A stretch of DNA of 64,000 nt from Tissierellia bacterium. Its GTDB lineage: Bacteria > Bacillota > Clostridia > Tissierellales > Tepidimicrobiaceae. The stretch's first letter is position 1; each line of letters begins with the position of its first letter. The position numbers and the translations under genes were made by a program. The stretch covers positions 10,784 to 74,783 of the forward strand of contig JAAYFE010000072.1 in the NCBI GenBank assembly GCA_012728365.1, in the 5' to 3' direction. This document shows positions 1 through 64,000 of this stretch, piece after piece. The notes under the pieces are model-generated. The model searched no databases and had not been told where the DNA came from. It worked only from the letters and a program-made list of their open reading frames with translations.

Positions 1-2
1 TT

Positions 3-494
3 ACTAATAAAACAATAACTGGAGATAGTAGAAGACAAATAAATTTTGTACAAGAATTTAATAAGGAAGAATTGATAGAGCAGTTAGTTGAAAAAGTACA
101 AATTAGAGAAGGCATTGATAAACAAGAGGTAAAAGTTAAACTTAAGCCTGATTATCTTGGTGATTTAATTTTAAAGTTGGAATCCAAGGCAGGCTCAATT
201 GAGGCTAAAATATTTGTTGACAATTATCGTACAAAAGAAATTATAGAGGCTGGTTTGTTTCAACTAAAAGAAGAATTTAAGGAAAATGGTATAGAAATTA
301 AAACTATTGAAGTCTTTATTGGAACAGGTGAAGATTTTGAAAAGGAAGAAAGAAATAGATATAGCTTTAAGAAGAAGAATAGAGTAAAATTAAAGATTGT
401 TGAAAAAATAGGAGAAGAAATTAAAATTTATGACAATAATTTCATAAACCAAAAATCAGGATTTTATGATGGGAAATTAAATCTGTTTGTTTAG
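3..494 (+). CDS. fliK: Flagellar hook-length control protein FliK, C-terminal part (5' end lies upstream of the window)
   Basis: The frame is open from base 3, so the listed TTG at 72 is internal. LKPDYLGDLILKLESKAGSIEAKIFVDN...LKEEFKENGIEIKTIEV resembles the FliK/Flg_hook C-terminal domain. The gene lies directly upstream of flgD-flgE, as in the B. subtilis fla/che operon. Confidence 0.6.
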   Translation, partial: TNKTITGDSRRQINFVQEFNKEELIEQLVEKVQIREGIDKQEVKVKLKPDYLGDLILKLESKAGSIEAKIFVDNYRTKEIIEAGLFQLKEEFKENGIEIKTIEVFIGTGEDFEKEERNRYSFKKKNRVKLKIVEKIGEEIKIYDNNFINQKSGFYDGKLNLFV

Positions 495-505
495 GAGTTG
501 GTACT

Positions 506-877
506 ATGGAAGTAAATTTTGATAATTTAAAGTATATACGCAAATTAGACGAAAGTTTGGAAAGAAAGCATGAAAATTCTAATGATATAAATAATTCTTT
601 AGATAAAGAGGCTTTCTTAAAATTATTAGTAATCCAGTTAGCAAATCAAAACCCATTAAATCCAATTGAAGATAAGGAATTTATAGCACAATTAGCCCAG
701 TTTAGTACATTAGAGCAGATGCAAAATTTAAATGAAAATGTTGCTTTAATGGCAGAAGAAATAATCTATACTATGGATTATATGCATTTAAATCAATTAC
801 AAGCAAATGCTAAAATTTTAAGCGAGTTAATAAATATTAGAGAAGCTATAGACAGTTATTTAAACTTAGATGAATAA
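506..877 (+). CDS. flgD: Flagellar hook capping/assembly protein FlgD
   Basis: LDKEAFLKLLVIQLANQNPLNPIEDKEFIAQLAQFSTLEQMQNL is the canonical FlgD N-terminal motif. A GGAG RBS precedes ATG 506. Confidence 0.85.
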   Translation: MEVNFDNLKYIRKLDESLERKHENSNDINNSLDKEAFLKLLVIQLANQNPLNPIEDKEFIAQLAQFSTLEQMQNLNENVALMAEEIIYTMDYMHLNQLQANAKILSELINIREAIDSYLNLDE

Positions 878-1274
878 TATGGAGTTGATTAATATGAATA
901 AAATCAACATTAAGCAGTTGGAGAATAGGCTAATTAATTCTCAATATCCATATAAAAAAGAAAACAAGGCTGCTGTAAAAGATTTTGGTCAAATATTAGA
1001 TAATATTAAAAGAGTAAATGAAGATATTGTTTTTTCAAAACATGCTTTAGTTAGAATGGATAATAGAAATATAGAATTGTCTAGTATTGAGTTGGAAAAA
1101 TTAAAAACTGCTATAAATAAAGCTGAAGATAAGGGAGTAAAGGATGCTTTAATATTAATTGGAGACAAGGCTTTTATAGCAAGTGTCAAAAATAAAACTA
1201 TAATTACCACTTTTAATAAAGAACAGATTAAGGAGAATGTATTTACAAATATTGATGGAGCAGTTATAGTTTAA
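870..1274 (+). CDS. Small flagellar-operon protein of unknown function (the conserved ORF found between flgD and flgE in Firmicutes)
   Basis: The call rests mainly on its position between flgD and flgE. It is Lys-rich and about 130 aa. Alternative starts are ATG 879 or ATG 894, and ATG 894 has GGAG 9 nt upstream. Confidence 0.5.
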   Translation: MNNMELINMNKINIKQLENRLINSQYPYKKENKAAVKDFGQILDNIKRVNEDIVFSKHALVRMDNRNIELSSIELEKLKTAINKAEDKGVKDALILIGDKAFIASVKNKTIITTFNKEQIKENVFTNIDGAVIV

Positions 1275-1347
1275 CCGGACCTTATTGGAGGTTAAGCATA
1301 TCTGACTGACAGAGGATATGCACTGCTCCATAAGAAGGAGGTATTTT

Positions 1348-2796
1348 ATGTTAAGATCTATATATTCAGGAGTCTCAGGTCTTAGAGCTCATCAAGCAAA
1401 AATGGATGTTATAGGAAATAATATTGCTAATATAAATACTGTTGGCTATAAGAGACAATATGTTACCTTCCAAGAGGTATTTAACCAGTTGATAAGCGGT
1501 GCTAGTTTACCACAAAATGGAAGAGGAGGAACAAACCCACAACAAATTGGCTTGGGAGTAAGTTTAGGTGCTATAAATACAATACATACACAGGGTGCTG
1601 CACAAAGAACAGATAATCCAGAAGATCTTATGATTGATGGTGAAGGTTTTTTTGTAGTAACCGATGATACAAATTATGAAAATAGATTCTATACTAGAGC
1701 TGGAAACTTTACATTGGATAGAGATGGAAACCTTGTAACTCCAGATGGCTATAAGGTTTTAGGATATAAATTTAATGAGTATGGAGAGCTAACAAGTGAA
1801 GTTGCGCCTATACAAATTAGAAGGTCAGCAACAGCACCACCAACTGCCACTAGCGGAATTGAAATAAGAGGAAATTTAGATTCAAGGGCAGAAGTAGGAG
1901 ATAAACATTATGCAGATACGGTAATTAAAGATAGTTTAGGTAATTCATATACAGTGACCTTTGAATTTAAAAAAGAAGAGGCTAATTTGGGGGAAGGCGA
2001 TGATATTATTGATGCTACAATTTGGACTGTAAGTATTAAGAGGATCACAGAACTTACTACTGGAAACTATGTGGATTTCACAGAGGAATCTGAATCAGAG
2101 GATGATGATACTGCTCCTGAACCACCTTTTATTGGTGGAGTTGACCAATTAAAATTATTCTTTGATAAAAATGGAAATTTGATTGGTGTCGAAGCTGATG
2201 AATATAAAGATTTATTAGATGAAGATGTAGAGCCTTTTACAATTAAGTTAACTAACTTAAACAGTATTAGATTCAATAAGGATAAAGATGGAAAAGATTT
2301 ACCCACAGATGTTTCACCTTCAGGTATTTTTGAAGATATTTTAATTATCGATTCAGAAAACAAAGAAACCTATGATGAAATTACCCAATATGCAAACGAC
2401 ATGGATGCTAAGCCTTTTGCTCTTGATGGAAATTCTTCGGGTAAACTTGAAGGTTATGCAGTAGATACTAATGGCATAGTAGTTGGAATATTTAGCAATA
2501 ATGAAAGAAAACCATTGGCTCAAATTATGCTTGCTAAATTTGATAATCCTATGGGGCTTCAGAAAATGGGAAACAATCTATTTATAGAAAGTAGAAACTC
2601 AGGAGAACCTCAATATGGGAGAGCTGCTTCCAATGGATATGGAACTATTGCACCTGGAACTTTAGAGATGTCAAATGTAGATTTGTCAATGGAGTTTACA
2701 GAAATGATTACTACCCAACGTGGTTTTCAAGCTAATTCCAGGATAATTACAGCATCTGATGAGATGTTACAAGAACTTGTGAACTTAAAGAGATAG
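1348..2796 (+). CDS. flgE: Flagellar hook protein FlgE
   Basis: The N-terminal rod/hook motif is MLRSIYSGVSGLRAHQAKMDVIGNNIANINTVGYK. The C-terminal motif is TTQRGFQANSRIITASDEMLQELVNLKR. AGGAGG lies 7 nt before ATG 1348, so the ORF-track start at 1318 is upstream of the RBS. Confidence 0.92.
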   Translation: MLRSIYSGVSGLRAHQAKMDVIGNNIANINTVGYKRQYVTFQEVFNQLISGASLPQNGRGGTNPQQIGLGVSLGAINTIHTQGAAQRTDNPEDLMIDGEGFFVVTDDTNYENRFYTRAGNFTLDRDGNLVTPDGYKVLGYKFNEYGELTSEVAPIQIRRSATAPPTATSGIEIRGNLDSRAEVGDKHYADTVIKDSLGNSYTVTFEFKKEEANLGEGDDIIDATIWTVSIKRITELTTGNYVDFTEESESEDDDTAPEPPFIGGVDQLKLFFDKNGNLIGVEADEYKDLLDEDVEPFTIKLTNLNSIRFNKDKDGKDLPTDVSPSGIFEDILIIDSENKETYDEITQYANDMDAKPFALDGNSSGKLEGYAVDTNGIVVGIFSNNERKPLAQIMLAKFDNPMGLQKMGNNLFIESRNSGEPQYGRAASNGYGTIAPGTLEMSNVDLSMEFTEMITTQRGFQANSRIITASDEMLQELVNLKR

Positions 2797-2849
2797 TTTA
2801 TTGAGTGGGGCTTATGCCCCCTCATAAACTCAAGAGAAGGTGGGTTCAT

Positions 2850-3062
2850 ATGATAAAGCTTAAAAGGCTAAATGGTAAAGAATTTGTTGTAAATTGTGAC
2901 TTAATTATGTTTATGGAAGAGACACCAGATACTGTTATTACATTGACAACAGGACAAAAAATTGTTGTTACTGATAGAATAGATGATATAATACATAATA
3001 TTATTAAATATAAAGCAAAAATATTGGAACACAAAGAATATCTCTTAAGAAAAGAGGTGTAG
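2850..3062 (+). CDS. flbD: Flagellar protein FlbD
   Basis: MIKLKRLNGKEFVVNCDLIMFMEETPDTVITLTTGQKIVV fits the FlbD family. It sits between flgE and motA, as in Clostridia and spirochaetes. The ATG at 2850 follows AAGGTGG. Confidence 0.8.
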   Translation: MIKLKRLNGKEFVVNCDLIMFMEETPDTVITLTTGQKIVVTDRIDDIIHNIIKYKAKILEHKEYLLRKEV

Positions 3063-3065
3063 TAA

Positions 3066-3851
3066 TTGGACATATCAAGTATACTTGGACTTATTCTAGG
3101 TATTACATTTATGTTCTGGGGTATATATGAATCAGGAGATTTAAGTGCTTATTGGAATATAACATCAATTATAATTACCTTAGGAGGAACCATAGCTTCA
3201 ACTTTAACATCATTTCCAATGAAGGACATTGGAAATGTATTAAAAGTTGCTAAAAATGCTTTTGTACATACAGAAATTTCCCTTGATAAGGTAATAACAG
3301 ATATAATTACGCTAGCTAATTTAGCTAGAAAGGAAGGCTTATTATCTTTAGAGGAATATGCAGATAATTTAGGTGACGACTTTCTTATAAAAGGGATTAT
3401 GTTAATTGTTGACGGAACAGAACCGGAGCTGGTAAGGAATATTATGGAGACAGAACTACTTTACCTTGAAGAGAGACATGCAAAGGGTCAAAAATTATTT
3501 GAGACTGCAGCTAAATTTGCCCCAGCTTTTGGAATGATAGGTACCTTAATTGGCTTGATAAATATGCTAAGAACTGTGGATGATCCTAGCACCATTGGGC
3601 CAAATATGTCTGTAGCACTAGTGACTACTTTTTATGGAGTAGTTTTAGCCAATGTTATTTTTATGCCTTTAGCTAAAAAACTAAAGTCTAGAAATGATGA
3701 AGAAATATTGGCTAAAGAATTGATTGTTGAAGGACTTTTGTCAATCCAAGCAGGGGAAAATCCAAGAATTATAGAAGAAAAGTTAAAGACATTTATTCCT
3801 CCAAGTATGAGAAAAAACTATAGAGAGCAGGCTGAAAGAGAGGGAATATAA
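3066..3851 (+). CDS. motA: Flagellar stator protein MotA
   Basis: MotA/TolQ/ExbB channel motifs are present (AFGMIGTLIGLINML, ALVTTFYGVVLANVIFMPLA). The start is TTG, 6 nt after AGAGGTG. Confidence 0.9.
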   Translation: MDISSILGLILGITFMFWGIYESGDLSAYWNITSIIITLGGTIASTLTSFPMKDIGNVLKVAKNAFVHTEISLDKVITDIITLANLARKEGLLSLEEYADNLGDDFLIKGIMLIVDGTEPELVRNIMETELLYLEERHAKGQKLFETAAKFAPAFGMIGTLIGLINMLRTVDDPSTIGPNMSVALVTTFYGVVLANVIFMPLAKKLKSRNDEEILAKELIVEGLLSIQAGENPRIIEEKLKTFIPPSMRKNYREQAEREGI

Positions 3852-4558
3852 TGATGAGGCGCAGGAGAGCAGAAGAAGATACAGGAGACAATTGGTTAAC
3901 AACCTATAGTGATATGGTTACTTTGTTACTATGTTTTTTTGTATTGCTTTATACATTTTCAACTCTTGACGTTCAAAGATTTAAGAGTGTACTGGCAAGC
4001 TTTCAGGGAGGCTCAGGGATGTTAGATGGAAGTGATACAATAATACCCGAAGAACTTAATTTAATAAAAGCTGAAGATGATTTGACCTCATTGAAGGATA
4101 TATTAGAGAATTATGCAATGATTTCAAATTTAGAAGAAGAAATAACCATCTCTATAGAGGAAAGGGGATTAATTATCAGGTTTATGGATAGGGTGTTATT
4201 TGACCCAGGGAAAGCTGATATAAAGCCTGAAGCTTATGATATACTTGATTCTATTGCGGAAATATTAAACAGTGAAGAATTTGGGAATAGATTGATAAAA
4301 GTTGAGGGTCATGCAGATACAACTCCAGTAAATCCAGCAGATGGTTTTCCTACTAATTGGGAGTTATCAGCAATTAGGGCTACCAATGTGTTAAGATATT
4401 TAGTTGAAGAAAAAAATATAGATGGAAGCAGAATTTCTTCTTCTGGTTATAGTTTTTATAGGCCTATAGCTCCTAATGATACTAAGGAGAATAAAGCCAA
4501 AAATAGAAGGGTTGATATTGTAATATTAAATTCTATCCAAGAAAAGACTGAACCATAA
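3851..4558 (+). CDS. motB: Flagellar stator protein MotB (OmpA-like peptidoglycan-binding domain)
   Basis: The N-terminal TM segment with the conserved Asp is WLTTYSDMVTLLLCFFVLL. The C-terminal OmpA-like region is NWELSAIRATNVLRYL...NRRVDIVIL. The start overlaps the motA stop (TAATG). Confidence 0.9.
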   Translation: MMRRRRAEEDTGDNWLTTYSDMVTLLLCFFVLLYTFSTLDVQRFKSVLASFQGGSGMLDGSDTIIPEELNLIKAEDDLTSLKDILENYAMISNLEEEITISIEERGLIIRFMDRVLFDPGKADIKPEAYDILDSIAEILNSEEFGNRLIKVEGHADTTPVNPADGFPTNWELSAIRATNVLRYLVEEKNIDGSRISSSGYSFYRPIAPNDTKENKAKNRRVDIVILNSIQEKTEP

Positions 4559-4577
4559 TAAAGGTGGTGTTAATGTT

Positions 4578-4991
4578 ATGAAGACTAGAAATGTTATAAT
4601 TATTTTATTAATTTTAATTGCATTACTAACTTCAATAGGTATTTTCTTAGGGGTAAGCTTGTATAATAGCAATAAAACTACTGAGAAACCTATAGAAACT
4701 TTTGCATTAACTTTAGATGATATGTATTGCGACTTAAAAGATGGTAAGGGCATTGTGAAATTGAATGTGACTATTGAAACATATAGTAAAGAAACCTTAG
4801 AAGCATTAGAAAAGAGAGTGTACTTAATTAAAAATAATATAAATGAAATTGTTAGAAATAAAACTGAGGAAGAATTAAAAGGGAAAGACGGACAAGTTAA
4901 TCTTCAAAAAGAAATAAAAGATAATTTAGTCAAAGTATTTGAAGATGATAGAATTACAAATGTATATTTCAATCAGTTTGTGATTCAGTAG
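4578..4991 (+). CDS. fliL: Flagellar basal-body-associated protein FliL
   Basis: It is 137 aa with a single N-terminal TM helix and lies between motB and fliM. The C-terminal ...ITNVYFNQFVIQ is typical of FliL. Confidence 0.7.
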   Translation: MKTRNVIIILLILIALLTSIGIFLGVSLYNSNKTTEKPIETFALTLDDMYCDLKDGKGIVKLNVTIETYSKETLEALEKRVYLIKNNINEIVRNKTEEELKGKDGQVNLQKEIKDNLVKVFEDDRITNVYFNQFVIQ

Positions 4992-5008
4992 GAGAGGAGG
5001 TAGAGTGC

Positions 5009-6001
5009 TTGTCAGATATTTTATCCCAAAGTGAAATAGATGCCCTACTTCAAGCTCTTAGTTCTGGGGTACTTGATCTTCATGAAATGAAAGAAGTAGA
5101 AAGTATACATAAAGTTAAAAAATATGATTTTAGAAATCCACAAAAAATTGCTAAGGATCAACTAATGACTTTAGAAATAATAAATGAAAATTTCGGAAGG
5201 TTCTTCCAAAACTTTTTATCTGGTTATTTACGAGTACCAGTAAAGTCTACCATATTAAGCGTTGATCAATTTGCATACAGTGAATTTACTAATGCAATTT
5301 CTAATCCAGCTTTTTTAAGTATAATAGATTTTGAACCCTTAAAGGGCCAAATATTAATTGATATATCAACTAATATAGTTTTTACCATTATAGATAGATT
5401 ATTAGGTGGAGATGGTACTGAAACCCAAGAAACAAGAACCTTTACCGAAATAGAACTATCTTTAATGAATAGTATAATGAAAAAAGCAATGCCTTTGCTA
5501 AAGGATGCTTGGGACAATGTTATTGATCTTAAGCCAAAATTAGAAAAAATTGAAACAAATCCTCAGTTTGCTCAGATAATTCCTCACAATGAGACTATTG
5601 CTCTTATTACTATGAGTCTAGATATTGGACAAAGTGAAGGAATGATGAATATATGCATTCCTTATCTTGTTATAGAACCTATACTAGATAAATTAAGTGC
5701 TAAACACTGGTTTTCTACAACAAAGGAACAATTATCAGAAAAAGAATTAGTAGAAATTAGAAATAGAATACTAAACACAAAAGTAGAAATAACGGGGGAA
5801 TTGGGTAAAACAGTTGTAAAAGTTAGTGAGATACTAAACTTACAAAGAGGTGATGTCATAAGATTAGATAATAAAGTTAGTGAGAAGGCAAAAATAAGAA
5901 TTGGATCAAATTTAAAATTTTTAGGTGATATTGGTGTATCAAACAGAAAGATGGCTATTAAGATAACAAAGGTAGTAAAGGATGGTGAAAACTATGAATA
6001 A
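5009..6001 (+). CDS. fliM: Flagellar motor switch protein FliM
   Basis: The N-terminal CheY-P binding motif LSQSEIDALL is present, followed by a FliM middle domain and a C-terminal SpoA-like domain. The start is TTG after GGAGG. Confidence 0.9.
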   Translation: MSDILSQSEIDALLQALSSGVLDLHEMKEVESIHKVKKYDFRNPQKIAKDQLMTLEIINENFGRFFQNFLSGYLRVPVKSTILSVDQFAYSEFTNAISNPAFLSIIDFEPLKGQILIDISTNIVFTIIDRLLGGDGTETQETRTFTEIELSLMNSIMKKAMPLLKDAWDNVIDLKPKLEKIETNPQFAQIIPHNETIALITMSLDIGQSEGMMNICIPYLVIEPILDKLSAKHWFSTTKEQLSEKELVEIRNRILNTKVEITGELGKTVVKVSEILNLQRGDVIRLDNKVSEKAKIRIGSNLKFLGDIGVSNRKMAIKITKVVKDGENYE

Positions 6002-7151
6002 TGAAATGAATGATATGCTTTCACAGGAAGAAATAGATCTTCTACTAAAGGGAAGTAGTAATGAAGAATCTTTGTGCTATGAAGATCAATGTATTAATGA
6101 AATGGAAAAAGATACAATAGGGGAAATAGGAAATATTAGCATGGGTACTGCTGCAACAACCTTATCAGCATTGCTAAATAGAAAAGTTAATATTACTACA
6201 CCTAAGGTAGAAATTACTACTGCCAATAAGCTAGCTGATGAATATCCAATACCTTTTGTAGCAGTAGATGTTAAATATAAAAAAGGGCTAGAAGGTTCTA
6301 ATGTGTTAATTATTAAAGAAAATGATGTTAAGATAATAACAGATATAATGATGGGTAACGAAATTGATGTAAATAGAGAATTAACCGAACTAGATTTAAG
6401 TGCAATATCTGAAGTAATGAATCAAATGATGGGCTCAGCGACAACTTCTTTATCTGAAATGTTTGCAAAAAGGATTGTTATTGAGCCGCCTAAGTCATAT
6501 AATATTACTTTTAAGGAAGGGAAAGATAAATTAGAAGTATTGCAAACTGATGGACCTATAATAAGGGTGTCATTTAAAATATTTGTGGAAGACCTTATAG
6601 ATAGTAAGTTTATTCAACTGATACCAATTGATTTTGGGATACAAATGGTAGAAAGGCTGATGGAATCTTCTAATGTTACAGAAAGCACAAATAATAAATC
6701 TTCCGTAAAAAGTGAAAATATTCCAGTAGATATACAAAATGAAAAAATGATAAGTCAGCACATGATAGATAGCTACCCAAAGGATGATTTAAGAGAATCT
6801 CAAAGTAGTGCTACAAAAGAAGAACCTGTAGTTGTTAAGGAACCTGTATTTGAGAGTTTTGATAATGAGCCAAAATCTGGCCATACTGAACCTAAAGAAG
6901 CAGGGTCAATTGACTTGGTTGGCGATATACCTGTTGAGATAACAGTCGAGCTGGGAAGAACTGTGAAAAAAATAGGAGAAATACTGGAATATGGACTTGG
7001 AACTGTCATTGAATTGGACAAACTAGTTGGAGAACCATTGAATATATATGCCAATGGCAAATATATTGCAAAAGGCGAAGTGGTTGTTATTGATGATAAT
7101 TTTGGTGTTAGAATTACAGATTTAAATAGCAAATTAAACAAAAATAATTAA
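5982..7151 (+). CDS. fliY: Flagellar switch protein FliY (CheC-like phosphatase domain fused to a FliN C-terminal domain)
   Basis: LSQEEIDLLLKG is followed by CheC-type repeats (IGEIGNISMGTAATTLS, SEVMNQMMGSATTSLS). The C-terminal FliN/SpoA domain is VEITVELGRTVKKIGEIL...GEVVVIDDNFGVRITD. The start could also be ATG 5994. Confidence 0.85.
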   Translation: MVKTMNNEMNDMLSQEEIDLLLKGSSNEESLCYEDQCINEMEKDTIGEIGNISMGTAATTLSALLNRKVNITTPKVEITTANKLADEYPIPFVAVDVKYKKGLEGSNVLIIKENDVKIITDIMMGNEIDVNRELTELDLSAISEVMNQMMGSATTSLSEMFAKRIVIEPPKSYNITFKEGKDKLEVLQTDGPIIRVSFKIFVEDLIDSKFIQLIPIDFGIQMVERLMESSNVTESTNNKSSVKSENIPVDIQNEKMISQHMIDSYPKDDLRESQSSATKEEPVVVKEPVFESFDNEPKSGHTEPKEAGSIDLVGDIPVEITVELGRTVKKIGEILEYGLGTVIELDKLVGEPLNIYANGKYIAKGEVVVIDDNFGVRITDLNSKLNKNN

Positions 7152-7169
7152 AGAAGGAGATGACAGATT

Positions 7170-7532
7170 ATGGGAAAAGGGATATTAATAGTTGATGATG
7201 CTACCTTTATGAGAATGATGATAAAGGACATATTAGAAAAAAACGGATATGAGGTAATAGGAGAAGCAAATAATGGTATAACAGCTGTAGAAAAATATAA
7301 AGAATTATCACCAGAATTGGTCATTATGGATATAACAATGCCTGAAATGGACGGAATAGAAGCAGTAAGAAAAATTAAAGAAATTGATCCTAATGCTAAA
7401 ATTATTATGTGTTCTGCAATGGGGCAGCAAGCCATGGTTATAGAATCCATACAAGCTGGTGCCATAGACTTTATAGTTAAACCCTTCCAACATGATAGGG
7501 TAATTGAAGCTGTAAAGAAGGTTTTAGGTTAA
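7170..7532 (+). CDS. cheY: Chemotaxis response regulator CheY
   Basis: This is a single receiver domain of 120 aa (ILIVDDATFMR, VIMDITMPEMDG, IMCSAMG, FIVKPF). It lies after fliY, as in B. subtilis. Confidence 0.92.
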   Translation: MGKGILIVDDATFMRMMIKDILEKNGYEVIGEANNGITAVEKYKELSPELVIMDITMPEMDGIEAVRKIKEIDPNAKIIMCSAMGQQAMVIESIQAGAIDFIVKPFQHDRVIEAVKKVLG

Positions 7533-7533
7533 G

Positions 7534-8001
7534 ATGAAGGTTGCCAAAATTGCAATTTATATATTATTGATAATTTACTTTACAAATATAACTGTATATG
7601 CAGCTGGGCCAAATTATTCATTGGGAGGATATTTACTAAAACTAATTATTTATATGGCTTTAGTTTTGTTTGTTGTTGGACTAGCTATATTGGGCACTAA
7701 ACTTTTTGCTAAAGGCTCTCAAAAATTTATAAAAAGCAAGTATATGAAAATTGTTGATATATTAAGTGTTGGAACAAATGTAAAGCTATTGATGGTTGAG
7801 ATAGGTGATTATATATATGTAATTGTTATAACTAATAGTACTGCTGAATTAATAGAAAAAATAAAGAAAGATGAATTAATAAAAAATAAAGATTTCAATG
7901 ATGAACTAACTAAATATACTTTAAACTATATAAATATAGATAAGATAAAGAAGATATTAGGCAGAGATGATAAATTTGATAGTGAGGAAGACGGAAAATG
8001 A
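7534..8001 (+). CDS. fliO: Flagellar biosynthesis protein FliO/FliZ
   Basis: This small bitopic membrane protein lies immediately upstream of fliP. The call rests mostly on position. Confidence 0.55.
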
Positions 8002-8744
8002 AGACAAAAGTTAAAGTTTTAGTGTTAGCTACCATTCTTATATTAGTATTGACTGAATTTGTAAATGCACAACCTGAAGTTCCTTTTTTTGAAGGAATAA
8101 TTGGGAATACACCTGAAGATTATGTTTTTTCCTTAAGATTATTGATAGTATTAACTATCCTCACATTGGCACCTTCAATTTTAATAATGATGACAAGTTT
8201 TACAAGAATAATTATTGTTCTTTCTTTTATAAGAAATGCACTAGGTATGCAACAAACTCCTCCTAATCAAGTTATTATAGGTTTAGCTTTATTTTTAACA
8301 TTTTTTATTATGACACCTGTAGCGCAGGAAATTAATGCAAATGCCATACAGCCTTATACTAATGAAGAAATTAATTTTAGTGAAGCTCTAGATAGGGCAA
8401 TGGAACCAATTAGAAAATTTATGTTTAAACAGACTAGAAACAAGGATTTAGCATTGTTTTTAAATATTTCCAACCTAGAAGAAATAAACGGCATAGAGGA
8501 TGTACCCAATAACGTACTTATTCCAGCCTTTATCATAAGCGAACTAAAGACTGCATTTCAAATTGGATTTGTAATTTATATACCATTCTTAATAATTGAT
8601 ATGGTTGTATCAAGTACATTGATGTCAATGGGGATGATGATGTTACCACCTGTAATAATATCTTTACCTTTTAAGATATTATTGTTCGTTTTAGTTGATG
8701 GTTGGAATTTAATCACTAAATCCTTAATACTTGGATTTAATTAG
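7998..8744 (+). CDS. fliP: Flagellar export apparatus protein FliP
   Basis: It has a signal peptide plus conserved FliP segments ([42 protein letters not shown]). Confidence 0.95.
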
Positions 8745-8754
8745 GAGGTTTATT

Positions 8755-9024
8755 ATGACCCAGAGTGACATATTGAAGCTTGCTCAAGATTCTATAAAAA
8801 TTGTATTAATGATATCTTCTCCAATGTTAATATTTAGCCTTTTAGTAGGATTGATTGTTAGTATAGTTCAAGCTGTAACTCAAATTCAAGAAGCTACCAT
8901 GAGTTTTGTACCTAAGATAATAGCTGTATTTTTATCTTTAATTATATTTGGGCCATGGATTCTACAAATAATTACTGAGTTTACAACGAATTTATTAACA
9001 AATGTAAATTTTTATATACAATAG
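8755..9024 (+). CDS. fliQ: Flagellar export apparatus protein FliQ
   Basis: It is 89 aa with two TM segments, and AGGAGG precedes ATG 8755. The ORF-track start at 8731 overlaps fliP and lies upstream of the RBS. Confidence 0.9.
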   Translation: MTQSDILKLAQDSIKIVLMISSPMLIFSLLVGLIVSIVQAVTQIQEATMSFVPKIIAVFLSLIIFGPWILQIITEFTTNLLTNVNFYIQ

Positions 9025-9036
9025 GTAGGAGTAATT

Positions 9037-9816
9037 ATGGATACATTTATTGAAATAATAGTAAATAAGTACGAATTATTTTTAATAATTTTTGTTAGGT
9101 GTTCGGGAATTTTTTTAATTTCACCTTTCTTCAGTTCGCAAAATATACCTAATAGATTTAAAATAGGTTTAACATTTTTTCTATCTATTATACTAACACA
9201 AGCCCTTGAAATATCTATTGGAGATTTAGATATACCTATGGCAGTCTTAATATTTAAAGAACTATTAATAGGTATAATTATAGGTTTTGTAAGTTATATA
9301 TTTTTTTCCAGTTTCTATGTAATGGGGCAAATAGTAGACATGAATATAGGATTCGGAATGGTAAATGTAGTTGATCCCCAAAATAGGATTCAGGTGCCCA
9401 TTATGGGCAATTTTTATTACATATTAGCATTTTTATTATTGCTTTCACTTGATGGTCATCATATTATTATAAATTTAATTGTTGATAGTTATGAATTTAT
9501 TCCTATAGGAGAATTTGAAATTACAGAAAAGGTAACTTACTTTATTATTAATTTAGTTTCAAATATATTTAAACTTGGCTTTAGATTGAGCATGCCTGTA
9601 TTTTTTACAATATTTCTTTTAGATATTTTGTTAGGCATTTTAGTTAGAACCATTCCACAGATGAATGTTTTTGTTGTTGGTTTACCCTTTAAAATTTTTG
9701 TAGGAATTATTATTATTTTATTGTCTTTACCAGTTTTTAATGCAATTGTTTCTAATTCCTTTAATGAATTAATTGAAGACATGGATATGTTGTTAGGATT
9801 TTTTGCAGAAGGTTGA
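9037..9816 (+). CDS. fliR: Flagellar export apparatus protein FliR
   Basis: This 259-aa polytopic membrane protein sits between fliQ and flhB and has an FVRCSGIFLISPFF-type N-terminus. Confidence 0.9.
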   Translation: MDTFIEIIVNKYELFLIIFVRCSGIFLISPFFSSQNIPNRFKIGLTFFLSIILTQALEISIGDLDIPMAVLIFKELLIGIIIGFVSYIFFSSFYVMGQIVDMNIGFGMVNVVDPQNRIQVPIMGNFYYILAFLLLLSLDGHHIIINLIVDSYEFIPIGEFEITEKVTYFIINLVSNIFKLGFRLSMPVFFTIFLLDILLGILVRTIPQMNVFVVGLPFKIFVGIIIILLSLPVFNAIVSNSFNELIEDMDMLLGFFAEG

Positions 9817-9820
9817 TAGC

Positions 9821-10909
9821 ATGAAATACTTTATAAACTTACAATTATTTGCTGAAGCTGAAAAAACTGAAAAACCAACGCCTAAAAGACGAAGAGAAGC
9901 TAGAGAAGAAGGGCAAGTTGTTCAGAGTAAAGAGCTAACAACTGCATTTATATTATTAGCTGCTTTTTTTGGAATGAAGATATTTGGAGAATATTTAATA
10001 AAATACATGATAGAGTTAATAATTGAAATTTACTCTAATATAGAAAATATTGATATATTATTTAATGAAAATAATTTAATGGTTTATTTTCTAAAAGGAA
10101 TTAAAGCTTATGCAATAATAACTGGGTCTATGCTAGGTATTACTTTTTTAGCCAGTCTCGTAATAAGTTATTTACAAGTTGGATTCTTATTTACAACCAA
10201 ACCTTTAAAAATAAAGCTAAATAGAATAAATCCTGTAGAAGGGTTTAAAAGGCTTTTTTCTAAAAGAGCATTGCTGGAATTTTTAAAGTCAATTTTGAAA
10301 GTTATTTTAATTGGCTATGTAGCTTATTCATATGTAATTGACAATATTTATGGCATAATTAATTTAGTAAACTTTGAATCAATGTCAATATTTACTAATA
10401 TTTTTAATATTTCATATGGTTTTGCCATAAGAATTATTCTTGCAATAATGGTAATTGCTTTTATAGATTATTTTTTTCAATGGAGACAACATGAAAAAAG
10501 TCTTATGATGACCAAACAAGAATTGAAGGAAGAATATAAACAGACAGAAGGAGATCCACTTATAAAGTCTAAAATAAAGGAAAGGCAAAGAAAAATCGCC
10601 ATGTCTAGAATGATACAAGAAGTTCCTAAGGCTGATGTTATTATTACAAACCCAACCCATATTGCTGTAGCAATAAAATATGATAAGGATTTGTATGAAG
10701 CACCTTATGTAATTGCTAAAGGAAAGGATATAGTTGCAGAAAATATTAAAAAGGTTGCACAAGAAAATTCAGTTCCTATAGTTGAAAACAAATCTCTTGC
10801 AAGAGTATTATACGATACATTAGAAATAGGTGATTTAATACCAGAAGAATTATATGAGGCTATAGCAGAAATACTAGCTTATGTTTATAGTTTAAGATAT
10901 AACTACTAG
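9821..10909 (+). CDS. flhB: Flagellar export switch protein FlhB
   Basis: The N-terminal LQLFAEAEKTEKPTPKRRREAREEGQV is present, as is the autocleavage site NPTH (ITNPTHIAVAIKY). Confidence 0.93.
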   Translation: MKYFINLQLFAEAEKTEKPTPKRRREAREEGQVVQSKELTTAFILLAAFFGMKIFGEYLIKYMIELIIEIYSNIENIDILFNENNLMVYFLKGIKAYAIITGSMLGITFLASLVISYLQVGFLFTTKPLKIKLNRINPVEGFKRLFSKRALLEFLKSILKVILIGYVAYSYVIDNIYGIINLVNFESMSIFTNIFNISYGFAIRIILAIMVIAFIDYFFQWRQHEKSLMMTKQELKEEYKQTEGDPLIKSKIKERQRKIAMSRMIQEVPKADVIITNPTHIAVAIKYDKDLYEAPYVIAKGKDIVAENIKKVAQENSVPIVENKSLARVLYDTLEIGDLIPEELYEAIAEILAYVYSLRYNY

Positions 10910-10917
10910 GAGGAAGT

Positions 10918-12951
10918 ATGATGAGATTTAGCGATGTCGTTGTTGCCTTAGGCATTATAGCCATTGTTATTATTATTGTAATTCCTATGCCAAATGCATT
11001 ATTGGACATTTTACTAAGTATTAATATTGCATTATCATTACTAATATTATTAATTTCCATGTATACTGAGGACTCTCTAAAAATTTCTATATTTCCTTCC
11101 CTCTTGCTCATCGCTACCCTCTACAGGTTAGCTTTAAGTATATCTACAACTAGAAATATATTAAGCAAAGGTGATGCAGGAAGTGTAGTAGAGACTTTTG
11201 GAAACTTTGTAACTGGAGACAATATTGTAGTTGGTTTTATTATATTTCTTATTATTTCAATAATACAATTTATAGTAATTACCAAAGGTGCTGAAAGGGT
11301 GGCAGAAGTATCTGCAAGATTTACACTAGATGCAATGCCAGGAAAACAAATGGCTATAGATGCTGATTTAAATGCAGGTTTAATAACAGAACAAGAAGCT
11401 ATAAAGAGAAGAAAAGAAGTCCAAAGAAATGCAGATTTTTACGGTGCTATGGATGGTGCATCTAAATTTGTAAAAGGAGATGCCATTGCTGGACTTCTTA
11501 TTATAGCAATAGATATTATAGGCGGAATTATTATCGGGGTTGTTATGCATGGAATGCCTATCGTGGAAGCGTTAGATAAATATGTAAGGCTTACTGTTGG
11601 TGATGGATTAGTAAGCCAAATACCAGCTCTTTTGGTTTCAACTGCAACTGGCCTTGTTGTTACAAGGGCAGCTTCCGAGTCCAGTTTAGGCAGAGATTTT
11701 GTACAACAGCTGTTTGGTAACTATCCTAAATTATTATATATGGTAGGCGGAGTTTTAGCCTTTTTAGGAATTGCAACACCTTTACCAGCCTCCAAGTTAT
11801 TTATATTAGGATTTTTATTAGCTATACTAGGTTATCTAATGGATAAAGGTCCAGAAGAGGAAGTTGAAGATAGTGTGGAAGAAATTACTCAAGTGGAAGA
11901 GCTGAGAAAGCCAGAAAATGTTTATGAATTATTAAAAATAGATGATATAGAGGTGGAATTTGGATATGGCCTAATACCTTTAGCTGATGTAGACCAAGGC
12001 GGAGACTTATTAGATAGAATTGTAATGATAAGAAGGCAAATTGCTATGGAACTAGGACTTGTGGTGCCTACTGTACGTCTAAGAGATAATATACAGCTTA
12101 ATCCAAATGAATATGTTATAAAGATAAAGGGAGTAAAAGTTGCAGGAGGAGAAGTTTATTTTGATCATTATCTTGCCATGGATCCTGGAACTGGAGAAGG
12201 AGAAATAGAAGGTATTGATACTATTGAACCTGCCTTTGGCCTACCTGCAAAGTGGATAACTGATAAGGAAAGGGAAAAGGCAGAAGTTTTTGGATATACA
12301 GTGGTAGACCCACCTTCTGTAATAGCTACCCATTTAACTGAAGTAATAAAAGAAAATGCCCATGAACTTATTGGTAGGCAGGATGTGAAAGCATTAATAG
12401 ATAATATAAAGGAAGAATATCCAGCAGTAGTTGAAGAACTTGTACCCAAGATATTGTCCTTAGGAGATATTCAAAAAGTATTATCTAACCTATTGAAGGA
12501 ACAAATAAGCATTAGAGATATGGTAACTATATTAGAAACTTTAGCTGATTATGGGAGAATAACCCATGATACAGATTTACTTACTGAATATGTAAGACAA
12601 AGACTATCTGGATATATAACAAATAAATATGTGGAAGATGGTAAGCAGCTAAATGTTGTGACTTTGGACAACTCTGTGGAGGAAGCCATAATGAACTCTA
12701 TTAACAAGACTGAAACGGGTTCATACTTATCCTTAGAGCCTAATACTGCCCAGAGAATACTAAGCAATACTTTAAAAGCAGTTCAAAAGTTAACTAATAT
12801 AGGAGCTCAACCTATTGTACTTACTGCTCCAATAGTTAGGTTATACTTTAAAAGATTAACTGAGCAATTAACTAGGGATCTAATAGTATTATCCTATAAT
12901 GAAATAGAACCATCGGTAGAAATAAAATCTATTGAGGTGGTGAATATGTAA
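10918..12951 (+). CDS. flhA: Flagellar export gate protein FlhA
   Basis: It is 677 aa with the conserved FHIPEP region (ERVAEVSARFTLDAMPGKQMAIDADL). AGGAGG precedes the ATG. Confidence 0.95.
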   Translation: MMRFSDVVVALGIIAIVIIIVIPMPNALLDILLSINIALSLLILLISMYTEDSLKISIFPSLLLIATLYRLALSISTTRNILSKGDAGSVVETFGNFVTGDNIVVGFIIFLIISIIQFIVITKGAERVAEVSARFTLDAMPGKQMAIDADLNAGLITEQEAIKRRKEVQRNADFYGAMDGASKFVKGDAIAGLLIIAIDIIGGIIIGVVMHGMPIVEALDKYVRLTVGDGLVSQIPALLVSTATGLVVTRAASESSLGRDFVQQLFGNYPKLLYMVGGVLAFLGIATPLPASKLFILGFLLAILGYLMDKGPEEEVEDSVEEITQVEELRKPENVYELLKIDDIEVEFGYGLIPLADVDQGGDLLDRIVMIRRQIAMELGLVVPTVRLRDNIQLNPNEYVIKIKGVKVAGGEVYFDHYLAMDPGTGEGEIEGIDTIEPAFGLPAKWITDKEREKAEVFGYTVVDPPSVIATHLTEVIKENAHELIGRQDVKALIDNIKEEYPAVVEELVPKILSLGDIQKVLSNLLKEQISIRDMVTILETLADYGRITHDTDLLTEYVRQRLSGYITNKYVEDGKQLNVVTLDNSVEEAIMNSINKTETGSYLSLEPNTAQRILSNTLKAVQKLTNIGAQPIVLTAPIVRLYFKRLTEQLTRDLIVLSYNEIEPSVEIKSIEVVNM

Positions 12952-14024
12952 TGAAGATAAAGAAGTATATTGGTTATACTACACGTGAAGCTATGGAAAA
13001 GATGAAAATGGATTTAGGACTTGATGCTATAATATTAAGTACTAGAACTATAAAGCAAAAAGGGCTATTAGGCTTTTTCAAAAGGTCTTTAGTTGAAATT
13101 ACAGCAGCCTATGATGATAAAAAACAAGTATCCCTTAATAAAAAAGAAGAAGGGTTAAATAAAATTAATAATGAGCTTAAAGCTCTTAAAAATATGATAA
13201 ATGATATTTCCTCTAATATAAAAGGCAGCAATTTACAAATAGATCCAAATCTAATGGAATATTGGACACGCCTTGTAGAGAATGGTGTAGATGACGCCAT
13301 TGCTACATCAATATTGAAAAAACTGAGTCAACAGATAAACTTAAACTTTAAAGACAGCTTATCAATAAGAAATATTGTAAAGAAAATACTAATAGAATAC
13401 TTAGGAAAGCCAGCTCCTTTAGATTTAAAAGGTCAAGAACAGAAGGTTGTATTTTTCATTGGACCCACAGGAGTAGGGAAAACTACTACTTTAGCTAAAA
13501 TTGCTGCCCAAATGATTATGAAAAAAAATTGGGATATAGGTTTAATTACCTCAGACACCTATAGAATAGCAGCGGTAGAACAGCTTAAAGTGTATTCTGA
13601 AATACTTAATATACCTTTAGAAGTAATATATAATGAAGAAGACATGTTTAGAGCTCTTGTTCAATTAAAAGAAAAACATCTAATATTTGTCGATACTACA
13701 GGTAGAAGCCATAAGGATTTAGATGAGAAGGATGAGATTTTTAATATAATTAATTCTATTAAAAATAAAGAGATTTATTTAGTACTAAGTAGCACGACAG
13801 ATTATGCTACCCTTAAATCTATTGTTGAGAAATACAAATTTATTCATAATTACAAGATCATATTTACAAAGATAGATGAAGCTGAAAAGTTAGGAAATAT
13901 ACTTAATGTTAGATACTTAACAAATAAACCTATTGCTTATTTAACTACAGGACAAGATGTACCGGATGATATTGAAGTAATGAATACAGATAAAATTGTT
14001 GAATTATTATTAGGAGAGATATAG
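12951..14024 (+). CDS. flhF: Flagellar SRP-type GTPase FlhF
   Basis: The NG-domain motifs are GPTGVGKTTT (G1), DTYRIAAVEQL, DTTGRS and TKIDE. Confidence 0.9.
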   Translation: MKIKKYIGYTTREAMEKMKMDLGLDAIILSTRTIKQKGLLGFFKRSLVEITAAYDDKKQVSLNKKEEGLNKINNELKALKNMINDISSNIKGSNLQIDPNLMEYWTRLVENGVDDAIATSILKKLSQQINLNFKDSLSIRNIVKKILIEYLGKPAPLDLKGQEQKVVFFIGPTGVGKTTTLAKIAAQMIMKKNWDIGLITSDTYRIAAVEQLKVYSEILNIPLEVIYNEEDMFRALVQLKEKHLIFVDTTGRSHKDLDEKDEIFNIINSIKNKEIYLVLSSTTDYATLKSIVEKYKFIHNYKIIFTKIDEAEKLGNILNVRYLTNKPIAYLTTGQDVPDDIEVMNTDKIVELLLGEI

Positions 14025-14025
14025 T

Positions 14026-14925
14026 ATGAAAGATCAAGCTTACAATTTAAGAAAAAAAATGAAGGACATATATTTAAATAGTAAAAACACTTCTGTAAAA
14101 AAGAAGGCTAAAGTTCTCACTATAACTAGTGGTTAAGGTGGTGTGGGCAAAACTAATATTGCAGTTAATTTAGCAATTTCAATTAAGCGTTTAGGGTATA
14201 CGGTTGTTGTAATTGATGTGGACTTTGGTTTAGCAAATGTTGAAATAGTAACAGGCATAAATATAAAACATACTATATCTGATGCTATAATTAATTATAA
14301 AAAAATAGAAGAAATAATGGCAGATGGCCCAGAAGGTATAAAAATTATTTCTGGTGGTTTTGGGTTACATGAGAAAATTATTATGAATGATAAAAATATC
14401 AATTTTTTTTTAAAAGAAATGGAGAAGCTAGAAGATTCAGTAGATTTTATAATAATTGATACAGGAGCTGGTGTATCCATGGAGCTTTTAAATTTTATTA
14501 TGGCAGCAGATGAAACAGTACTTATTACTACGCCTGATCCTACATCAATTATGGATAGCTATACAATTCTAAAGGCTTTGACTATGAAGGGATATAAGGG
14601 TAAACTAAATATAGTAGCAAATATTGTTAATAATAGGAAAGAGGCTTATGAAACTTACAATAAACTTTTTAAAGCTTCCAAAAATTTTCTGAATCAAGAG
14701 CTCCAGTTTTTAGGGTTTTTAGAAAGAGATGATATAGTTAACAAAGCTGTTAAAAATCAATGTCCATTTATAATATCTAATCCAAATTCATCTATATCAA
14801 AAAGAATAAATATTATGGCATTAAAGTTTGCTGATCCAAGCAAATATAAAAGAAAAGAAAGAAAAAGTTTTGTAAGTAAGTTAATAGAATTATTTGCTGT
14901 ACGAGGAGGATTCAATGGCAGATAA
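14026..14925 (+). pseudogene. flhG: MinD/ParA-type flagellar number regulator FlhG (YlxH), interrupted by one in-frame TAA at 14134-14136
   Basis: The frame from ATG 14026 reads MKDQAYNLRKKM...KVLTITSG*GGVGKTNIAVNLA. The stop occupies the signature-lysine position of the deviant Walker A (SGKGGVGKT). The rest of the frame is open and conserved, with IIIDTGAG and a C-terminal amphipathic helix. Confidence 0.8.
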
Positions 14926-15586
14926 AGAAATGGGAACTCTAAAAATAGGTGATAAAATTGAAATTTATAAAAAATATTCATCTGAGAAAGAAATATATCC
15001 AAGCAAAATATTGGATATATTAGAAGATAATAAATTTGTAATAAGTGGACCCATGAAAAAACATAATCTGATTTTCTTACATAATGATGAAATTGTTACT
15101 GTAGTAAGTTTAATTGAAAATAAAGGTAGATATGAATTTGATGCAAAAGTTATAAGTAGATATTTGGATAAAGTATATAAGGTAAAATTACAAAAAATTT
15201 CTGAAATAAGGAAAATACAGTTAAGGGAGTATTATAGATTCAATATATCAATACCTGTAATAAAACGTTTTACTGTAAAAAAAGAGACTTTAGAAGAATC
15301 TATTATTGAAGAAGAATGCAGAACGAAAGATATAAGTGGTGGGGGTTTAAGGTTACTAACTAATTATGCTCATAATATAGGAGATATAATAGAATGTGAA
15401 TTTAAAATAGAAGGTAGAATAATAATATCAAAAGCTAAAATTATTAGGGTGGAACCAGTGGATACATTTGAATATAAATATGGTATGGGAATACAATTTA
15501 TAGATATTAATGAAAGGGATAGGGATGCTATAGTAAAATTTATTTTTACAAAAGAAAGAGAGTTAAGAGAAAAAGGATTGATTTAA
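14915..15586 (+). CDS. PilZ-domain flagellar brake protein (YcgR/MotI-like c-di-GMP receptor)
   Basis: The PilZ motifs RxxxR (LREYYRFN) and DxSxxG (DISGGGLRL) are present. GGAGGA precedes ATG 14915. Confidence 0.8.
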   Translation: MADKEMGTLKIGDKIEIYKKYSSEKEIYPSKILDILEDNKFVISGPMKKHNLIFLHNDEIVTVVSLIENKGRYEFDAKVISRYLDKVYKVKLQKISEIRKIQLREYYRFNISIPVIKRFTVKKETLEESIIEEECRTKDISGGGLRLLTNYAHNIGDIIECEFKIEGRIIISKAKIIRVEPVDTFEYKYGMGIQFIDINERDRDAIVKFIFTKERELREKGLI

Positions 15587-16633
15587 GTGATTAGAGTATT
15601 GATAGTCGATGATTCACCTTTTATGAGAAGAATCTTAAAACGAATCATTGAAAGTGAAGATGGTATAGTTGTTGTTGGGGAAGCAAAAAATGGGCAAGAA
15701 GCTTTGGAAAGTATATATACCTTAAAACCAGATGTAATTACTCTGGATATTGAAATGCCAATAATGGATGGTTTGACTGCGCTGAGAAAGGTGATTAGTA
15801 CTTTTAATATTCCTGTAATAATGTTAAGTAGTTATACTAAAGAAGGTGCATGCTTAACTTTAAAAGCTTTAGAAGAAGGAGCCTTCGATTTTATACCAAA
15901 GCCTACTAATGTTTTCAAAATAGAAGGACAAGCTTTTCAACAAGAGTTAATATCCAAAATAAAGGTAGCTGCTAAATCCAAATGTAAATCTATTAAACCA
16001 ATGGAAATTATTGAAAGTAAAGCAAAAGTATTAGATAGAAATAAACACAAAAATAATACCTTTGAATATTTAATTGCAATAGGTGCATCTACAGGTGGGC
16101 CAAGGGCACTTCAATATGTAATACCTTTGATTCCCAAAACTATAAATGCTTCCATAGTTGTAGTACAACATATGCCACCGAAATTTACCAAATCATTTGC
16201 TGATAGATTAAATAATCTTTCTCAATTAGATGTATTTGAAGGGGAGGACAATCTAATTCTTAAAAGAGGATGTTGTTATATAGCACCTGGTGATTTTCAT
16301 ATGAAAGTGATGCAGGAGGATGATGTGTATAAGCTAAAGTTAGATAAAGGTCCTCATGTAAAAGGCTTAAGGCCTTCTGTGGATGTTTTAATGGAGTCAG
16401 TGGCAAAATTAAAAGGATTGAAAATTATTGGTGTTATACTGACAGGAGTGGGTACAGACGGGGCAACAGGTGTTGTTGAAATAAAAAAGGCAAATGGTTA
16501 TGTTATGGCTCAAGATAAAGACTCTTCTACAGTATTTGGAATGCCTAGAGCTGCAATAGAAACAAATTGTGTAGACAGGATTGTACCTTTAAATAGACTT
16601 GTTGATGAGATTATTGAATTTGTGGGGGTGTAG
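15587..16633 (+). CDS. cheB: Chemotaxis methylesterase/response regulator CheB
   Basis: A receiver domain (VLIVDDSPFMR, ITLDIEMPIMDG) is followed by a CheB methylesterase domain (IGASTGGP, VVQHMP, LTGVGTDG). The start is GTG. Confidence 0.92.
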   Translation: MIRVLIVDDSPFMRRILKRIIESEDGIVVVGEAKNGQEALESIYTLKPDVITLDIEMPIMDGLTALRKVISTFNIPVIMLSSYTKEGACLTLKALEEGAFDFIPKPTNVFKIEGQAFQQELISKIKVAAKSKCKSIKPMEIIESKAKVLDRNKHKNNTFEYLIAIGASTGGPRALQYVIPLIPKTINASIVVVQHMPPKFTKSFADRLNNLSQLDVFEGEDNLILKRGCCYIAPGDFHMKVMQEDDVYKLKLDKGPHVKGLRPSVDVLMESVAKLKGLKIIGVILTGVGTDGATGVVEIKKANGYVMAQDKDSSTVFGMPRAAIETNCVDRIVPLNRLVDEIIEFVGV

Positions 16634-16635
16634 TT

Positions 16636-18636
16636 ATGGAATCAGACTTAAAGCAGTATATGAACCTATTTATTGAAGAATCAAAAGAACATTTGCAAAG
16701 CATGAATGATGCTTTGTTGGAATTAGAAAAAGAAAGAGATAATATGGAGCTAATTAATGAAATATTTAGAGTAGCCCATACTTTAAAAGGAATGTCAGGC
16801 ACAATGGGATTTACTCATATGGCGAACTTAACCCATGAGATGGAAAATGTATTAGATGAAATCAGAAGTAAAGGCATTAAGTTAAGTGAAAATATTATAG
16901 ATATATTATTTGAATGTTTTGATGAATTAGATGAAATAGTCAACCATATTTCGGAAAAAGGAGAGGAAATGGATGAGCAAAAGGATGAACTAATTTTGAA
17001 GTTAAGAAAATTATTAAAAGAAGAGGAATTACAAGAGTCAGCAAATTATTTAGGCCTCTTAGATAAAAAAGATGACAAAAAACTGGATGGATTTGTATTA
17101 AACATTATAAAAGAAGCAGAAGAGAGTGGCTTTAACTCTTATAAAATTCATGTACATTTAAGCCCTGACTGTATGTTAAAATCTGCAAGAGCCTTTATTG
17201 TATTTAACCTGTTAGAAAAATTAGGCACCATTGTTTATTCTGATCCACCTGTGGAGGATATAGAAGACGAAAAGTTTGACCTAAGTTTCACTATAGTCTT
17301 AATAAGTAATTTAACTAAAGAAGAATTGAGAGAAAAGATATATGGAATATCAGAAATTGACAATGTGGAAGTGGATCAGATCCATACAGAAAAAAAATCT
17401 AAAACAGTAAGAGTTAATAATGAAAGAGTAAAAATAAAGGATAATAAAAAAGAAAAGGAGATAAAGTCCGTAAATAGTAAGGAAAATAGAAAAATTGTTA
17501 AAACTGTAAGGGTTGATATAGAGAGACTTGACAATCTAATGAATCTAGTTAGTGAATTAATAATTATAAAGACTAGAATGGATGAGTTAAAAGATAATTC
17601 AAACATGGAAGAAATGACGAATACTATAGAATATTTAGAAAGAATTACAACTAATTTGCATGATGCTGTAATGCAGGTACGCATGGTTCCTATTGAAAGA
17701 GTATTTAACAGATTTCCACGCATGGTGAGGGATTTGTCTAAAGAGTTAGATAAAAAAGTGAATTTGATTATGTATGGTGAAAATACAGAAGTAGACAGAA
17801 CTGTTATAGACGAAATTGGAGACCCTTTAATACATCTTATTAGAAATTCTTTAGACCATGGTATAGAAAAAGCTGAAGATCGAATAAAATTAGGGAAATC
17901 CGAAGAAGGGAATATAGTACTAAAAGCTTATCCTGATGGCAATAATGTGGTTATTGAGCTATCAGATGATGGAAGGGGAATAGATTTTAATAAGGTTAAA
18001 GAAAAGGCCGTTAAAATAGGGCTATATACCAATGAAGAAATAGATGAAATGTCTGAAGAGGACTTAAATAATATATTGTTTGAACCAGGATTCAGTACAT
18101 CTGAAAATATTACAGAAATTTCTGGAAGAGGTGTTGGTTTAGATGTAGTTAAAAATAAAATTGAATCTATAAATGGTTCTATAGAGTTAGAAACAATAAA
18201 GGATAAGGGAACTAAATTTACCATAAGAATACCTCTCACTTTAGCAATTATACAAGCCCTTTTGATTAAGGTTGTAGATGAAACTTATGCCATACCTCTA
18301 AGTTCCATAACTGAGATAATAACTATTGATAAAAATGATATAAGGAATTTACAAGGGCAAGAAATTACTCTATATAGAGGAAATACAATTCCAATAGTAA
18401 GATTAAATAAACTTCTAGGACTTAATGATGAAGAGTACATAGATGAACATATTGCTGTTGTTGTAAGAAAAGGAGATAAACAAGCTGCTTTACTGGTAAC
18501 CAATTTAATAGGTCAACAGGAAATAGTTATAAAACCCTTAGGAAAATATCTATCAAATATTAAGATGTTCTCTGGGGCTACTATACTAGGTAATGGAAAT
18601 ATATCTCTAATAATTGATGTTAATTCTTTGATTTAG
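16636..18636 (+). CDS. cheA: Chemotaxis histidine kinase CheA
   Basis: The Hpt domain carries the phospho-His (FRVAHTLKGMSGTMGF). The dimerisation, HATPase (IRNSLDHGIE, DDGRGID, GRGVGLDVV) and C-terminal CheW-like domains are all present. Confidence 0.95.
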   Translation: MESDLKQYMNLFIEESKEHLQSMNDALLELEKERDNMELINEIFRVAHTLKGMSGTMGFTHMANLTHEMENVLDEIRSKGIKLSENIIDILFECFDELDEIVNHISEKGEEMDEQKDELILKLRKLLKEEELQESANYLGLLDKKDDKKLDGFVLNIIKEAEESGFNSYKIHVHLSPDCMLKSARAFIVFNLLEKLGTIVYSDPPVEDIEDEKFDLSFTIVLISNLTKEELREKIYGISEIDNVEVDQIHTEKKSKTVRVNNERVKIKDNKKEKEIKSVNSKENRKIVKTVRVDIERLDNLMNLVSELIIIKTRMDELKDNSNMEEMTNTIEYLERITTNLHDAVMQVRMVPIERVFNRFPRMVRDLSKELDKKVNLIMYGENTEVDRTVIDEIGDPLIHLIRNSLDHGIEKAEDRIKLGKSEEGNIVLKAYPDGNNVVIELSDDGRGIDFNKVKEKAVKIGLYTNEEIDEMSEEDLNNILFEPGFSTSENITEISGRGVGLDVVKNKIESINGSIELETIKDKGTKFTIRIPLTLAIIQALLIKVVDETYAIPLSSITEIITIDKNDIRNLQGQEITLYRGNTIPIVRLNKLLGLNDEEYIDEHIAVVVRKGDKQAALLVTNLIGQQEIVIKPLGKYLSNIKMFSGATILGNGNISLIIDVNSLI

Positions 18637-18646
18637 GAGGTATTAT

Positions 18647-19078
18647 ATGACTTTAACTATAAAAAATAAGTATGTTATTTTTAAATTAGGAGAGGAATAC
18701 TATGGTCTACCTGTTAATAATGTATTATTTATTGAAAGAATTGGCAGAATAACGAGGATTCCTAATTCACCAAAATATATATTAGGTTAAATAAATTTGA
18801 GAGGAGATGTAATCCCTGTAGTAGATTTAAGTATGAAACTGGGGTTTAAGAGTAATAAAATAAATGATAGTAATAGAATTATAATTGTTAAAGAAGAAGA
18901 AATTGTAGCAGGACTAATGGTAGATTCATCTTCGGAAGTTTTAGAAATTTCTCAGGACGATATAGACAAGCCTCCTGTTTCTAAATCTAATGAATTATTG
19001 GATTATGTTGAAGGAATTGGGAAGACTAAAGAAAGGATTATTTTAATATTAAACCTAAAAAAACTATTAAAACACTGA
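18647..19078 (+). pseudogene. cheW: Chemotaxis coupling protein CheW, interrupted by one in-frame TAA at 18788-18790
   Basis: The frame from ATG 18647 reads MTLTIKNKYVIFKLGEEYYGLPVNNV...IPNSPKYILG*INLRGDVIPVVDL. The stop lies inside the conserved GxINLRG motif. GGAGG precedes ATG 18647, and the downstream frame is fully open. Confidence 0.8.
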
Positions 19079-19082
19079 GGAG

Positions 19083-19694
19083 ATGGACATGGCTTCATGC
19101 AAATTTAATGATGATATTATAATTGATGTATTAAAAGAGATAGGAAATATTGGTTCTGGAAATGCTGTGACAGCTTTAGCTAGTATGCTTTCTAAAAAAG
19201 TCAAAATGAGTGTACCAAAGGTAAGGATCATAGATTTTAAACAAGTACCTACTATTTTAGGAGGAGAAGAAGAAATAGTTGTCGGAATATATCTATACTT
19301 AAATGAAGATGTAGAAGGCAATATCATGTTTGTATTAGATATAAAGTCAGCACAAAATTTATTAGAAATGTTATTAAACAAAAAAATTAAAGAGTTTGAT
19401 GAAATATCTATTTCAGCCCTATCGGAGGTAGGAAATATAGTAGCATCTTCCTATGTAAATTCTTTAAGTACTCTTACTGGATTGAAAATATCTGTATCTA
19501 TACCATCCATAGCTATTGATATGGCAGGTGCAATACTATCTGTACCTGCAATTCAATTTGGTTTTATAGCTGATCAAGCCCTATTTATAGAAACAGTTTT
19601 TGAAGAAGGAGCTCATTCAGTGAAGGGTAATTTGTTTTTATTGCCTGATATTTATTCCTTTAAAAAAATGCTATATGGATTAGGAGTATTATAA
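19083..19694 (+). CDS. cheC: CheY-P phosphatase CheC
   Basis: Two CheC repeats are present (LKEIGNIGSGNAVTALASML and LSEVGNIVASSYVNSLS). It is 203 aa and lies upstream of cheD. Confidence 0.85.
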   Translation: MDMASCKFNDDIIIDVLKEIGNIGSGNAVTALASMLSKKVKMSVPKVRIIDFKQVPTILGGEEEIVVGIYLYLNEDVEGNIMFVLDIKSAQNLLEMLLNKKIKEFDEISISALSEVGNIVASSYVNSLSTLTGLKISVSIPSIAIDMAGAILSVPAIQFGFIADQALFIETVFEEGAHSVKGNLFLLPDIYSFKKMLYGLGVL

Positions 19695-19695
19695 T

Positions 19696-20178
19696 ATGAA
19701 AATAGTAAAGGTAAGAATGGCTGATTTAAAAGCAATTAAGGCTCCTGGTATTCTTACTACCCTTGGATTGGGCTCGTGTGTAGGAATAGCTTTATATGAA
19801 AAAGTTAATAAAGTTGCGGGTCTAGCACATGCTATGCTGCCCTCTTCTAAAGAAATAACTAATAATGAAAATAAAGCAAAATTTGTTGATACTGCAATAG
19901 AATTACTTGTAGAAAAGATGGTAAAAAAGGGTGCAATAGAAAGATATATAGTAGCAAAGGTAGTAGGAGGCTCACAGATGTTTACTTTTAATACAATGAA
20001 CAATGTTTTAAAAATAGGTGAAAGAAATGTGATGGCTACTAAAATGAAGTTAAAAGAAATGGGAATTGAAATTATCTCTGAAGATACTGGAGGGAACTAT
20101 GGACGTACAATAGAGTTAGATTCACAGAATGGTTCTTTATTGGTAAAAACCATTGGTCATGGAACAAAAATAATATAG
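19696..20178 (+). CDS. cheD: Chemoreceptor glutamine deamidase CheD
   Basis: TTLGLGSCVGIALYE carries the catalytic Cys, LAHAMLP is also present, and the protein is 160 aa. Confidence 0.9.
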   Translation: MKIVKVRMADLKAIKAPGILTTLGLGSCVGIALYEKVNKVAGLAHAMLPSSKEITNNENKAKFVDTAIELLVEKMVKKGAIERYIVAKVVGGSQMFTFNTMNNVLKIGERNVMATKMKLKEMGIEIISEDTGGNYGRTIELDSQNGSLLVKTIGHGTKII

Positions 20179-20200
20179 TTCCCTTAAGGAGGTAATTTAT

Positions 20201-20947
20201 ATGAAAAATGAAGAAATTTGGCAAAAGTATGCAAAAACTAAAGACAGGAACTTAAAAGAATTACTTATTGAAAAATACATTTATTTAGTAAAAATTATAG
20301 CTGGTAGAATGTATAATTACTATGGGTCAAAAATCGATTATGATGATTTAGTGGGATTTGGTATTATAGGACTAATAGATAGTATAGATAAATTTGATAT
20401 AAATAAAAACATAAAATTTGAAACTTATGCTCAAATAAGGATTAAAGGTGCAATCATAGATAATATAAGAAAATTAGATTGGATTCCCAGATCTTTAAGG
20501 AAGAAATCAAAAGAAATACAAATTGCATTGCATAATTTAGATAACAAACTTGGTAGAGCCCCTACTAATGAAGAACTTGCGGAATATTTAAATGTTTCAC
20601 TGAAGGAAATAGAAGAAACCCTTGCAGATACAGCAAATTTTAATGTAACAAGCTTAGAAGAACTGTTTATAAATCAGGGTGAATACTATATTGATGATTC
20701 AAAAGGAAAAACTACTCCAGAAAATATTTTTGAAAAAAAGGAGCTTTGTAGAATACTAGGTGACATTATAGATAAATTACCTGATAATCAAAAAACAGTT
20801 ATTGCATTGTACTATTTTGAAGAGTTAACTTACAAAGAAATTGGTAAAATTATGGGTTTATCTGAATCAAGAATTTCACAAATTCATAGTAAAGCTATTC
20901 TAAATATTAAAAATAAACTGATGCAATTTGGTATAAAAGGGTATTAA
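20201..20947 (+). CDS. sigD: Flagellar sigma factor SigD/FliA (sigma-28)
   Basis: Sigma-70 family regions 2 to 4 are present (DYDDLVGFGIIGLIDSIDKFD, LTYKEIGKIMGLSESRISQIHSKAI). It lies at the end of the che block. Confidence 0.9.
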   Translation: MKNEEIWQKYAKTKDRNLKELLIEKYIYLVKIIAGRMYNYYGSKIDYDDLVGFGIIGLIDSIDKFDINKNIKFETYAQIRIKGAIIDNIRKLDWIPRSLRKKSKEIQIALHNLDNKLGRAPTNEELAEYLNVSLKEIEETLADTANFNVTSLEELFINQGEYYIDDSKGKTTPENIFEKKELCRILGDIIDKLPDNQKTVIALYYFEELTYKEIGKIMGLSESRISQIHSKAILNIKNKLMQFGIKGY

Positions 20948-20964
20948 CTTTAAAGGAGGCTAAG

Positions 20965-22341
20965 ATGCAAAAAATAATTGGAAATTTTCTAATAGAAATA
21001 TCTAGTGATGGACTTAAAGCTTATATGACCCTATTAGATAATAATAAAAGCAATGATGATATAAACCAGATAATTGATGAAATAAAAAACATTATTAAAG
21101 TAGGTCTTGATATTGATAAAGTAAAAAGGCTAATTTATGATGGTATAGTAAATGTAAGAACCCTAATTGCTGAAGGAATTAAGCCAATTGATGGAAAAGA
21201 TGGTTATATAAAATATAATTTTGATATCAATAGAAAAGGGGCTCCCAAAATTTTAGAGGATGGATCTGTGGATTATAAAGAACTGGGTATAATTAATAGT
21301 GTAACAATTGGTCAGGTATTAGCTCAAATAATTCCTCCACAAGAAGGTAAACCAGGAAAGAAAGTAACTGGTGAATTAATTCCTTATAGAAAAGGAAAGA
21401 ATGCTAAAATTAATTATGGAAAAAATGTATATCTATCGAAAAATAAAAATGCATTAATAGCTGAAAAAAACGGATTAGTAACTTTCATTAACAATACGTT
21501 AGTAGTTCTAGATATATATGAAGTGGAGAATGTAGACAATAGCGTTGGTAACATATATTTTGATGGCACGGTTATTGTTAGAAAAAATGTATTAAATGGA
21601 TTTAAAGTAATAGCAAAGGGAGATGTACAAGTAAATGGAATAATAGAAGGTGGATATGTAGAAAATACTGGGGATGTTGTTGTTAGACAGGGTATTCAAG
21701 GATACAATAAGCTTGTAGTAAGGTCTTTGGGGAATATAACAACTAGATTCATTGAGAATGCAAAAGTGATTTCAGAAAAGGATGTTTATGCCGAAGTAAT
21801 ATTACATAGTGAAGTATATTGCAAAGGCAGTATCAATATGTACGGTAAAAGAGGATTAATCGTAGGAGGAGTTGTAAGATCTGGAAAAGAAATTTTTGCA
21901 AGGACAGTAGGGTCTATAATGCATACAGCTACAGTACTTGAAGTAGGTGTAGAGCCAAAAATAAAGGATAAATTTGAAGGTATAAAGCATGAGATTAATA
22001 AAAAAAATAATGAAATGAAAAAAATAACAAAAACTTATAAATTACTAGAAAGGCTGAAAAAAGCAAATAAACTAGATAATAAAAAAATTGAATTATACAA
22101 AAAGGTAGAGAAAACTAAAAATGCATTAATGGAAGAGTTAAAAAATTTGACTAGTGAATATATGCAATTAAGAACACAAATTAATAATGTTTCAGAATGT
22201 ATAATAAGGGTTTCAGATATGGTTTATCCAGGAGTAAAAGTTATTATTGGTAACAATTCAATTACTGTAAAAGAAGAATTAAAAGGATGCACTTTTTACA
22301 TCGAAAATGGTGAGATAAAAATAGGCCCTTACCGGGAGTGA
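20965..22341 (+). CDS. FapA/DUF342-family protein (flagellar assembly protein A-like)
   Basis: It is 458 aa with a beta-helix-like repetitive core (GNIYFDGTVIV, GDVQVNG, GDVVVRQG) and a C-terminal coiled coil. This architecture and its position after sigD are typical of FapA-like proteins. Confidence 0.65.
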   Translation: MQKIIGNFLIEISSDGLKAYMTLLDNNKSNDDINQIIDEIKNIIKVGLDIDKVKRLIYDGIVNVRTLIAEGIKPIDGKDGYIKYNFDINRKGAPKILEDGSVDYKELGIINSVTIGQVLAQIIPPQEGKPGKKVTGELIPYRKGKNAKINYGKNVYLSKNKNALIAEKNGLVTFINNTLVVLDIYEVENVDNSVGNIYFDGTVIVRKNVLNGFKVIAKGDVQVNGIIEGGYVENTGDVVVRQGIQGYNKLVVRSLGNITTRFIENAKVISEKDVYAEVILHSEVYCKGSINMYGKRGLIVGGVVRSGKEIFARTVGSIMHTATVLEVGVEPKIKDKFEGIKHEINKKNNEMKKITKTYKLLERLKKANKLDNKKIELYKKVEKTKNALMEELKNLTSEYMQLRTQINNVSECIIRVSDMVYPGVKVIIGNNSITVKEELKGCTFYIENGEIKIGPYRE

Positions 22342-22345
22342 TATT

Positions 22346-22645
22346 ATGTCTATAAAGCCAATTGATTATATTAATGTGATTTCAAAATCTAATGAAGTTT
22401 CTAGAATAAAACATATTGAAAATGAGAAAGTCAATATTCAATTTCAACAAGGCATAATTAATCAAAAAAAGCATATGGAGACAGAGTTAAAGAGGGTGAA
22501 AAGAACTAATAAAAGTCAATACAAAATAGTGGACAAATACAGCAGTAGCAAGGAAAATAATAATAAATATAATAAAAGAAGCAAAGGGAGGAAAAAAGAG
22601 GAAGGACCTACTGATACTGGAACAAAAATAAATATAAAAATATGA
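22346..22645 (+). CDS. Hypothetical small basic protein (99 aa)
   Basis: It has an RBS (GGGAGTG) and is tightly packed after the FapA-like gene. The C-terminus is Lys/Asn-rich. I do not recognise a family. Confidence 0.45.
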   Translation: MSIKPIDYINVISKSNEVSRIKHIENEKVNIQFQQGIINQKKHMETELKRVKRTNKSQYKIVDKYSSSKENNNKYNKRSKGRKKEEGPTDTGTKINIKI

Positions 22646-22651
22646 TATGAG

Positions 22652-23092
22652 GTGATAATTATTACAATCATATTAAATGTACTCGGTATTATATGCATTA
22701 TTACTTCACTTATAGTTATAAGAAAAACAATAAATCAGGAAGAATTTATATATGATGAGATCAAAAGTAAATATGAGGATATTAAAGACTATTATAAATC
22801 TATAAACAATATTATAGACAGCTTTAGCTATCTGGTACAGGAAAGTATAAACAAAATTGAAAACTATAATATACAAAATTTAAGGAAAGATAAAATTAGT
22901 GATTTCAAAATTTATAGCTACCCAAAAAAGGAAATATTAAAGAGAGAACAATATACGGAAAATAACAAAGATACTTTTGAAAAAATTGTTGAATTAAAAA
23001 ATAAAGGAATGACAAGTAAAGATATTGCTAAAAAACTAAATAAAGGTGTTAGGGAAGTGGAAATAATAATAAAAATGCTAGAAAATAATTAA
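22652..23092 (+). CDS. Hypothetical membrane-anchored protein with a C-terminal HTH-like segment
   Basis: A GTG start leads into an N-terminal TM helix (IIITIILNVLGIICIITSLIVI). The C-terminal EKIVELKNKGMTSKDIAKKLNKGVREVEIIIKML looks like a helix-turn-helix. It is the last ORF of the fla/che block. Confidence 0.45.
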   Translation: MIIITIILNVLGIICIITSLIVIRKTINQEEFIYDEIKSKYEDIKDYYKSINNIIDSFSYLVQESINKIENYNIQNLRKDKISDFKIYSYPKKEILKREQYTENNKDTFEKIVELKNKGMTSKDIAKKLNKGVREVEIIIKMLENN

Positions 23093-23110
23093 TATAATTT
23101 TTATAAATTA

Positions 23111-23139
23111 TTGAATAAAATAATATATTGTGTTATACT
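23111..23139 (+). promoter_or_regulatory. Sigma-A-type promoter upstream of rpsB
   Basis: TTGAAT (23111-23116) is followed by a 17-nt spacer and TATACT (23134-23139), with TGT immediately upstream as an extended -10. It lies about 105 nt before the rpsB ATG. Confidence 0.5.
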
Positions 23140-23244
23140 ACTAGAGTGATTACGCACATATTCTGATATTTAAAGGTGTGCCCTAGTGGTTCTTTAAATA
23201 GATGAGGAATATGGAGGAATAAAACATTGGAGGTGAATTTTTTT

Positions 23245-23976
23245 ATGTCAGTAGTTACAATGAAATCTTTATTAGAAGCTGGAGTACATTTTGGCCATCA
23301 AACTAGAAGATGGAATCCTAAAATGGCCCAGTATATTTTTACTGAGAGAAATGGTATTTACATTATTGACTTGCAAAAAACTGTTAAACTTGTTGATGAA
23401 GCTTATGACTTTGTAAAAAATTTAGTTGCAAATGGTGGAGAGATACTTTTTGTTGGCACTAAAAAACAAGCACAAGAGGCAATAGAATCTGAAGCTAAAA
23501 GATGTGGTATGCATTATGTAAATCAAAGATGGCTAGGTGGTATGTTAACAAACTATAAAACAATTAGAAAAAGAATTGATAGACTTCATGAGCTAGAAAA
23601 AATGGAAGAGGATGGAGTTTTTGAAATATTGCCTAAAAAAGAAGTTATAAAACTTAAGCATGAAAGAGAAAGATTAGAGAAATTCTTAGGTGGAATAAAA
23701 AATATGAATAAGCTTCCAGATGCCTTGTTTGTAGTGGATCCAAGAAAGGAAAAGATAGCAGTAAGTGAAGCAAGAATACTAGGTATTCCTGTAGTTGCTA
23801 TTGTGGATACTAACTGTGACCCAGATGAAATAGACTATGTAATACCTGGAAATGATGATGCAATTAGAGCTGTGAAATTATTAACTGAAACTATTGCTAA
23901 TGCTGTATTAGAAGGCAAACAAGGTGAACAATTTGAAGATACAGCTGAAAATAAGGAAGTAATAGAAGAAGAATAA
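23245..23976 (+). CDS. rpsB: 30S ribosomal protein S2
   Basis: [27 protein letters not shown] is the canonical S2 N-terminus. GGAGGTG precedes ATG 23245. Confidence 0.97.
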
Positions 23977-23983
23977 TAAACAA

Positions 23984-24028
23984 GGTAAGGGTTTAAGGAG
24001 CTAGCTCTTTTTACTCTTACCATTTTTT
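23984..24028 (+). terminator. Hairpin plus T-tract between rpsB and tsf (probable partial terminator or attenuator)
   Basis: GGTAAGGGT (23984-23992) pairs with ACTCTTACC (24013-24021) with one mismatch. An inner GAGCTAGCTC palindrome is present, and ATTTTTT follows. Confidence 0.5.
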
Positions 24029-24048
24029 AACAATATAGGAGGGATAAA

Positions 24049-24699
24049 ATGAGTATAAGTGCACAACAAGTTAAAGAACTTAGAGAAAAAACTGGAGCAG
24101 GTGTTCTTGATTGTAAAAATGCCCTTGTTGAAGCAGAGGGGGATATAGAAAAAGCAATTGTTATTTTAAGGGAAAAAGGCTTATCACAAGCAGCTAAGAA
24201 ATCTGGCAGAATTGCTGCAGAAGGTATAGTAGATTCATATATACATGCTGGCGGAAGAATAGGTGTACTTATTGAAGTAAATTCAGAAACAGACTTTGTA
24301 GCAAAAAATCAAGAATTCCAAGAGTTTGTTAGAAATATGGCTATGCAGGTAGCTGCAGCAAATCCAAAATATATATCTAAAGAGGACGTACCAGTTGAAG
24401 AAGTTGAAAAAGAAAAGGAAATACTTAAACAACAGGTTATAAATGAAGGAAAGCCAGAACATATAGCTGAAAAAATAGTTGAAGGAAGATTAGAAAAGTT
24501 TTTTGAAGAGATATGCTTATTAGAGCAACCTTATATCAGAGAACCAAAGATGAAAGTAAAAGACCTATTAAATGAAAAAATAGCTAAAATAGGTGAAAAT
24601 ATTAAGATAAGAAGATTTGCCAGATTTGAAGTTGGAGAAGGTATTGAAAAGAGAGAAGAAAATTTTGCTGAAGAAGTTGCTAAACAAATGAAACAGTAA
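24049..24699 (+). CDS. tsf: Elongation factor Ts (short, about 216 aa form)
   Basis: The UBA-like N-terminus is [19 protein letters not shown], and [10 protein letters not shown] is also present. Confidence 0.95.
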
Positions 24700-24704
24700 T
24701 ATAA

Positions 24705-24730
24705 TGGAGAACACTAGTTGTTCTCCATTT
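24705..24730 (+). terminator. Hairpin after tsf (weak intrinsic terminator)
   Basis: TGGAGAACA (24705-24713) pairs with TGTTCTCCA (24719-24727). Only TTT follows. Confidence 0.45.
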
Positions 24731-24765
24731 GAGTACAATTTTAGAGATTATTGAGGAGGATTCTT

Positions 24766-25482
24766 ATGGCGGAACCTATTTATGAAAGAGTTGTACTAAA
24801 ATTAAGTGGAGAAGCCCTATCAGGAGACATGGGTTATGGAATTGATATCAATACTTTATATAAAATAGCTGAACAAGTAAAGAAATTACATTCCCTTAAT
24901 GTAGAGGTAGCAATTGTAGTAGGTGGAGGGAATTTCTGGAGAGGTAGGGATGCTAAAAAAATAGATAGGACAACTTCAGATTACATGGGGATGTTAGGAA
25001 CGGTAATAAATGCCCTTGCATTGCAGGATTCATTAGAGAAAATTGGAGTTACTACAAGAGTACAAACTGCCATAGAAATGAGACAGGTTGCTGAACCTTA
25101 TATTAGAAGAAGGGCTATTAGACATTTGGAAAAAGGCAGAGTTGTAATTTTTGCAGCAGGTTCCGGGAATCCCTATTTTTCAACAGATACCACTGCGGCA
25201 TTAAGGGCAGCTGAAATTGAAGCAGATGTAATATTATTAGCTAAAAAAGGTGTAGATGGAGTATATGACTCTGATCCACATATAAATTCATCTGCTAAAA
25301 AGTTTGATAGTCTAAAATACATAGATATATTAAATATGGGATTGGGCGTTATGGACTCTACTGCAACTTCCTTATGTATGGACAATAAAATACCACTAAT
25401 TGTTTTTGGCATTGATGAGCCAAGCAATATAGTAGAAGTGGTATTGGGTAAAAAAATAGGAACTTATGTAAAGGAGGGATAA
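24766..25482 (+). CDS. pyrH: UMP kinase
   Basis: [23 protein letters not shown] and [15 protein letters not shown] are present. GAGGAGG precedes ATG 24766. Confidence 0.95.
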
Positions 25483-25484
25483 TT

Positions 25485-26042
25485 ATGTATTTAGACATTC
25501 ACAAGGAATCTGAAGAAAAGATGAAAAAGACAATTGAAGTTTTTAAAGAAGAGTTAAAGAGTATTAGAGCTGGAAGAGCAAATCCTGCCTTATTAGATCA
25601 GATTTCTGTTGATTATTATGGAACTAGAACTCCTCTAAAACAACTTGCCAGTGTTACTGCCCCAGAACCAAGACTTTTGGTTGTCCAACCTTGGGATGTT
25701 AATCTAATTCCAACTATTGAAAAGGAAATTCTTAAATCAGATTTAGGCTTAAATCCTTCTAATGATGGTAAGGTTATTAGGTTACCTATCCCATTATTAA
25801 CAGAAGAGAGAAGAAAAGAACTAGTTAAATTAGTAAAGAAAAGTTGTGAAAATGCAAAGATTTCAATAAGAAACATTAGAAGAGAAACTATAGATGTTAT
25901 TAAGAAGATGGAAAAGAATAAAGAGTTAAGTGAAGATGATAGAATAGCTGCAGAAAATGAAACACAAAAGATTACTGACAAGTATATTGAAATGATTGAT
26001 GAATTAACCAAGAAAAAAGAGGAAGAATTACTGGAAGTATAA
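25485..26042 (+). CDS. frr: Ribosome recycling factor
   Basis: It is 185 aa with [15 protein letters not shown] and [13 protein letters not shown]. Confidence 0.95.
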
Positions 26043-26073
26043 AAATTCCCCTTCTAGCGTAGGAGGGGAATTT
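26043..26073 (+). terminator. 10-bp hairpin after frr (no strong U-tract)
   Basis: AAATTCCCCT (26043-26052) pairs perfectly with AGGGGAATTT (26064-26073) around an 11-nt loop. Confidence 0.35.
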
Positions 26074-26093
26074 AACAATAGGAGGAATATTTT

Positions 26094-26837
26094 ATGAATA
26101 GAAATGAGATTTTAGAGTTAAAAAATAAAATAGATACGAATAGGATACCTAAGCATATTGGTATTATTATGGATGGAAATGGTAGATGGGCAAAAAAGAG
26201 GGGGCTTCCCAGAACTGCCGGTCATAAAGAAGGAGTAAAAAGAGTAACAGAAATTGTTGAAGCTGCCTATAATCTTAATGTAAAATACCTTTCACTTTAT
26301 GCATTTTCTACAGAGAATTGGAAAAGACCAAAAAGTGAAATAGAAGCCTTAATGAAATTATTAATTCAATATATAAATAAGGAGATAGAAAGAATTCACA
26401 AAAATAACATAAAAGTACAAACTATGGGAGATCTGTCAAAACTGCCATCTGCTGTAATAAAAGAAATTAACAGAGCCGTTGAACTTACAAAAAACAATAC
26501 AGAAATGGTTTTAAATATAGGACTTAACTATGGAGGAAGAGATGAAATTATAAGGGCTGTGAAGAATATTTTAGATGATTTTAAATTGGGTAAAATAACA
26601 AAAGAAGATATCAATGAAGAAAGTTTTACAGGCTATCTTTATACAAAGAATATGCCTGATCTTGATTTGTTAATAAGACCTAGTGGGGAATTAAGGCTTA
26701 GCAATTTTATGTTATATCAAGTTGCTTATACAGAATTCTGGTTTTCAGATATATTTTGGCCAGATTTCAAAGAACAACATTTATACCAAGCTATTATTGA
26801 TTATCAAAAAAGAGACAGAAGATTTGGGGGAGTTTAG
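26094..26837 (+). CDS. uppS: Undecaprenyl diphosphate synthase
   Basis: HIGIIMDGNGRWAK, FSTENWKRP and IRPSGELRLSNFMLYQ are present. Confidence 0.95.
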   Translation: MNRNEILELKNKIDTNRIPKHIGIIMDGNGRWAKKRGLPRTAGHKEGVKRVTEIVEAAYNLNVKYLSLYAFSTENWKRPKSEIEALMKLLIQYINKEIERIHKNNIKVQTMGDLSKLPSAVIKEINRAVELTKNNTEMVLNIGLNYGGRDEIIRAVKNILDDFKLGKITKEDINEESFTGYLYTKNMPDLDLLIRPSGELRLSNFMLYQVAYTEFWFSDIFWPDFKEQHLYQAIIDYQKRDRRFGGV

Positions 26838-27614
26838 GTGAAGTCATTACTAATAAGATCTATAAGCGGTTTAACATTGGTTGTATTGACTATTATTGCA
26901 ATTAAATTAGGAAATATATATTTATATGGATATGTATTTTTGCTATCATTAATAGGAATAAGTGAATTTTATGATGCTGTAAAGAATTTAAATTTAAAGC
27001 CTATAAAAATAGTTGGCTATTTTAGCTGTGTGGCCTTCTTATTAAATTCACTAGGTGTTAAATGGGCTCAGGCTTCCAATATATTTGTTTTTGTATTAAT
27101 TTTTCTTTTTATATACTATTTTCTTAATAAGAAAGTAAAAATTTCTGATGTGGTTACAACTTTTTTTAGTATTTTTTACATACCTTTTTTGTTCCAACAT
27201 ATTATATATTTAAGTGATGGAATTTATATATGGTTAGTTTTTATAATTGCATGGGGTACTGATACTTTTGCATATGTTTTTGGAATGTTATTTGGAAAGC
27301 ATAAATTATGTCCAAATTTAAGTCCTAAAAAAACTATTGAAGGTTCTGTTGGAGGAATAATTGGAGCTATTGCTTTAACATATTTTTATACAAAATATTT
27401 AGAAATGGACTTCCATTGGGTATTTTTATCAATAGCTTTCTTTGGTTCTATTATATCTCAAATTGGAGACTTAACAGCTTCTAAAATAAAGAGGGTTACT
27501 GGAATTAAAGATTTTGGCTCCATAATGCCTGGCCATGGAGGTGTGTTAGATAGGTTTGACAGTATATTGTTTATAGCTCCTTATACATATTATGTAATTA
27601 ACTTTTTCTTATAG
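26838..27614 (+). CDS. cdsA: Phosphatidate cytidylyltransferase
   Basis: This polytopic membrane protein carries the CdsA signature SPKKTIEGSVGG...GDLTASKIKR...KDFGSIMPGHGGVLDRFDS. The start is GTG. Confidence 0.92.
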   Translation: MKSLLIRSISGLTLVVLTIIAIKLGNIYLYGYVFLLSLIGISEFYDAVKNLNLKPIKIVGYFSCVAFLLNSLGVKWAQASNIFVFVLIFLFIYYFLNKKVKISDVVTTFFSIFYIPFLFQHIIYLSDGIYIWLVFIIAWGTDTFAYVFGMLFGKHKLCPNLSPKKTIEGSVGGIIGAIALTYFYTKYLEMDFHWVFLSIAFFGSIISQIGDLTASKIKRVTGIKDFGSIMPGHGGVLDRFDSILFIAPYTYYVINFFL

Positions 27615-27636
27615 TATAGATTGGAGTGTGGTTTAA

Positions 27637-28653
27637 ATGGTTACTGCAGTGGCTGCAATTTTTGTTTTTTTAATGGTAATTTTATTCCATGAGTTTGGGC
27701 ATTTTATTGCTGCAAAGTCTGTTGGAATTAAAGTTAATGAATTTTCAATTGGCATGGGACCAAAAGTGTTTCAAAAGAAACAAGGTGAAACTAAATATAG
27801 TCTAAGGTTATTGCCAATAGGTGGCTATGTTAGCATGGAAGGAGAGGACCAAAAAAGCGATGATCCAAGAAGCTTTAATAAAGCTTCACCTTGGGCTAGA
27901 ATTGTAACAGTTTCTGCTGGTGCAATTATGAATTTTATATTAGCTGTAATTGTACTAATAGTAGTTTCCTTTAATGTTGGAAGCCCAACGACAACTGTGG
28001 AAGAGACTATTAAAAATTCTCCAGCAGAAAGGGCAGGAATATTAAGTGGAGATATTATTAAGAGTATTAATGGTATAGAAGTAAAAGATTGGAACACTAT
28101 CGTTAATGAAATTAGTAGCTCAAGTACAGATGAAGAAATAACTATAGGTGTTACAAGAAATGGACAAAATATAAATTATTCAATAAAACCAACTGTAAGC
28201 AAAGAGGATAATAGGGTAGTTATTGGCATAACACCTAAGTATGAAAAATCCATTTCAGCAGCTATTGCTGGTGGTTTTAAGGAAACTGGACGTATGTTTA
28301 AAGCAATGTTTGATTTTATTACAATGCTCTTTAAAGGTCAGGTTGGTGCAAAAGATTTGTCTGGACCAGTTGGAGTTATTTATACTATTGGTGAGGCTAC
28401 AAAATATGGAATTAACAACCTTTTATATCTATTAGGCTTTATAAGTGTAAATCTAGGTGTATTTAATCTGTTTCCATTGCCAGCACTAGATGGAAGCAGG
28501 ATAGTATTTATTTTGATTGAATTAATTAGAGGGAAACCAATAAATCCGGAAAAAGAAGGATATGTTCATTTTATAGGATTTATACTTTTAATGCTACTGA
28601 TGATGGTAGTAACTTACGTAGATATAAATAGATTTAACATATTTGGTAGGTGA
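27637..28653 (+). CDS. rseP: RIP site-2 zinc metalloprotease RseP/RasP
   Basis: HEFGHF is in the first TM segment, one PDZ domain is present (PAERAGILSGDIIKSING), and the C-terminal motif is NLFPLPALDG. Confidence 0.92.
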   Translation: MVTAVAAIFVFLMVILFHEFGHFIAAKSVGIKVNEFSIGMGPKVFQKKQGETKYSLRLLPIGGYVSMEGEDQKSDDPRSFNKASPWARIVTVSAGAIMNFILAVIVLIVVSFNVGSPTTTVEETIKNSPAERAGILSGDIIKSINGIEVKDWNTIVNEISSSSTDEEITIGVTRNGQNINYSIKPTVSKEDNRVVIGITPKYEKSISAAIAGGFKETGRMFKAMFDFITMLFKGQVGAKDLSGPVGVIYTIGEATKYGINNLLYLLGFISVNLGVFNLFPLPALDGSRIVFILIELIRGKPINPEKEGYVHFIGFILLMLLMMVVTYVDINRFNIFGR

Positions 28654-28657
28654 TAAT

Positions 28658-29707
28658 ATGAAGAGAAGAAAAACTAGAATAATAATGGTTGGAAATGTGC
28701 CTGTAGGGGGGAATAGCCCTATTACAGTTCAATCTATGACAAATACAATTACTAAAGATATAGAATCTACAGTGAAGCAAATTAAAGAATTAGAAGATGC
28801 AGGCTGCCATATAGTAAGGGCTGCTATAACAGACTTTGAAGATGCAAAGGCTATTAGAGAAATAAAAGAGAGAATAAAGATTCCTTTTATTGCAGATATT
28901 CAATTTGATTATAAATTAGCAATTGCAGCTGTTGAAAATGGTGCTGATTGCCTCAGAATAAATCCAGGCAATATAGGATCTAAAGAAAAAGTAAAAGAAG
29001 TAGTAAAGTGCTTAAAGGAAAGAAAAGTGCCTATTAGAATAGGTGTGAATTCTGGTTCAATCAAGAAGGAATTTTTGGAAAAGTATAATGGGGTAAATGC
29101 TAATTCAATGGTATATAGCGCTTTAGAGCAGATTAGGCTATTAGAGGATATGAACTATGAAGAGATAAAGGTATCTTTAAAAGCAAGTAATGTAAGATTG
29201 ACTATTGAAGCCTATGAAAAAATATCTGAAATTATAGATTATCCATTGCATCTAGGTGTTACAGAAGCCGGACCTGTCTGGAGAGGAACTATAAAATCTA
29301 GTGTAGGAATTGGAACCCTATTAGCTAAAGGTATAGGAGATACTATTAGGATTTCTTTAACTGGAAATCCAGTGGAAGAAGTAAAGGTAGGAAGGGAAAT
29401 TCTTAGGTCTTTAGGTTTATTGAATGAAGGGATTGAGATAATCTCTTGTCCAACCTGTGGAAGAACCAAAATTAAATTGGTTAAGATGGTTGAGGAAGTG
29501 GAAGAAAAATTAAAAAATATTAATAAGCCTTTAAAGGTTGCTATTATGGGATGTTCAGTAAATGGCCCAGGGGAAGCAAGAGAAGCGGATATAGGCATTG
29601 CAGGTGGACAAGGAGAAGGCTTAATATTTAAAAAAGGAAAAATAATTAAGAAGGTTAAGGAAGAATATTTAATTGATGAGCTGATAAAAGAAATAGAAAG
29701 TATTTAA
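28658..29707 (+). CDS. ispG: 4-hydroxy-3-methylbut-2-enyl diphosphate synthase (MEP pathway)
   Basis: PITVQSMTNT, LRINPGNIG, and CPTCGRT with GCSVNGPGEA (the Fe-S Cys ligands) are present. Confidence 0.95.
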   Translation: MKRRKTRIIMVGNVPVGGNSPITVQSMTNTITKDIESTVKQIKELEDAGCHIVRAAITDFEDAKAIREIKERIKIPFIADIQFDYKLAIAAVENGADCLRINPGNIGSKEKVKEVVKCLKERKVPIRIGVNSGSIKKEFLEKYNGVNANSMVYSALEQIRLLEDMNYEEIKVSLKASNVRLTIEAYEKISEIIDYPLHLGVTEAGPVWRGTIKSSVGIGTLLAKGIGDTIRISLTGNPVEEVKVGREILRSLGLLNEGIEIISCPTCGRTKIKLVKMVEEVEEKLKNINKPLKVAIMGCSVNGPGEAREADIGIAGGQGEGLIFKKGKIIKKVKEEYLIDELIKEIESI

Positions 29708-29723
29708 TTTAGAGGTGTTTGAA

Positions 29724-30392
29724 ATGCTAACAGCTAAAGATGTAGCATTTAGACTTCTTTTATCCCTTTTTTTATCTAGTATAATTGGTTTAGATAGGGA
29801 AAGTATAAATAAACCTGCTGGGTTAAGAACCCATGTGCTTGTTTCTCTTGCATCAACTTTAATTATGCTTCTTACCTTTTATTTAAATAATATTTATGGA
29901 TCCCATGAATTTACAGACAGGCTAGCTGCCCAGGTAATAAGTGGAGTAGGTTTTTTAGGTGCTGGCACTATCTTAAGAAGAGATAAGGGAGGGGTAACAG
30001 GCCTAACAACTGCTGCTAGCTTATGGGCTGTTGCAGCCATTGGTTTAACAGTAGGTGCTGGATTTTATTTTGGTGCATTTTTAACAACCATTTTAGTGAT
30101 TATAATACTAATAGCATTTCAAAGACTTGGTAGTTTTTTTTCTAAAAGAAGAAAAGGCTACGTAACGCATATTTGCATTACGTCCGTAGATAAGCCTGGT
30201 CAAATTGGTAAAATTGGGCAAGTTCTAGGAGAATATAATATTAGCATTAATAGTATAGATATAGAGCATAAGGATGAAAATTTAGTAAATATAGAAATGG
30301 AAGTATATCTTAAAAATTTAGATAAAAAGTATGAAGTAATAAAAAAATTAGCTTCTATAGAAGATATACTTGAAGTATCCCAATACAATTGA
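29724..30392 (+). CDS. MgtC/SapB-family membrane protein with a C-terminal ACT-like domain
   Basis: GLDRE...AGLRTHVLV...GVGFLGAGTI are MgtC motifs. The soluble C-terminal roughly 75 aa resembles an ACT fold. AGAGGTG lies 6 nt before ATG 29724, and the ORF-track GTG at 29715 overlaps the RBS. Confidence 0.75.
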   Translation: MLTAKDVAFRLLLSLFLSSIIGLDRESINKPAGLRTHVLVSLASTLIMLLTFYLNNIYGSHEFTDRLAAQVISGVGFLGAGTILRRDKGGVTGLTTAASLWAVAAIGLTVGAGFYFGAFLTTILVIIILIAFQRLGSFFSKRRKGYVTHICITSVDKPGQIGKIGQVLGEYNISINSIDIEHKDENLVNIEMEVYLKNLDKKYEVIKKLASIEDILEVSQYN

Positions 30393-30410
30393 AGGGGGCA
30401 AATATATAGG

Positions 30411-33400
30411 ATGAGTCAACCAAAAATGCCATCATTGTATAAGTTATTTAAAAGGAACAATATTGAGGTAGAATCCTATATGAATTCTATATACATAGAA
30501 GAAGTAAGGCTATTTACTAGGGATAATAGGTTAAAAATTACAATGATATCTAAGGATCTAGTATCAGAAAATTTAATATTAAATATTAAAGATTTTTTTC
30601 AAAACAAATTTAAGGGTATCAATATAGATATAAATATGAAATATGATATTCCTAATAATATTGAAAAAGATTTAGACAGGTATTGGAATAACATTTTACA
30701 ATATGTCGAAAATATAATTCCTTCTAGTAAAAGTTGGATAAATAGTTTAGAGTGTTCGGTAAACAAAGATACTATAATTTTGTATCCTGAAAACAAGGGT
30801 ACGAAATATGCAATAGAGGTAAACAAATTAGCTAATATAATAAAGGAAAAAATAAAGAGTGAATTTAATATAGATATCCAGATAAAAATAGATGATTCAA
30901 AGATAATAGATAATGGTGTAGAGTTTATGGAAAAAAGGGAAGATGAAGAGAAAAAAATTTGTTCGGATATTTTAAATAAAAATGGAAATAACTTAAAGAA
31001 GGATGATAAAAATAGTAACAATTTATATGAAAACTATATATTTGGTAAAAAAATAGCTGAAGAGCCTATTAAAATTGGGGATATAAATTCTGATACTAAT
31101 TCAGCTGTACTTGTTGGCCAAATATTTGATTTGGAGATAAAAGATATTAAAGGAAATAGAAAAATAGCAACTTTTAACATTACTGATTTGACTGATTCTA
31201 TAACTTGCAAGATATTTTTGAATGATAAACAGTTTGATGATTTTGCATTAAATATTAAAGAAGGAGTATATATAAAGATAAAAGGTGATCTTGTTTATGA
31301 CAATTTTTTAAAGTGCCAGGTAGTGATGGTAAAGGATTTAAATATTTGTCAAAAAGAAGAAAGAATGGATACCTCAAAGGAAAAAAGGGTGGAGCTCCAT
31401 TTGCATACTCAAATGAGTGCAATGGATGGAGTGTCTAATTTTAAAGAAATAGCAAAGAGAGCAAAAAAATGGGGACACAGAGCTATTGCAATTACCGACC
31501 ATGGAGTAGTCCAAGGATTTCCTGAGGCTATGGATATTGCAAAGGACTTAGGATTAAAGGTTATATATGGCGTTGAAGGTTATTTAGTAAATGATAAAAA
31601 ACCTATCTTATCTAATTATGAAGAAGATAAAAAGTATAATAAATTTGTAGTATTTGATATAGAAACTACTGGCTTATCTCCAAAGAATGACATGATAACA
31701 GAAATAGGTGCAATAAAAATTGAAGATAATAAAATAGTAGATGAATTTAACCAGTTGATTAATCCTGGAAGAAAGATACCAGATAACATTGTTAAACTAA
31801 CTGGAATAACAGATGAGATGGTAAAAGATAAGCCTACTATTGAAGAAGTATTACCTAAGTTTGAAAAATTTATGGAAGATGCTGTATTAGTTGCTCACAA
31901 TGCTTCCTTTGATGTAGGATTTATTAAATATAAGTTTTCTAAATTAGGAAAGGAAATAGATAATCCTGTTTTAGATACATTAGAACTTTCTAGAGCTTTA
32001 TTTCCTCAGCTAAAGAGTCATAAGTTAGATATTATTGCTAAACATTTAAATGTAGATTTAGTTAATCATCATAGGGCTGTTGATGATGCTAAGGCTACAG
32101 CAGAAATACTGCTTAAGTCACTAGATATTCTTTCTTCAAGAGGAATTAATAACATTAATAGGATAAATGATTTAATAAGAGATAAAAGCGATACTAAAGG
32201 GGAAACCTTTCATGTAGTTATATTAGCCAAAAATATAATAGGCTTAAAAAACCTATATAGGCTTATATCCGAATCCCATATAAACTATTTTTATAGAAGG
32301 CCAAGAATACCAAAGTCACTACTTAATAAGTATAGGGAAGGCTTGATTATAGGAAGTGCATGTGAAGCAGGAGAACTATATAGAGCTATACTTAGGAATA
32401 AAGATGCAGGTGAAATAAAAGAAATTGTAAAATTTTATGATTACTTAGAAATTCAACCCTTAGAAAATAACATGCATTTAATTAGAAATGGATTGGTAAA
32501 AGGAAAAGAAGACCTTATTGAAATCAATAAAAAAATTGTAGAACTGGGAAAACAGTTTGGGAAAATAGTTGTTGCTACTGGGGATGTTCATTTTCTTGAC
32601 CCAGAAGATGAGATTTATAGAAAAATTCTTATGGCTGGTCAAGGTTATTCTGATGCTGAATATCAGCCACCTCTTTATTTCAAAACTACTGATGAAATGT
32701 TGAAAGAGTTTGAATATCTAGGAGAAGAAATTGCTTATGAAGTTGTAGTTAGAAATACGAATATTATATGTGATATGATTGAAGATATTCAACCTATTCC
32801 TGATGGCACATATCCTCCAGAAATAGATGGGGCAGATGAAGAACTTAGAAAAATGACTTATGAAAGGGCAATAGAAATATATGGAGACCCGTTACCTAAG
32901 ATAGTTAAAGAAAGATTAGATAAAGAATTAAACTCCATTATAAAGAACGGTTATGCTGTCATGTATATTATTGCACAAAAACTAGTATCAAAATCATTAG
33001 AAGATGGATACTTAGTAGGTTCCAGAGGATCTGTTGGCTCATCCTTTGCTGCAACTATGAGCGGTATTACAGAAGTTAATCCACTGCCTCCTCACTATGT
33101 ATGTCCAAATTGCAAATTTAGTGAGTTCATAGAAGATGGTTCTGTAGGTTCTGGTGTGGATATGCCTGATAAGGATTGTCCAAACTGTAATACAAAGTTG
33201 GTAAAAGACGGTCATGATATTCCTTTTGAAGTGTTTTTAGGATTTGAGGGGGATAAGGAACCTGATATTGATTTAAATTTTGCAGGTGAATACCAGGCAA
33301 GGGCTCATAAATACACTGAAGAGTTATTTGGTGAAGGCTATGTATTTAGAGCAGGTACCATAGGAACTATTGCAGAAAAAACTGCTTATGGATTTGTGAA

Positions 33401-34685
33401 AAAATACTTTGAACAAAAGGGAATAAGCCCACACCCAGCAGAAATAAATAGACTTGTTAGAGGATGTACAGGCATAAAGAGGACATCAGGGCAACATCCT
33501 GGAGGAGTTATGATTGTGCCAAAACATAAAGACATTCACGATTTTACGCCTATTCAATATCCTGCTGATGATAAATCATCAGGGGTTATTACTACACATT
33601 TTGATTACCATGCTATAAGCAGTAGTATATTAAAATTGGACGTATTAGGCCATGATGTACCAACAATTATAAGAATGTTAGAAGATATTACTGGGGTAGA
33701 TCCTAGAAAAATTCCTTTAGATGATAAAGCAACCATGAAGCTATTTACCAGTACTGAACCCCTTGATTTAAAAGAAGAAATAGGTACTGAAATAGGAACC
33801 TTGGGTATCCCTGAATTTGGAACTAAATTTGTGAGACAGATGTTAATAGATACAAAGCCTACTACTTTTGCTGAACTAGTGAGAATTAGTGGATTATCCC
33901 ATGGAACAGATGTGTGGATAAACAATGCACAGGATCTAGTAAGAAATGGCATTGCACCTTTAAGCAAAGTTATATCTACAAGAGATGATATAATGCTATA
34001 TTTAATTTATCAGGGTTTAGATAAAAAGAGAGCATTTAAGATTATGGAAAGGGTAAGGAAAGGTAAAGGTCTTAGCGATGAAGATAAAGAATATATGAGA
34101 AGTTTTAATGTTCCAGAATGGTATATTGAGTCCTGCGAAAAGATCAAATACATGTTTCCAAAGGCCCATGCCGTAGCATATGTTATGATGTCTTTTAGGA
34201 TTGCTTACTTTAAAGTCCATTATCCAGAAGCTTTTTATGCAACTTACTTCACTACAAAGGCACAGGATTTTGATGCTGGATTAATACTAAAGGGAAAAGA
34301 TGTTGTAAATAATAAAATATATGAACTTGAGAAATTAGGTAATAATATGACAGCAAAAGAAAAAAATTTACTTACGGTTTTAGAAGTTGTTCAGGAAATG
34401 TATGCAAGGGGGTTCACTTTTGATACTCTAGATTTATATAAATCTGATAGTGATAAATTTATAATTGGGGATAATGGAATTATTCCTCCTTTAAAGACTT
34501 TGGAGGGTGTTGGAGAAACCGCAGCTAGAAAAATAGTCGAGGAAAGAAATAAAGGGAAATTTATATCTATTGAAGATTTTATTAGACGTACAAGAGCAAG
34601 TAAAACTGTTGTAGAAGCCTTAAGAGAGCAAGGATGCTTAAAAGACTTACCTGAGAGTAATCAAATTAGCCTTTTTAATATTTGA
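30411..34685 (+). CDS. polC: DNA polymerase III alpha subunit, PolC type
   Basis: It is 1424 aa. A PHP domain (VELHLHTQMSAMDG, AITDHG), an inserted DEDDh exonuclease (FVVFDIETTGL, HNASFDVGF, HRAVDDA), a Zn-finger (CPNC...CPNC) and a polymerase core are all present. Confidence 0.97.
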   Translation: MSQPKMPSLYKLFKRNNIEVESYMNSIYIEEVRLFTRDNRLKITMISKDLVSENLILNIKDFFQNKFKGINIDINMKYDIPNNIEKDLDRYWNNILQYVENIIPSSKSWINSLECSVNKDTIILYPENKGTKYAIEVNKLANIIKEKIKSEFNIDIQIKIDDSKIIDNGVEFMEKREDEEKKICSDILNKNGNNLKKDDKNSNNLYENYIFGKKIAEEPIKIGDINSDTNSAVLVGQIFDLEIKDIKGNRKIATFNITDLTDSITCKIFLNDKQFDDFALNIKEGVYIKIKGDLVYDNFLKCQVVMVKDLNICQKEERMDTSKEKRVELHLHTQMSAMDGVSNFKEIAKRAKKWGHRAIAITDHGVVQGFPEAMDIAKDLGLKVIYGVEGYLVNDKKPILSNYEEDKKYNKFVVFDIETTGLSPKNDMITEIGAIKIEDNKIVDEFNQLINPGRKIPDNIVKLTGITDEMVKDKPTIEEVLPKFEKFMEDAVLVAHNASFDVGFIKYKFSKLGKEIDNPVLDTLELSRALFPQLKSHKLDIIAKHLNVDLVNHHRAVDDAKATAEILLKSLDILSSRGINNINRINDLIRDKSDTKGETFHVVILAKNIIGLKNLYRLISESHINYFYRRPRIPKSLLNKYREGLIIGSACEAGELYRAILRNKDAGEIKEIVKFYDYLEIQPLENNMHLIRNGLVKGKEDLIEINKKIVELGKQFGKIVVATGDVHFLDPEDEIYRKILMAGQGYSDAEYQPPLYFKTTDEMLKEFEYLGEEIAYEVVVRNTNIICDMIEDIQPIPDGTYPPEIDGADEELRKMTYERAIEIYGDPLPKIVKERLDKELNSIIKNGYAVMYIIAQKLVSKSLEDGYLVGSRGSVGSSFAATMSGITEVNPLPPHYVCPNCKFSEFIEDGSVGSGVDMPDKDCPNCNTKLVKDGHDIPFEVFLGFEGDKEPDIDLNFAGEYQARAHKYTEELFGEGYVFRAGTIGTIAEKTAYGFVKKYFEQKGISPHPAEINRLVRGCTGIKRTSGQHPGGVMIVPKHKDIHDFTPIQYPADDKSSGVITTHFDYHAISSSILKLDVLGHDVPTIIRMLEDITGVDPRKIPLDDKATMKLFTSTEPLDLKEEIGTEIGTLGIPEFGTKFVRQMLIDTKPTTFAELVRISGLSHGTDVWINNAQDLVRNGIAPLSKVISTRDDIMLYLIYQGLDKKRAFKIMERVRKGKGLSDEDKEYMRSFNVPEWYIESCEKIKYMFPKAHAVAYVMMSFRIAYFKVHYPEAFYATYFTTKAQDFDAGLILKGKDVVNNKIYELEKLGNNMTAKEKNLLTVLEVVQEMYARGFTFDTLDLYKSDSDKFIIGDNGIIPPLKTLEGVGETAARKIVEERNKGKFISIEDFIRRTRASKTVVEALREQGCLKDLPESNQISLFNI

Positions 34686-34709
34686 TTTTTGAAAGTTTTA
34701 TGCTATAAT
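34682..34709 (+). promoter_or_regulatory. Extended -10 promoter candidate overlapping the polC stop (leader promoter of rimP-nusA-infB)
   Basis: TTGATT (34682-34687) is followed by a 16-nt spacer and TG-C-TATAAT (34701-34709). Confidence 0.45.
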
Positions 34710-34752
34710 TGTATTGGAAGAACTTGTGAGACAATAATAATGTAATGAACTT

Positions 34753-34783
34753 AAGAGTGGGTAGGACCCACTCTTATTTGTTT
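34753..34783 (+). terminator. Intrinsic terminator or attenuator between polC and rimP
   Basis: AAGAGTGGG (34753-34761) pairs with CCCACTCTT (34767-34775) around a 5-nt loop. ATTTGTTT follows. Confidence 0.65.
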
Positions 34784-34859
34784 AATAATCCAAAATTGTA
34801 TAAAGTATATTTATCTTTATAATACAAAAAATACATATTAATCATATGGAGGTGATATT

Positions 34860-35321
34860 ATGAGCAGGAATTTAGTAAATAAAATTAAGGAACATTGTGA
34901 ACCAATTATTGAAGAGTTAGGTTATGAACTTGTTGATATAGAGTATGTAAAAGAAAATAATGAAAATTTTTTAAGATTCTATATATGGAAAGCTGAAGGG
35001 ATAACAATTGATGATTGTCAAAAGGTTAGTGAAATAATAGGTGATAAATTGGATGAGTTAGATCCTATTAAAGAAAGTTATTATTTAGAAGTTTCATCTC
35101 CCGGATTAGATAGGCCTTTAAAAACAGATAAAGATTTAAAAAGAAATTTGGGGAAAGATATTGAAGTAAGCCTTTATAAAAATTTAGATGGTAAAAAGAA
35201 ATATAATGGTGAACTAGTAGATTTTACTGAAGATTATATTAAAATTAGAACAGATGATGCAGAAGAAAAGAAAATTGAAAGGGATATTATTTCTAATATT
35301 AAATTATGGTTAAAATTCTAA
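34860..35321 (+). CDS. rimP: Ribosome maturation factor RimP
   Basis: It is 153 aa with YLEVSSPGLDRPLK, and it lies upstream of nusA. Confidence 0.9.
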   Translation: MSRNLVNKIKEHCEPIIEELGYELVDIEYVKENNENFLRFYIWKAEGITIDDCQKVSEIIGDKLDELDPIKESYYLEVSSPGLDRPLKTDKDLKRNLGKDIEVSLYKNLDGKKKYNGELVDFTEDYIKIRTDDAEEKKIERDIISNIKLWLKF

Positions 35322-35336
35322 GGGAGGTTTTATTTA

Positions 35337-36401
35337 ATGAATGCAGAGTTTATTGAGGCTCTCGAGGAGATTGAAAAGGACAAGGGGATACCTAAGGAGG
35401 TCATATTTGAAGCTTTAGAGGCAGCACTTATTTCAAGTTATAGGAAAAACTTTGGTACAGCTCAAAATGTTGAAGTAGTTGTTGATAGAGATACAGGTAA
35501 CGTTAAAGTATATGCAAAAAAGACTGTAGTAGAAGAAGTAAATAATTCTCTATTAGAAATTGGTTTAGAAGAGGCAAAAAAAATAGATGATAAGCATGAA
35601 TTGGGCGATATAGTTATGGTGGAAATTACCCCTAGAAATTTTGGAAGAATAGCAGCTCAAACTGCTAAACAAGTTGTAATACAAAGAATAAAAGATGCAG
35701 AAAGAGATGTTATATATGAAGAATTTGTTAACAGAGAAAATGAGATAATAACAGGACTAGTACAAAGAATTAGTAAAAATATTGTCTATATAGATTTAGG
35801 TAAAACAGAAGGTATATTACCTCCCACTGAGCAAATAGAAGGGGAAGTTTATAATCAAGGTGATAGAATAAAATTATATATACTTGAAGTTAAGAAAACT
35901 ACAAAAGGACCCCAGATAATCTTATCAAGGGCTCATCCAGGACTTGTAAAAAGATTGTTTGAACTAGAAGTTCCAGAGATTCACGATGGTATTGTTGAAA
36001 TTTATGCAATATCGAGAGAGGCAGGTTCTAGAACTAAAATAGCAGTATATTCAAAAGATCCAAACGTTGAACCTGTAGGAGCATGCGTAGGTATAAAAGG
36101 AAGTAGGGTTAAAGCTATCGTAGATGAGCTTAATGGAGAAAAAATTGATATTGTAGTTTGGAGTAAAAATATAGAAGAATTTATAGCTAATAGTTTAAGC
36201 CCTTCTAGTGTAATAAAGGTTGAAGCAGATGAAAAGACCAAGACTGCTTTGGTAGTTGTTCCTGACTATCAGTTATCGCTAGCTATAGGTAAAGAAGGGC
36301 AGAATGCAAGATTAGCTGCAAAATTAACAAACTGGAAAATTGATATTAAAAGTGAGAGCCAATATAAGGAAATGATGGAAAGGGAAAATCAATCATCATA
36401 A
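35337..36401 (+). CDS. nusA: Transcription termination/antitermination factor NusA
   Basis: The N-terminal domain, S1 domain and two KH domains are present (GACVGIKGSRVKAIVDEL, LAIGKEGQNARLAAKLTNWKIDI). Confidence 0.95.
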   Translation: MNAEFIEALEEIEKDKGIPKEVIFEALEAALISSYRKNFGTAQNVEVVVDRDTGNVKVYAKKTVVEEVNNSLLEIGLEEAKKIDDKHELGDIVMVEITPRNFGRIAAQTAKQVVIQRIKDAERDVIYEEFVNRENEIITGLVQRISKNIVYIDLGKTEGILPPTEQIEGEVYNQGDRIKLYILEVKKTTKGPQIILSRAHPGLVKRLFELEVPEIHDGIVEIYAISREAGSRTKIAVYSKDPNVEPVGACVGIKGSRVKAIVDELNGEKIDIVVWSKNIEEFIANSLSPSSVIKVEADEKTKTALVVVPDYQLSLAIGKEGQNARLAAKLTNWKIDIKSESQYKEMMERENQSS

Positions 36402-36419
36402 TCTATATGGGGTGATATT

Positions 36420-36692
36420 GTGAGAAAGAGAAAAATTCCTATGAGAAAATGTGTTGCTTGTAATGAAAACAAACCAAAGAAAGAATTGATAAGGGTAGTT
36501 AGAAATACAGAAGGTATTGTAGAAGTAGATTTAACTGGTAAAATTAATGGCAGAGGTGCATATATTTGTCCAGATTTAGATTGCTTAGAAAAGGTAAAAA
36601 AATCTAAAAGACTTTCAAAAACATTAGAAATTGAAGTACCAGATGAAATTTTTGATCAATTATGTGATATTATTAAAGATAGGAAAGAATAA
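36420..36692 (+). CDS. ylxR: YlxR/RnpM family RNA-binding protein (DUF448)
   Basis: RKCVACNENKPKKELIRVV...GRGAYICP is present. It lies between nusA and infB. The start could also be ATG 36441. Confidence 0.85.
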   Translation: MRKRKIPMRKCVACNENKPKKELIRVVRNTEGIVEVDLTGKINGRGAYICPDLDCLEKVKKSKRLSKTLEIEVPDEIFDQLCDIIKDRKE

Positions 36693-36724
36693 ATAAAGCA
36701 ATAATCACCTTAATAATATAGGGG

Positions 36725-38767
36725 GTGTATAGTTTGAATAAAGTAAGGGTATACGAATTAGCAAAGGAACTTAGAATGACTAGTAAAGAATTAGTAGCAA
36801 AGATAAAAGAACTAGACATAAATATTAGTAGTCATATGAGTTCTTTGGAAAAAGAAGAAGCTGAAATGATTAAGGAACTAATAGAAGAAGAAAGAGATTT
36901 AAAGAATTCTAAGAAAAATAATAGAAAAGTAGATAAACCAAAGAAAAAATCTAAAAAACAAGTAGGAAAGGATAAAAAAGGCATTAAAAATAAAGCTGAT
37001 ATAACAGAGAAAAAACAAGAATTCAATAAAATAGAAATTGAAGATAATATTACAGTAAAAGATTTGGCTGATAAAATTGGTGTAAGTCCAACTGAATTAA
37101 TAACAAAACTAATTGGTTTAGGTGTTATGGCTTCTATAAATGAATCTATAGATTACGATACTGCAGTTATAGTTGCAGAAGAATTTGGAGTACAGGTAGT
37201 TAAAATAGAAGCTCAAGAAATGGAAGATGAGTTTAATTTTGACTTTGAAGATGATCCAAAAGACTTAAAACCAAGGGCACCTGTAGTTACAGTAATGGGC
37301 CATGTAGATCATGGTAAAACATCGCTATTGGACTCTATAAGGAAAACTTCAGTTACTAAGCAAGAAGCTGGTGGAATAACTCAGCATATTGGAGCTTCAA
37401 TAGTAAATGTTGGAGATGAAAAGATTGTATTTTTAGATACACCAGGTCATGAAGCATTTACATCAATGAGAGCAAGAGGAACCCAGGTTACAGATATTGC
37501 TGTATTAGTAGTTGCTGCTGATGATGGGGTTATGCCTCAGACAGTAGAAGCTATTAACCATGCTAAAGCAGCAAATGTACCAATTATAGTTGCAATAAAT
37601 AAAATGGATAAACCAGAAGCTAATCCAGATAGGGTTAAACAGGAATTAGTTGAGCATGGTTTAGTACCTGAAGATTGGGGTGGCGATACAATTACTGTAC
37701 CTGTTTCTGCTTTAAAAGGTGAAGGTATTGATGAGTTATTAGAGATGATATTATTAGTTGCAGAAATTCAAGAGCTAAAGGCTAACCCAGATAGGCCAGC
37801 TGTAGGAACTGTCATAGAAGCCCAATTAGATAGAGGTAAGGGTCCAATGGCCACTGTTATAATAGAAAAAGGTACCTTACATGTTGGAGATATAGTTGTG
37901 TGTGGAAGTACTAGTGGCAGGATAAGAGCAATGTTAGATGATAAAGGGAAAAATGTAAAAAACGCAGGTCCTTCTATACCAGTTGCAATATTAGGCCTTT
38001 CAGAGGTACCTGAAGCTGGAGATAAATTATATGCAGTAGAAGATGAAAAGATTGCTAAAAATTATGCTGAAAAGAAAAAGGAAAAAATAAGAGAAGAACA
38101 GCTTAGGGCTACTCAAAAAGTTTCCCTAGATGATTTATTCCAAAGAATACAACAGGGTGAAATGAAAGAATTAAATATAATTATAAAGGCCGATACAAGG
38201 GGTACTATAGATGCTCTAAGAAATTCCCTTGAAAAATTTGAAAATGAGGAAGTAAAAATTTCTGTTATACATGAAGGAGTAGGAGGTATTACAGAAAACG
38301 ATGTAATGCTAGCTTCAGCATCTAATGCTATTATAATAGGTTTTAATGTCAGACCTGCTTTAAGTGCCTTAGATATGGCAAAAGTCGAAAAAGTTGACAT
38401 TAGAACTTATAGGGTTATATATGAGGCCTTAGAAGATATTGAAGCTGCAATTAAGGGGATGTTAGAACCTAAACTAGTAGAGGAAACCATAGGAAGAGCA
38501 GAAGTTAGAGCTACATTTAAGGTACCAAATGTAGGTACAGTAGCTGGAATATATGTGCAACAAGGGAAGATAACACGAAATAGTATTATTAGATTATTAA
38601 GGAATGATGTAGTAATATATGAAGGAAAAGTAGCTTCTCTCAAAAGATTTAAAGATGATGTTAGAGAAATTGCTACAGGTTATGAAGGCGGTTTAGGTTT
38701 AGAAAATTATAATGATATTAAAGAAGGAGATATATTAGAAGCTTATATAATTAAAGAGGTTGAATAA
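36725..38767 (+). CDS. infB: Translation initiation factor IF-2
   Basis: [10 protein letters not shown] forms the N-terminus. The GTPase motifs are [20 protein letters not shown] and NKMD. The likely true start is TTG 36734, 7 nt after GGGGGTG. Confidence 0.95.
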
Positions 38768-38780
38768 GAGGTGCTTTCTT

Positions 38781-39158
38781 ATGAATAAGAAGAGATTAAG
38801 TAGGATTGCAGAAGAAATTAAAAGGGTTGTATCCCAATTGATTCAAAGAGAAATAAAAGATCCTAGAATAAGTCCTTTAACTAGTATAACTAAGGTTGAA
38901 GTAACGAATGATTTAAGCTATGCAAAAATATATATAAGTGTTATGGGAAATGATGAAGATAAAGAAAATACTTTAACAGGTCTTAAAAGTGCAAAGGGAT
39001 TTATAAGAAGAGAAATTGGCAATAGAATAGACTTAAGACATGCTCCTGAACCTGTTTTTTATTTAGATGAATCTATAGAACAAAGTCTTTATATATCTAA
39101 ACTAATTGAGGAAGTGAATAGGGAGGATAAAGATAAAAGAGGAGATAGTAATGACTGA
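38781..39158 (+). CDS. rbfA: Ribosome-binding factor A
   Basis: RLSRIAEEIKRVVSQLI...DPRI...ITKVEVTNDLSYAKIY fits RbfA. ATG 38781 is the likely start, and the ORF-track start at 38760 overlaps infB. Confidence 0.9.
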   Translation: MNKKRLSRIAEEIKRVVSQLIQREIKDPRISPLTSITKVEVTNDLSYAKIYISVMGNDEDKENTLTGLKSAKGFIRREIGNRIDLRHAPEPVFYLDESIEQSLYISKLIEEVNREDKDKRGDSND

Positions 39159-40134
39159 TCAATTTAAAAAGGAAATAGATTCTGCGCTAGAGTTGATTAA
39201 TAGCTATAATAATATATATATATGTTCCCATATACAGCCAGATGGAGACAGTTTAGGTTCTATTATGGCCTTAGCTATGGCTATAAAAAAATTAAAGAAT
39301 AAAGCTAATATAAATGTAATTAAAGTTGATGACATTCCTTCTGTTTTTGACTTTTTGCCTAATATAGACATAATTAAAGAACAAGATCTTAGTCAAGAAG
39401 TGGAGCTTTTCATTGCTTTAGATAGCAGTGATAAAGAAAGGTTAGGTATTGGTGCAGAATTTTTATGCAAAGCAAAGGCAGTTATAAATATTGACCATCA
39501 TATAACTAATGAAAATTTTGGTGATGTGAATATTGTATTACCTTCATCTGGGTCTACATGTGAAATTGTATATAAACTTATAAAGTATATGGGCATAGAA
39601 ATGGATAAAGATATAGCTACTTGTTTATACACTGGGATAAATACAGACACAGGAAGATTTATGTACAGTAATACTACCTATGAGACCCATATAATAGCTG
39701 CAGAATTAATTAAAACAGGTATAGATACAAGTGATATTAATATAAGTATTTATCAAAATAGAACTATTGAAAGAACACGGTTATTACTTGAATCTTTAAA
39801 CCAACTAGAATTATACGAGGATGGTAAAATTGGGCTTGTTGTCGTTACTCAAGACATGCTAGAAAAAACAGGTGCGGGTATGGAAGATACAGAAGGTATT
39901 ATATCCTTTGTAATGGATATTAATACAATAGAAGCAGCTTGTTTACTAAAAGAAGTTTCAAATAAAGAGATTAAAGTAAGTTTAAGAAGCAAAAAATATG
40001 TAAATGTTTCTAAGATAGCAACAAAATTTGGTGGTGGAGGCCATGTTAGAGCTGCTGGATTTACTATTATTGGCGAGCAAATAGATACTGCAAAAGAAAT
40101 GATTCTTAAGGAAATATTTAAAAACATTAGGTGA
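39151..40134 (+). CDS. nrnA: DHH/DHHA1 phosphoesterase (NrnA-type oligoribonuclease/pAp phosphatase)
   Basis: The DHH motifs PDGDSLGS and NIDHHITN and the DHHA1 motif GGGGHVRAAG are present. It lies between rbfA and truB. Confidence 0.8.
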   Translation: MTDQFKKEIDSALELINSYNNIYICSHIQPDGDSLGSIMALAMAIKKLKNKANINVIKVDDIPSVFDFLPNIDIIKEQDLSQEVELFIALDSSDKERLGIGAEFLCKAKAVINIDHHITNENFGDVNIVLPSSGSTCEIVYKLIKYMGIEMDKDIATCLYTGINTDTGRFMYSNTTYETHIIAAELIKTGIDTSDINISIYQNRTIERTRLLLESLNQLELYEDGKIGLVVVTQDMLEKTGAGMEDTEGIISFVMDINTIEAACLLKEVSNKEIKVSLRSKKYVNVSKIATKFGGGGHVRAAGFTIIGEQIDTAKEMILKEIFKNIR

Positions 40135-40138
40135 TCTA

Positions 40139-41035
40139 ATGAATGGAATAATTAATGTATTTAAACCTAAGGGAATGACCTCCCATGATGTAATAAAAGA
40201 AATAAGGAGAATATTTAATATAAAGAAAGCTGGGCATACTGGTACCCTAGATCCAAATGCTGCTGGAGTTTTGCCTGTTTGTATTGGGAAGGCTACTAGA
40301 GTGAGTGAATATATGTTAGACCTTCCTAAAGAATATGTTGGAGAGCTGACATTAGGCTATGCTACAGATACCCAGGATGCAGAGGGGAAAATAATAAAAT
40401 TTTCTAATAAGGAGGTAAAGGAAGATGAGATCTATCAAGCCTTTAATAGGTTTAAAGGCGAGATAGAACAAATACCTCCTATGTATTCTGCATTAAAATA
40501 TAAGGGTCAAAAATTGTATGAATTAGCTAGGAAGGGTAAAACTGTTGAAAGAAAAGCTAGACAAGCAACCATTTATGAATTAGATATAAAAAAAATATTA
40601 GATAAAAAGATTATATTTTATGTAAAATGTTCAAGGGGTACATATATTAGAACTCTCTGTGATGATATTGGGAAAGTTCTAGGTACCTATGGTTATATGT
40701 CTTTCCTTATTAGGGTGGGGGTTGGTAATTTTAAAATTGAAGACAGCATAAGTTTGGATCAATTAAAAGAATTAGATAGAAATACTCTTCAAACAGTAAT
40801 ATCTTCTATGGATGAAGGTCTAATACATCTTGAAAAAATAAGTTTAGATAAAAAATATTTTAATAAGCTTATAAATGGAGCTAAAGTATCTATAGATAAT
40901 TCACTTATCAGTAAATATAACATTAATACTCCTTTTAGAGTATATGTTGACAACAATTTTATTGGAATTGGAAGGATAATCCAATCAGCTAACAACTTTA
41001 ACATTAAGATGGATAAAGTTCTTACACAAAGGTGA
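40139..41035 (+). CDS. truB: tRNA pseudouridine-55 synthase
   Basis: GIINVFKPKGMTSHDV, the catalytic-Asp motif GHTGTLDPNAAGVLPV, and GTYIRTL are present. Confidence 0.93.
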   Translation: MNGIINVFKPKGMTSHDVIKEIRRIFNIKKAGHTGTLDPNAAGVLPVCIGKATRVSEYMLDLPKEYVGELTLGYATDTQDAEGKIIKFSNKEVKEDEIYQAFNRFKGEIEQIPPMYSALKYKGQKLYELARKGKTVERKARQATIYELDIKKILDKKIIFYVKCSRGTYIRTLCDDIGKVLGTYGYMSFLIRVGVGNFKIEDSISLDQLKELDRNTLQTVISSMDEGLIHLEKISLDKKYFNKLINGAKVSIDNSLISKYNINTPFRVYVDNNFIGIGRIIQSANNFNIKMDKVLTQR

Positions 41036-41040
41036 TAAAT

Positions 41041-41961
41041 ATGGAAATAATTGATGCAATGCGTAAAAGTGAAAACAAATATGGTACAGCAGTGGCACTT
41101 GGAAATTTTGATGGGGTTCATCTAGGACATCAATATTTATTAAAGAGTAATATAGAAAAAGCTAGAAATAAAAATTTAAAGCCTTCTGTCCTTGTTTTTA
41201 AAAATCATACTAAAACAGTTTTAAGTAAAGATAAAAAATTTAAAATAGATATTCTTACATCATATGATGAGAAAATAAGGCTTTTAGAGGAGCTAGGTGT
41301 AGAAATTATATATGTTATGGATTTTAATGAACAAATAATGAAGTTAAGTCCTGAACAATTTATAAAAAATATATTAGTAGAAAGATTAAATGCTAAACTT
41401 ATAACTGTTGGCTTTGATTATAGATTTGGTTATAAGGCACAAGGCGATAGCAATTACCTTAAGGAATTAGGAAAAATAAATGGGTTTGATGTAAATATAA
41501 TAGACCCAGTATATATTGACGATGAAATAGTAAGTAGTACTATAATAAGAAATTTGATCATAAAGGGTAATATAGCAAAAGCCAATAAATTCCTAGGCAG
41601 AAATTACAGTTTTATAGGAACAGTAATAAAGGGTAGTAGTAGAGGAAGAAAATTAGGTTTTCCCACAGCTAATATTAGTTTAAATGATAGATATGTTATT
41701 CCTAAAATTGGTGTATATAAAACTTTTACCCATGTAGATAATAGAAGATTTTTAAGTTTAACTAACATTGGATATAATCCAACCTTTAATGAAAAAGAAC
41801 TTAAGATAGAAACATATATCCTAGATTTTAACAAAGATATATATGGTTCTATTATTAAGATAGAGTTTGTAGAGTTCATAAGGGACGATATAAAGTTTAA
41901 TACTGTTGAAGAATTAAAAAATCAAATGAATAAAGATCTACTATATATTAAAAACAATTAA
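41041..41961 (+). CDS. ribF: Bifunctional riboflavin kinase/FMN adenylyltransferase
   Basis: ALGNFDGVHLGHQ is present, and the C-terminal kinase domain shows GRKLGFPTANI and E.YILDF. ATG 41041 is preferred over GTG 41032 because of RBS spacing. Confidence 0.92.
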   Translation: MEIIDAMRKSENKYGTAVALGNFDGVHLGHQYLLKSNIEKARNKNLKPSVLVFKNHTKTVLSKDKKFKIDILTSYDEKIRLLEELGVEIIYVMDFNEQIMKLSPEQFIKNILVERLNAKLITVGFDYRFGYKAQGDSNYLKELGKINGFDVNIIDPVYIDDEIVSSTIIRNLIIKGNIAKANKFLGRNYSFIGTVIKGSSRGRKLGFPTANISLNDRYVIPKIGVYKTFTHVDNRRFLSLTNIGYNPTFNEKELKIETYILDFNKDIYGSIIKIEFVEFIRDDIKFNTVEELKNQMNKDLLYIKNN

Positions 41962-42021
41962 AATAATTAGTGGTATTTACATTTTGTAAGAAATGTGATA
42001 ACATTCTTTTGTAAGCATATA

Positions 42022-42068
42022 CCTTTAGCTATGTTTATCGATTCCTCGGCGATTTACTTAGCTAAAGG
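42022..42068 (+). promoter_or_regulatory. Structured rpsO 5' leader (candidate S15 autoregulatory element)
   Basis: A perfect 10-bp stem, CCTTTAGCTA (42022-42031) with TAGCTAAAGG (42059-42068), encloses a second small stem ATCG/CGAT. It ends 15 nt before the AGGAGG RBS of rpsO. Confidence 0.45.
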
Positions 42069-42096
42069 CAGACTAAAATTAAAGGAGGAATATATA

Positions 42097-42366
42097 ATGG
42101 CACTAAGCAAAGAAGAAAAAGCTAAAATTATTGAAGAGTACAAAACCCATGAGAATGATACAGGTTCACCTGAGGTGCAAATTGCAATATTAACCTATAG
42201 AATTAATCAACTAACTGAACATTTAAAGATTCATAAAAAAGACCATCATTCAAGAAGGGGACTTTTCAAGATGATAGGTCAAAGAAGAGGGTTATTAAGG
42301 TATCTAGAGAAGAAAGATATTGAAAGATATCGTGAACTAATCCAAAAGCTAGAAATCAGAGGCTAA
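42097..42366 (+). CDS. rpsO: 30S ribosomal protein S15
   Basis: [33 protein letters not shown]...[15 protein letters not shown] fits S15. AGGAGG precedes ATG 42097, and the longer ORF-track start at 41995 is leader sequence. Confidence 0.95.
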
Positions 42367-42368
42367 TA

Positions 42369-42395
42369 AGAGCGGGTGTATCCCGCTCTATTCAT
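42369..42395 (+). terminator. Hairpin terminator after rpsO
   Basis: AGAGCGGG (42369-42376) pairs with CCCGCTCT (42382-42389) around a 5-nt loop. A weak T-rich tail (ATTCATT) follows. Confidence 0.5.
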
Positions 42396-42470
42396 TATAA
42401 TTTAAATGTAGTTAGTGTTATTAGTAAATAAAAGGTTATAATAATATTAAAACTAGCAAGGAGGTTAGAT

Positions 42471-44582
42471 ATGGAAAGGCAATTTAAGTATAAATTAGCT
42501 GGTAGTGACCTTATAGTTACTATTGGCAAAGTAGCAGAACAAGCCAATGGAGCATGCTTATTGCAATATGGTGATACTGTCGTATTAGTAACTGCTACTG
42601 CTTCGAAAGAGCCAAGGGAAGGAATAGATTTTTTCCCACTAAGTGTTGAATTTGAAGAAAAACTATATTCAGTAGGTAAAATTCCAGGAGGATTCATTAA
42701 AAGAGAAGGCAAACCAAGCGATAAGGCTATATTAACTGCTCGTCTTATAGATAGACCTATAAGGCCTCTTTTTCCAGAAGGCTACAGGAATGATGTACAG
42801 ATAATAGCAACTGTCTTGTCAGTAGATCAAGACCATTCTCCAGCTATACTAAGTATGATAGGTTCTTCAATTGCATTAAGCATTTCTGATATACCCTTTA
42901 ATGGGCCAACAGGATCTGTTGCAATTGGTTATGTAGACGGGGAATTTGTAATAAATCCAAATGCAGAGCAAAGAGAAAACTCTGATTTAGACCTTACTGT
43001 TTCAGGTACCAAAGACGCTATTATGATGGTTGAAGCTGGGGCAAATGAGCTTTCTGAAGATACAATTCTTGAAGCTATTATGATAGCACACGAAGAAATA
43101 AAGAAATTATGTGAATTTATTGAAGATATACAGAGGGAAGTTGGTAAAGAAAAACAAGAATATACTGTATTTAAACCTGATGAAGAAATTAGCAAGGAAG
43201 TAAGGGAGTTTGCAAAGGATAAATTAGTTGATGCAATACGAACTGTAGATAAAACTGAAAGAGAAGAGAATATAGACAGGGTAATGGAGGAAACAATAGA
43301 ATATTTTGCAGAAAAGTATCCTGAAAATGAAAAAGATATTAGAGAAACTTTAGATGAAATCTTAAAGGAAGAAGTAAGAAGACTTATAGTTGAAGAAAAA
43401 ATAAGGCCTGACAATAGAAAAATAGATGAAATTAGACCTATTACATGTGAGGTAGGCTTACTTCCTAGAGCTCATGGATCAGGATTGTTCACAAGAGGTC
43501 AAACCCAGGTTTTAACTGTAGCGACACTAGGTGCTTCTAGCGATGTACAGATAATAGATGGAATTGGAGACGAAGAATTTAAACGGTATATGCACCATTA
43601 TAATTTTCCACCCTACAGTGTTGGAGAAACACGAGTTTTAAGAGGGCCTGGAAGGCGTGAAATAGGTCATGGTGCTTTAGCTGAAAGGGCTTTAGAACCA
43701 GTAATTCCATCAGAAGATGAATTTCCATATACTATAAGACTAGTATCTGAAGTATTAAGTTCAAATGGTTCAACATCTCAAGCGAGTGTGTGTGGTAGTA
43801 CATTAGCTCTTCTTGATGCAGGAGTACCTATAAAAAAACCTGTTGCAGGAATTGCCATGGGATTAATTAAATCAGAAGATACAACTGTTATTCTTTCAGA
43901 TATACAAGGAATAGAGGACCACTTAGGAGATATGGATTTTAAAGTAGCTGGTACTAAAGATGGAATTACAGCTATGCAGATGGATATTAAAATACCGGGT
44001 ATAGATAGAGAAATTTTAGAAGAGGCGTTGGAAAGGGCTAGACAGGGTAGGTTATATATACTAGATAAGATGGCAGAAACAATATCAGAACCAAGAGAGC
44101 ATTTATCTCCATATGCACCTAGGATATTCCAAATGAAAGTAGATCCAGAAAAGATAAGAGATATTATTGGGCCTGGAGGCAAGGTGATAAATAAAATAAT
44201 AGATGAAACTAATGTAAAAATAGATATAGCTGATGATGGAAAAATACTGATTGCAGCAAATAGTAGAAAAGAAGGGCAAAGAGCAATTGAGTTAATAAAT
44301 AATGTAATAAAAGATGTGGAAGTAGGAGATATATACACTGGAAAAGTAGTTAGAATTGCATCTTTTGGAGCTTTTATCGAACTATTTAATGGGAAAGAAG
44401 GTTTGTTGCATATTTCAAATATAGCCCATGAAAGAATAGAAAAGGTGGAAGATGTACTATCTATTGGAGATGAAGTGTTAGTCAAAGTTATTGAGATAGA
44501 TAGTCAGGGAAGAATAAATTTATCTAGAAAGGCAGTTTTACCAAAGGAAAATAAGCCTAAAAGAATGTTTAAAAAACAATAA
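42471..44582 (+). CDS. pnp: Polyribonucleotide nucleotidyltransferase (PNPase)
   Basis: It is 703 aa with two RNase PH domains, a KH domain ([12 protein letters not shown]) and an S1 domain ([15 protein letters not shown]). Confidence 0.97.
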
Positions 44583-44603
44583 ATTAGCCTATAGATATTA
44601 ATG

Positions 44604-44630
44604 CATGAACCCAATAGGTTCATGTTTTTT
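44604..44630 (+). terminator. Intrinsic terminator after pnp
   Basis: CATGAACC (44604-44611) pairs with GGTTCATG (44617-44624), and TTTTTT follows. Confidence 0.8.
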
Positions 44631-44707
44631 AATTTATAAGACAAATTATAAATACTGACAAGCCTTCCTGAATATAATTGTGTTAGAAGAATATATGGAG
44701 GGATAAA

Positions 44708-45418
44708 ATGAAATTTATAATAGTTAAAAAGAAAACCTTATTCATATTTGTATTAATACTTATATTAATTTTGACAGCTATTCTTTTTATTTCATATTTT
44801 AATCAAACAAGAGAAACCTTTAATACTGATGTGTACTATAAAGGTAATGTTGAAGAAAAAATAGTGGCTTTTGCTTGTAATGTAGATTGGGGTAATGAAT
44901 ATATTAAGCCTTTGTTAGAAATTTTTAAAAAGAGCAATATCAAGATAACTTTTTTTGTTACTGGAAGATGGGCGGAAAATAATCCAGATTTATTAAAAGC
45001 TATTTACCAAGAAGGGCATGAAATAGGCAATCATGGATACAATCATATAAATTATGATCAACTAAGCTATGAAAGAAATAAAGAAGAAATATTGAAAGCT
45101 GATAGCGCTATTGAAAATATTCTAGGAATAAAACCAAGTTTATTTGCTCCCCCTGCCGGAGCTTATAATGAAAATACTATTAAGGCCTGTAAGGATTTAA
45201 ATTATGATATAATTATGTGGAGTATTGATACTATAGATTGGAGAGAAGATAGTACTAAAGAAAAGATAAAAAACAGAGTTATTGAAAACCTACATAATTC
45301 TGCAATAGTATTAATGCATCCAACAGAAGAAACAGTTAAAGCTTTACCAGAAATAATAGCTAATATACTTGATAAAGGATATAAAATAGGTAAAATTAGT
45401 GATGTAGTAAAAAAATAA
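44708..45418 (+). CDS. Polysaccharide deacetylase family (NodB-fold) sporulation protein, YlxY/PdaB-like
   Basis: An N-terminal TM helix is present, and the NodB motifs are ITFFVTGRW and HEIGNHGYNH. It lies after pnp, as B. subtilis ylxY does. Confidence 0.8.
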   Translation: MKFIIVKKKTLFIFVLILILILTAILFISYFNQTRETFNTDVYYKGNVEEKIVAFACNVDWGNEYIKPLLEIFKKSNIKITFFVTGRWAENNPDLLKAIYQEGHEIGNHGYNHINYDQLSYERNKEEILKADSAIENILGIKPSLFAPPAGAYNENTIKACKDLNYDIIMWSIDTIDWREDSTKEKIKNRVIENLHNSAIVLMHPTEETVKALPEIIANILDKGYKIGKISDVVKK

Positions 45419-45437
45419 ACAAGGAGGAGTCCACAGA

Positions 45438-46712
45438 TTGTATTTAAAAGAAAAACTAAATAACGGAACAAAAGTAATCATGGAAAAAATACCTTATGTA
45501 AAGTCTGTTTCTTTAGGAATATTTATAAACGTAGGAACAAAAGATGAAAATAAAAAGAATAATGGCATATCACATTTTATAGAACATATGATATTTAAGG
45601 GAACAAAAAAGAGGAATGCAAAAGACATAGCTGAAGAAATAGACAATATTGGTGGACAAATGAATGCTTTTACAAATAGTGAATATACTTGTTTCTATGT
45701 AAAAGTATTGGACAAGCATTTAATAACTGCCATTGATATATTATCAGACATGCTAAATGATCCAAAATTTACAGAAGAAGACATAGAAAACGAAAAAAAA
45801 GTAATATTAGAAGAAATTAATATGTATTTAGATTCACCTGAAGATATAGTATTTGATATGGTACATGAAAGTATGTTTAAAGGAACACCTTTATCCTTTC
45901 CAGTACTTGGTACTAAATTAACAGTAAGAAATTTCAATAGAGAAATGTTACTTGATTATTATAATAAATACTACAGACCCGACAATATGGTTATAGCTGT
46001 TGTTGGTAATTATAATGAAAAAGAAATTATTAAAATATTGAACAATTATTTTAATAAAAAGTTATGGCATAATATAATAGTTCCAAATAATTTTTCTTTA
46101 CCTGAATTTAAATCCTGTGTCATGGGTAAAAAAAGGGACTTTGAACAGGTTAATTTTTGTTTAGGTACTGAAGGCGTAAAAAGGAATAATGATGATAAAT
46201 ATGCTTTGTATATCATTAACAATATTTTTGGAGGTAGCGTAAGTTCACTATTGTTCCAAAAAATTAGAGAAGAAAAAGGATTAGCCTATTCCATATATTC
46301 TACCCCTATTTTTTTTCAAAATGCTGGAATATTTGCTATTTATGCTGCTTTAGGTAATAGAGAAATTTTAAATGTAGCTAAACTTATAAGGGAAGAAATA
46401 ATAAAATTCAAAAAAAGTTTAATGTGTAAATCACAACTTTTAAAATCTAAAGAACAATTAAAGAGTAGTTATATACTAGGAATGGAATCCACCTTTAATA
46501 GAATGCTTGAAATAGGAAGTTCAGAATTGTTAACAGGTGATATTTTAACTTTTGAGGATGTGTTAGATAAAATTGATAATGTAAGCTTAGATGATATAAA
46601 AAGGGTAACAGAAAAAATATTTGATAGCAATAAATTTAATATTGCATATGTAGGCAATATCCCTGACATAGATGATGTGAATGTTAAATTAAAAGAAATA
46701 TTTTTTAATTAG
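45438..46712 (+). CDS. M16-family zinc peptidase (YmxG/MlpA-like)
   Basis: The inverted zinc motif HxxEH occurs in GISHFIEHMIFKGT. It is 424 aa and starts at TTG after AGGAGG. Its syntenic position matches ymxG. Confidence 0.85.
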   Translation: MYLKEKLNNGTKVIMEKIPYVKSVSLGIFINVGTKDENKKNNGISHFIEHMIFKGTKKRNAKDIAEEIDNIGGQMNAFTNSEYTCFYVKVLDKHLITAIDILSDMLNDPKFTEEDIENEKKVILEEINMYLDSPEDIVFDMVHESMFKGTPLSFPVLGTKLTVRNFNREMLLDYYNKYYRPDNMVIAVVGNYNEKEIIKILNNYFNKKLWHNIIVPNNFSLPEFKSCVMGKKRDFEQVNFCLGTEGVKRNNDDKYALYIINNIFGGSVSSLLFQKIREEKGLAYSIYSTPIFFQNAGIFAIYAALGNREILNVAKLIREEIIKFKKSLMCKSQLLKSKEQLKSSYILGMESTFNRMLEIGSSELLTGDILTFEDVLDKIDNVSLDDIKRVTEKIFDSNKFNIAYVGNIPDIDDVNVKLKEIFFN

Positions 46713-46770
46713 CGAGAAGAGATGAAAGTATAAATTTAAAAATATAAAATTATTTCACGAGGTGATAAAT

Positions 46771-47202
46771 ATGAAGGTCAAGATTGTAAACAAGAGTAAT
46801 TTTCCATTACCAACATATAAAACTACAGGCTCCGCTGGCATGGATTTACATGCAAACATTGAGGAGCCTATAGTTTTAAAGCCCTTAGAAAGAGCTTTAA
46901 TTCCAACAGGACTTTATATTTCAATTCCTCAAGGTTATGAAGCTCAAATTCGTGCACGAAGTGGAATGGCATTAAAACATGGTATAACTTTAGCTAATGG
47001 AATAGGTACAATTGACAGTGATTATAGGGGAGAAATAGGAGTAATATTAGTAAATTTAAGTAATGAGGAATATATAATAAATAGTGGAGACAGAGTAGCA
47101 CAATTGGTAATTGCAAAATATGAAAGAGTGGAATTAGAAGAAGTTGAATCTTTAGATGAAACGGAAAGGGGTTCCGGAGGTTTTGGTCATACAGGCTATT
47201 AA
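46771..47202 (+). CDS. dut: dUTP diphosphatase
   Basis: [18 protein letters not shown] and the C-terminal [10 protein letters not shown] are present. GAGGTG precedes ATG 46771. Confidence 0.93.
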
Positions 47203-47284
47203 GATCATATGTGATCTTATCATAATTGATAAAACATATTTTTAAACAAACCCCATATAATATATTAAAAATATACTTAAGGGG

Positions 47285-47536
47285 ATGATCAAATTGCTAC
47301 TAAGCGAATTAGGTGGAAAAGAAATAGTAAACTTAAATAATGGTGAAAGACTTGGAATTATAGCAGACTCAGATATTATTGTAGATGAAAAAACTGGAAA
47401 AATTATCTCACTAATAATACCTGAAAGAAAATTTCAGCTAAAACTTTTTGGTGGCAATCAAGATATGGAAATTCCTTGGGACTCCATAAGAAAAATAGGC
47501 CAGGATATGATTATTATAGAGGTTGAAGAAATTTAG
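47285..47536 (+). CDS. ymxH: YlmC/YmxH-family sporulation protein (PRC-barrel)
   Basis: LSELGGKEIVNLNNGERLGII.DSDIIVDEKTGKIISLIIP is typical of YlmC/YmxH. The start may be TTG 47294. Confidence 0.85.
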   Translation: MIKLLLSELGGKEIVNLNNGERLGIIADSDIIVDEKTGKIISLIIPERKFQLKLFGGNQDMEIPWDSIRKIGQDMIIIEVEEI

Positions 47537-47540
47537 TTAA

Positions 47541-47568
47541 ATGCCTGATAACTTATCAGGCATTTTTA
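47541..47568 (+). terminator. Intrinsic terminator after ymxH
   Basis: ATGCCTGATA (47541-47550) pairs with TATCAGGCAT (47554-47563), and TTTT follows. Confidence 0.75.
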
Positions 47569-47637
47569 TATGTTAGCATATAATTATAAAATTAGTAAAC
47601 AATATATTTATAAGAATAATACAATGGAGGTTTCAAG

Positions 47638-48354
47638 GTGAAAAAGAACAAAGATCAACCTTTAGAAGATAAGTGTATCGGAAAGAATAATGATAATTCA
47701 AACAATACTTTAGAAAATGTAAATGAAATTGGTACACCAAATTTACCAGAAATAAATAATAATATTCAATTTATAACTATTATAGGAGAAATTGAAGGCC
47801 ACACCATATCACCAGCTGGTAAAAAAACAACTAAATATGAACATATAATACCCATGCTCATAGCTGCAAAACAAGATCCTAAAATTGAAGGTATTTTTAT
47901 TATATTAAATACTGCAGGAGGAGATGTTGAAGCCGGACTTGCTTTAAGTGAAATGATACACAGCATAGACAAACCTAAGGTATCACTGGTATTAGGAGGA
48001 GGCCATAGTATTGGCGTACCTTTAGCTACTGCTTCAGATTATTCTTTTATTGTACCAACAGCAGCTATGACAATTCATCCAATTAGAACTACTGGGCTTG
48101 TAATAGGTGTACCTCAGACATTTAGATATTTCGAAAAAATGCAGAAAAGAATAACAAGTTTTATACTAAGAACCTCAAATATTAGCGAACCAGTTTTGAA
48201 AAAACTAATGTATGCTACTGATGAGTTAGCAAATGATGTAGGGACTATATTAATAGGCAAAGAGGCAGTTGACTATGGTTTAATTGACGAGGTTGGAGGA
48301 TTTAGTGAGGCCTTGGCAAAGCTTTATGAATTAATAAGAGAGAAAAAGGGTTAG
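47638..48354 (+). CDS. tepA: ClpP-fold serine protease, TepA-like (translocation-enhancing protein family)
   Basis: The ClpP/crotonase-like core is IILNTAGGDVEAGLALSEMI...GGGHSIGVPLA...MTIHPIR. It lies upstream of ftsK/spoIIIE, as B. subtilis tepA does. The start is GTG. Confidence 0.7.
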   Translation: MKKNKDQPLEDKCIGKNNDNSNNTLENVNEIGTPNLPEINNNIQFITIIGEIEGHTISPAGKKTTKYEHIIPMLIAAKQDPKIEGIFIILNTAGGDVEAGLALSEMIHSIDKPKVSLVLGGGHSIGVPLATASDYSFIVPTAAMTIHPIRTTGLVIGVPQTFRYFEKMQKRITSFILRTSNISEPVLKKLMYATDELANDVGTILIGKEAVDYGLIDEVGGFSEALAKLYELIREKKG

Positions 48355-48392
48355 TATGGTTATATAAATTGTGCTATAATAACATGAGAAAC

Positions 48393-48433
48393 AAAGGGGG
48401 AACTCTTTTATATTCATGTCCCCTTTCTGTTTT
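48393..48433 (+). terminator. Hairpin plus T-rich tail after tepA
   Basis: AAAGGGG(G)A (48393-48401) pairs with TCCCCTTT (48419-48426) with one bulged G, and CTGTTTT follows. Confidence 0.5.
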
Positions 48434-48520
48434 GTAAGCACTATAATTTCTATATAAACTGGTAATTTTTAATGGTATAATAAATGGGAAAAGTGAAGTG
48501 AGTAATGACATTCATTAGAG

Positions 48521-50710
48521 GTGATAGTGTTGAAGAAAAAAAAATTAAAGACAAAGCCTAATAGAAAAAAGTCCTTTAATAAGGAGATAATAGGAATTAT
48601 AATAATAACTTTTGGACTTTTGTCAACTATAAGCCTTTTTAGCAACAAAACTGGCATTGTAGGAATAATTCTAAGAAACATATATTTTACTCTTATGGGC
48701 TTTGGAGGATACATATTTCCATTAATCATAATGGCTATAGGAGTATTATTTTTAATAAACAAACTTGACTCTAATAATGACATAAAATCTTTGTATTTAA
48801 TTGGCATTTTTTTATGTTTTCTAGTTTTATTGGATATAAACAATGTAGACGGTGGTAATTTTTCTATAAAATTTTCAAATTCATTAGAATTAAGCCAAGA
48901 AAGACTAGGTGGTGGACTTATAGGTAGTATTTTTGGTTTTTTAATTTATAAATTATTTGGTTCAATTGGCTCTAATATTGTGGTTATGGTTATAGTAGCT
49001 ATATTAGTATTATTATTTACTGAGGTAAAAATTAGTGAAATTTTAAGTAGGATCAGAATAAAAATTAATACCAGATATAATATTTCCAGGTTTAAAAATA
49101 GTAGGCATATAGTGCATGATGCTGCTGAAAAACAAGAATCAAAAGTAACAGACAACATTGTACATAAAGAATTAATAATTCATGATTATACAGCCAAAGA
49201 AAATAAAGGTAGATCTATGGACTTAAATGAAAAAGTGAATTCTAAGGAAATGAAAATAGATACAAATAAAAGACTGTCAGATTATTCTTTTCCGCCTATT
49301 GAAATATTAAAGGACATAGAGAAAAAAGTAGATGCCAATTACAAAAAAGAAATCATAAATAATGCTAAAAAAATAGAAGAAACTATGAAAAATTTTGGAA
49401 TAGATTCTAAAGTTGTGCAGATAAATAGAGGACCCTCAGTTACTTGTTATGAATTACAACCAGCTCCAGGAATAAAGGTAAATAGAATTGTAAATCTAGC
49501 CAATGATTTAGCCTTAAGTCTTGCAGCATCTGATATTAGAATAGTGGCCCCTATTCCAGGTAAATCTGTTGTGGGAATAGAGGTACCCAATAAAATTAGA
49601 GATAATGTTACTTTAAAAGAAATACTACAATCAAATGAGTTTATTTCACTAGAAAGCAATTTACCATTGGCCCTTGGTAAAGATATTTCAGGTAAACCAA
49701 TTATATCAAGTATAGATGCTATGCCTCACCTTTTAATTGCAGGTGCTACAGGATCTGGAAAAAGTGTTTGTATAAATACTATAATAATGAGTATATTATA
49801 TAAATCCCATCCTAACGATGTAAAACTATTATTAATAGATCCAAAAGTTGTAGAACTTAGTATATACAATGGCATACCTCACTTACTTGTTCCAGTAGTA
49901 ACAGATCCTAAAAAAGCTGCTGTTTCCTTAAACTGGGCAGTTAGTGAAATGGAAAGAAGATATAAACTATTTGCTGAAAATAATGTGAGAGATATAAAAT
50001 CTTATAATGAGAAGTTCCAAGATGATGAAAGCAAAATGCTTCCAAAGATAGTAATAATTATTGATGAATTAGCAGACTTGATGATGGTATCTGCTCAAGA
50101 AATAGAAGATTACATATGTAGGTTAGCACAAATGGCAAGGGCCGCAGGCATGTACTTAATTATTGCAACTCAAAGACCATCTGTAGACGTAATTACAGGA
50201 ACTATTAAAGCTAATATTCCTTCCAGAATATCCTTTGCTGTAACTTCGCAAGTTGACTCAAGGACTATTTTGGATACGTCTGGTGCAGAAAAGCTATTAG
50301 GGAAGGGAGATATGCTTTTCTTTCCTTCAAGCTTACCAAAACCAATTCGTGTGCAGGGGGCTTTTATCAGCGACTTAGAAGTAAAAGAAGTAGTAGATTA
50401 TTTAAAAGCACAGGATATTGCTAAATATGATAGTGAAGCCATTGAAAGTATAACCAAAGAAATTGAAACCAACGAGTTTGTTGAAGGTGTAGATGAATTA
50501 TTATTTGATGCAATATCATTAGTAGTAGATGAAGGACAAGCATCAATATCATTATTACAAAGAAAACTGAAGATTGGATATACTAGGGCTGCTAGAATCA
50601 TGGATCAAATGGAAGAAAGAGGAATAGTTGGAGGATATGAAGGAAGTAAGCCTAGGAAAGTATTAATTTCAAAAGAGGAATTAGAATCGTTGACTAAGGA
50701 GAGGATATAA
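48521..50710 (+). CDS. ftsK: DNA translocase FtsK/SpoIIIE
   Basis: N-terminal TM helices, a linker and the motor domain are present (Walker A GATGSGKSV, Walker B IIIDELADLMM). The C-terminal winged-helix gamma domain is SISLLQRKLKIGYTRAARIMDQME. The real start is probably GTG 48527 or TTG 48530, downstream of AGAGGTGA. Confidence 0.93.
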   Translation: MIVLKKKKLKTKPNRKKSFNKEIIGIIIITFGLLSTISLFSNKTGIVGIILRNIYFTLMGFGGYIFPLIIMAIGVLFLINKLDSNNDIKSLYLIGIFLCFLVLLDINNVDGGNFSIKFSNSLELSQERLGGGLIGSIFGFLIYKLFGSIGSNIVVMVIVAILVLLFTEVKISEILSRIRIKINTRYNISRFKNSRHIVHDAAEKQESKVTDNIVHKELIIHDYTAKENKGRSMDLNEKVNSKEMKIDTNKRLSDYSFPPIEILKDIEKKVDANYKKEIINNAKKIEETMKNFGIDSKVVQINRGPSVTCYELQPAPGIKVNRIVNLANDLALSLAASDIRIVAPIPGKSVVGIEVPNKIRDNVTLKEILQSNEFISLESNLPLALGKDISGKPIISSIDAMPHLLIAGATGSGKSVCINTIIMSILYKSHPNDVKLLLIDPKVVELSIYNGIPHLLVPVVTDPKKAAVSLNWAVSEMERRYKLFAENNVRDIKSYNEKFQDDESKMLPKIVIIIDELADLMMVSAQEIEDYICRLAQMARAAGMYLIIATQRPSVDVITGTIKANIPSRISFAVTSQVDSRTILDTSGAEKLLGKGDMLFFPSSLPKPIRVQGAFISDLEVKEVVDYLKAQDIAKYDSEAIESITKEIETNEFVEGVDELLFDAISLVVDEGQASISLLQRKLKIGYTRAARIMDQMEERGIVGGYEGSKPRKVLISKEELESLTKERI

Positions 50711-52033
50711 ATGAAAATGAATATATCAATTATAACACTGGGTTGTTCTAAAAATGAAATAGATTCTGAATTGATGATGGGTATATTAAAAAACAATAAT
50801 TATAAAATTACAAATACATTGGATCAGGCTGATGTAATATTAATTAATACTTGTGGATTTATAAATGCTGCAAAGGAAGAGTCTATTGAAACAATATGGG
50901 AAATGACTAAGTATAAAAAGTACAATTGCAAATATATAATACTTGCTGGATGTTTAGCTGAAAGATATTCAAAAGAACTAATGGAAGAAATAGAGGAAAT
51001 AGATGGAATTATTGGTACTGGCAATATAAAAGATGTAGTTACTATAATTGATAGATTGAAAAGCGGAGAAAGAAAAATAATATTGAACAAAAATATAAAT
51101 GAAGGGTATTTAGAACAAATTCCTAGACAAAGTTTTAGAAAAACTGAGTATGTAAAAATATCAGAAGGATGCAACAATTTCTGTACATATTGTATAATAC
51201 CAAAATTAAGGGGAAAATACAGAAGCAGAAAAATGGAAGATATTATTCGGGAAGTAAACTATCTAGTTGACAATGGAGTAAGAGAAATAATACTAATTGG
51301 GCAGAACATTACTGACTATGGAATTGATTTATATGGAGAGTTAAAGCTTAGCCAACTTCTAGATGAATTAAATAAAATTGAAAAATTAAAGTGGATAAGA
51401 TTATTTTATTTGTATCCTGATAATATAGACAAAAAGCTAGTTGCTTCTATAAAAAATAACCATAAAGTAGTTAAGTATGTTGATATACCACTTCAGCATA
51501 TTAACAATGAAATATTGAAGAAGATGAATAGAAGAACAAGTAAGGAGAAAATTAAAAAATTAATCAAATATTTAAGACAAGAAATGCCTGATATAATTAT
51601 AAGGACCACTTTTATAGTTGGATTTCCAGGTGAAGATGATAATAAATTTAACGAATTACATGAATTTATTAAAGAAATTAAGTTTGATAAACTTGGAGTA
51701 TTCTGTTACTCTAGGGAAGAAGGAACCCCTGCTTATCACTATGATAATCAAATAGCTGAAGATATTAAAGAATATAGAAGAAATAAAATTATGGAAACAC
51801 AAGCTTACATTTCGTATAAATTAAACAAAGAAAAAATAGGTAATGTATATGAGGTTTTAATAGAAAATCTTGAAGAAGAAGGCCTTTATATTGGAAGAAC
51901 CTATATGGATGGGCCAGAAATTGATGGGATTTATTTCGTAAAGTCAGATAAAAATATAAAAATAGGTGAATTTGTTAGGGCTAAGACTATTGATTGTTTA
52001 GAATATGATTTGATTGGAGAGATTATCTCATGA
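50711..52033 (+). CDS. rimO: Ribosomal protein S12 methylthiotransferase RimO (radical SAM MTTase)
   Basis: The RimO-type N-terminus is TLGCSKNEIDSE...INTCGFI. The radical-SAM cluster motif is CNNFCTYC, and a C-terminal TRAM domain is present. Confidence 0.85.
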   Translation: MKMNISIITLGCSKNEIDSELMMGILKNNNYKITNTLDQADVILINTCGFINAAKEESIETIWEMTKYKKYNCKYIILAGCLAERYSKELMEEIEEIDGIIGTGNIKDVVTIIDRLKSGERKIILNKNINEGYLEQIPRQSFRKTEYVKISEGCNNFCTYCIIPKLRGKYRSRKMEDIIREVNYLVDNGVREIILIGQNITDYGIDLYGELKLSQLLDELNKIEKLKWIRLFYLYPDNIDKKLVASIKNNHKVVKYVDIPLQHINNEILKKMNRRTSKEKIKKLIKYLRQEMPDIIIRTTFIVGFPGEDDNKFNELHEFIKEIKFDKLGVFCYSREEGTPAYHYDNQIAEDIKEYRRNKIMETQAYISYKLNKEKIGNVYEVLIENLEEEGLYIGRTYMDGPEIDGIYFVKSDKNIKIGEFVRAKTIDCLEYDLIGEIIS

Positions 52034-52575
52034 ATTTAGCTAATAAAATTACCATGTTACGAGTTATAATGATTCCAATATTTTTGATTGTATTGTTTTC
52101 TGACATTAAAAATAGTAATTATATTGCAGCTTTTATTTTTATAATTGCCTCTCTTACTGATAGTTTAGATGGTTATATTGCTAGGAGCAAAAATCTAGTT
52201 ACAAATTTCGGTAAATTTATTGATCCCCTAGCAGATAAATTATTAGTTTCTGCAGCATTAATATCTTTAATCCAAATGGGTAAAATATCATCATGGGTAG
52301 TTATAATAATTATTGCAAGGGAGTTTACAATTACGGGTCTTAGAACTATAGCTGCTTCTGAAGGAATGACTATTGCTGCTAGTCCTTTGGGGAAAATTAA
52401 AACTATTACACAATTAATAGCAATTATTTCACTATTGCTAGATAATTTTCCTTTTAGATTAATAGATTTTCCCTTTGATAAAGTGATGGTATATGTTTCT
52501 CTTTTATTTACTATTTTATCTGGAATAGATTATTTATTCAAAAATAAACATGTACTGAAAACTGATAACAAATAA
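52030..52575 (+). CDS. pgsA: CDP-diacylglycerol-glycerol-3-phosphate 3-phosphatidyltransferase
   Basis: The CDP-alcohol phosphotransferase motif is DSLDGYIAR...G...DPLADK. Confidence 0.92.
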   Translation: MNLANKITMLRVIMIPIFLIVLFSDIKNSNYIAAFIFIIASLTDSLDGYIARSKNLVTNFGKFIDPLADKLLVSAALISLIQMGKISSWVVIIIIAREFTITGLRTIAASEGMTIAASPLGKIKTITQLIAIISLLLDNFPFRLIDFPFDKVMVYVSLLFTILSGIDYLFKNKHVLKTDNK

Positions 52576-52589
52576 GGGAGTAAGTGGAT

Positions 52590-53819
52590 ATGAGGGCAGA
52601 AATAATAACTGTTGGAAGTGAAATTATACTTGGAAGCATTCTAAATACTAATGCTCAGTATTTAACTAGACGTTTAGGTGAAATAGGTATAGAAGTATTA
52701 TATCATACGTCTTTAAGAGATAATAAAGAGCAGCTTAAACATGTAATTGAAAATGGACTAAAAAGAGTAGATTTATTAATATTTACTGGTGGCTTAGGGC
52801 CAACTGCTGATGATTTTACAAAGGAAGTGGTTAGTGAAACCTTAGGCTTGAGGTTATATTTAGATAACAATATTAAGAATAGTATAAAGAGTTATTTTGA
52901 TAAAACTAATAAGACTATGACATCTAACAATATCAAACAAGCCTATATTCCTGAAGGCAGCAAACCGATTAAGAACGATATTGGAACTGCTCCAGGAATA
53001 TTTATTGAATGGCAAGATAAGATACTAGTTTTATTACCTGGACCTCCAAGGGAAATGAAACTTATGTTTAATAAATATGTAATACCTCTAATAAAGCAAG
53101 ATTATATAATTAGAGAAGCAACCATTAAAACTATAGGTATTGGAGAATCATACTTAGAAACTATTTTAAAGGATATAATTAATTCCAGGGGTAATCCAAG
53201 TATTGCTACCTATGCTAGTGAAGGTGTTGTTGATATTAAAGTAGTGGCAAAAGGTAATAATGAAGAAGAAGTTGATCTTTTGCTTAAGGAAACTATAGAG
53301 AAAATAAGAAACAAAATTCCAGAAAATATATACAGTTATAATAATGAAACTATAGAAGAAGTTGTGTTTAAGTTATTAAAAGAAAAAAATTTTAAAATAG
53401 CATTTGCTGAATCCTGTACAGGTGGCCTTATTGCTTCTAAATTTACAAAGATTCCAGGTGTTTCAGAGGTATTTGATAGAGGAATAGTAACTTATAGTAA
53501 TGTATCGAAAATAGAAGAGTTGAATGTAAGGAAATCCACTATAAAAAAACATGGGGCTGTAAGTAAAAAGGTTGCTATGGAGATGGCTAAAGGACTTTTA
53601 GAAAAATCTAACGTTGATATAGCATTATCAATTACTGGATTAGCTGGACCTAGTACTGGTAGCGAAAATAAACCTGTAGGTTTAATTTTTATTGGTATTG
53701 CTACAAAAGAAAAACTAATAACTATAGAATCTAGATTAAGTGGAGATAGGGAATCTATTCAAAACAAAGCTTCATTAAAAGCCTTTAATGAACTTAGAAA
53801 ATTTTTGATAAATATGTAA
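52590..53819 (+). CDS. cinA: Competence/damage-inducible protein CinA (MoCF-binding plus PncC NMN-deamidase domains)
   Basis: MRAEIITVGSEIILG, FTGGLGPTADD and the C-terminal ESCTGGL are present. ATG 52590 lies 9 nt after AAGGGAG, while the ORF-track GTG at 52584 is too close to the RBS. Confidence 0.9.
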   Translation: MRAEIITVGSEIILGSILNTNAQYLTRRLGEIGIEVLYHTSLRDNKEQLKHVIENGLKRVDLLIFTGGLGPTADDFTKEVVSETLGLRLYLDNNIKNSIKSYFDKTNKTMTSNNIKQAYIPEGSKPIKNDIGTAPGIFIEWQDKILVLLPGPPREMKLMFNKYVIPLIKQDYIIREATIKTIGIGESYLETILKDIINSRGNPSIATYASEGVVDIKVVAKGNNEEEVDLLLKETIEKIRNKIPENIYSYNNETIEEVVFKLLKEKNFKIAFAESCTGGLIASKFTKIPGVSEVFDRGIVTYSNVSKIEELNVRKSTIKKHGAVSKKVAMEMAKGLLEKSNVDIALSITGLAGPSTGSENKPVGLIFIGIATKEKLITIESRLSGDRESIQNKASLKAFNELRKFLINM

Positions 53820-53827
53820 GATTATCT

Positions 53828-53856
53828 TTGACTTAAAGCTATAAATATTATACAAT
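53828..53856 (+). promoter_or_regulatory. Sigma-A-type promoter of recA
   Basis: TTGACT (53828-53833) is followed by a 17-nt spacer and TACAAT (53851-53856). Confidence 0.6.
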
Positions 53857-53860
53857 TATA

Positions 53861-53878
53861 CTAGAACATTAGTTCTAG
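53861..53878 (+). promoter_or_regulatory. LexA (DinR) SOS box
   Basis: CTAGAACATTAGTTCTAG contains GAAC-N4-GTTC (53864-53875), the Gram-positive Cheo-box core. It lies 5 nt downstream of the -10 and upstream of recA. Confidence 0.7.
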
Positions 53879-53916
53879 AAATAAGAAAGGCGGTGAACCA
53901 GTTTTACTGGGACAAT

Positions 53917-54963
53917 ATGACACGTTTAGAAGATAAACAAAAAGCTTTAAGTGTAGCTATGGCACAAATTGAAAAACAGTTTGGAAAAGGCTCCATAATG
54001 AGGCTAGGAGATAAAGAGGCAGTTAAAATGGAAGTTATACCAACGGGAGCCCTAAGCTTAGATATTGCATTAGGAATCGGTGGCTTTCCTAAGGGGAGAA
54101 TAATTGAAATATTTGGTCCAGAATCATCTGGTAAAACAACAGTAGCATTACATGCTATTGCAGAAGCACAAAAAAAGGATGGAGTAGCAGCCTTTATAGA
54201 TGCTGAACATGCTCTTGATCCTAATTATGCTAAAAAGCTAGGTGTTGATGTAGATAATCTAATAGTATCACAACCTGATACTGGGGAGCAGGCTTTGGAG
54301 ATTACAGAAGCATTAGTAAGAAGCGGGGCAGTCGACATAGTAGTAGTGGACTCAGTTGCTGCCTTAGTACCCAAGGCAGAAATAGAAGGAGAAATGGGAG
54401 ACAGCCATGTTGGCCTACAAGCTCGTCTAATGTCTCAGGCTTTAAGAAAGTTAGCAGGAGTAATTAATAAATCTAAAACTATAGTCATATTTATTAACCA
54501 ATTGAGAGAAAAAGTAGGTGTAATGTTTGGTAATCCTGAAACTACTACTGGTGGTAGGGCCCTAAAATTTTATTCTACTATTCGATTGGATGTTAGAAGG
54601 GTTGACTCAATTAAACAAGGGGAAGATGTAATTGGAAATAGAACCAGAGTAAGGGTTGTTAAAAACAAGGTTGCTCCTCCTTTTAAGCAAGCAGAATTTG
54701 ATATAATGTACGGTCAAGGAATTTCTAATGAAGGTAATATATTAGATATTGGTGTTGAGTCAGATATAATAAATAAATCTGGTTCATGGTATAGTTATAA
54801 GGATTATAAACTTGGACAAGGCAGAGAAAATGCTAAAGATTTCTTACGACAAAATCCTGAAATTTTACTAGAGATAGAAAATTTAATTAGAGAAAAACAT
54901 GGCTTAGAAAAAATAGCTAGTGAAAAAGAAAGTAAAAAAGAAAAAAGCGCTGAAGCTGAATAA
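53917..54963 (+). CDS. recA: Recombinase RecA
   Basis: [25 protein letters not shown], the Walker [10 protein letters not shown] and [24 protein letters not shown] are present. ATG 53917 gives a typical N-terminus. The alternative GTG 53893 lies only 2 nt from its putative RBS. Confidence 0.97.
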
Positions 54964-54973
54964 GACTAATTTT

Positions 54974-55000
54974 ATAAACCTCCATATGGAGGTTTATTTT
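54974..55000 (+). terminator. Intrinsic terminator after recA (abuts the RBS of the next gene)
   Basis: A perfect 24-nt palindrome, ATAAACCTCCAT/ATGGAGGTTTAT (54974-54997), is followed by TTT. AAAGGAG begins at 55001. Confidence 0.75.
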
Positions 55001-55015
55001 AAAGGAGTGTTATTG

Positions 55016-56002
55016 TTGAGGATATTGTTTTTAACAGATACACATATTAGAGGTACTACACCTAAGAATCGAAAAGACAACCTACAGGAAACTTTAGAAA
55101 AAAAATTAATTGAAGTCGGTAAAATGATTAAAGATTATAATATTGACTATGTCCTTCATGGAGGAGATCTATTTGATAGACCTGATATTTCTATCTCAGT
55201 TGTAAGTAATTTTGCAACAATATTAAACAATTATAAGGTACCTATTTATATAGTTAGTGGTAATCATGATGTATATGGACATAATCCAGATACAGTTAGC
55301 AGAACTATCCTAGGCTTATTAGATGCATTAAATATTGTTAAACTAATTAAAGAAAATGAAATAATCTATTTAAACAAAAATGGCATTAAAGTTCAATTAA
55401 CTGGTCAACCTTATACTTATAATATTGATCATGAGGAAAATAAAAGTGGATATATCGTAGATAATATAGGCAAAGATATAGACTATTCAATACATATAGT
55501 CCATGGAATGTTGTTAGATAAGCCATTTATCAAGGGAGTACCCTATACATTAATTGATGAAATTCTTGCTACTAAAGCAGATATTACATTGGCAGGCCAT
55601 TATCATACAGGATTTGGTATTATAAATATCAACAATAAATATTTTGTTAATCCTGGTAGCTTAGTTAGAATTACAAATAGTTTAAAAGAAATTGAAAGGT
55701 ATCCTAAGGTTGCCATTATTGAGTTAGGAGTCAATATCAATATTAAACTAATAAATTTAAAAACTGCTGTAGAAGGAGAAAAAATTTTAGATAGAGAAGA
55801 AATAGAAAACCACATTTTTAAAAGCGAAAGGTTATATAATTTTAAACAATCAATTGATGAGGCAATTAATTTTGATAAATTAGAAATAAATGAAATACTT
55901 ATGGAGGTTTCCAATGCAGAAGGAGTTTCGGAGGAAGTAAAAGTTGAGGCACTTAAGAGAATTTCTAATGCTCAAATGAAAGGTATAGGAGATGAGTTGT
56001 AA
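55016..56002 (+). CDS. Mre11/SbcD-like calcineurin-fold metallophosphoesterase (putative DNA exo/endonuclease)
   Basis: All five phosphoesterase motifs occur in order: LTDTH, GGDLFD, GNHD, VHG and GHYH. The start is TTG at 55013 or 55016, 5-8 nt after AGGAG. The ORF-track start at 54920 lies inside recA. Confidence 0.8.
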   Translation: MRILFLTDTHIRGTTPKNRKDNLQETLEKKLIEVGKMIKDYNIDYVLHGGDLFDRPDISISVVSNFATILNNYKVPIYIVSGNHDVYGHNPDTVSRTILGLLDALNIVKLIKENEIIYLNKNGIKVQLTGQPYTYNIDHEENKSGYIVDNIGKDIDYSIHIVHGMLLDKPFIKGVPYTLIDEILATKADITLAGHYHTGFGIININNKYFVNPGSLVRITNSLKEIERYPKVAIIELGVNINIKLINLKTAVEGEKILDREEIENHIFKSERLYNFKQSIDEAINFDKLEINEILMEVSNAEGVSEEVKVEALKRISNAQMKGIGDEL

Positions 56003-57448
56003 ATGATATATATCAAGAAAGTTATATTAGAAAATTTTCAATCCCATAAATATACTGAAATAGAATTTGATAAATATTTAAATGTCATAGTTGGGCCTTC
56101 GGATCATGGGAAAACTGCAATAATAAGAGGAATTAAATGGGCACTTTTTAATGAACCTTCAGGTGATTATTTTATAAGAGAGGGAGAAACAGAGTGTAGT
56201 GTAACTATTTTTTTTAGTAACAATACTAAAATAAAAAGATATAGAAGTAAAAGTAAAAATTACTACTATATTTGTGATAATGAAGGGAATGAAACTGTAT
56301 TAGAAGGTTTTGGGACAAAGTTACCGGAAGAAGTTATTGAGAAAACATCTATTAAGAAGATATTATTGGATAGTAATGTTTCAAATGCTATAAATATAGG
56401 AGAACAGTTAGAAGGTCCTTTTTTATTATCTGAAACTACTTCTACTAGAGCAAATGCTATAGGAAGATTGGTGGGTGTTCATATTATAGACGATGCTTTA
56501 AGAGATACCTTAAGGGATATAAATAAGCTTAGAGGGAAAAAAAGAATTTATGAAGAAACCTTAGAAAAATTAAATGAAGAACTTAAAGAATATGATTATT
56601 TAGATAAATTACAATTAGTATCAAAAAAACTAACTGTAATCAAAGAAAAAATTAGAGAGAAGCAAAATAAGTTAGACAATCTTTCCAGAAGGCAAGAAGA
56701 GTTAAACAAAATTAATAAAGACATACTTTTATACAAAAAATTTCTGTCTAAGTTAGAAGAATTAGATAGAATTTCAGAAATTGAAAAGGAATTAGGTGTA
56801 AAAATTAAAAGTTTTTCATATATAGCTAATAGATATGAAAGAATAAATGAGATAAAAAAATCTATAGAAAAGGATAAGCTGATATTAAGGTCTTTAATGA
56901 ATATTGAAAAAATTGAAAAATCTTATAAAATAATATCTAACAAAGAAAAGAGATTATTAAAATTAATAGAGTTATATTCTACTAACAATTATATTAAAGA
57001 AAAGGTACTGGAAAACAAGTATATCTTGTATAAGTTAAAAGATATAAGTGTTATTGAAAAAAATATAGTTATAATTGAAGAAAACTGTAAAAAGTTAAAT
57101 AGTGTCGTTGCATTAAAAAACAAAATAGACAAAGTTAATAAAAGTTTATCTATAGGAAAGGTATATATTGAAAAACTATCTATCATAGAGCCACTATTTA
57201 ATCTAAAGAATTCTATAGAAGAAAAATATAAACTTTTGGAAAACTTACTAACTATTAAAACTAAATACGAACACATAAATAATGCCTATACAGATACTCA
57301 TAAGAAATTAACAAAAATTCAAAACAACATAAAAAACTTGTTGAGACAGTATGAGGACATATTAAATAATCTAGAGGTATGTCCAGTATGTTACAGTTCA
57401 ATAGATAAAAATAGTATTAAAAATATAATTAATAGTTTAAATAGCTAG
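56003..57448 (+). CDS. Rad50/SbcC-like ATPase, N-terminal piece (Walker A head lobe, long coiled coil and C-terminal CPVC zinc-hook motif)
   Basis: IKKVILENFQSHKYTEIEF...VIVGPSDHGKTAIIRGIKWAL is an SMC/Rad50 N-terminus with a P-loop. About 290 aa of heptad-rich sequence follows, and CPVC lies at nt 57380-57391, 18 aa from the end. The ATG directly follows the upstream TAA. Confidence 0.75.
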   Translation: MIYIKKVILENFQSHKYTEIEFDKYLNVIVGPSDHGKTAIIRGIKWALFNEPSGDYFIREGETECSVTIFFSNNTKIKRYRSKSKNYYYICDNEGNETVLEGFGTKLPEEVIEKTSIKKILLDSNVSNAINIGEQLEGPFLLSETTSTRANAIGRLVGVHIIDDALRDTLRDINKLRGKKRIYEETLEKLNEELKEYDYLDKLQLVSKKLTVIKEKIREKQNKLDNLSRRQEELNKINKDILLYKKFLSKLEELDRISEIEKELGVKIKSFSYIANRYERINEIKKSIEKDKLILRSLMNIEKIEKSYKIISNKEKRLLKLIELYSTNNYIKEKVLENKYILYKLKDISVIEKNIVIIEENCKKLNSVVALKNKIDKVNKSLSIGKVYIEKLSIIEPLFNLKNSIEEKYKLLENLLTIKTKYEHINNAYTDTHKKLTKIQNNIKNLLRQYEDILNNLEVCPVCYSSIDKNSIKNIINSLNS

Positions 57449-57461
57449 GGGGGTTGTCAGG

Positions 57462-57713
57462 TTGAAGAACTATGAAAAGGAATTAAACTTATTAAAAGAA
57501 AATCTAGATAAAGCTAAAAGTTTAAAATATAAGGCAGAAGCAAGATTAGAGCAGTTAAACAATCAACAACAGGAGATAATTAGGGAGTTAAAGGAATTAG
57601 GAGTTAATCCCGAGGATCTAGATAAAGAAATAAAGAAATTAACTGAGGAGATAGACTCGCTGTTTAAAGAAGCAAATGAATTAATGCCAAAAGATATATT
57701 AGAAAAGATGTGA
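57462..57713 (+). CDS. 83-aa coiled-coil protein (middle piece of the split Rad50/SbcC-like ATPase?)
   Basis: The start is TTG, 9 nt after a GGGGGG RBS. The whole sequence is heptad-like (LKENLDKAKSLKYKAEARLEQLNNQQQEIIRELKELG...). It lies in a different frame from both neighbours. Confidence 0.6.
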   Translation: MKNYEKELNLLKENLDKAKSLKYKAEARLEQLNNQQQEIIRELKELGVNPEDLDKEIKKLTEEIDSLFKEANELMPKDILEKM

Positions 57714-57717
57714 TAAT

Positions 57718-58374
57718 ATGATAAATAGCTATGAAGATCTAAATAAATATTTATCCCAAATAAATGCTTTTATTTCAAAGGAAGAAGGCAAAAGGGAAAA
57801 AATTCAAGAACAAATAGACAATACTAAAAAAGCCCTTGATAATATACAGGATGAAATAGATCTGTTAGAAAAAGTAAATATACTTTTTCAAAAAACATCT
57901 GAATTTGCTAGAAATCAAGCTAAATTCCAAATAGAATCTCTTGTAACTAATTGCTTACAGTACGTATTTGAAAATGATATTGAATTTAAAATAGAAATAG
58001 AAGAGTTACGAAATAAGCCAAGTGCTGATTTTTATGTAATAACGAAAGAAAATGGGACAACTATAAAAACTAAACCAGAGCTTTCTAGAGGAGGAGGAGT
58101 TGTAGATATTATATCCTTAGCCTTACGTATTGCTTTTTTACAAATCCATAAGCCTAAAATTCAAGGACCTTTAATACTAGATGAGCCAGCTAAACATGTC
58201 AGTGAAGATTATATATTTAATGTAGCAGATTTTTTGAAGAAAACCTCTGAAATGTTTGAAAGGCAAATTATTATTGTTACCCATAACAACCATTTATCTG
58301 CTATTGGAACAAATGCTTATAGGGTTACATTAAAAGGTACAATTAGCGAAGTTAGCAAAGTTCTTATTGATTAA
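57718..58374 (+). CDS. Rad50/SbcC-like ATPase, C-terminal piece (coiled coil, ABC signature, Walker B, H-loop)
   Basis: An N-terminal coiled coil of about 75 aa is followed by ELSRGGGVVDIISLALRIA (signature-like), PLILDEPAKHV (Walker B and D-loop) and IIIVTHNN (H-loop). Confidence 0.75.
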   Translation: MINSYEDLNKYLSQINAFISKEEGKREKIQEQIDNTKKALDNIQDEIDLLEKVNILFQKTSEFARNQAKFQIESLVTNCLQYVFENDIEFKIEIEELRNKPSADFYVITKENGTTIKTKPELSRGGGVVDIISLALRIAFLQIHKPKIQGPLILDEPAKHVSEDYIFNVADFLKKTSEMFERQIIIVTHNNHLSAIGTNAYRVTLKGTISEVSKVLID

Positions 58375-58379
58375 GAGAC

Positions 58380-58408
58380 TTGACATATTATTGTAAAAGT
58401 AATAAAAT
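58380..58408 (+). promoter_or_regulatory. Sigma-A-type promoter upstream of rny
   Basis: TTGACA (58380-58385) is followed by a 17-nt spacer and TAAAAT (58403-58408). It lies about 150 nt upstream of the rny RBS. Confidence 0.6.
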
Positions 58409-58557
58409 GTAGAAGTAGCTAGACATTACTAAATATTATATTAATGTGTAGACCTTAAGAACCGAAAATAAGAGTAGGTCTTATGTCTTATAATCAAAAG
58501 TACTAGAAAATCAACTATTGGAACTTGAAAACTAAATAGAATAGGAGGTGCATCGTT

Positions 58558-60099
58558 ATTGATACTATAATTGATATCATAATTTATCTATTAATGGCTT
58601 TGACAGGAATCGTAGCAGGTTTTCTTATGAGGAAAAACATTGCAGAAAAAAAGATAGGAAATGCTGAAGAACTAGCTAAAAAAATAATTGAAGATGCGAA
58701 CAAAGAAGCTGAAACCCGCAAAAAAGAATTATTGTTAGAAGCCAAAGAGGAATGTCATAGAATTAGAGTTGAAGCAGATAGAGAAAATAGAGAAAGAAGG
58801 CTTGAAATTCAAAGGCAAGAAAAACGCTTGCTACAAAAAGAGGAATCCTTAGATAGAAAGGCTGATGCTCTAGAACATAGAGAGGAAGCTTTTAATAAAA
58901 GATTGAAAGAATTAGAAGAAAAAGAAGTTCTTATAAATGAATTATATGAAAAGCAAGTTAAAGAATTAGAAAGGCTTTCTGGCTTAACTTCTGACGAAGC
59001 AAGAGAAATATTATTGAATGATATTAGAAAAGAAATAGCACATGAATCTGCGCTATTAATAAAAGAAGCAGAAAATAGAGTTAAGGAAGAGGCAGAAAAG
59101 AAAGCCAAGGAGATTATATCTTGTGCAATTCAAAAATGTGCTGCTGATCATGTAGCTGAAACTACAGTAACTGTAGTTTCCTTGCCAAATGATGAAATGA
59201 AGGGTAGAATTATAGGTAGAGAAGGTAGAAATATTAGGACCTTAGAAACATTAACTGGTATTGATTTGATTATAGATGATACACCTGAAGCTGTAGTTTT
59301 ATCAGGTTTCGATCCAATTAGGAGAGAAATTGCAAGAATAGCTCTTGAAAAGCTAATAGTTGATGGAAGAATTCATCCAGCAAGAATAGAAGAGATGGTA
59401 GAAAAAGCTAAAAAAGAAGTAGAAAAAACAATTATAGAAGAAGGAGAACAAGCTGAATTCGAAGTTGGAATTCATGGCCTTCATAGTGAATTAATAAAGT
59501 TATTAGGTAGATTAAAATATAGATCAAGTTATGGACAAAATGTTCTTAGACATTCTATAGAAGTAGCTCATCTGGCAGGAGTAATGGCTGCTGAATTAGG
59601 AGCAGATGTAAAAATTGCCAAAAGAGCAGGTTTGTTACATGATATAGGTAAAGCTGTTGACCATGAAATAGCAGGTCCTCATGTGGATATAGGAGTTGAA
59701 TTAGCTAGGAAATACAAAGAATCTGAAGAAGTCATACATTGTATTGCAGCACATCATGGTGACATTGAACCCAGAACTGTAGAAGCTGTGTTAGTGCAAG
59801 CAGCAGATGCTATATCTGCAGCTAGGCCAGGTGCGAGAAGAGAAACATTAGAAGCATATATTAAGAGATTAGAAAAACTAGAAGAAATAGCAGAATCATT
59901 TGAAGGTATAGAAAAATCTTTTGCTATGCAAGCGGGTAGGGAATTAAGAATAATGGTTAAACCTGAGAAACTAAATGATAATGATATTGTTCTTGTAGCT
60001 AGGGATATAGTTAAAAAGATTGAAAGTGAATTAGATTATCCAGGACAAATAAAAGTAAATGTAATTAGAGAAACAAGGGCAGTGGAATATGCTAAATAG
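58558..60099 (+). CDS. rny: Ribonuclease Y (membrane-anchored, KH plus HD domains)
   Basis: Almost the whole length aligns with B. subtilis RNase Y ([40 protein letters not shown] motif GLLHDIGKA, ...[10 protein letters not shown]). The first ATG (58594) would remove half of the N-terminal TM helix. The frame is open upstream, and ATT 58558 lies 8 nt after AGGAGG, so the start assignment is tentative. Confidence 0.85.
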
Positions 60100-60164
60100 G
60101 TATTAAACCATTAGGAAAGAAAACAAAATAATTTAATATAAATTTAATAATTTTTTTTAAAAAA

Positions 60165-60191
60165 GAAGGATTTTAAAAAAAATTGTAGAAT
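60165..60191 (+). promoter_or_regulatory. Sigma-H-like promoter upstream of spoVS
   Basis: GAAGGATTT (60165-60173) is followed by an 11-nt spacer and GTAGAAT (60185-60191). This matches the B. subtilis sigma-H consensus RNAGGAWWW-N11-12-RNNGAAT. Confidence 0.55.
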
Positions 60192-60256
60192 AAATAATTA
60201 TATATATAAATTATATAATAATTTAATAAAATAAAAAATGTAGAGGGGGATATATG

Positions 60257-60517
60257 ATGGATGTATTAAAAGTATCAGCAAAATCAAGTCCAAATTCTGT
60301 AGCAGGAGCACTGGCTGGAGTGTTAAGAGAGAAAGGCAATGCTGAAATCCAAGCTATTGGTGCAGGTGCTTTAAACCAAGCAGTTAAGGCTGTAGCCATA
60401 GCACGAGGATTTGTAGCTCCTAGCGGAATTGATTTAATCTGCATACCAGCTTTTACAGACATTGAAATTGATGGTGAAGAAAGAACAGCAATTAAATTAA
60501 TTGTTGAGCCAAGATAG
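60257..60517 (+). CDS. spoVS: Stage V sporulation protein S
   Basis: LKVSAKSSPNSVAGALAGVLRE.G.AEIQAIGAGALNQAVKAVAIARGFVAPSG.DLICIPAFTDI.IDGEERTAIKLIVEPR is nearly identical to B. subtilis SpoVS. Starting at ATG 60257 gives the expected 86 aa. Confidence 0.95.
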   Translation: MDVLKVSAKSSPNSVAGALAGVLREKGNAEIQAIGAGALNQAVKAVAIARGFVAPSGIDLICIPAFTDIEIDGEERTAIKLIVEPR

Positions 60518-60548
60518 TGTAGATAGTGTATTAGTGTTTTTTAGTATA

Positions 60549-60580
60549 AAACCTACTAATTTATTTAGTAGGTTTTTATT
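60549..60580 (+). terminator. Intrinsic terminator after spoVS
   Basis: AAACCTACTA (60549-60558) pairs with TAGTAGGTTT (60566-60575), and TTATT follows. Confidence 0.75.
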
Positions 60581-60610
60581 TTGACATAATATTTATAGAT
60601 TAGATATAAT
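60581..60610 (+). promoter_or_regulatory. Consensus sigma-A promoter for the PHP/PadR genes
   Basis: TTGACA (60581-60586) is followed by an 18-nt spacer and TATAAT (60605-60610). Confidence 0.6.
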
Positions 60611-60646
60611 ATACATAAGTAAAATATCCTAAAAGGAGAGCTTTTA

Positions 60647-61462
60647 ATGATATTTGATTTGCATGTACATACTACTTATTCTGATGGATTGCTTTCTCCT
60701 AAAGAAGTTGTTGACTTAGCTAGGAGGAAAGGCCTTAATGGCATTGCTATAACAGATCATGATACTGTTGAAGGAATAAACTCTGCTCTAAAAGTAAGTA
60801 AAGGTTTCAAAGACTTTTATCTTATTCCTGGTATAGAATTTGGGACAATTTTTGAAGATGAAGAGGTACATTTATTAGGATATTTTATAGATTATACATC
60901 TAAAAGGTTGCTTGAAGCTACAGAATTATTAAAGAAAAACAGGATTAAAAGAGGTATTAAGATAATTGAAAAAATAAATTCTCTTGGAATGAAATTGTCC
61001 ATTGATGAAGTTAAGAAATTTACTAAAGAAGATTATATAGGTAGGCCTCATATTGGAAGGGCTTTACTGCAAAAAGGTTATGTAGAAAGTATGGAAGAAG
61101 CCTTTGAAAAATTTTTAAACAAAGGAAAGCCTGCATATGTGCAGAGAGAAACATTAACACTTAAAGAAACTATAGATCTTATACATGAAGTAAATGGCAT
61201 AGCTATATTAGCCCATCCTGGATTGTTAAGAGATAAAGATATTGTTAACAGATGTATACAGCTTGGTATTGATGGCTTGGAGGCAATTCACTCTAAACAT
61301 AAGGAATAAGATGTTAAGATGTACATTCAACTAGCAGATATAAACAATCTAATAATTACAGGCGGTTCAGATTGTCATGGCAAAATTGTAAATGGAGATT
61401 ATTTAATGGGAAAATATTATGTAAACGTTAACTATATTCCCAAAATGAAAGGAAGATTATAA
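60647..61462 (+). pseudogene. PHP-domain phosphoesterase (TrpH/YciV-like), interrupted by one in-frame TAA at 61307-61309
   Basis: MIFDLHVHTTYSDG, AITDHDT and LAHPG are present, then ...LEAIHSKHKE*DVKMYIQLADINNLIITGGSDCHGK. The final metal-binding motif GGSDxHG lies after the stop, in the same frame, which stays open to TAA 61460-61462. Confidence 0.75.
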
Positions 61463-61846
61463 TTGGGTGTATATAAGAATGAAAGAAACAGACAATTCCC
61501 ATCTAAAATAAGTACTACATCCTTTGTAAAACTATACATACTTCATCTATTAAAAGATAGAAGTTATTATGGCAATGAAATAATTGAGGAAATAAAGACG
61601 AGGCTTGATAATAAATGGGAACCGAGCCCTGGGATGATTTATCCTCTGCTAAGAGATTTAGAAGCAAGGGGTTACGTGGAAGGGTGGTGGGAAGAACCAG
61701 ATAAAAGATCAATAAGACGATATAGATTAACCGATGAAGGATTCAAGCATTATAAAGTTATATTACTTCAAAATCAAGTGGTATTTGAGGATGCCTTGAC
61801 TATAATAAAAAATGTGTTAAAAGATATATATAATAAAAACATCTAA
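61463..61846 (+). CDS. PadR-family transcriptional regulator
   Basis: The winged-helix motif is YILHLLKDRSYYGNEIIEEI...SPGMIYPLLRDLEARGYV...RRYRLTDEG. The start is TTG, 7 nt after AAGGAAG. Confidence 0.85.
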   Translation: MGVYKNERNRQFPSKISTTSFVKLYILHLLKDRSYYGNEIIEEIKTRLDNKWEPSPGMIYPLLRDLEARGYVEGWWEEPDKRSIRRYRLTDEGFKHYKVILLQNQVVFEDALTIIKNVLKDIYNKNI

Positions 61847-61872
61847 ATTATAACTATTATGGAGGTTATGAT

Positions 61873-63069
61873 ATGAAATTTCACTTATCAGAAAAAGGAC
61901 TAAAAATTTCATCATCAGTAACTTTAGAAATTACAGCTAAAGCTAAATCAATGAAAGCTAAAGGTATTGATGTTATTAGTTTTGGAGCTGGAGAGCCTGA
62001 TTTTAATACTCCAGAAAATATAAGAAAGGAAGGAATTAGAGCTATAGAAGAAGGGCTCACAAAATATACTCCTGCTTCAGGAATAAGTGAATTAAAGGAA
62101 GCAATATGCAAGAAATTCAAAGAGGATAATAATCTAGAATATTCTGTAGAAAATATTGTTGTATCAAATGGTGCTAAGCATTCTATCTATAACGCTTTAA
62201 TGGCAATTCTTAATCCCGGAGAGGAAGTAATAATAGGAGTACCTTATTGGGTTAGTTATCCAGAATTAATAAAGCTAGCTGGTGGGGAACCAGTATTTAT
62301 ACATACATTAGAAGAAAAGGAATTTAAATTTACAGTGGAAGATTTGGAAAAAGTGAAAACTAATAAAACAAAGGCAATTATTTTAAATAGTCCAAGCAAT
62401 CCTACAGGATCTATATATTACAGGGAAGAATTAGAAGCTATAGCAGAGTGGGCAGTAGAAAATAACATATTTGTAATATCTGATGAGATTTATGAAAAAT
62501 TAATCTATGATGGAGAGCATATAAGCATAGCTTCAATAAATGAAGATATAAAGGACTTAACTATCGTTATAAACGGTATGTCAAAAGCATATGCAATGCC
62601 AGGATGGAGAATAGGTTATTTAGCTGCTCATAAAGAAATTGCGAAAGTTATTAGTAATATTCAAAGCCATACCACTTCAAACCCATGTTCTATTTCTCAA
62701 TATGCCAGTGTAGTAGGTCTAACAGGGGAGCAAAATGCAGTATATGAAATGAAAAAAGAATTTGAAAAAAGAAGAAATTATATGGTAGATGCAATAAATT
62801 CAATAAAAGGTTTAAGCTGTAAAAAACCAAAGGGTGCTTTCTATATAATGGTTAACATATCACAACTAAAAGGTACTACAATTAAAGGGTATTATATTAA
62901 TAGTTCTCTAGATTTTGCAAAAGTTTTATTAGAAGAAGGGCAGGTTGCGGTAATACCAGGAATTGGTTTTGGCGATGATAATTATATTAGATTGTCATAT
63001 GCAACATCAATAGAGAATATTAAAGAAGGATTGGATAGAATAAAAAGAATAGTAGAGGAAAATAAATAA
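61873..63069 (+). CDS. aspB: Aspartate aminotransferase (class I PLP aminotransferase)
   Basis: GEPDFNTP, NSPSNPTG and the PLP-lysine motif NGMSKAYAMPGWRIGY are present in a 398-aa protein. Confidence 0.88.
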   Translation: MKFHLSEKGLKISSSVTLEITAKAKSMKAKGIDVISFGAGEPDFNTPENIRKEGIRAIEEGLTKYTPASGISELKEAICKKFKEDNNLEYSVENIVVSNGAKHSIYNALMAILNPGEEVIIGVPYWVSYPELIKLAGGEPVFIHTLEEKEFKFTVEDLEKVKTNKTKAIILNSPSNPTGSIYYREELEAIAEWAVENNIFVISDEIYEKLIYDGEHISIASINEDIKDLTIVINGMSKAYAMPGWRIGYLAAHKEIAKVISNIQSHTTSNPCSISQYASVVGLTGEQNAVYEMKKEFEKRRNYMVDAINSIKGLSCKKPKGAFYIMVNISQLKGTTIKGYYINSSLDFAKVLLEEGQVAVIPGIGFGDDNYIRLSYATSIENIKEGLDRIKRIVEENK

Positions 63070-63083
63070 AGCTATAATGCAAA

Positions 63084-63130
63084 ATAACAACAAAGTTTAC
63101 ATAAGATTATTATGTAAACTTTGTTGTTAT
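63084..63130 (+). terminator. Perfect 20-bp hairpin after the aminotransferase gene
   Basis: ATAACAACAAAGTTTACATA (63084-63103) pairs perfectly with TATGTAAACTTTGTTGTTAT (63111-63130) around a 7-nt loop. There is no downstream T-tract on the + strand. Confidence 0.5.
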
Positions 63131-63152
63131 AAAAGTTATTAGGGGTGATTTG

Positions 63153-63839
63153 ATGAAAAGGTATGCAAAAAATATGAAAGCCCTATCAGAGGAGGATATG
63201 AAAACACTATTTAATAGTAAAGTTTGCGTGGTAGGTTGTGGTGGGCTTGGCGGATATATAATAGAAATGTTAGGTAGAATTGGTGTGAAATATATTACTG
63301 TAATTGATGGAGATGTCTTTGATGAAACAAATCTAAATAGACAGTTAATAAGCCACGCTGGGAATATTGGAAAAAGTAAAGCAGAAGAAGCTAAGAAAAG
63401 AATGAAACTAGTAAATCCTGATGTAACAGTGAATCACATAAATGAAATGCTGGACGAAAATAATGCCATGGATTTATTGGAGGGTCATGATGTAATAGTA
63501 GATGCATTAGATAATATAAAAACAAGAAAAATATTAAATGCTTTTTCTAAAAAGTTAAATATACCCATGGTACATGGCGCCATAGCGGGATTTTATGGAC
63601 AAGTATCAACTATATATCCTGAAGATAACACTTTTAATTATATTTATCCAGATAATGAAGATTTAAATAAAGGTATTGAGACAGAATTAGGAAACCCGTC
63701 ATTTATACCAGCTTTAATAGCTGCAATAGAAGTATCGGAGGTTATAAAGATTTTAACCAATAAGGGTAAATTGCTTAGAAATAAGATTTTATTGGCAGAT
63801 CTTTTGAATAACAATTTTGATATAGTTGAATTCAAGTAA
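63153..63839 (+). CDS. ThiF/MoeB/HesA-family E1-like adenylyltransferase
   Basis: The nucleotide-binding motif is VCVVGCGGLGGYI. ETNLNRQ and VDALDN are also present. The protein is about 228 aa. TTG 63150 is an alternative start. Confidence 0.8.
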   Translation: MKRYAKNMKALSEEDMKTLFNSKVCVVGCGGLGGYIIEMLGRIGVKYITVIDGDVFDETNLNRQLISHAGNIGKSKAEEAKKRMKLVNPDVTVNHINEMLDENNAMDLLEGHDVIVDALDNIKTRKILNAFSKKLNIPMVHGAIAGFYGQVSTIYPEDNTFNYIYPDNEDLNKGIETELGNPSFIPALIAAIEVSEVIKILTNKGKLLRNKILLADLLNNNFDIVEFK

Positions 63840-64000
63840 ATATAGTTAACATAATATTATTATGATAACTTAATAAAAAATATAGTAGGTAAAAGTATAT
63901 ATTTTAACCATAAGTATGAAAATTTTATCAAGGGTTATATAAGAACCATATAATTAGCATGATTAATAAGGAGTACTTTCATTAAATTTAAAAGTCTTAT

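Follow-up and report, generated by a model that had tools for sequence, protein, structure and literature searches.

Genes of the recA-rny locus

Analysis of the window (the whole stretch of 64,000 nucleotides, which derives from a metagenome-assembled genome) identified a cassette of four genes lying back-to-back on the plus strand between recA and rny. The local gene order was ftsK-rimO-pgsA-cinA-recA-[ORF1-4]-rny-spoVS, with the following genes in and next to the cassette:

53893-54963, plus strand: recA, upstream neighbour of the cassette
55013-56002, plus strand: ORF1, 329 aa, Mre11/SbcD-type metallophosphoesterase nuclease (by homology)
56003-57448, plus strand: ORF2, 481 aa, Rad50/SbcC-type head N-lobe (residues 1-160), helical arm, hook motif and short C-terminal helix
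57462-57713, plus strand: ORF3, 83 aa, helix-loop-helix, TTG start, the best conserved of the pieces
57718-58374, plus strand: ORF4, 218 aa, one long helix (residues 5-84), then Rad50/SMC head C-lobe
58594-60099: rny, downstream neighbour of the cassette

The stop codon of ORF1 abutted the start codon of ORF2 (a gap of 0 nt), and the two following stop-to-start gaps were 13 nt (ORF2 to ORF3) and 4 nt (ORF3 to ORF4). The three genes encoding the ATPase pieces (ORF2, ORF3 and ORF4) occupied three different frames. ORF1 has two start candidates, TTG at 55013 or at 55016. The coordinates, gaps and gene order reproduced the original prediction of four tightly spaced plus-strand ORFs located between recA and rny.

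In related genomes, recA was upstream of the cassette in 71 of 72 evaluable loci and rny was downstream in 61 of 65, while ORF1 and ORF2 were adjacent in all 76 loci in which both were complete. Tissierellia, Peptoniphilaceae and some other Bacillota carried the cassette as a conserved element between recA and rny, and the divergence of the cassette between genomes paralleled that of recA and rny. The arrangement is not peculiar to this genome, and homologues made of the same pieces also occur in Bacillus phages and Clostridium plasmids.

The nuclease and the two halves of the ATPase head

ORF1 had been proposed to be an Mre11/SbcD-like nuclease, and its complete motifs, Pfam match and matches to solved structures all agreed with this assignment. 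The five Mre11 metal-binding motifs (DxH, GD, GNHD, H and GHxH) of the calcineurin fold were present, as LTDTH, GGDLFD, GNHD, VHG and GHYH, and residues D9, H11, D52, N84, H85, H164, H196 and H198 were invariant in 14 diverse homologues, one of them from a phage. ORF1 matched Pfam Metallophos (E = 3e-14), and the top 10 matches in a profile search of the PDB were all Mre11/SbcD (best, P. furiosus 1II7, 5e-7); in that search T. maritima Mre11 aligned to residues 1-219 and Vps29 to residues 146-246 only. The score against TIGR00619 sbcD was 36.3 bits, under the cut-off of 77.65, and all equivalog models scored far under threshold. The C-terminal tail of ORF1 was helical and conserved, and is a candidate Rad50-binding region.

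The elements of the ATPase were located as follows:

56093-56116, plus strand: Walker A GPSDHGKT, ORF2 residues 31-38, invariant in the family
56492-57340, plus strand: ORF2 arm, residues 164-446, about six tandem 47-residue repeats
57380-57391, plus strand: CPVC (ORF2 residues 460-463); this zinc-hook-type CPxC was unchanged in all of 118 homologues and also found in phage homologues
58084-58098, plus strand: ORF4 signature SRGGG
58171-58188, plus strand: ORF4 Walker B LILDEP
58282-58284, plus strand: ORF4 H-loop His189

Profile searches aligned ORF2 to positions 2-456 of an 878-position Rad50 model and ORF4 to positions 649-869 of an 872-position Rad50 model. The best PDB matches of ORF2 were to the Rad50 N half, both by sequence and by Foldseek, and Foldseek matched the AF2 model of ORF4 to C-terminal head fragments of Rad50 and SMC. 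These profile and fold searches bore out the view that ORF2 opens with a head N-lobe and that ORF4 is a long helix (80 residues) followed by the C-lobe, the two being Rad50/SMC-type N and C halves. The Q-loop Q135 of ORF2 and the SRGGG, LILDEP and H189 of ORF4 were invariant across the family, and the motifs quoted previously (NFQSH in ORF2; SRGGG, LILDEP and VTHN in ORF4) were all found. Against curated Rad50/SbcC models ORF2 scored at most 55.9 bits, where the cut-off is 700, and ORF4 at most 45.3 bits, where it is 1000. C-lobe proteins that stand alone, about 205-260 aa long, make up a large family, with at least 150 clusters at 50% identity scoring E < 1e-33.

The top structural and sequence matches for the ORF2 and ORF4 halves were PDB 1F2T, 1II8 and 3QKR, in which the N and C halves of Rad50 are separate chains, A and B. 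The two halves of the Rad50 head, when expressed separately, reportedly reassemble into an active head. Those structures are of laboratory constructs without arm or hook, whereas the split in the cassette is natural and conserved, and both arm and hook motif are kept.

The arm of ORF2 had been described as about 290 aa of heptad-rich sequence. Its length was as stated, but it was composed of about six tandem 47-residue repeats and not of plain heptads. In the AF2 models, which were of single chains, the arm helix was broken at residues 196/197, 299/300 and 394, and residues 198-393 had a hydrophobic period of 3.36. Arm length differed among relatives in 47-residue steps. This repeat build, and the variation in length by whole repeats, is a new feature. 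The CPVC motif near the end of ORF2 matched Pfam Rad50_zn_hook with E = 0.048 and 13.9 bits (cut-off 24.3); ORF2 does not end in this motif, as had been thought, but continues for 18 more residues.

ORF3 and the proposed complex

The hydrophobic period of ORF3 was 3.5, like that of ORF4 and of the heptad-like parts of ORF2. ORF3 and ORF4 together give about 150 helical residues versus the 290-residue arm of ORF2, or about half a partner strand, and a partner strand of half length is a further new feature of the cassette; this shortfall counts against the assembly proposed below. At a single locus among the related genomes (L080, Symbiobacteriaceae) the homologues of ORF3 and ORF4 formed one protein of 289 aa with ORF3 at its N-terminal end: residues 3-58 matched the ORF3 profile (E = 4.5e-10) and the rest was ORF4. 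This fusion, the sole one found, supports ORF3 belonging with ORF4. The ORF2 of L080 is only 306 aa, so the ascending and descending helices are equal in length there.

Based on these findings, we consider it likely that the cassette encodes a functional Mre11-Rad50/SbcCD-type machine for processing DNA ends and hairpins, whose ATPase is naturally made of three polypeptides. Each piece was homologous to its predicted counterpart and the split was conserved, in keeping with the original prediction of an ATPase formed from three chains plus a nuclease; the assembly, stoichiometry, substrates and activity of the complex we infer as follows. The ORF2 N-lobe and the ORF4 C-lobe would rebuild one ABC nucleotide-binding head, and the 80-residue N-terminal helix of ORF4, extended by ORF3, would lie antiparallel to those stretches of the ORF2 arm that are heptad-like (about residues 161-195 and 395-456). 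Two complexes would be joined through zinc by the CPxC in which the arm ends, and a dimer of ORF1 would bind the heads via its C-terminal helices and supply the nuclease. As one chain break directly follows the hook motif and the other falls inside the descending strand, the arm would have a non-covalently closed apex. The lineage-variable extra 47-residue repeats (ORF2 residues about 198-393) might fold back as a helical hairpin or bind further copies of ORF3.

The part played by ORF3 allows a different reading, which we view as possible if rather doubtful: that the nuclease and ATPase are as proposed, but ORF3 is a separate conserved accessory subunit, serving either as an adaptor to the hook, ORF1, DNA or RecA, or as a multi-copy clamp on the arm repeats. 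Mean pairwise identity was 0.66 for ORF3, 0.68-0.69 for the ATPase head and 0.23 for the ORF2 arm, and the dN/dS of ORF3 was 0.022. This contrast between an ORF3 conserved to the level of the head and a highly variable arm is a new feature. ORF3 exceeds by far the conservation of the arm with which it should pair, for which a passive partner strand is an insufficient explanation. Many of the conserved positions of ORF3 were polar or charged, the lengths of ORF3 and ORF4 were constant while the arm changed by 47-residue units, and some lineages and phages had unrelated genes interspersed among ORF2, ORF3 and ORF4. The ORF3-ORF4 fusion with a short-armed ORF2, on the other hand, fits a simple descending strand, as does the hydrophobic period that ORF3 shares with ORF4 and the heptad-like parts of ORF2. 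Overall, the earlier description of ORF3 as a coiled-coil peptide was accurate as to its size and helicity, but it is probably more than a passive strand.

A structural precedent for an accessory ORF3 is exonuclease VII (XseA4-XseB24), in which XseB, a hairpin of 80 aa, attaches to a degenerate pattern of hydrophobic repeats on an XseA helix; the long helical stalk of XseA varies in length in quantised steps and XseB is bound in multiple copies (PMC10835039). The resemblance is a functional analogy only, between DNA-end nucleases with a repeat-bearing helical stalk and a small helical subunit. ExoVII, unlike the cassette, is without an ATPase, a comparison of ORF3 with XseB detected no sequence homology, and multi-copy binding by ORF3 is hypothetical.

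Homologues in phages and plasmids, and the question of defence

All four components were found together in the Bacillus phages phBC6A51 (BC1852-BC1857), vB_BboS-125 (gp32-gp35) and 0305phi8-36 (gp8/gp7/gp5), in a phage-like contig and in the C. baratii plasmid pCBJ. The ORF1-4 profiles each matched phage or plasmid proteins (E 1e-14 to 1e-93), the phage homologues of ORF3 being BC1854, gp34 and gp7. Full-length PHROG matches in the same gene order were obtained for ORF2 (phrog_16465, 4e-63), ORF3 (phrog_18563, 5e-9) and ORF4 (phrog_15167, 3e-62), and reciprocal profile matches to the proteins of the three named phages confirmed these assignments. The phage and plasmid homologues are true family members that share the three-piece ATPase, the CxxC and the 47-residue periodicity. 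They differ from the cassette in that their ORF1 lies downstream or makes up one protein with ORF2 (769-796 aa), and those of the phages have additional genes at the junctions and are within replication/recombination modules (with primase, helicase and Holliday junction resolvase neighbours) rather than next to recA. One junction gene of vB_BboS-125 had a weak HNH+AP2 homing-endonuclease-like match, and insertions of this type are a possible cause of the gene splitting. As the closest out-of-clade relatives are replication/recombination modules of phages and plasmids, ancestral exchange of the cassette with phages is likely.

The phage and plasmid records were annotated as exonuclease, hypothetical protein or ATPase, and no description of the split was found in them. 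One of the proteins, 0305phi8-36 gp8 (A7KV18), is an ORF1-ORF2 fusion of the cassette family and was listed among Mre11/Rad50 fusion proteins by Yoshida, Claverie and Ogata (2011; PMC3175470), who wrote of one P-loop NTPase segment that it “was not observed” in the proteins of the phage and of Anaerostipes. In 0305phi8-36 we found this segment encoded separately further downstream, by gp5 (the ORF4 homologue), and gp7 (the ORF3 homologue) lies between the two genes.

An anti-phage or anti-plasmid defence system with an SMC/Rad50-like ATPase (of Lamassu-, Wadjet- or PARIS-like logic) that is recA-adjacent by chance, senses foreign DNA ends and has ORF1 destroy them is, in our assessment, improbable. 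Pairs of an SMC-like ATPase and a nuclease are common in defence, ORF2 and ORF4 had weak PADLOC matches to LmuB, mad3, GajA, PtuA and AriA heads, and homologues are carried by phages and large plasmids. However, the PADLOC matches were confined to the generic ABC head. The best for ORF2 was to LmuB of Lamassu, which has a similar SMC/Rad50-like head (4e-15, N-terminal 199 residues); no LmuC or LmuA-type effector model matched any of the four ORFs, whose neighbours are recA and rny, and no LmuA, JetD, TOPRIM-type effector or other defence partner was found. The cassette also differs from Lamassu in having an Mre11-type nuclease with an intact active site and a fixed position in the core genome. 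This single position, together with divergence that tracks recA and rny, looks vertical and housekeeping and not like a variable defence island, and the phage module sits among replication and recombination genes. For these reasons we do not favour the nuclease-based defence or anti-plasmid module that had been offered as one option.

The three-way split and comparison with SbcCD

Among 80 related genomes, isolates included, ORF2 and ORF3 were separate in 74 of 74 cases and ORF3 and ORF4 in 70 of 70. An uninterrupted sbcC-like gene in relatives had been suggested as a check on the split; none of these relatives had one. The junctions ranged from overlaps to 19-nt gaps with nine relative-frame combinations, indicating that there is no conserved frameshift site. 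In about 2,000 clusters of homologues no single-chain relative appeared, and every one of the 150 best was about 205-260 aa long. The dN/dS values versus L001 were 0.087 (ORF1), 0.149 (ORF2), 0.022 (ORF3) and 0.075 (ORF4); purifying selection is strong on each of the four. The three frames, the gaps of just 13 and 4 nt and the metagenomic source of the window could point to an assembly artefact or to a frameshifted or decayed sbcC-like pseudogene, with the three ORFs as fragments of one dead gene, but we rejected this reading as extremely improbable, given the same split in 70-74 independent genomes with differing junctions and frames and in cultured phages, the dN/dS of 0.02-0.15 for each piece, the invariant catalytic motifs and the lack of a single-chain relative in the clusters searched.

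The cassette resembles SbcCD/Mre11-Rad50 in pairing an ABC ATPase with an adjacently encoded nuclease of the calcineurin fold that carries the five Mre11 motifs, and in the order of the ATPase elements: N-lobe (Walker A, Q-loop), long helical arm, CxxC, and C-lobe (signature, Walker B, H-loop). The ATPase of SbcCD/Rad50, however, is one chain with an intramolecular antiparallel coiled coil, whereas that of the cassette is three chains, with one break behind the hook motif and one inside the descending strand. Its signature motif is SRGGG, unlike that of SbcCD/Mre11-Rad50, its arm is much shorter than that of E. coli SbcC (1048 aa), which as a control was without the 47-residue period, and it scored far under all curated SbcC, SbcD and Rad50 cut-offs. 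A natural three-polypeptide Rad50-like ATPase appears to be undescribed.

Transcription and possible role

Candidate regulatory features around the cassette were:

53828-53856: recA promoter-like site
53862-53877, plus strand: LexA (Cheo)-type palindrome TAGAACATTAGTTCTA, between the recA promoter-like site and the recA start
54973-55000, plus strand: terminator-like hairpin, 10-bp stem AUAAACCUCC/GGAGGUUUAU then UUUU (z = -4.35)
58380-58408, plus strand: strong promoter-like site TTGACA-17-TAAAAT, directly 3' of the ORF4 stop and ahead of rny

The palindrome was the single occurrence of GAAC-N4-GTTC in the window. The hairpin sits inside the 50-nt gap between recA and ORF1 and its U run is short, and it may be a leaky terminator; a scan of the same gap found no promoter-like site. 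The promoter-like site ahead of rny marks the downstream boundary of the cassette. A further promoter-like site within recA (54743-54770) is an alternative source of ORF1-4 transcription.

ORF1-4 may be transcribed by read-through of the putatively leaky recA terminator, under LexA control. SOS control of the four genes, which is based on one box upstream of recA and on assumed read-through, is possible. If ORF1-4 are transcribed in this way, the cassette would join the recombinational repair toolkit.

Gene Organization and Identity of the Cassette Components

Four closely spaced genes lie between recA and rny:

53893-54963, + strand, recA, upstream neighbor of the cassette
55013-56002, + strand, ORF1, predicted nuclease of the Mre11/SbcD type
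56003-57448, + strand, ORF2, Rad50-like head N-lobe, arm and CPxC hook
57462-57713, + strand, ORF3, helical protein of 83 residues
57718-58374, + strand, ORF4, helix and Rad50-like head C-lobe
58594-60099, + strand, rny, downstream neighbor of the cassette

The stop-to-start spacings within ORF1-4 were 0, 13, and 4 nt, and ORF2, ORF3, and ORF4 occupied three different frames. Every motif quoted in the original prediction was found in these four genes. ORF1 matched Pfam Metallophos (3e-14), and comparison of a profile of 14 ORF1 homologs with known structures ranked Mre11/SbcD proteins first (top match, P. furiosus 1II7, 5e-7). The alignment with T. maritima Mre11 spanned residues 1-219 of ORF1, and the metal-binding residues were all invariant among the 14 homologs.

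The proposal that ORF2 and ORF4 are the two halves of a Rad50/SMC-type head was borne out by profile, PDB, and Foldseek matches. ORF2 covered positions 2-456 of an archaeal Rad50 model (878 positions) and matched Rad50 N-terminal head fragments in the PDB (3QKR_A, 8e-10), and Rad50 proteins were the best Foldseek matches for the head of its AF2 model (mean pLDDT 79.7). ORF4 covered positions 649-869 of a Rad50 model (872 positions). In its AF2 model a single helix of 80 residues leads into an ABC C-lobe, and the best structural matches were the SMC/Rad50 C-terminal head fragments 5H66_B, 1F2U_D, and 1II8_B. The Walker A, Q-loop, signature (SRGGG), Walker B, and H-loop motifs were all invariant in 118-sequence alignments, as was the CPxC of ORF2. 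ORF2 had been described as ending in CPVC; the motif is present (residues 460-463), but 18 residues come after it.

No piece of the cassette reached the cut-off of the curated SbcC, SbcD, or Rad50 models, and the Pfam zinc-hook match of ORF2 was sub-threshold. Judged by these missed cut-offs, the cassette is a divergent relative and has no orthologue among the curated families. We conclude that the finding is real and that its central interpretation stands. The components share homology with Mre11 and Rad50.

Conservation of the Split

A scan of 80 loci, with one genome per species, confirmed that the ATPase is encoded in three pieces and is not a frameshifted gene. ORF2 and ORF3 were separate in 74 of 74 loci and ORF3 and ORF4 in 70 of 70, with junctions that ranged from overlaps to 19-nt gaps and nine combinations of relative frames. 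The dN/dS values relative to the closest relative were low (ORF1, 0.087; ORF2, 0.149; ORF3, 0.022; ORF4, 0.075). Together, the conserved split, the variable frames and junctions, and the low dN/dS led us to reject a pseudogene. The database matches were almost exclusively proteins of about 480, 82-83, and 218 aa. An exhaustive profile search with ORF4 returned 2,125 clusters (50% identity) at E < 1e-10, and nearly all of the best 150 of these were 205-260 aa.

Several loci differed in content. One MAG retained just the last ~30 codons of ORF3 (locus L015, 7444-7558), for which loss or an assembly problem is possible. Another locus (L076, 7170-7530) had ORF1, a 389-aa ORF2, and ORF3 without ORF4, and its flanking genes differed; the missing ORF4 could be a real loss or an assembly problem. 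In another lineage with the order recA-recX-[...]-rny-ymdB-spoVS (L085, 4321-6360), an ORF1 homolog was accompanied by one 325-aa protein in which the N-lobe was joined straight to the C-lobe, without arm, hook, or ORF3. This gene may be decaying, as the first ~26 residues of the N-lobe were apparently absent.

Genomic Distribution and Inheritance

The cassette was found in Tissierellia, Peptoniphilaceae, Fonticella, Thermohalobacter, Dethiothermospora, and others. It was preceded by recA (sometimes recA-recX) in 71 of the 72 evaluable loci and followed by rny in 61 of 65. Compared to the window, recA and rny had a median identity of 78%, ORF3 of 71%, ORF4 of 67%, ORF1 of 63%, and ORF2 of 43%. 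The fixed position and these identities form the pattern of a core operon passed on vertically and not that of a mobile island. A Lamassu-type defence system was not supported, as the head matches to it were generic only, no effector was found, and the position of the cassette in the core genome is fixed.

The window lacked ymdB between rny and spoVS (60099-60254), whereas L085 and B. subtilis have the order rny-ymdB-spoVS. A lineage that otherwise keeps recA-ORF1-ORF2-ORF3-ORF4-rny had an extra gene between its ORF2 and ORF3 homologs (L086, 4354-4824), and the 156-aa product contained several hydrophobic segments of the membrane type. We rejected this gene as a further piece of the arm because it encodes a multi-pass membrane protein.

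Repeats in the Arm of ORF2

The arm of ORF2 had been called heptad-rich, yet it does not consist of plain heptads. When residues 164-446 were set in rows of 47 residues, a single hydrophobic pattern recurred six times, and autocorrelation of the arm profile had maxima at 47 (z = 2.9), 94 (z = 2.6), and 141 residues. The same period was present in phage homologs and was not found in an E. coli SbcC control. Compared to the 481-residue ORF2, the natural variants of 435, 389, and 306 residues were shorter by about one, two, and four repeats, respectively, whereas the lengths of ORF3 and ORF4 did not change.

The AF2 model had breaks in the arm at residues 196/197, 299/300, and 394, the final two being two repeats apart. 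The hydrophobic period was 3.36 for residues 198-393; ORF3, the ORF4 helix, and ORF2 residues 161-195 and 395-456 all had a period of about 3.5. In addition, the roughly 70 helical residues of ORF3 and the 80 of ORF4 cover about half of the 290-residue arm. Taken together, this length mismatch, the modeled breaks, and the hydrophobic periods suggest that the arm is a canonical two-chain coiled coil with an inserted segment of four repeats. There are two readings of the insert. In one, residues 198-393 would fold on themselves as a hairpin, as in the monomer model; MI-APC covariation gave no clear anti-diagonal signal for a hairpin at 299/300 (177 ORF2 sequences, Neff 123) and favored neither of the two readings. 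In the other, by analogy with exonuclease VII, several copies of ORF3 would sit on the repeats. In that enzyme the XseA helix carries a degenerate hydrophobic repeat to which XseB, a hairpin of 80 aa, binds, and XseA varies in length in quantised steps (PMC10835039). It is a close precedent for several ORF3 on ORF2 repeats. XseB and ORF3 have no detectable homology.

A Candidate Role for ORF3

Mean pairwise identity was 0.66 for ORF3 and 0.68-0.69 for the ATPase head, compared to 0.23-0.24 for the ORF2 arm. In the Symbiobacteriaceae locus L080, a 306-residue ORF2 was found alongside a 289-aa protein of which residues 3-58 matched the ORF3 profile (E = 4.5e-10) and the remainder was ORF4. The match was not significant by BLASTP of the fusion against ORF3, and the family profile was required to detect it. 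The fusion indicated that, in one lineage at least, ORF3 and the ORF4 helix form a continuous chain, and the ascending and descending helices of that lineage were similar in length.

ORF3 was rejected as a copy of an ORF2 repeat (hhalign probability 1.8%) and as an XseB homolog (scores of 3-4 bits), and it had weak similarity to the N-terminal helix of ORF4 (hhalign, E = 8e-4, probability 24%). Two 87-aa ORF3 homologs (P0424 and P0430) carried a precomputed Pfam hit, PF27863.1.

We speculate, with considerable doubt, that the cassette represents a new class of architecture among SMC/Rad50-like machines, with a modular, non-covalent arm, multi-copy ORF3 on the repeats, and a gate at the apex. 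ORF3 would be a hyper-conserved small subunit of which several copies occupy the degenerate 47-residue repeats in the ORF2 arm, so that repeat number would set arm length. This reading is based on ORF3 being conserved like the head while the arm is not, on the quantised steps of the arm at fixed ORF3 and ORF4 lengths, and on one ORF3 and one ORF4 spanning about half of the arm. The 3.36-residue hydrophobic period of the repeat region would be in keeping with a helix that has partners on two sides. As the zinc hook is almost the last element of the ORF2 chain, the apex might open and act as a gate through which DNA enters or leaves.

Phage and Plasmid Homologs and a Possible Origin of the Split

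Members of the family were identified in the Bacillus prophage phBC6A51 (BC1852, BC1854, BC1855, and BC1857), phage vB_BboS-125 (gp32, gp34, and gp35), and phage 0305phi8-36 (gp8, an ORF1-ORF2 fusion, gp7, and gp5), and components were also found on a phage-like metagenomic contig and the C. baratii plasmid pCBJ. These modules were mostly among replication and recombination genes. Three existing PHROGs families matched ORF2, ORF3, and ORF4 over their full length. Yoshida et al. (2011) listed 0305phi8-36 gp8 as an Mre11/Rad50 fusion of which one P-loop segment "was not observed" (PMC3175470). That segment is gp5, the ORF4 homolog.

In vB_BboS-125, gp33 (locus L083, 4128-4700) is located exactly at the ORF2/ORF3 junction and had weak HNH_3 and AP2 matches, resembling a homing endonuclease. 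Unrelated genes were at the junctions in other phages and one bacterial lineage. Based on these occupants, it is plausible that the split arose via mobile insertions into the genes of a phage ancestor.

A divergent arrangement was observed on the 300-kb 'plasmid' of C. difficile BI1 (L091, 3781-7485). There a phosphohydrolase was on the opposite strand, a 222-aa ORF4-like protein (28% identity) preceded a 606-aa ATP-binding protein, placing the C-lobe gene first, and a DncV-like cyclase gene was nearby.

Putative Regulation

The following features were identified in and around recA:

53828-53856, promoter-like site
53862-53877, LexA/Cheo-type 16-bp palindrome, TAGAACATTAGTTCTA, between the promoter-like site and the recA start
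54743-54770, weaker promoter-like site inside recA
54973-55000, stable hairpin in the 50-nt recA-ORF1 gap (10-bp stem, z = -4.35, then four U only)

The palindrome was the sole GAAC-N4-GTTC site in the 64-kb window, where 0.22 would be expected by chance. No promoter-like site was found within the recA-ORF1 gap, and a strong one for rny was located directly 3' of ORF4. The simplest reading of these signals is that read-through from recA would give SOS-linked expression of ORF1-4, with initiation at 54743-54770 as the alternative. The hairpin may be a leaky terminator that sets the ratio of recA to ORF1-4 expression.

Significance

Rad50, SbcC, and SMC proteins are defined by a single chain that folds back through a long coiled coil. 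How their arms and hook relay ATP-driven changes, and by which route DNA enters and exits, are still debated. The cassette is predicted from homology to work like SbcCD and Mre11-Rad50, whereas it departs from their single-chain organization and from all the curated family thresholds. Our literature search found no description of a split Rad50/SbcC or of a recA-linked sbcCD-like operon in Clostridia, and three features appear to be new to the literature, namely the conserved construction from three pieces, the arm of 47-residue repeats, and the small, hyper-conserved subunit.

The assembly, stoichiometry, substrates, and regulation of the complex are predictions. In this family, the breaks in the chain are natural and conserved, one falling exactly after the hook and the other inside the return strand, and the family has an arm of countable repeats and a small, very conserved extra subunit. 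These properties make it a ready-made system for asking whether the chain needs to be covalently continuous through the hook, what determines the length of the arm, and whether the apex could serve as a gate. The 'missing' ATPase segment of the 0305phi8-36 fusion is now explained. In addition, a putative role is assigned to three widespread families, which have so far carried no annotation beyond 'AAA family ATPase', 'hypothetical protein', and 'ATPase', both in Bacillus phages and in Tissierellia and Peptoniphilaceae, among them human-associated genera.
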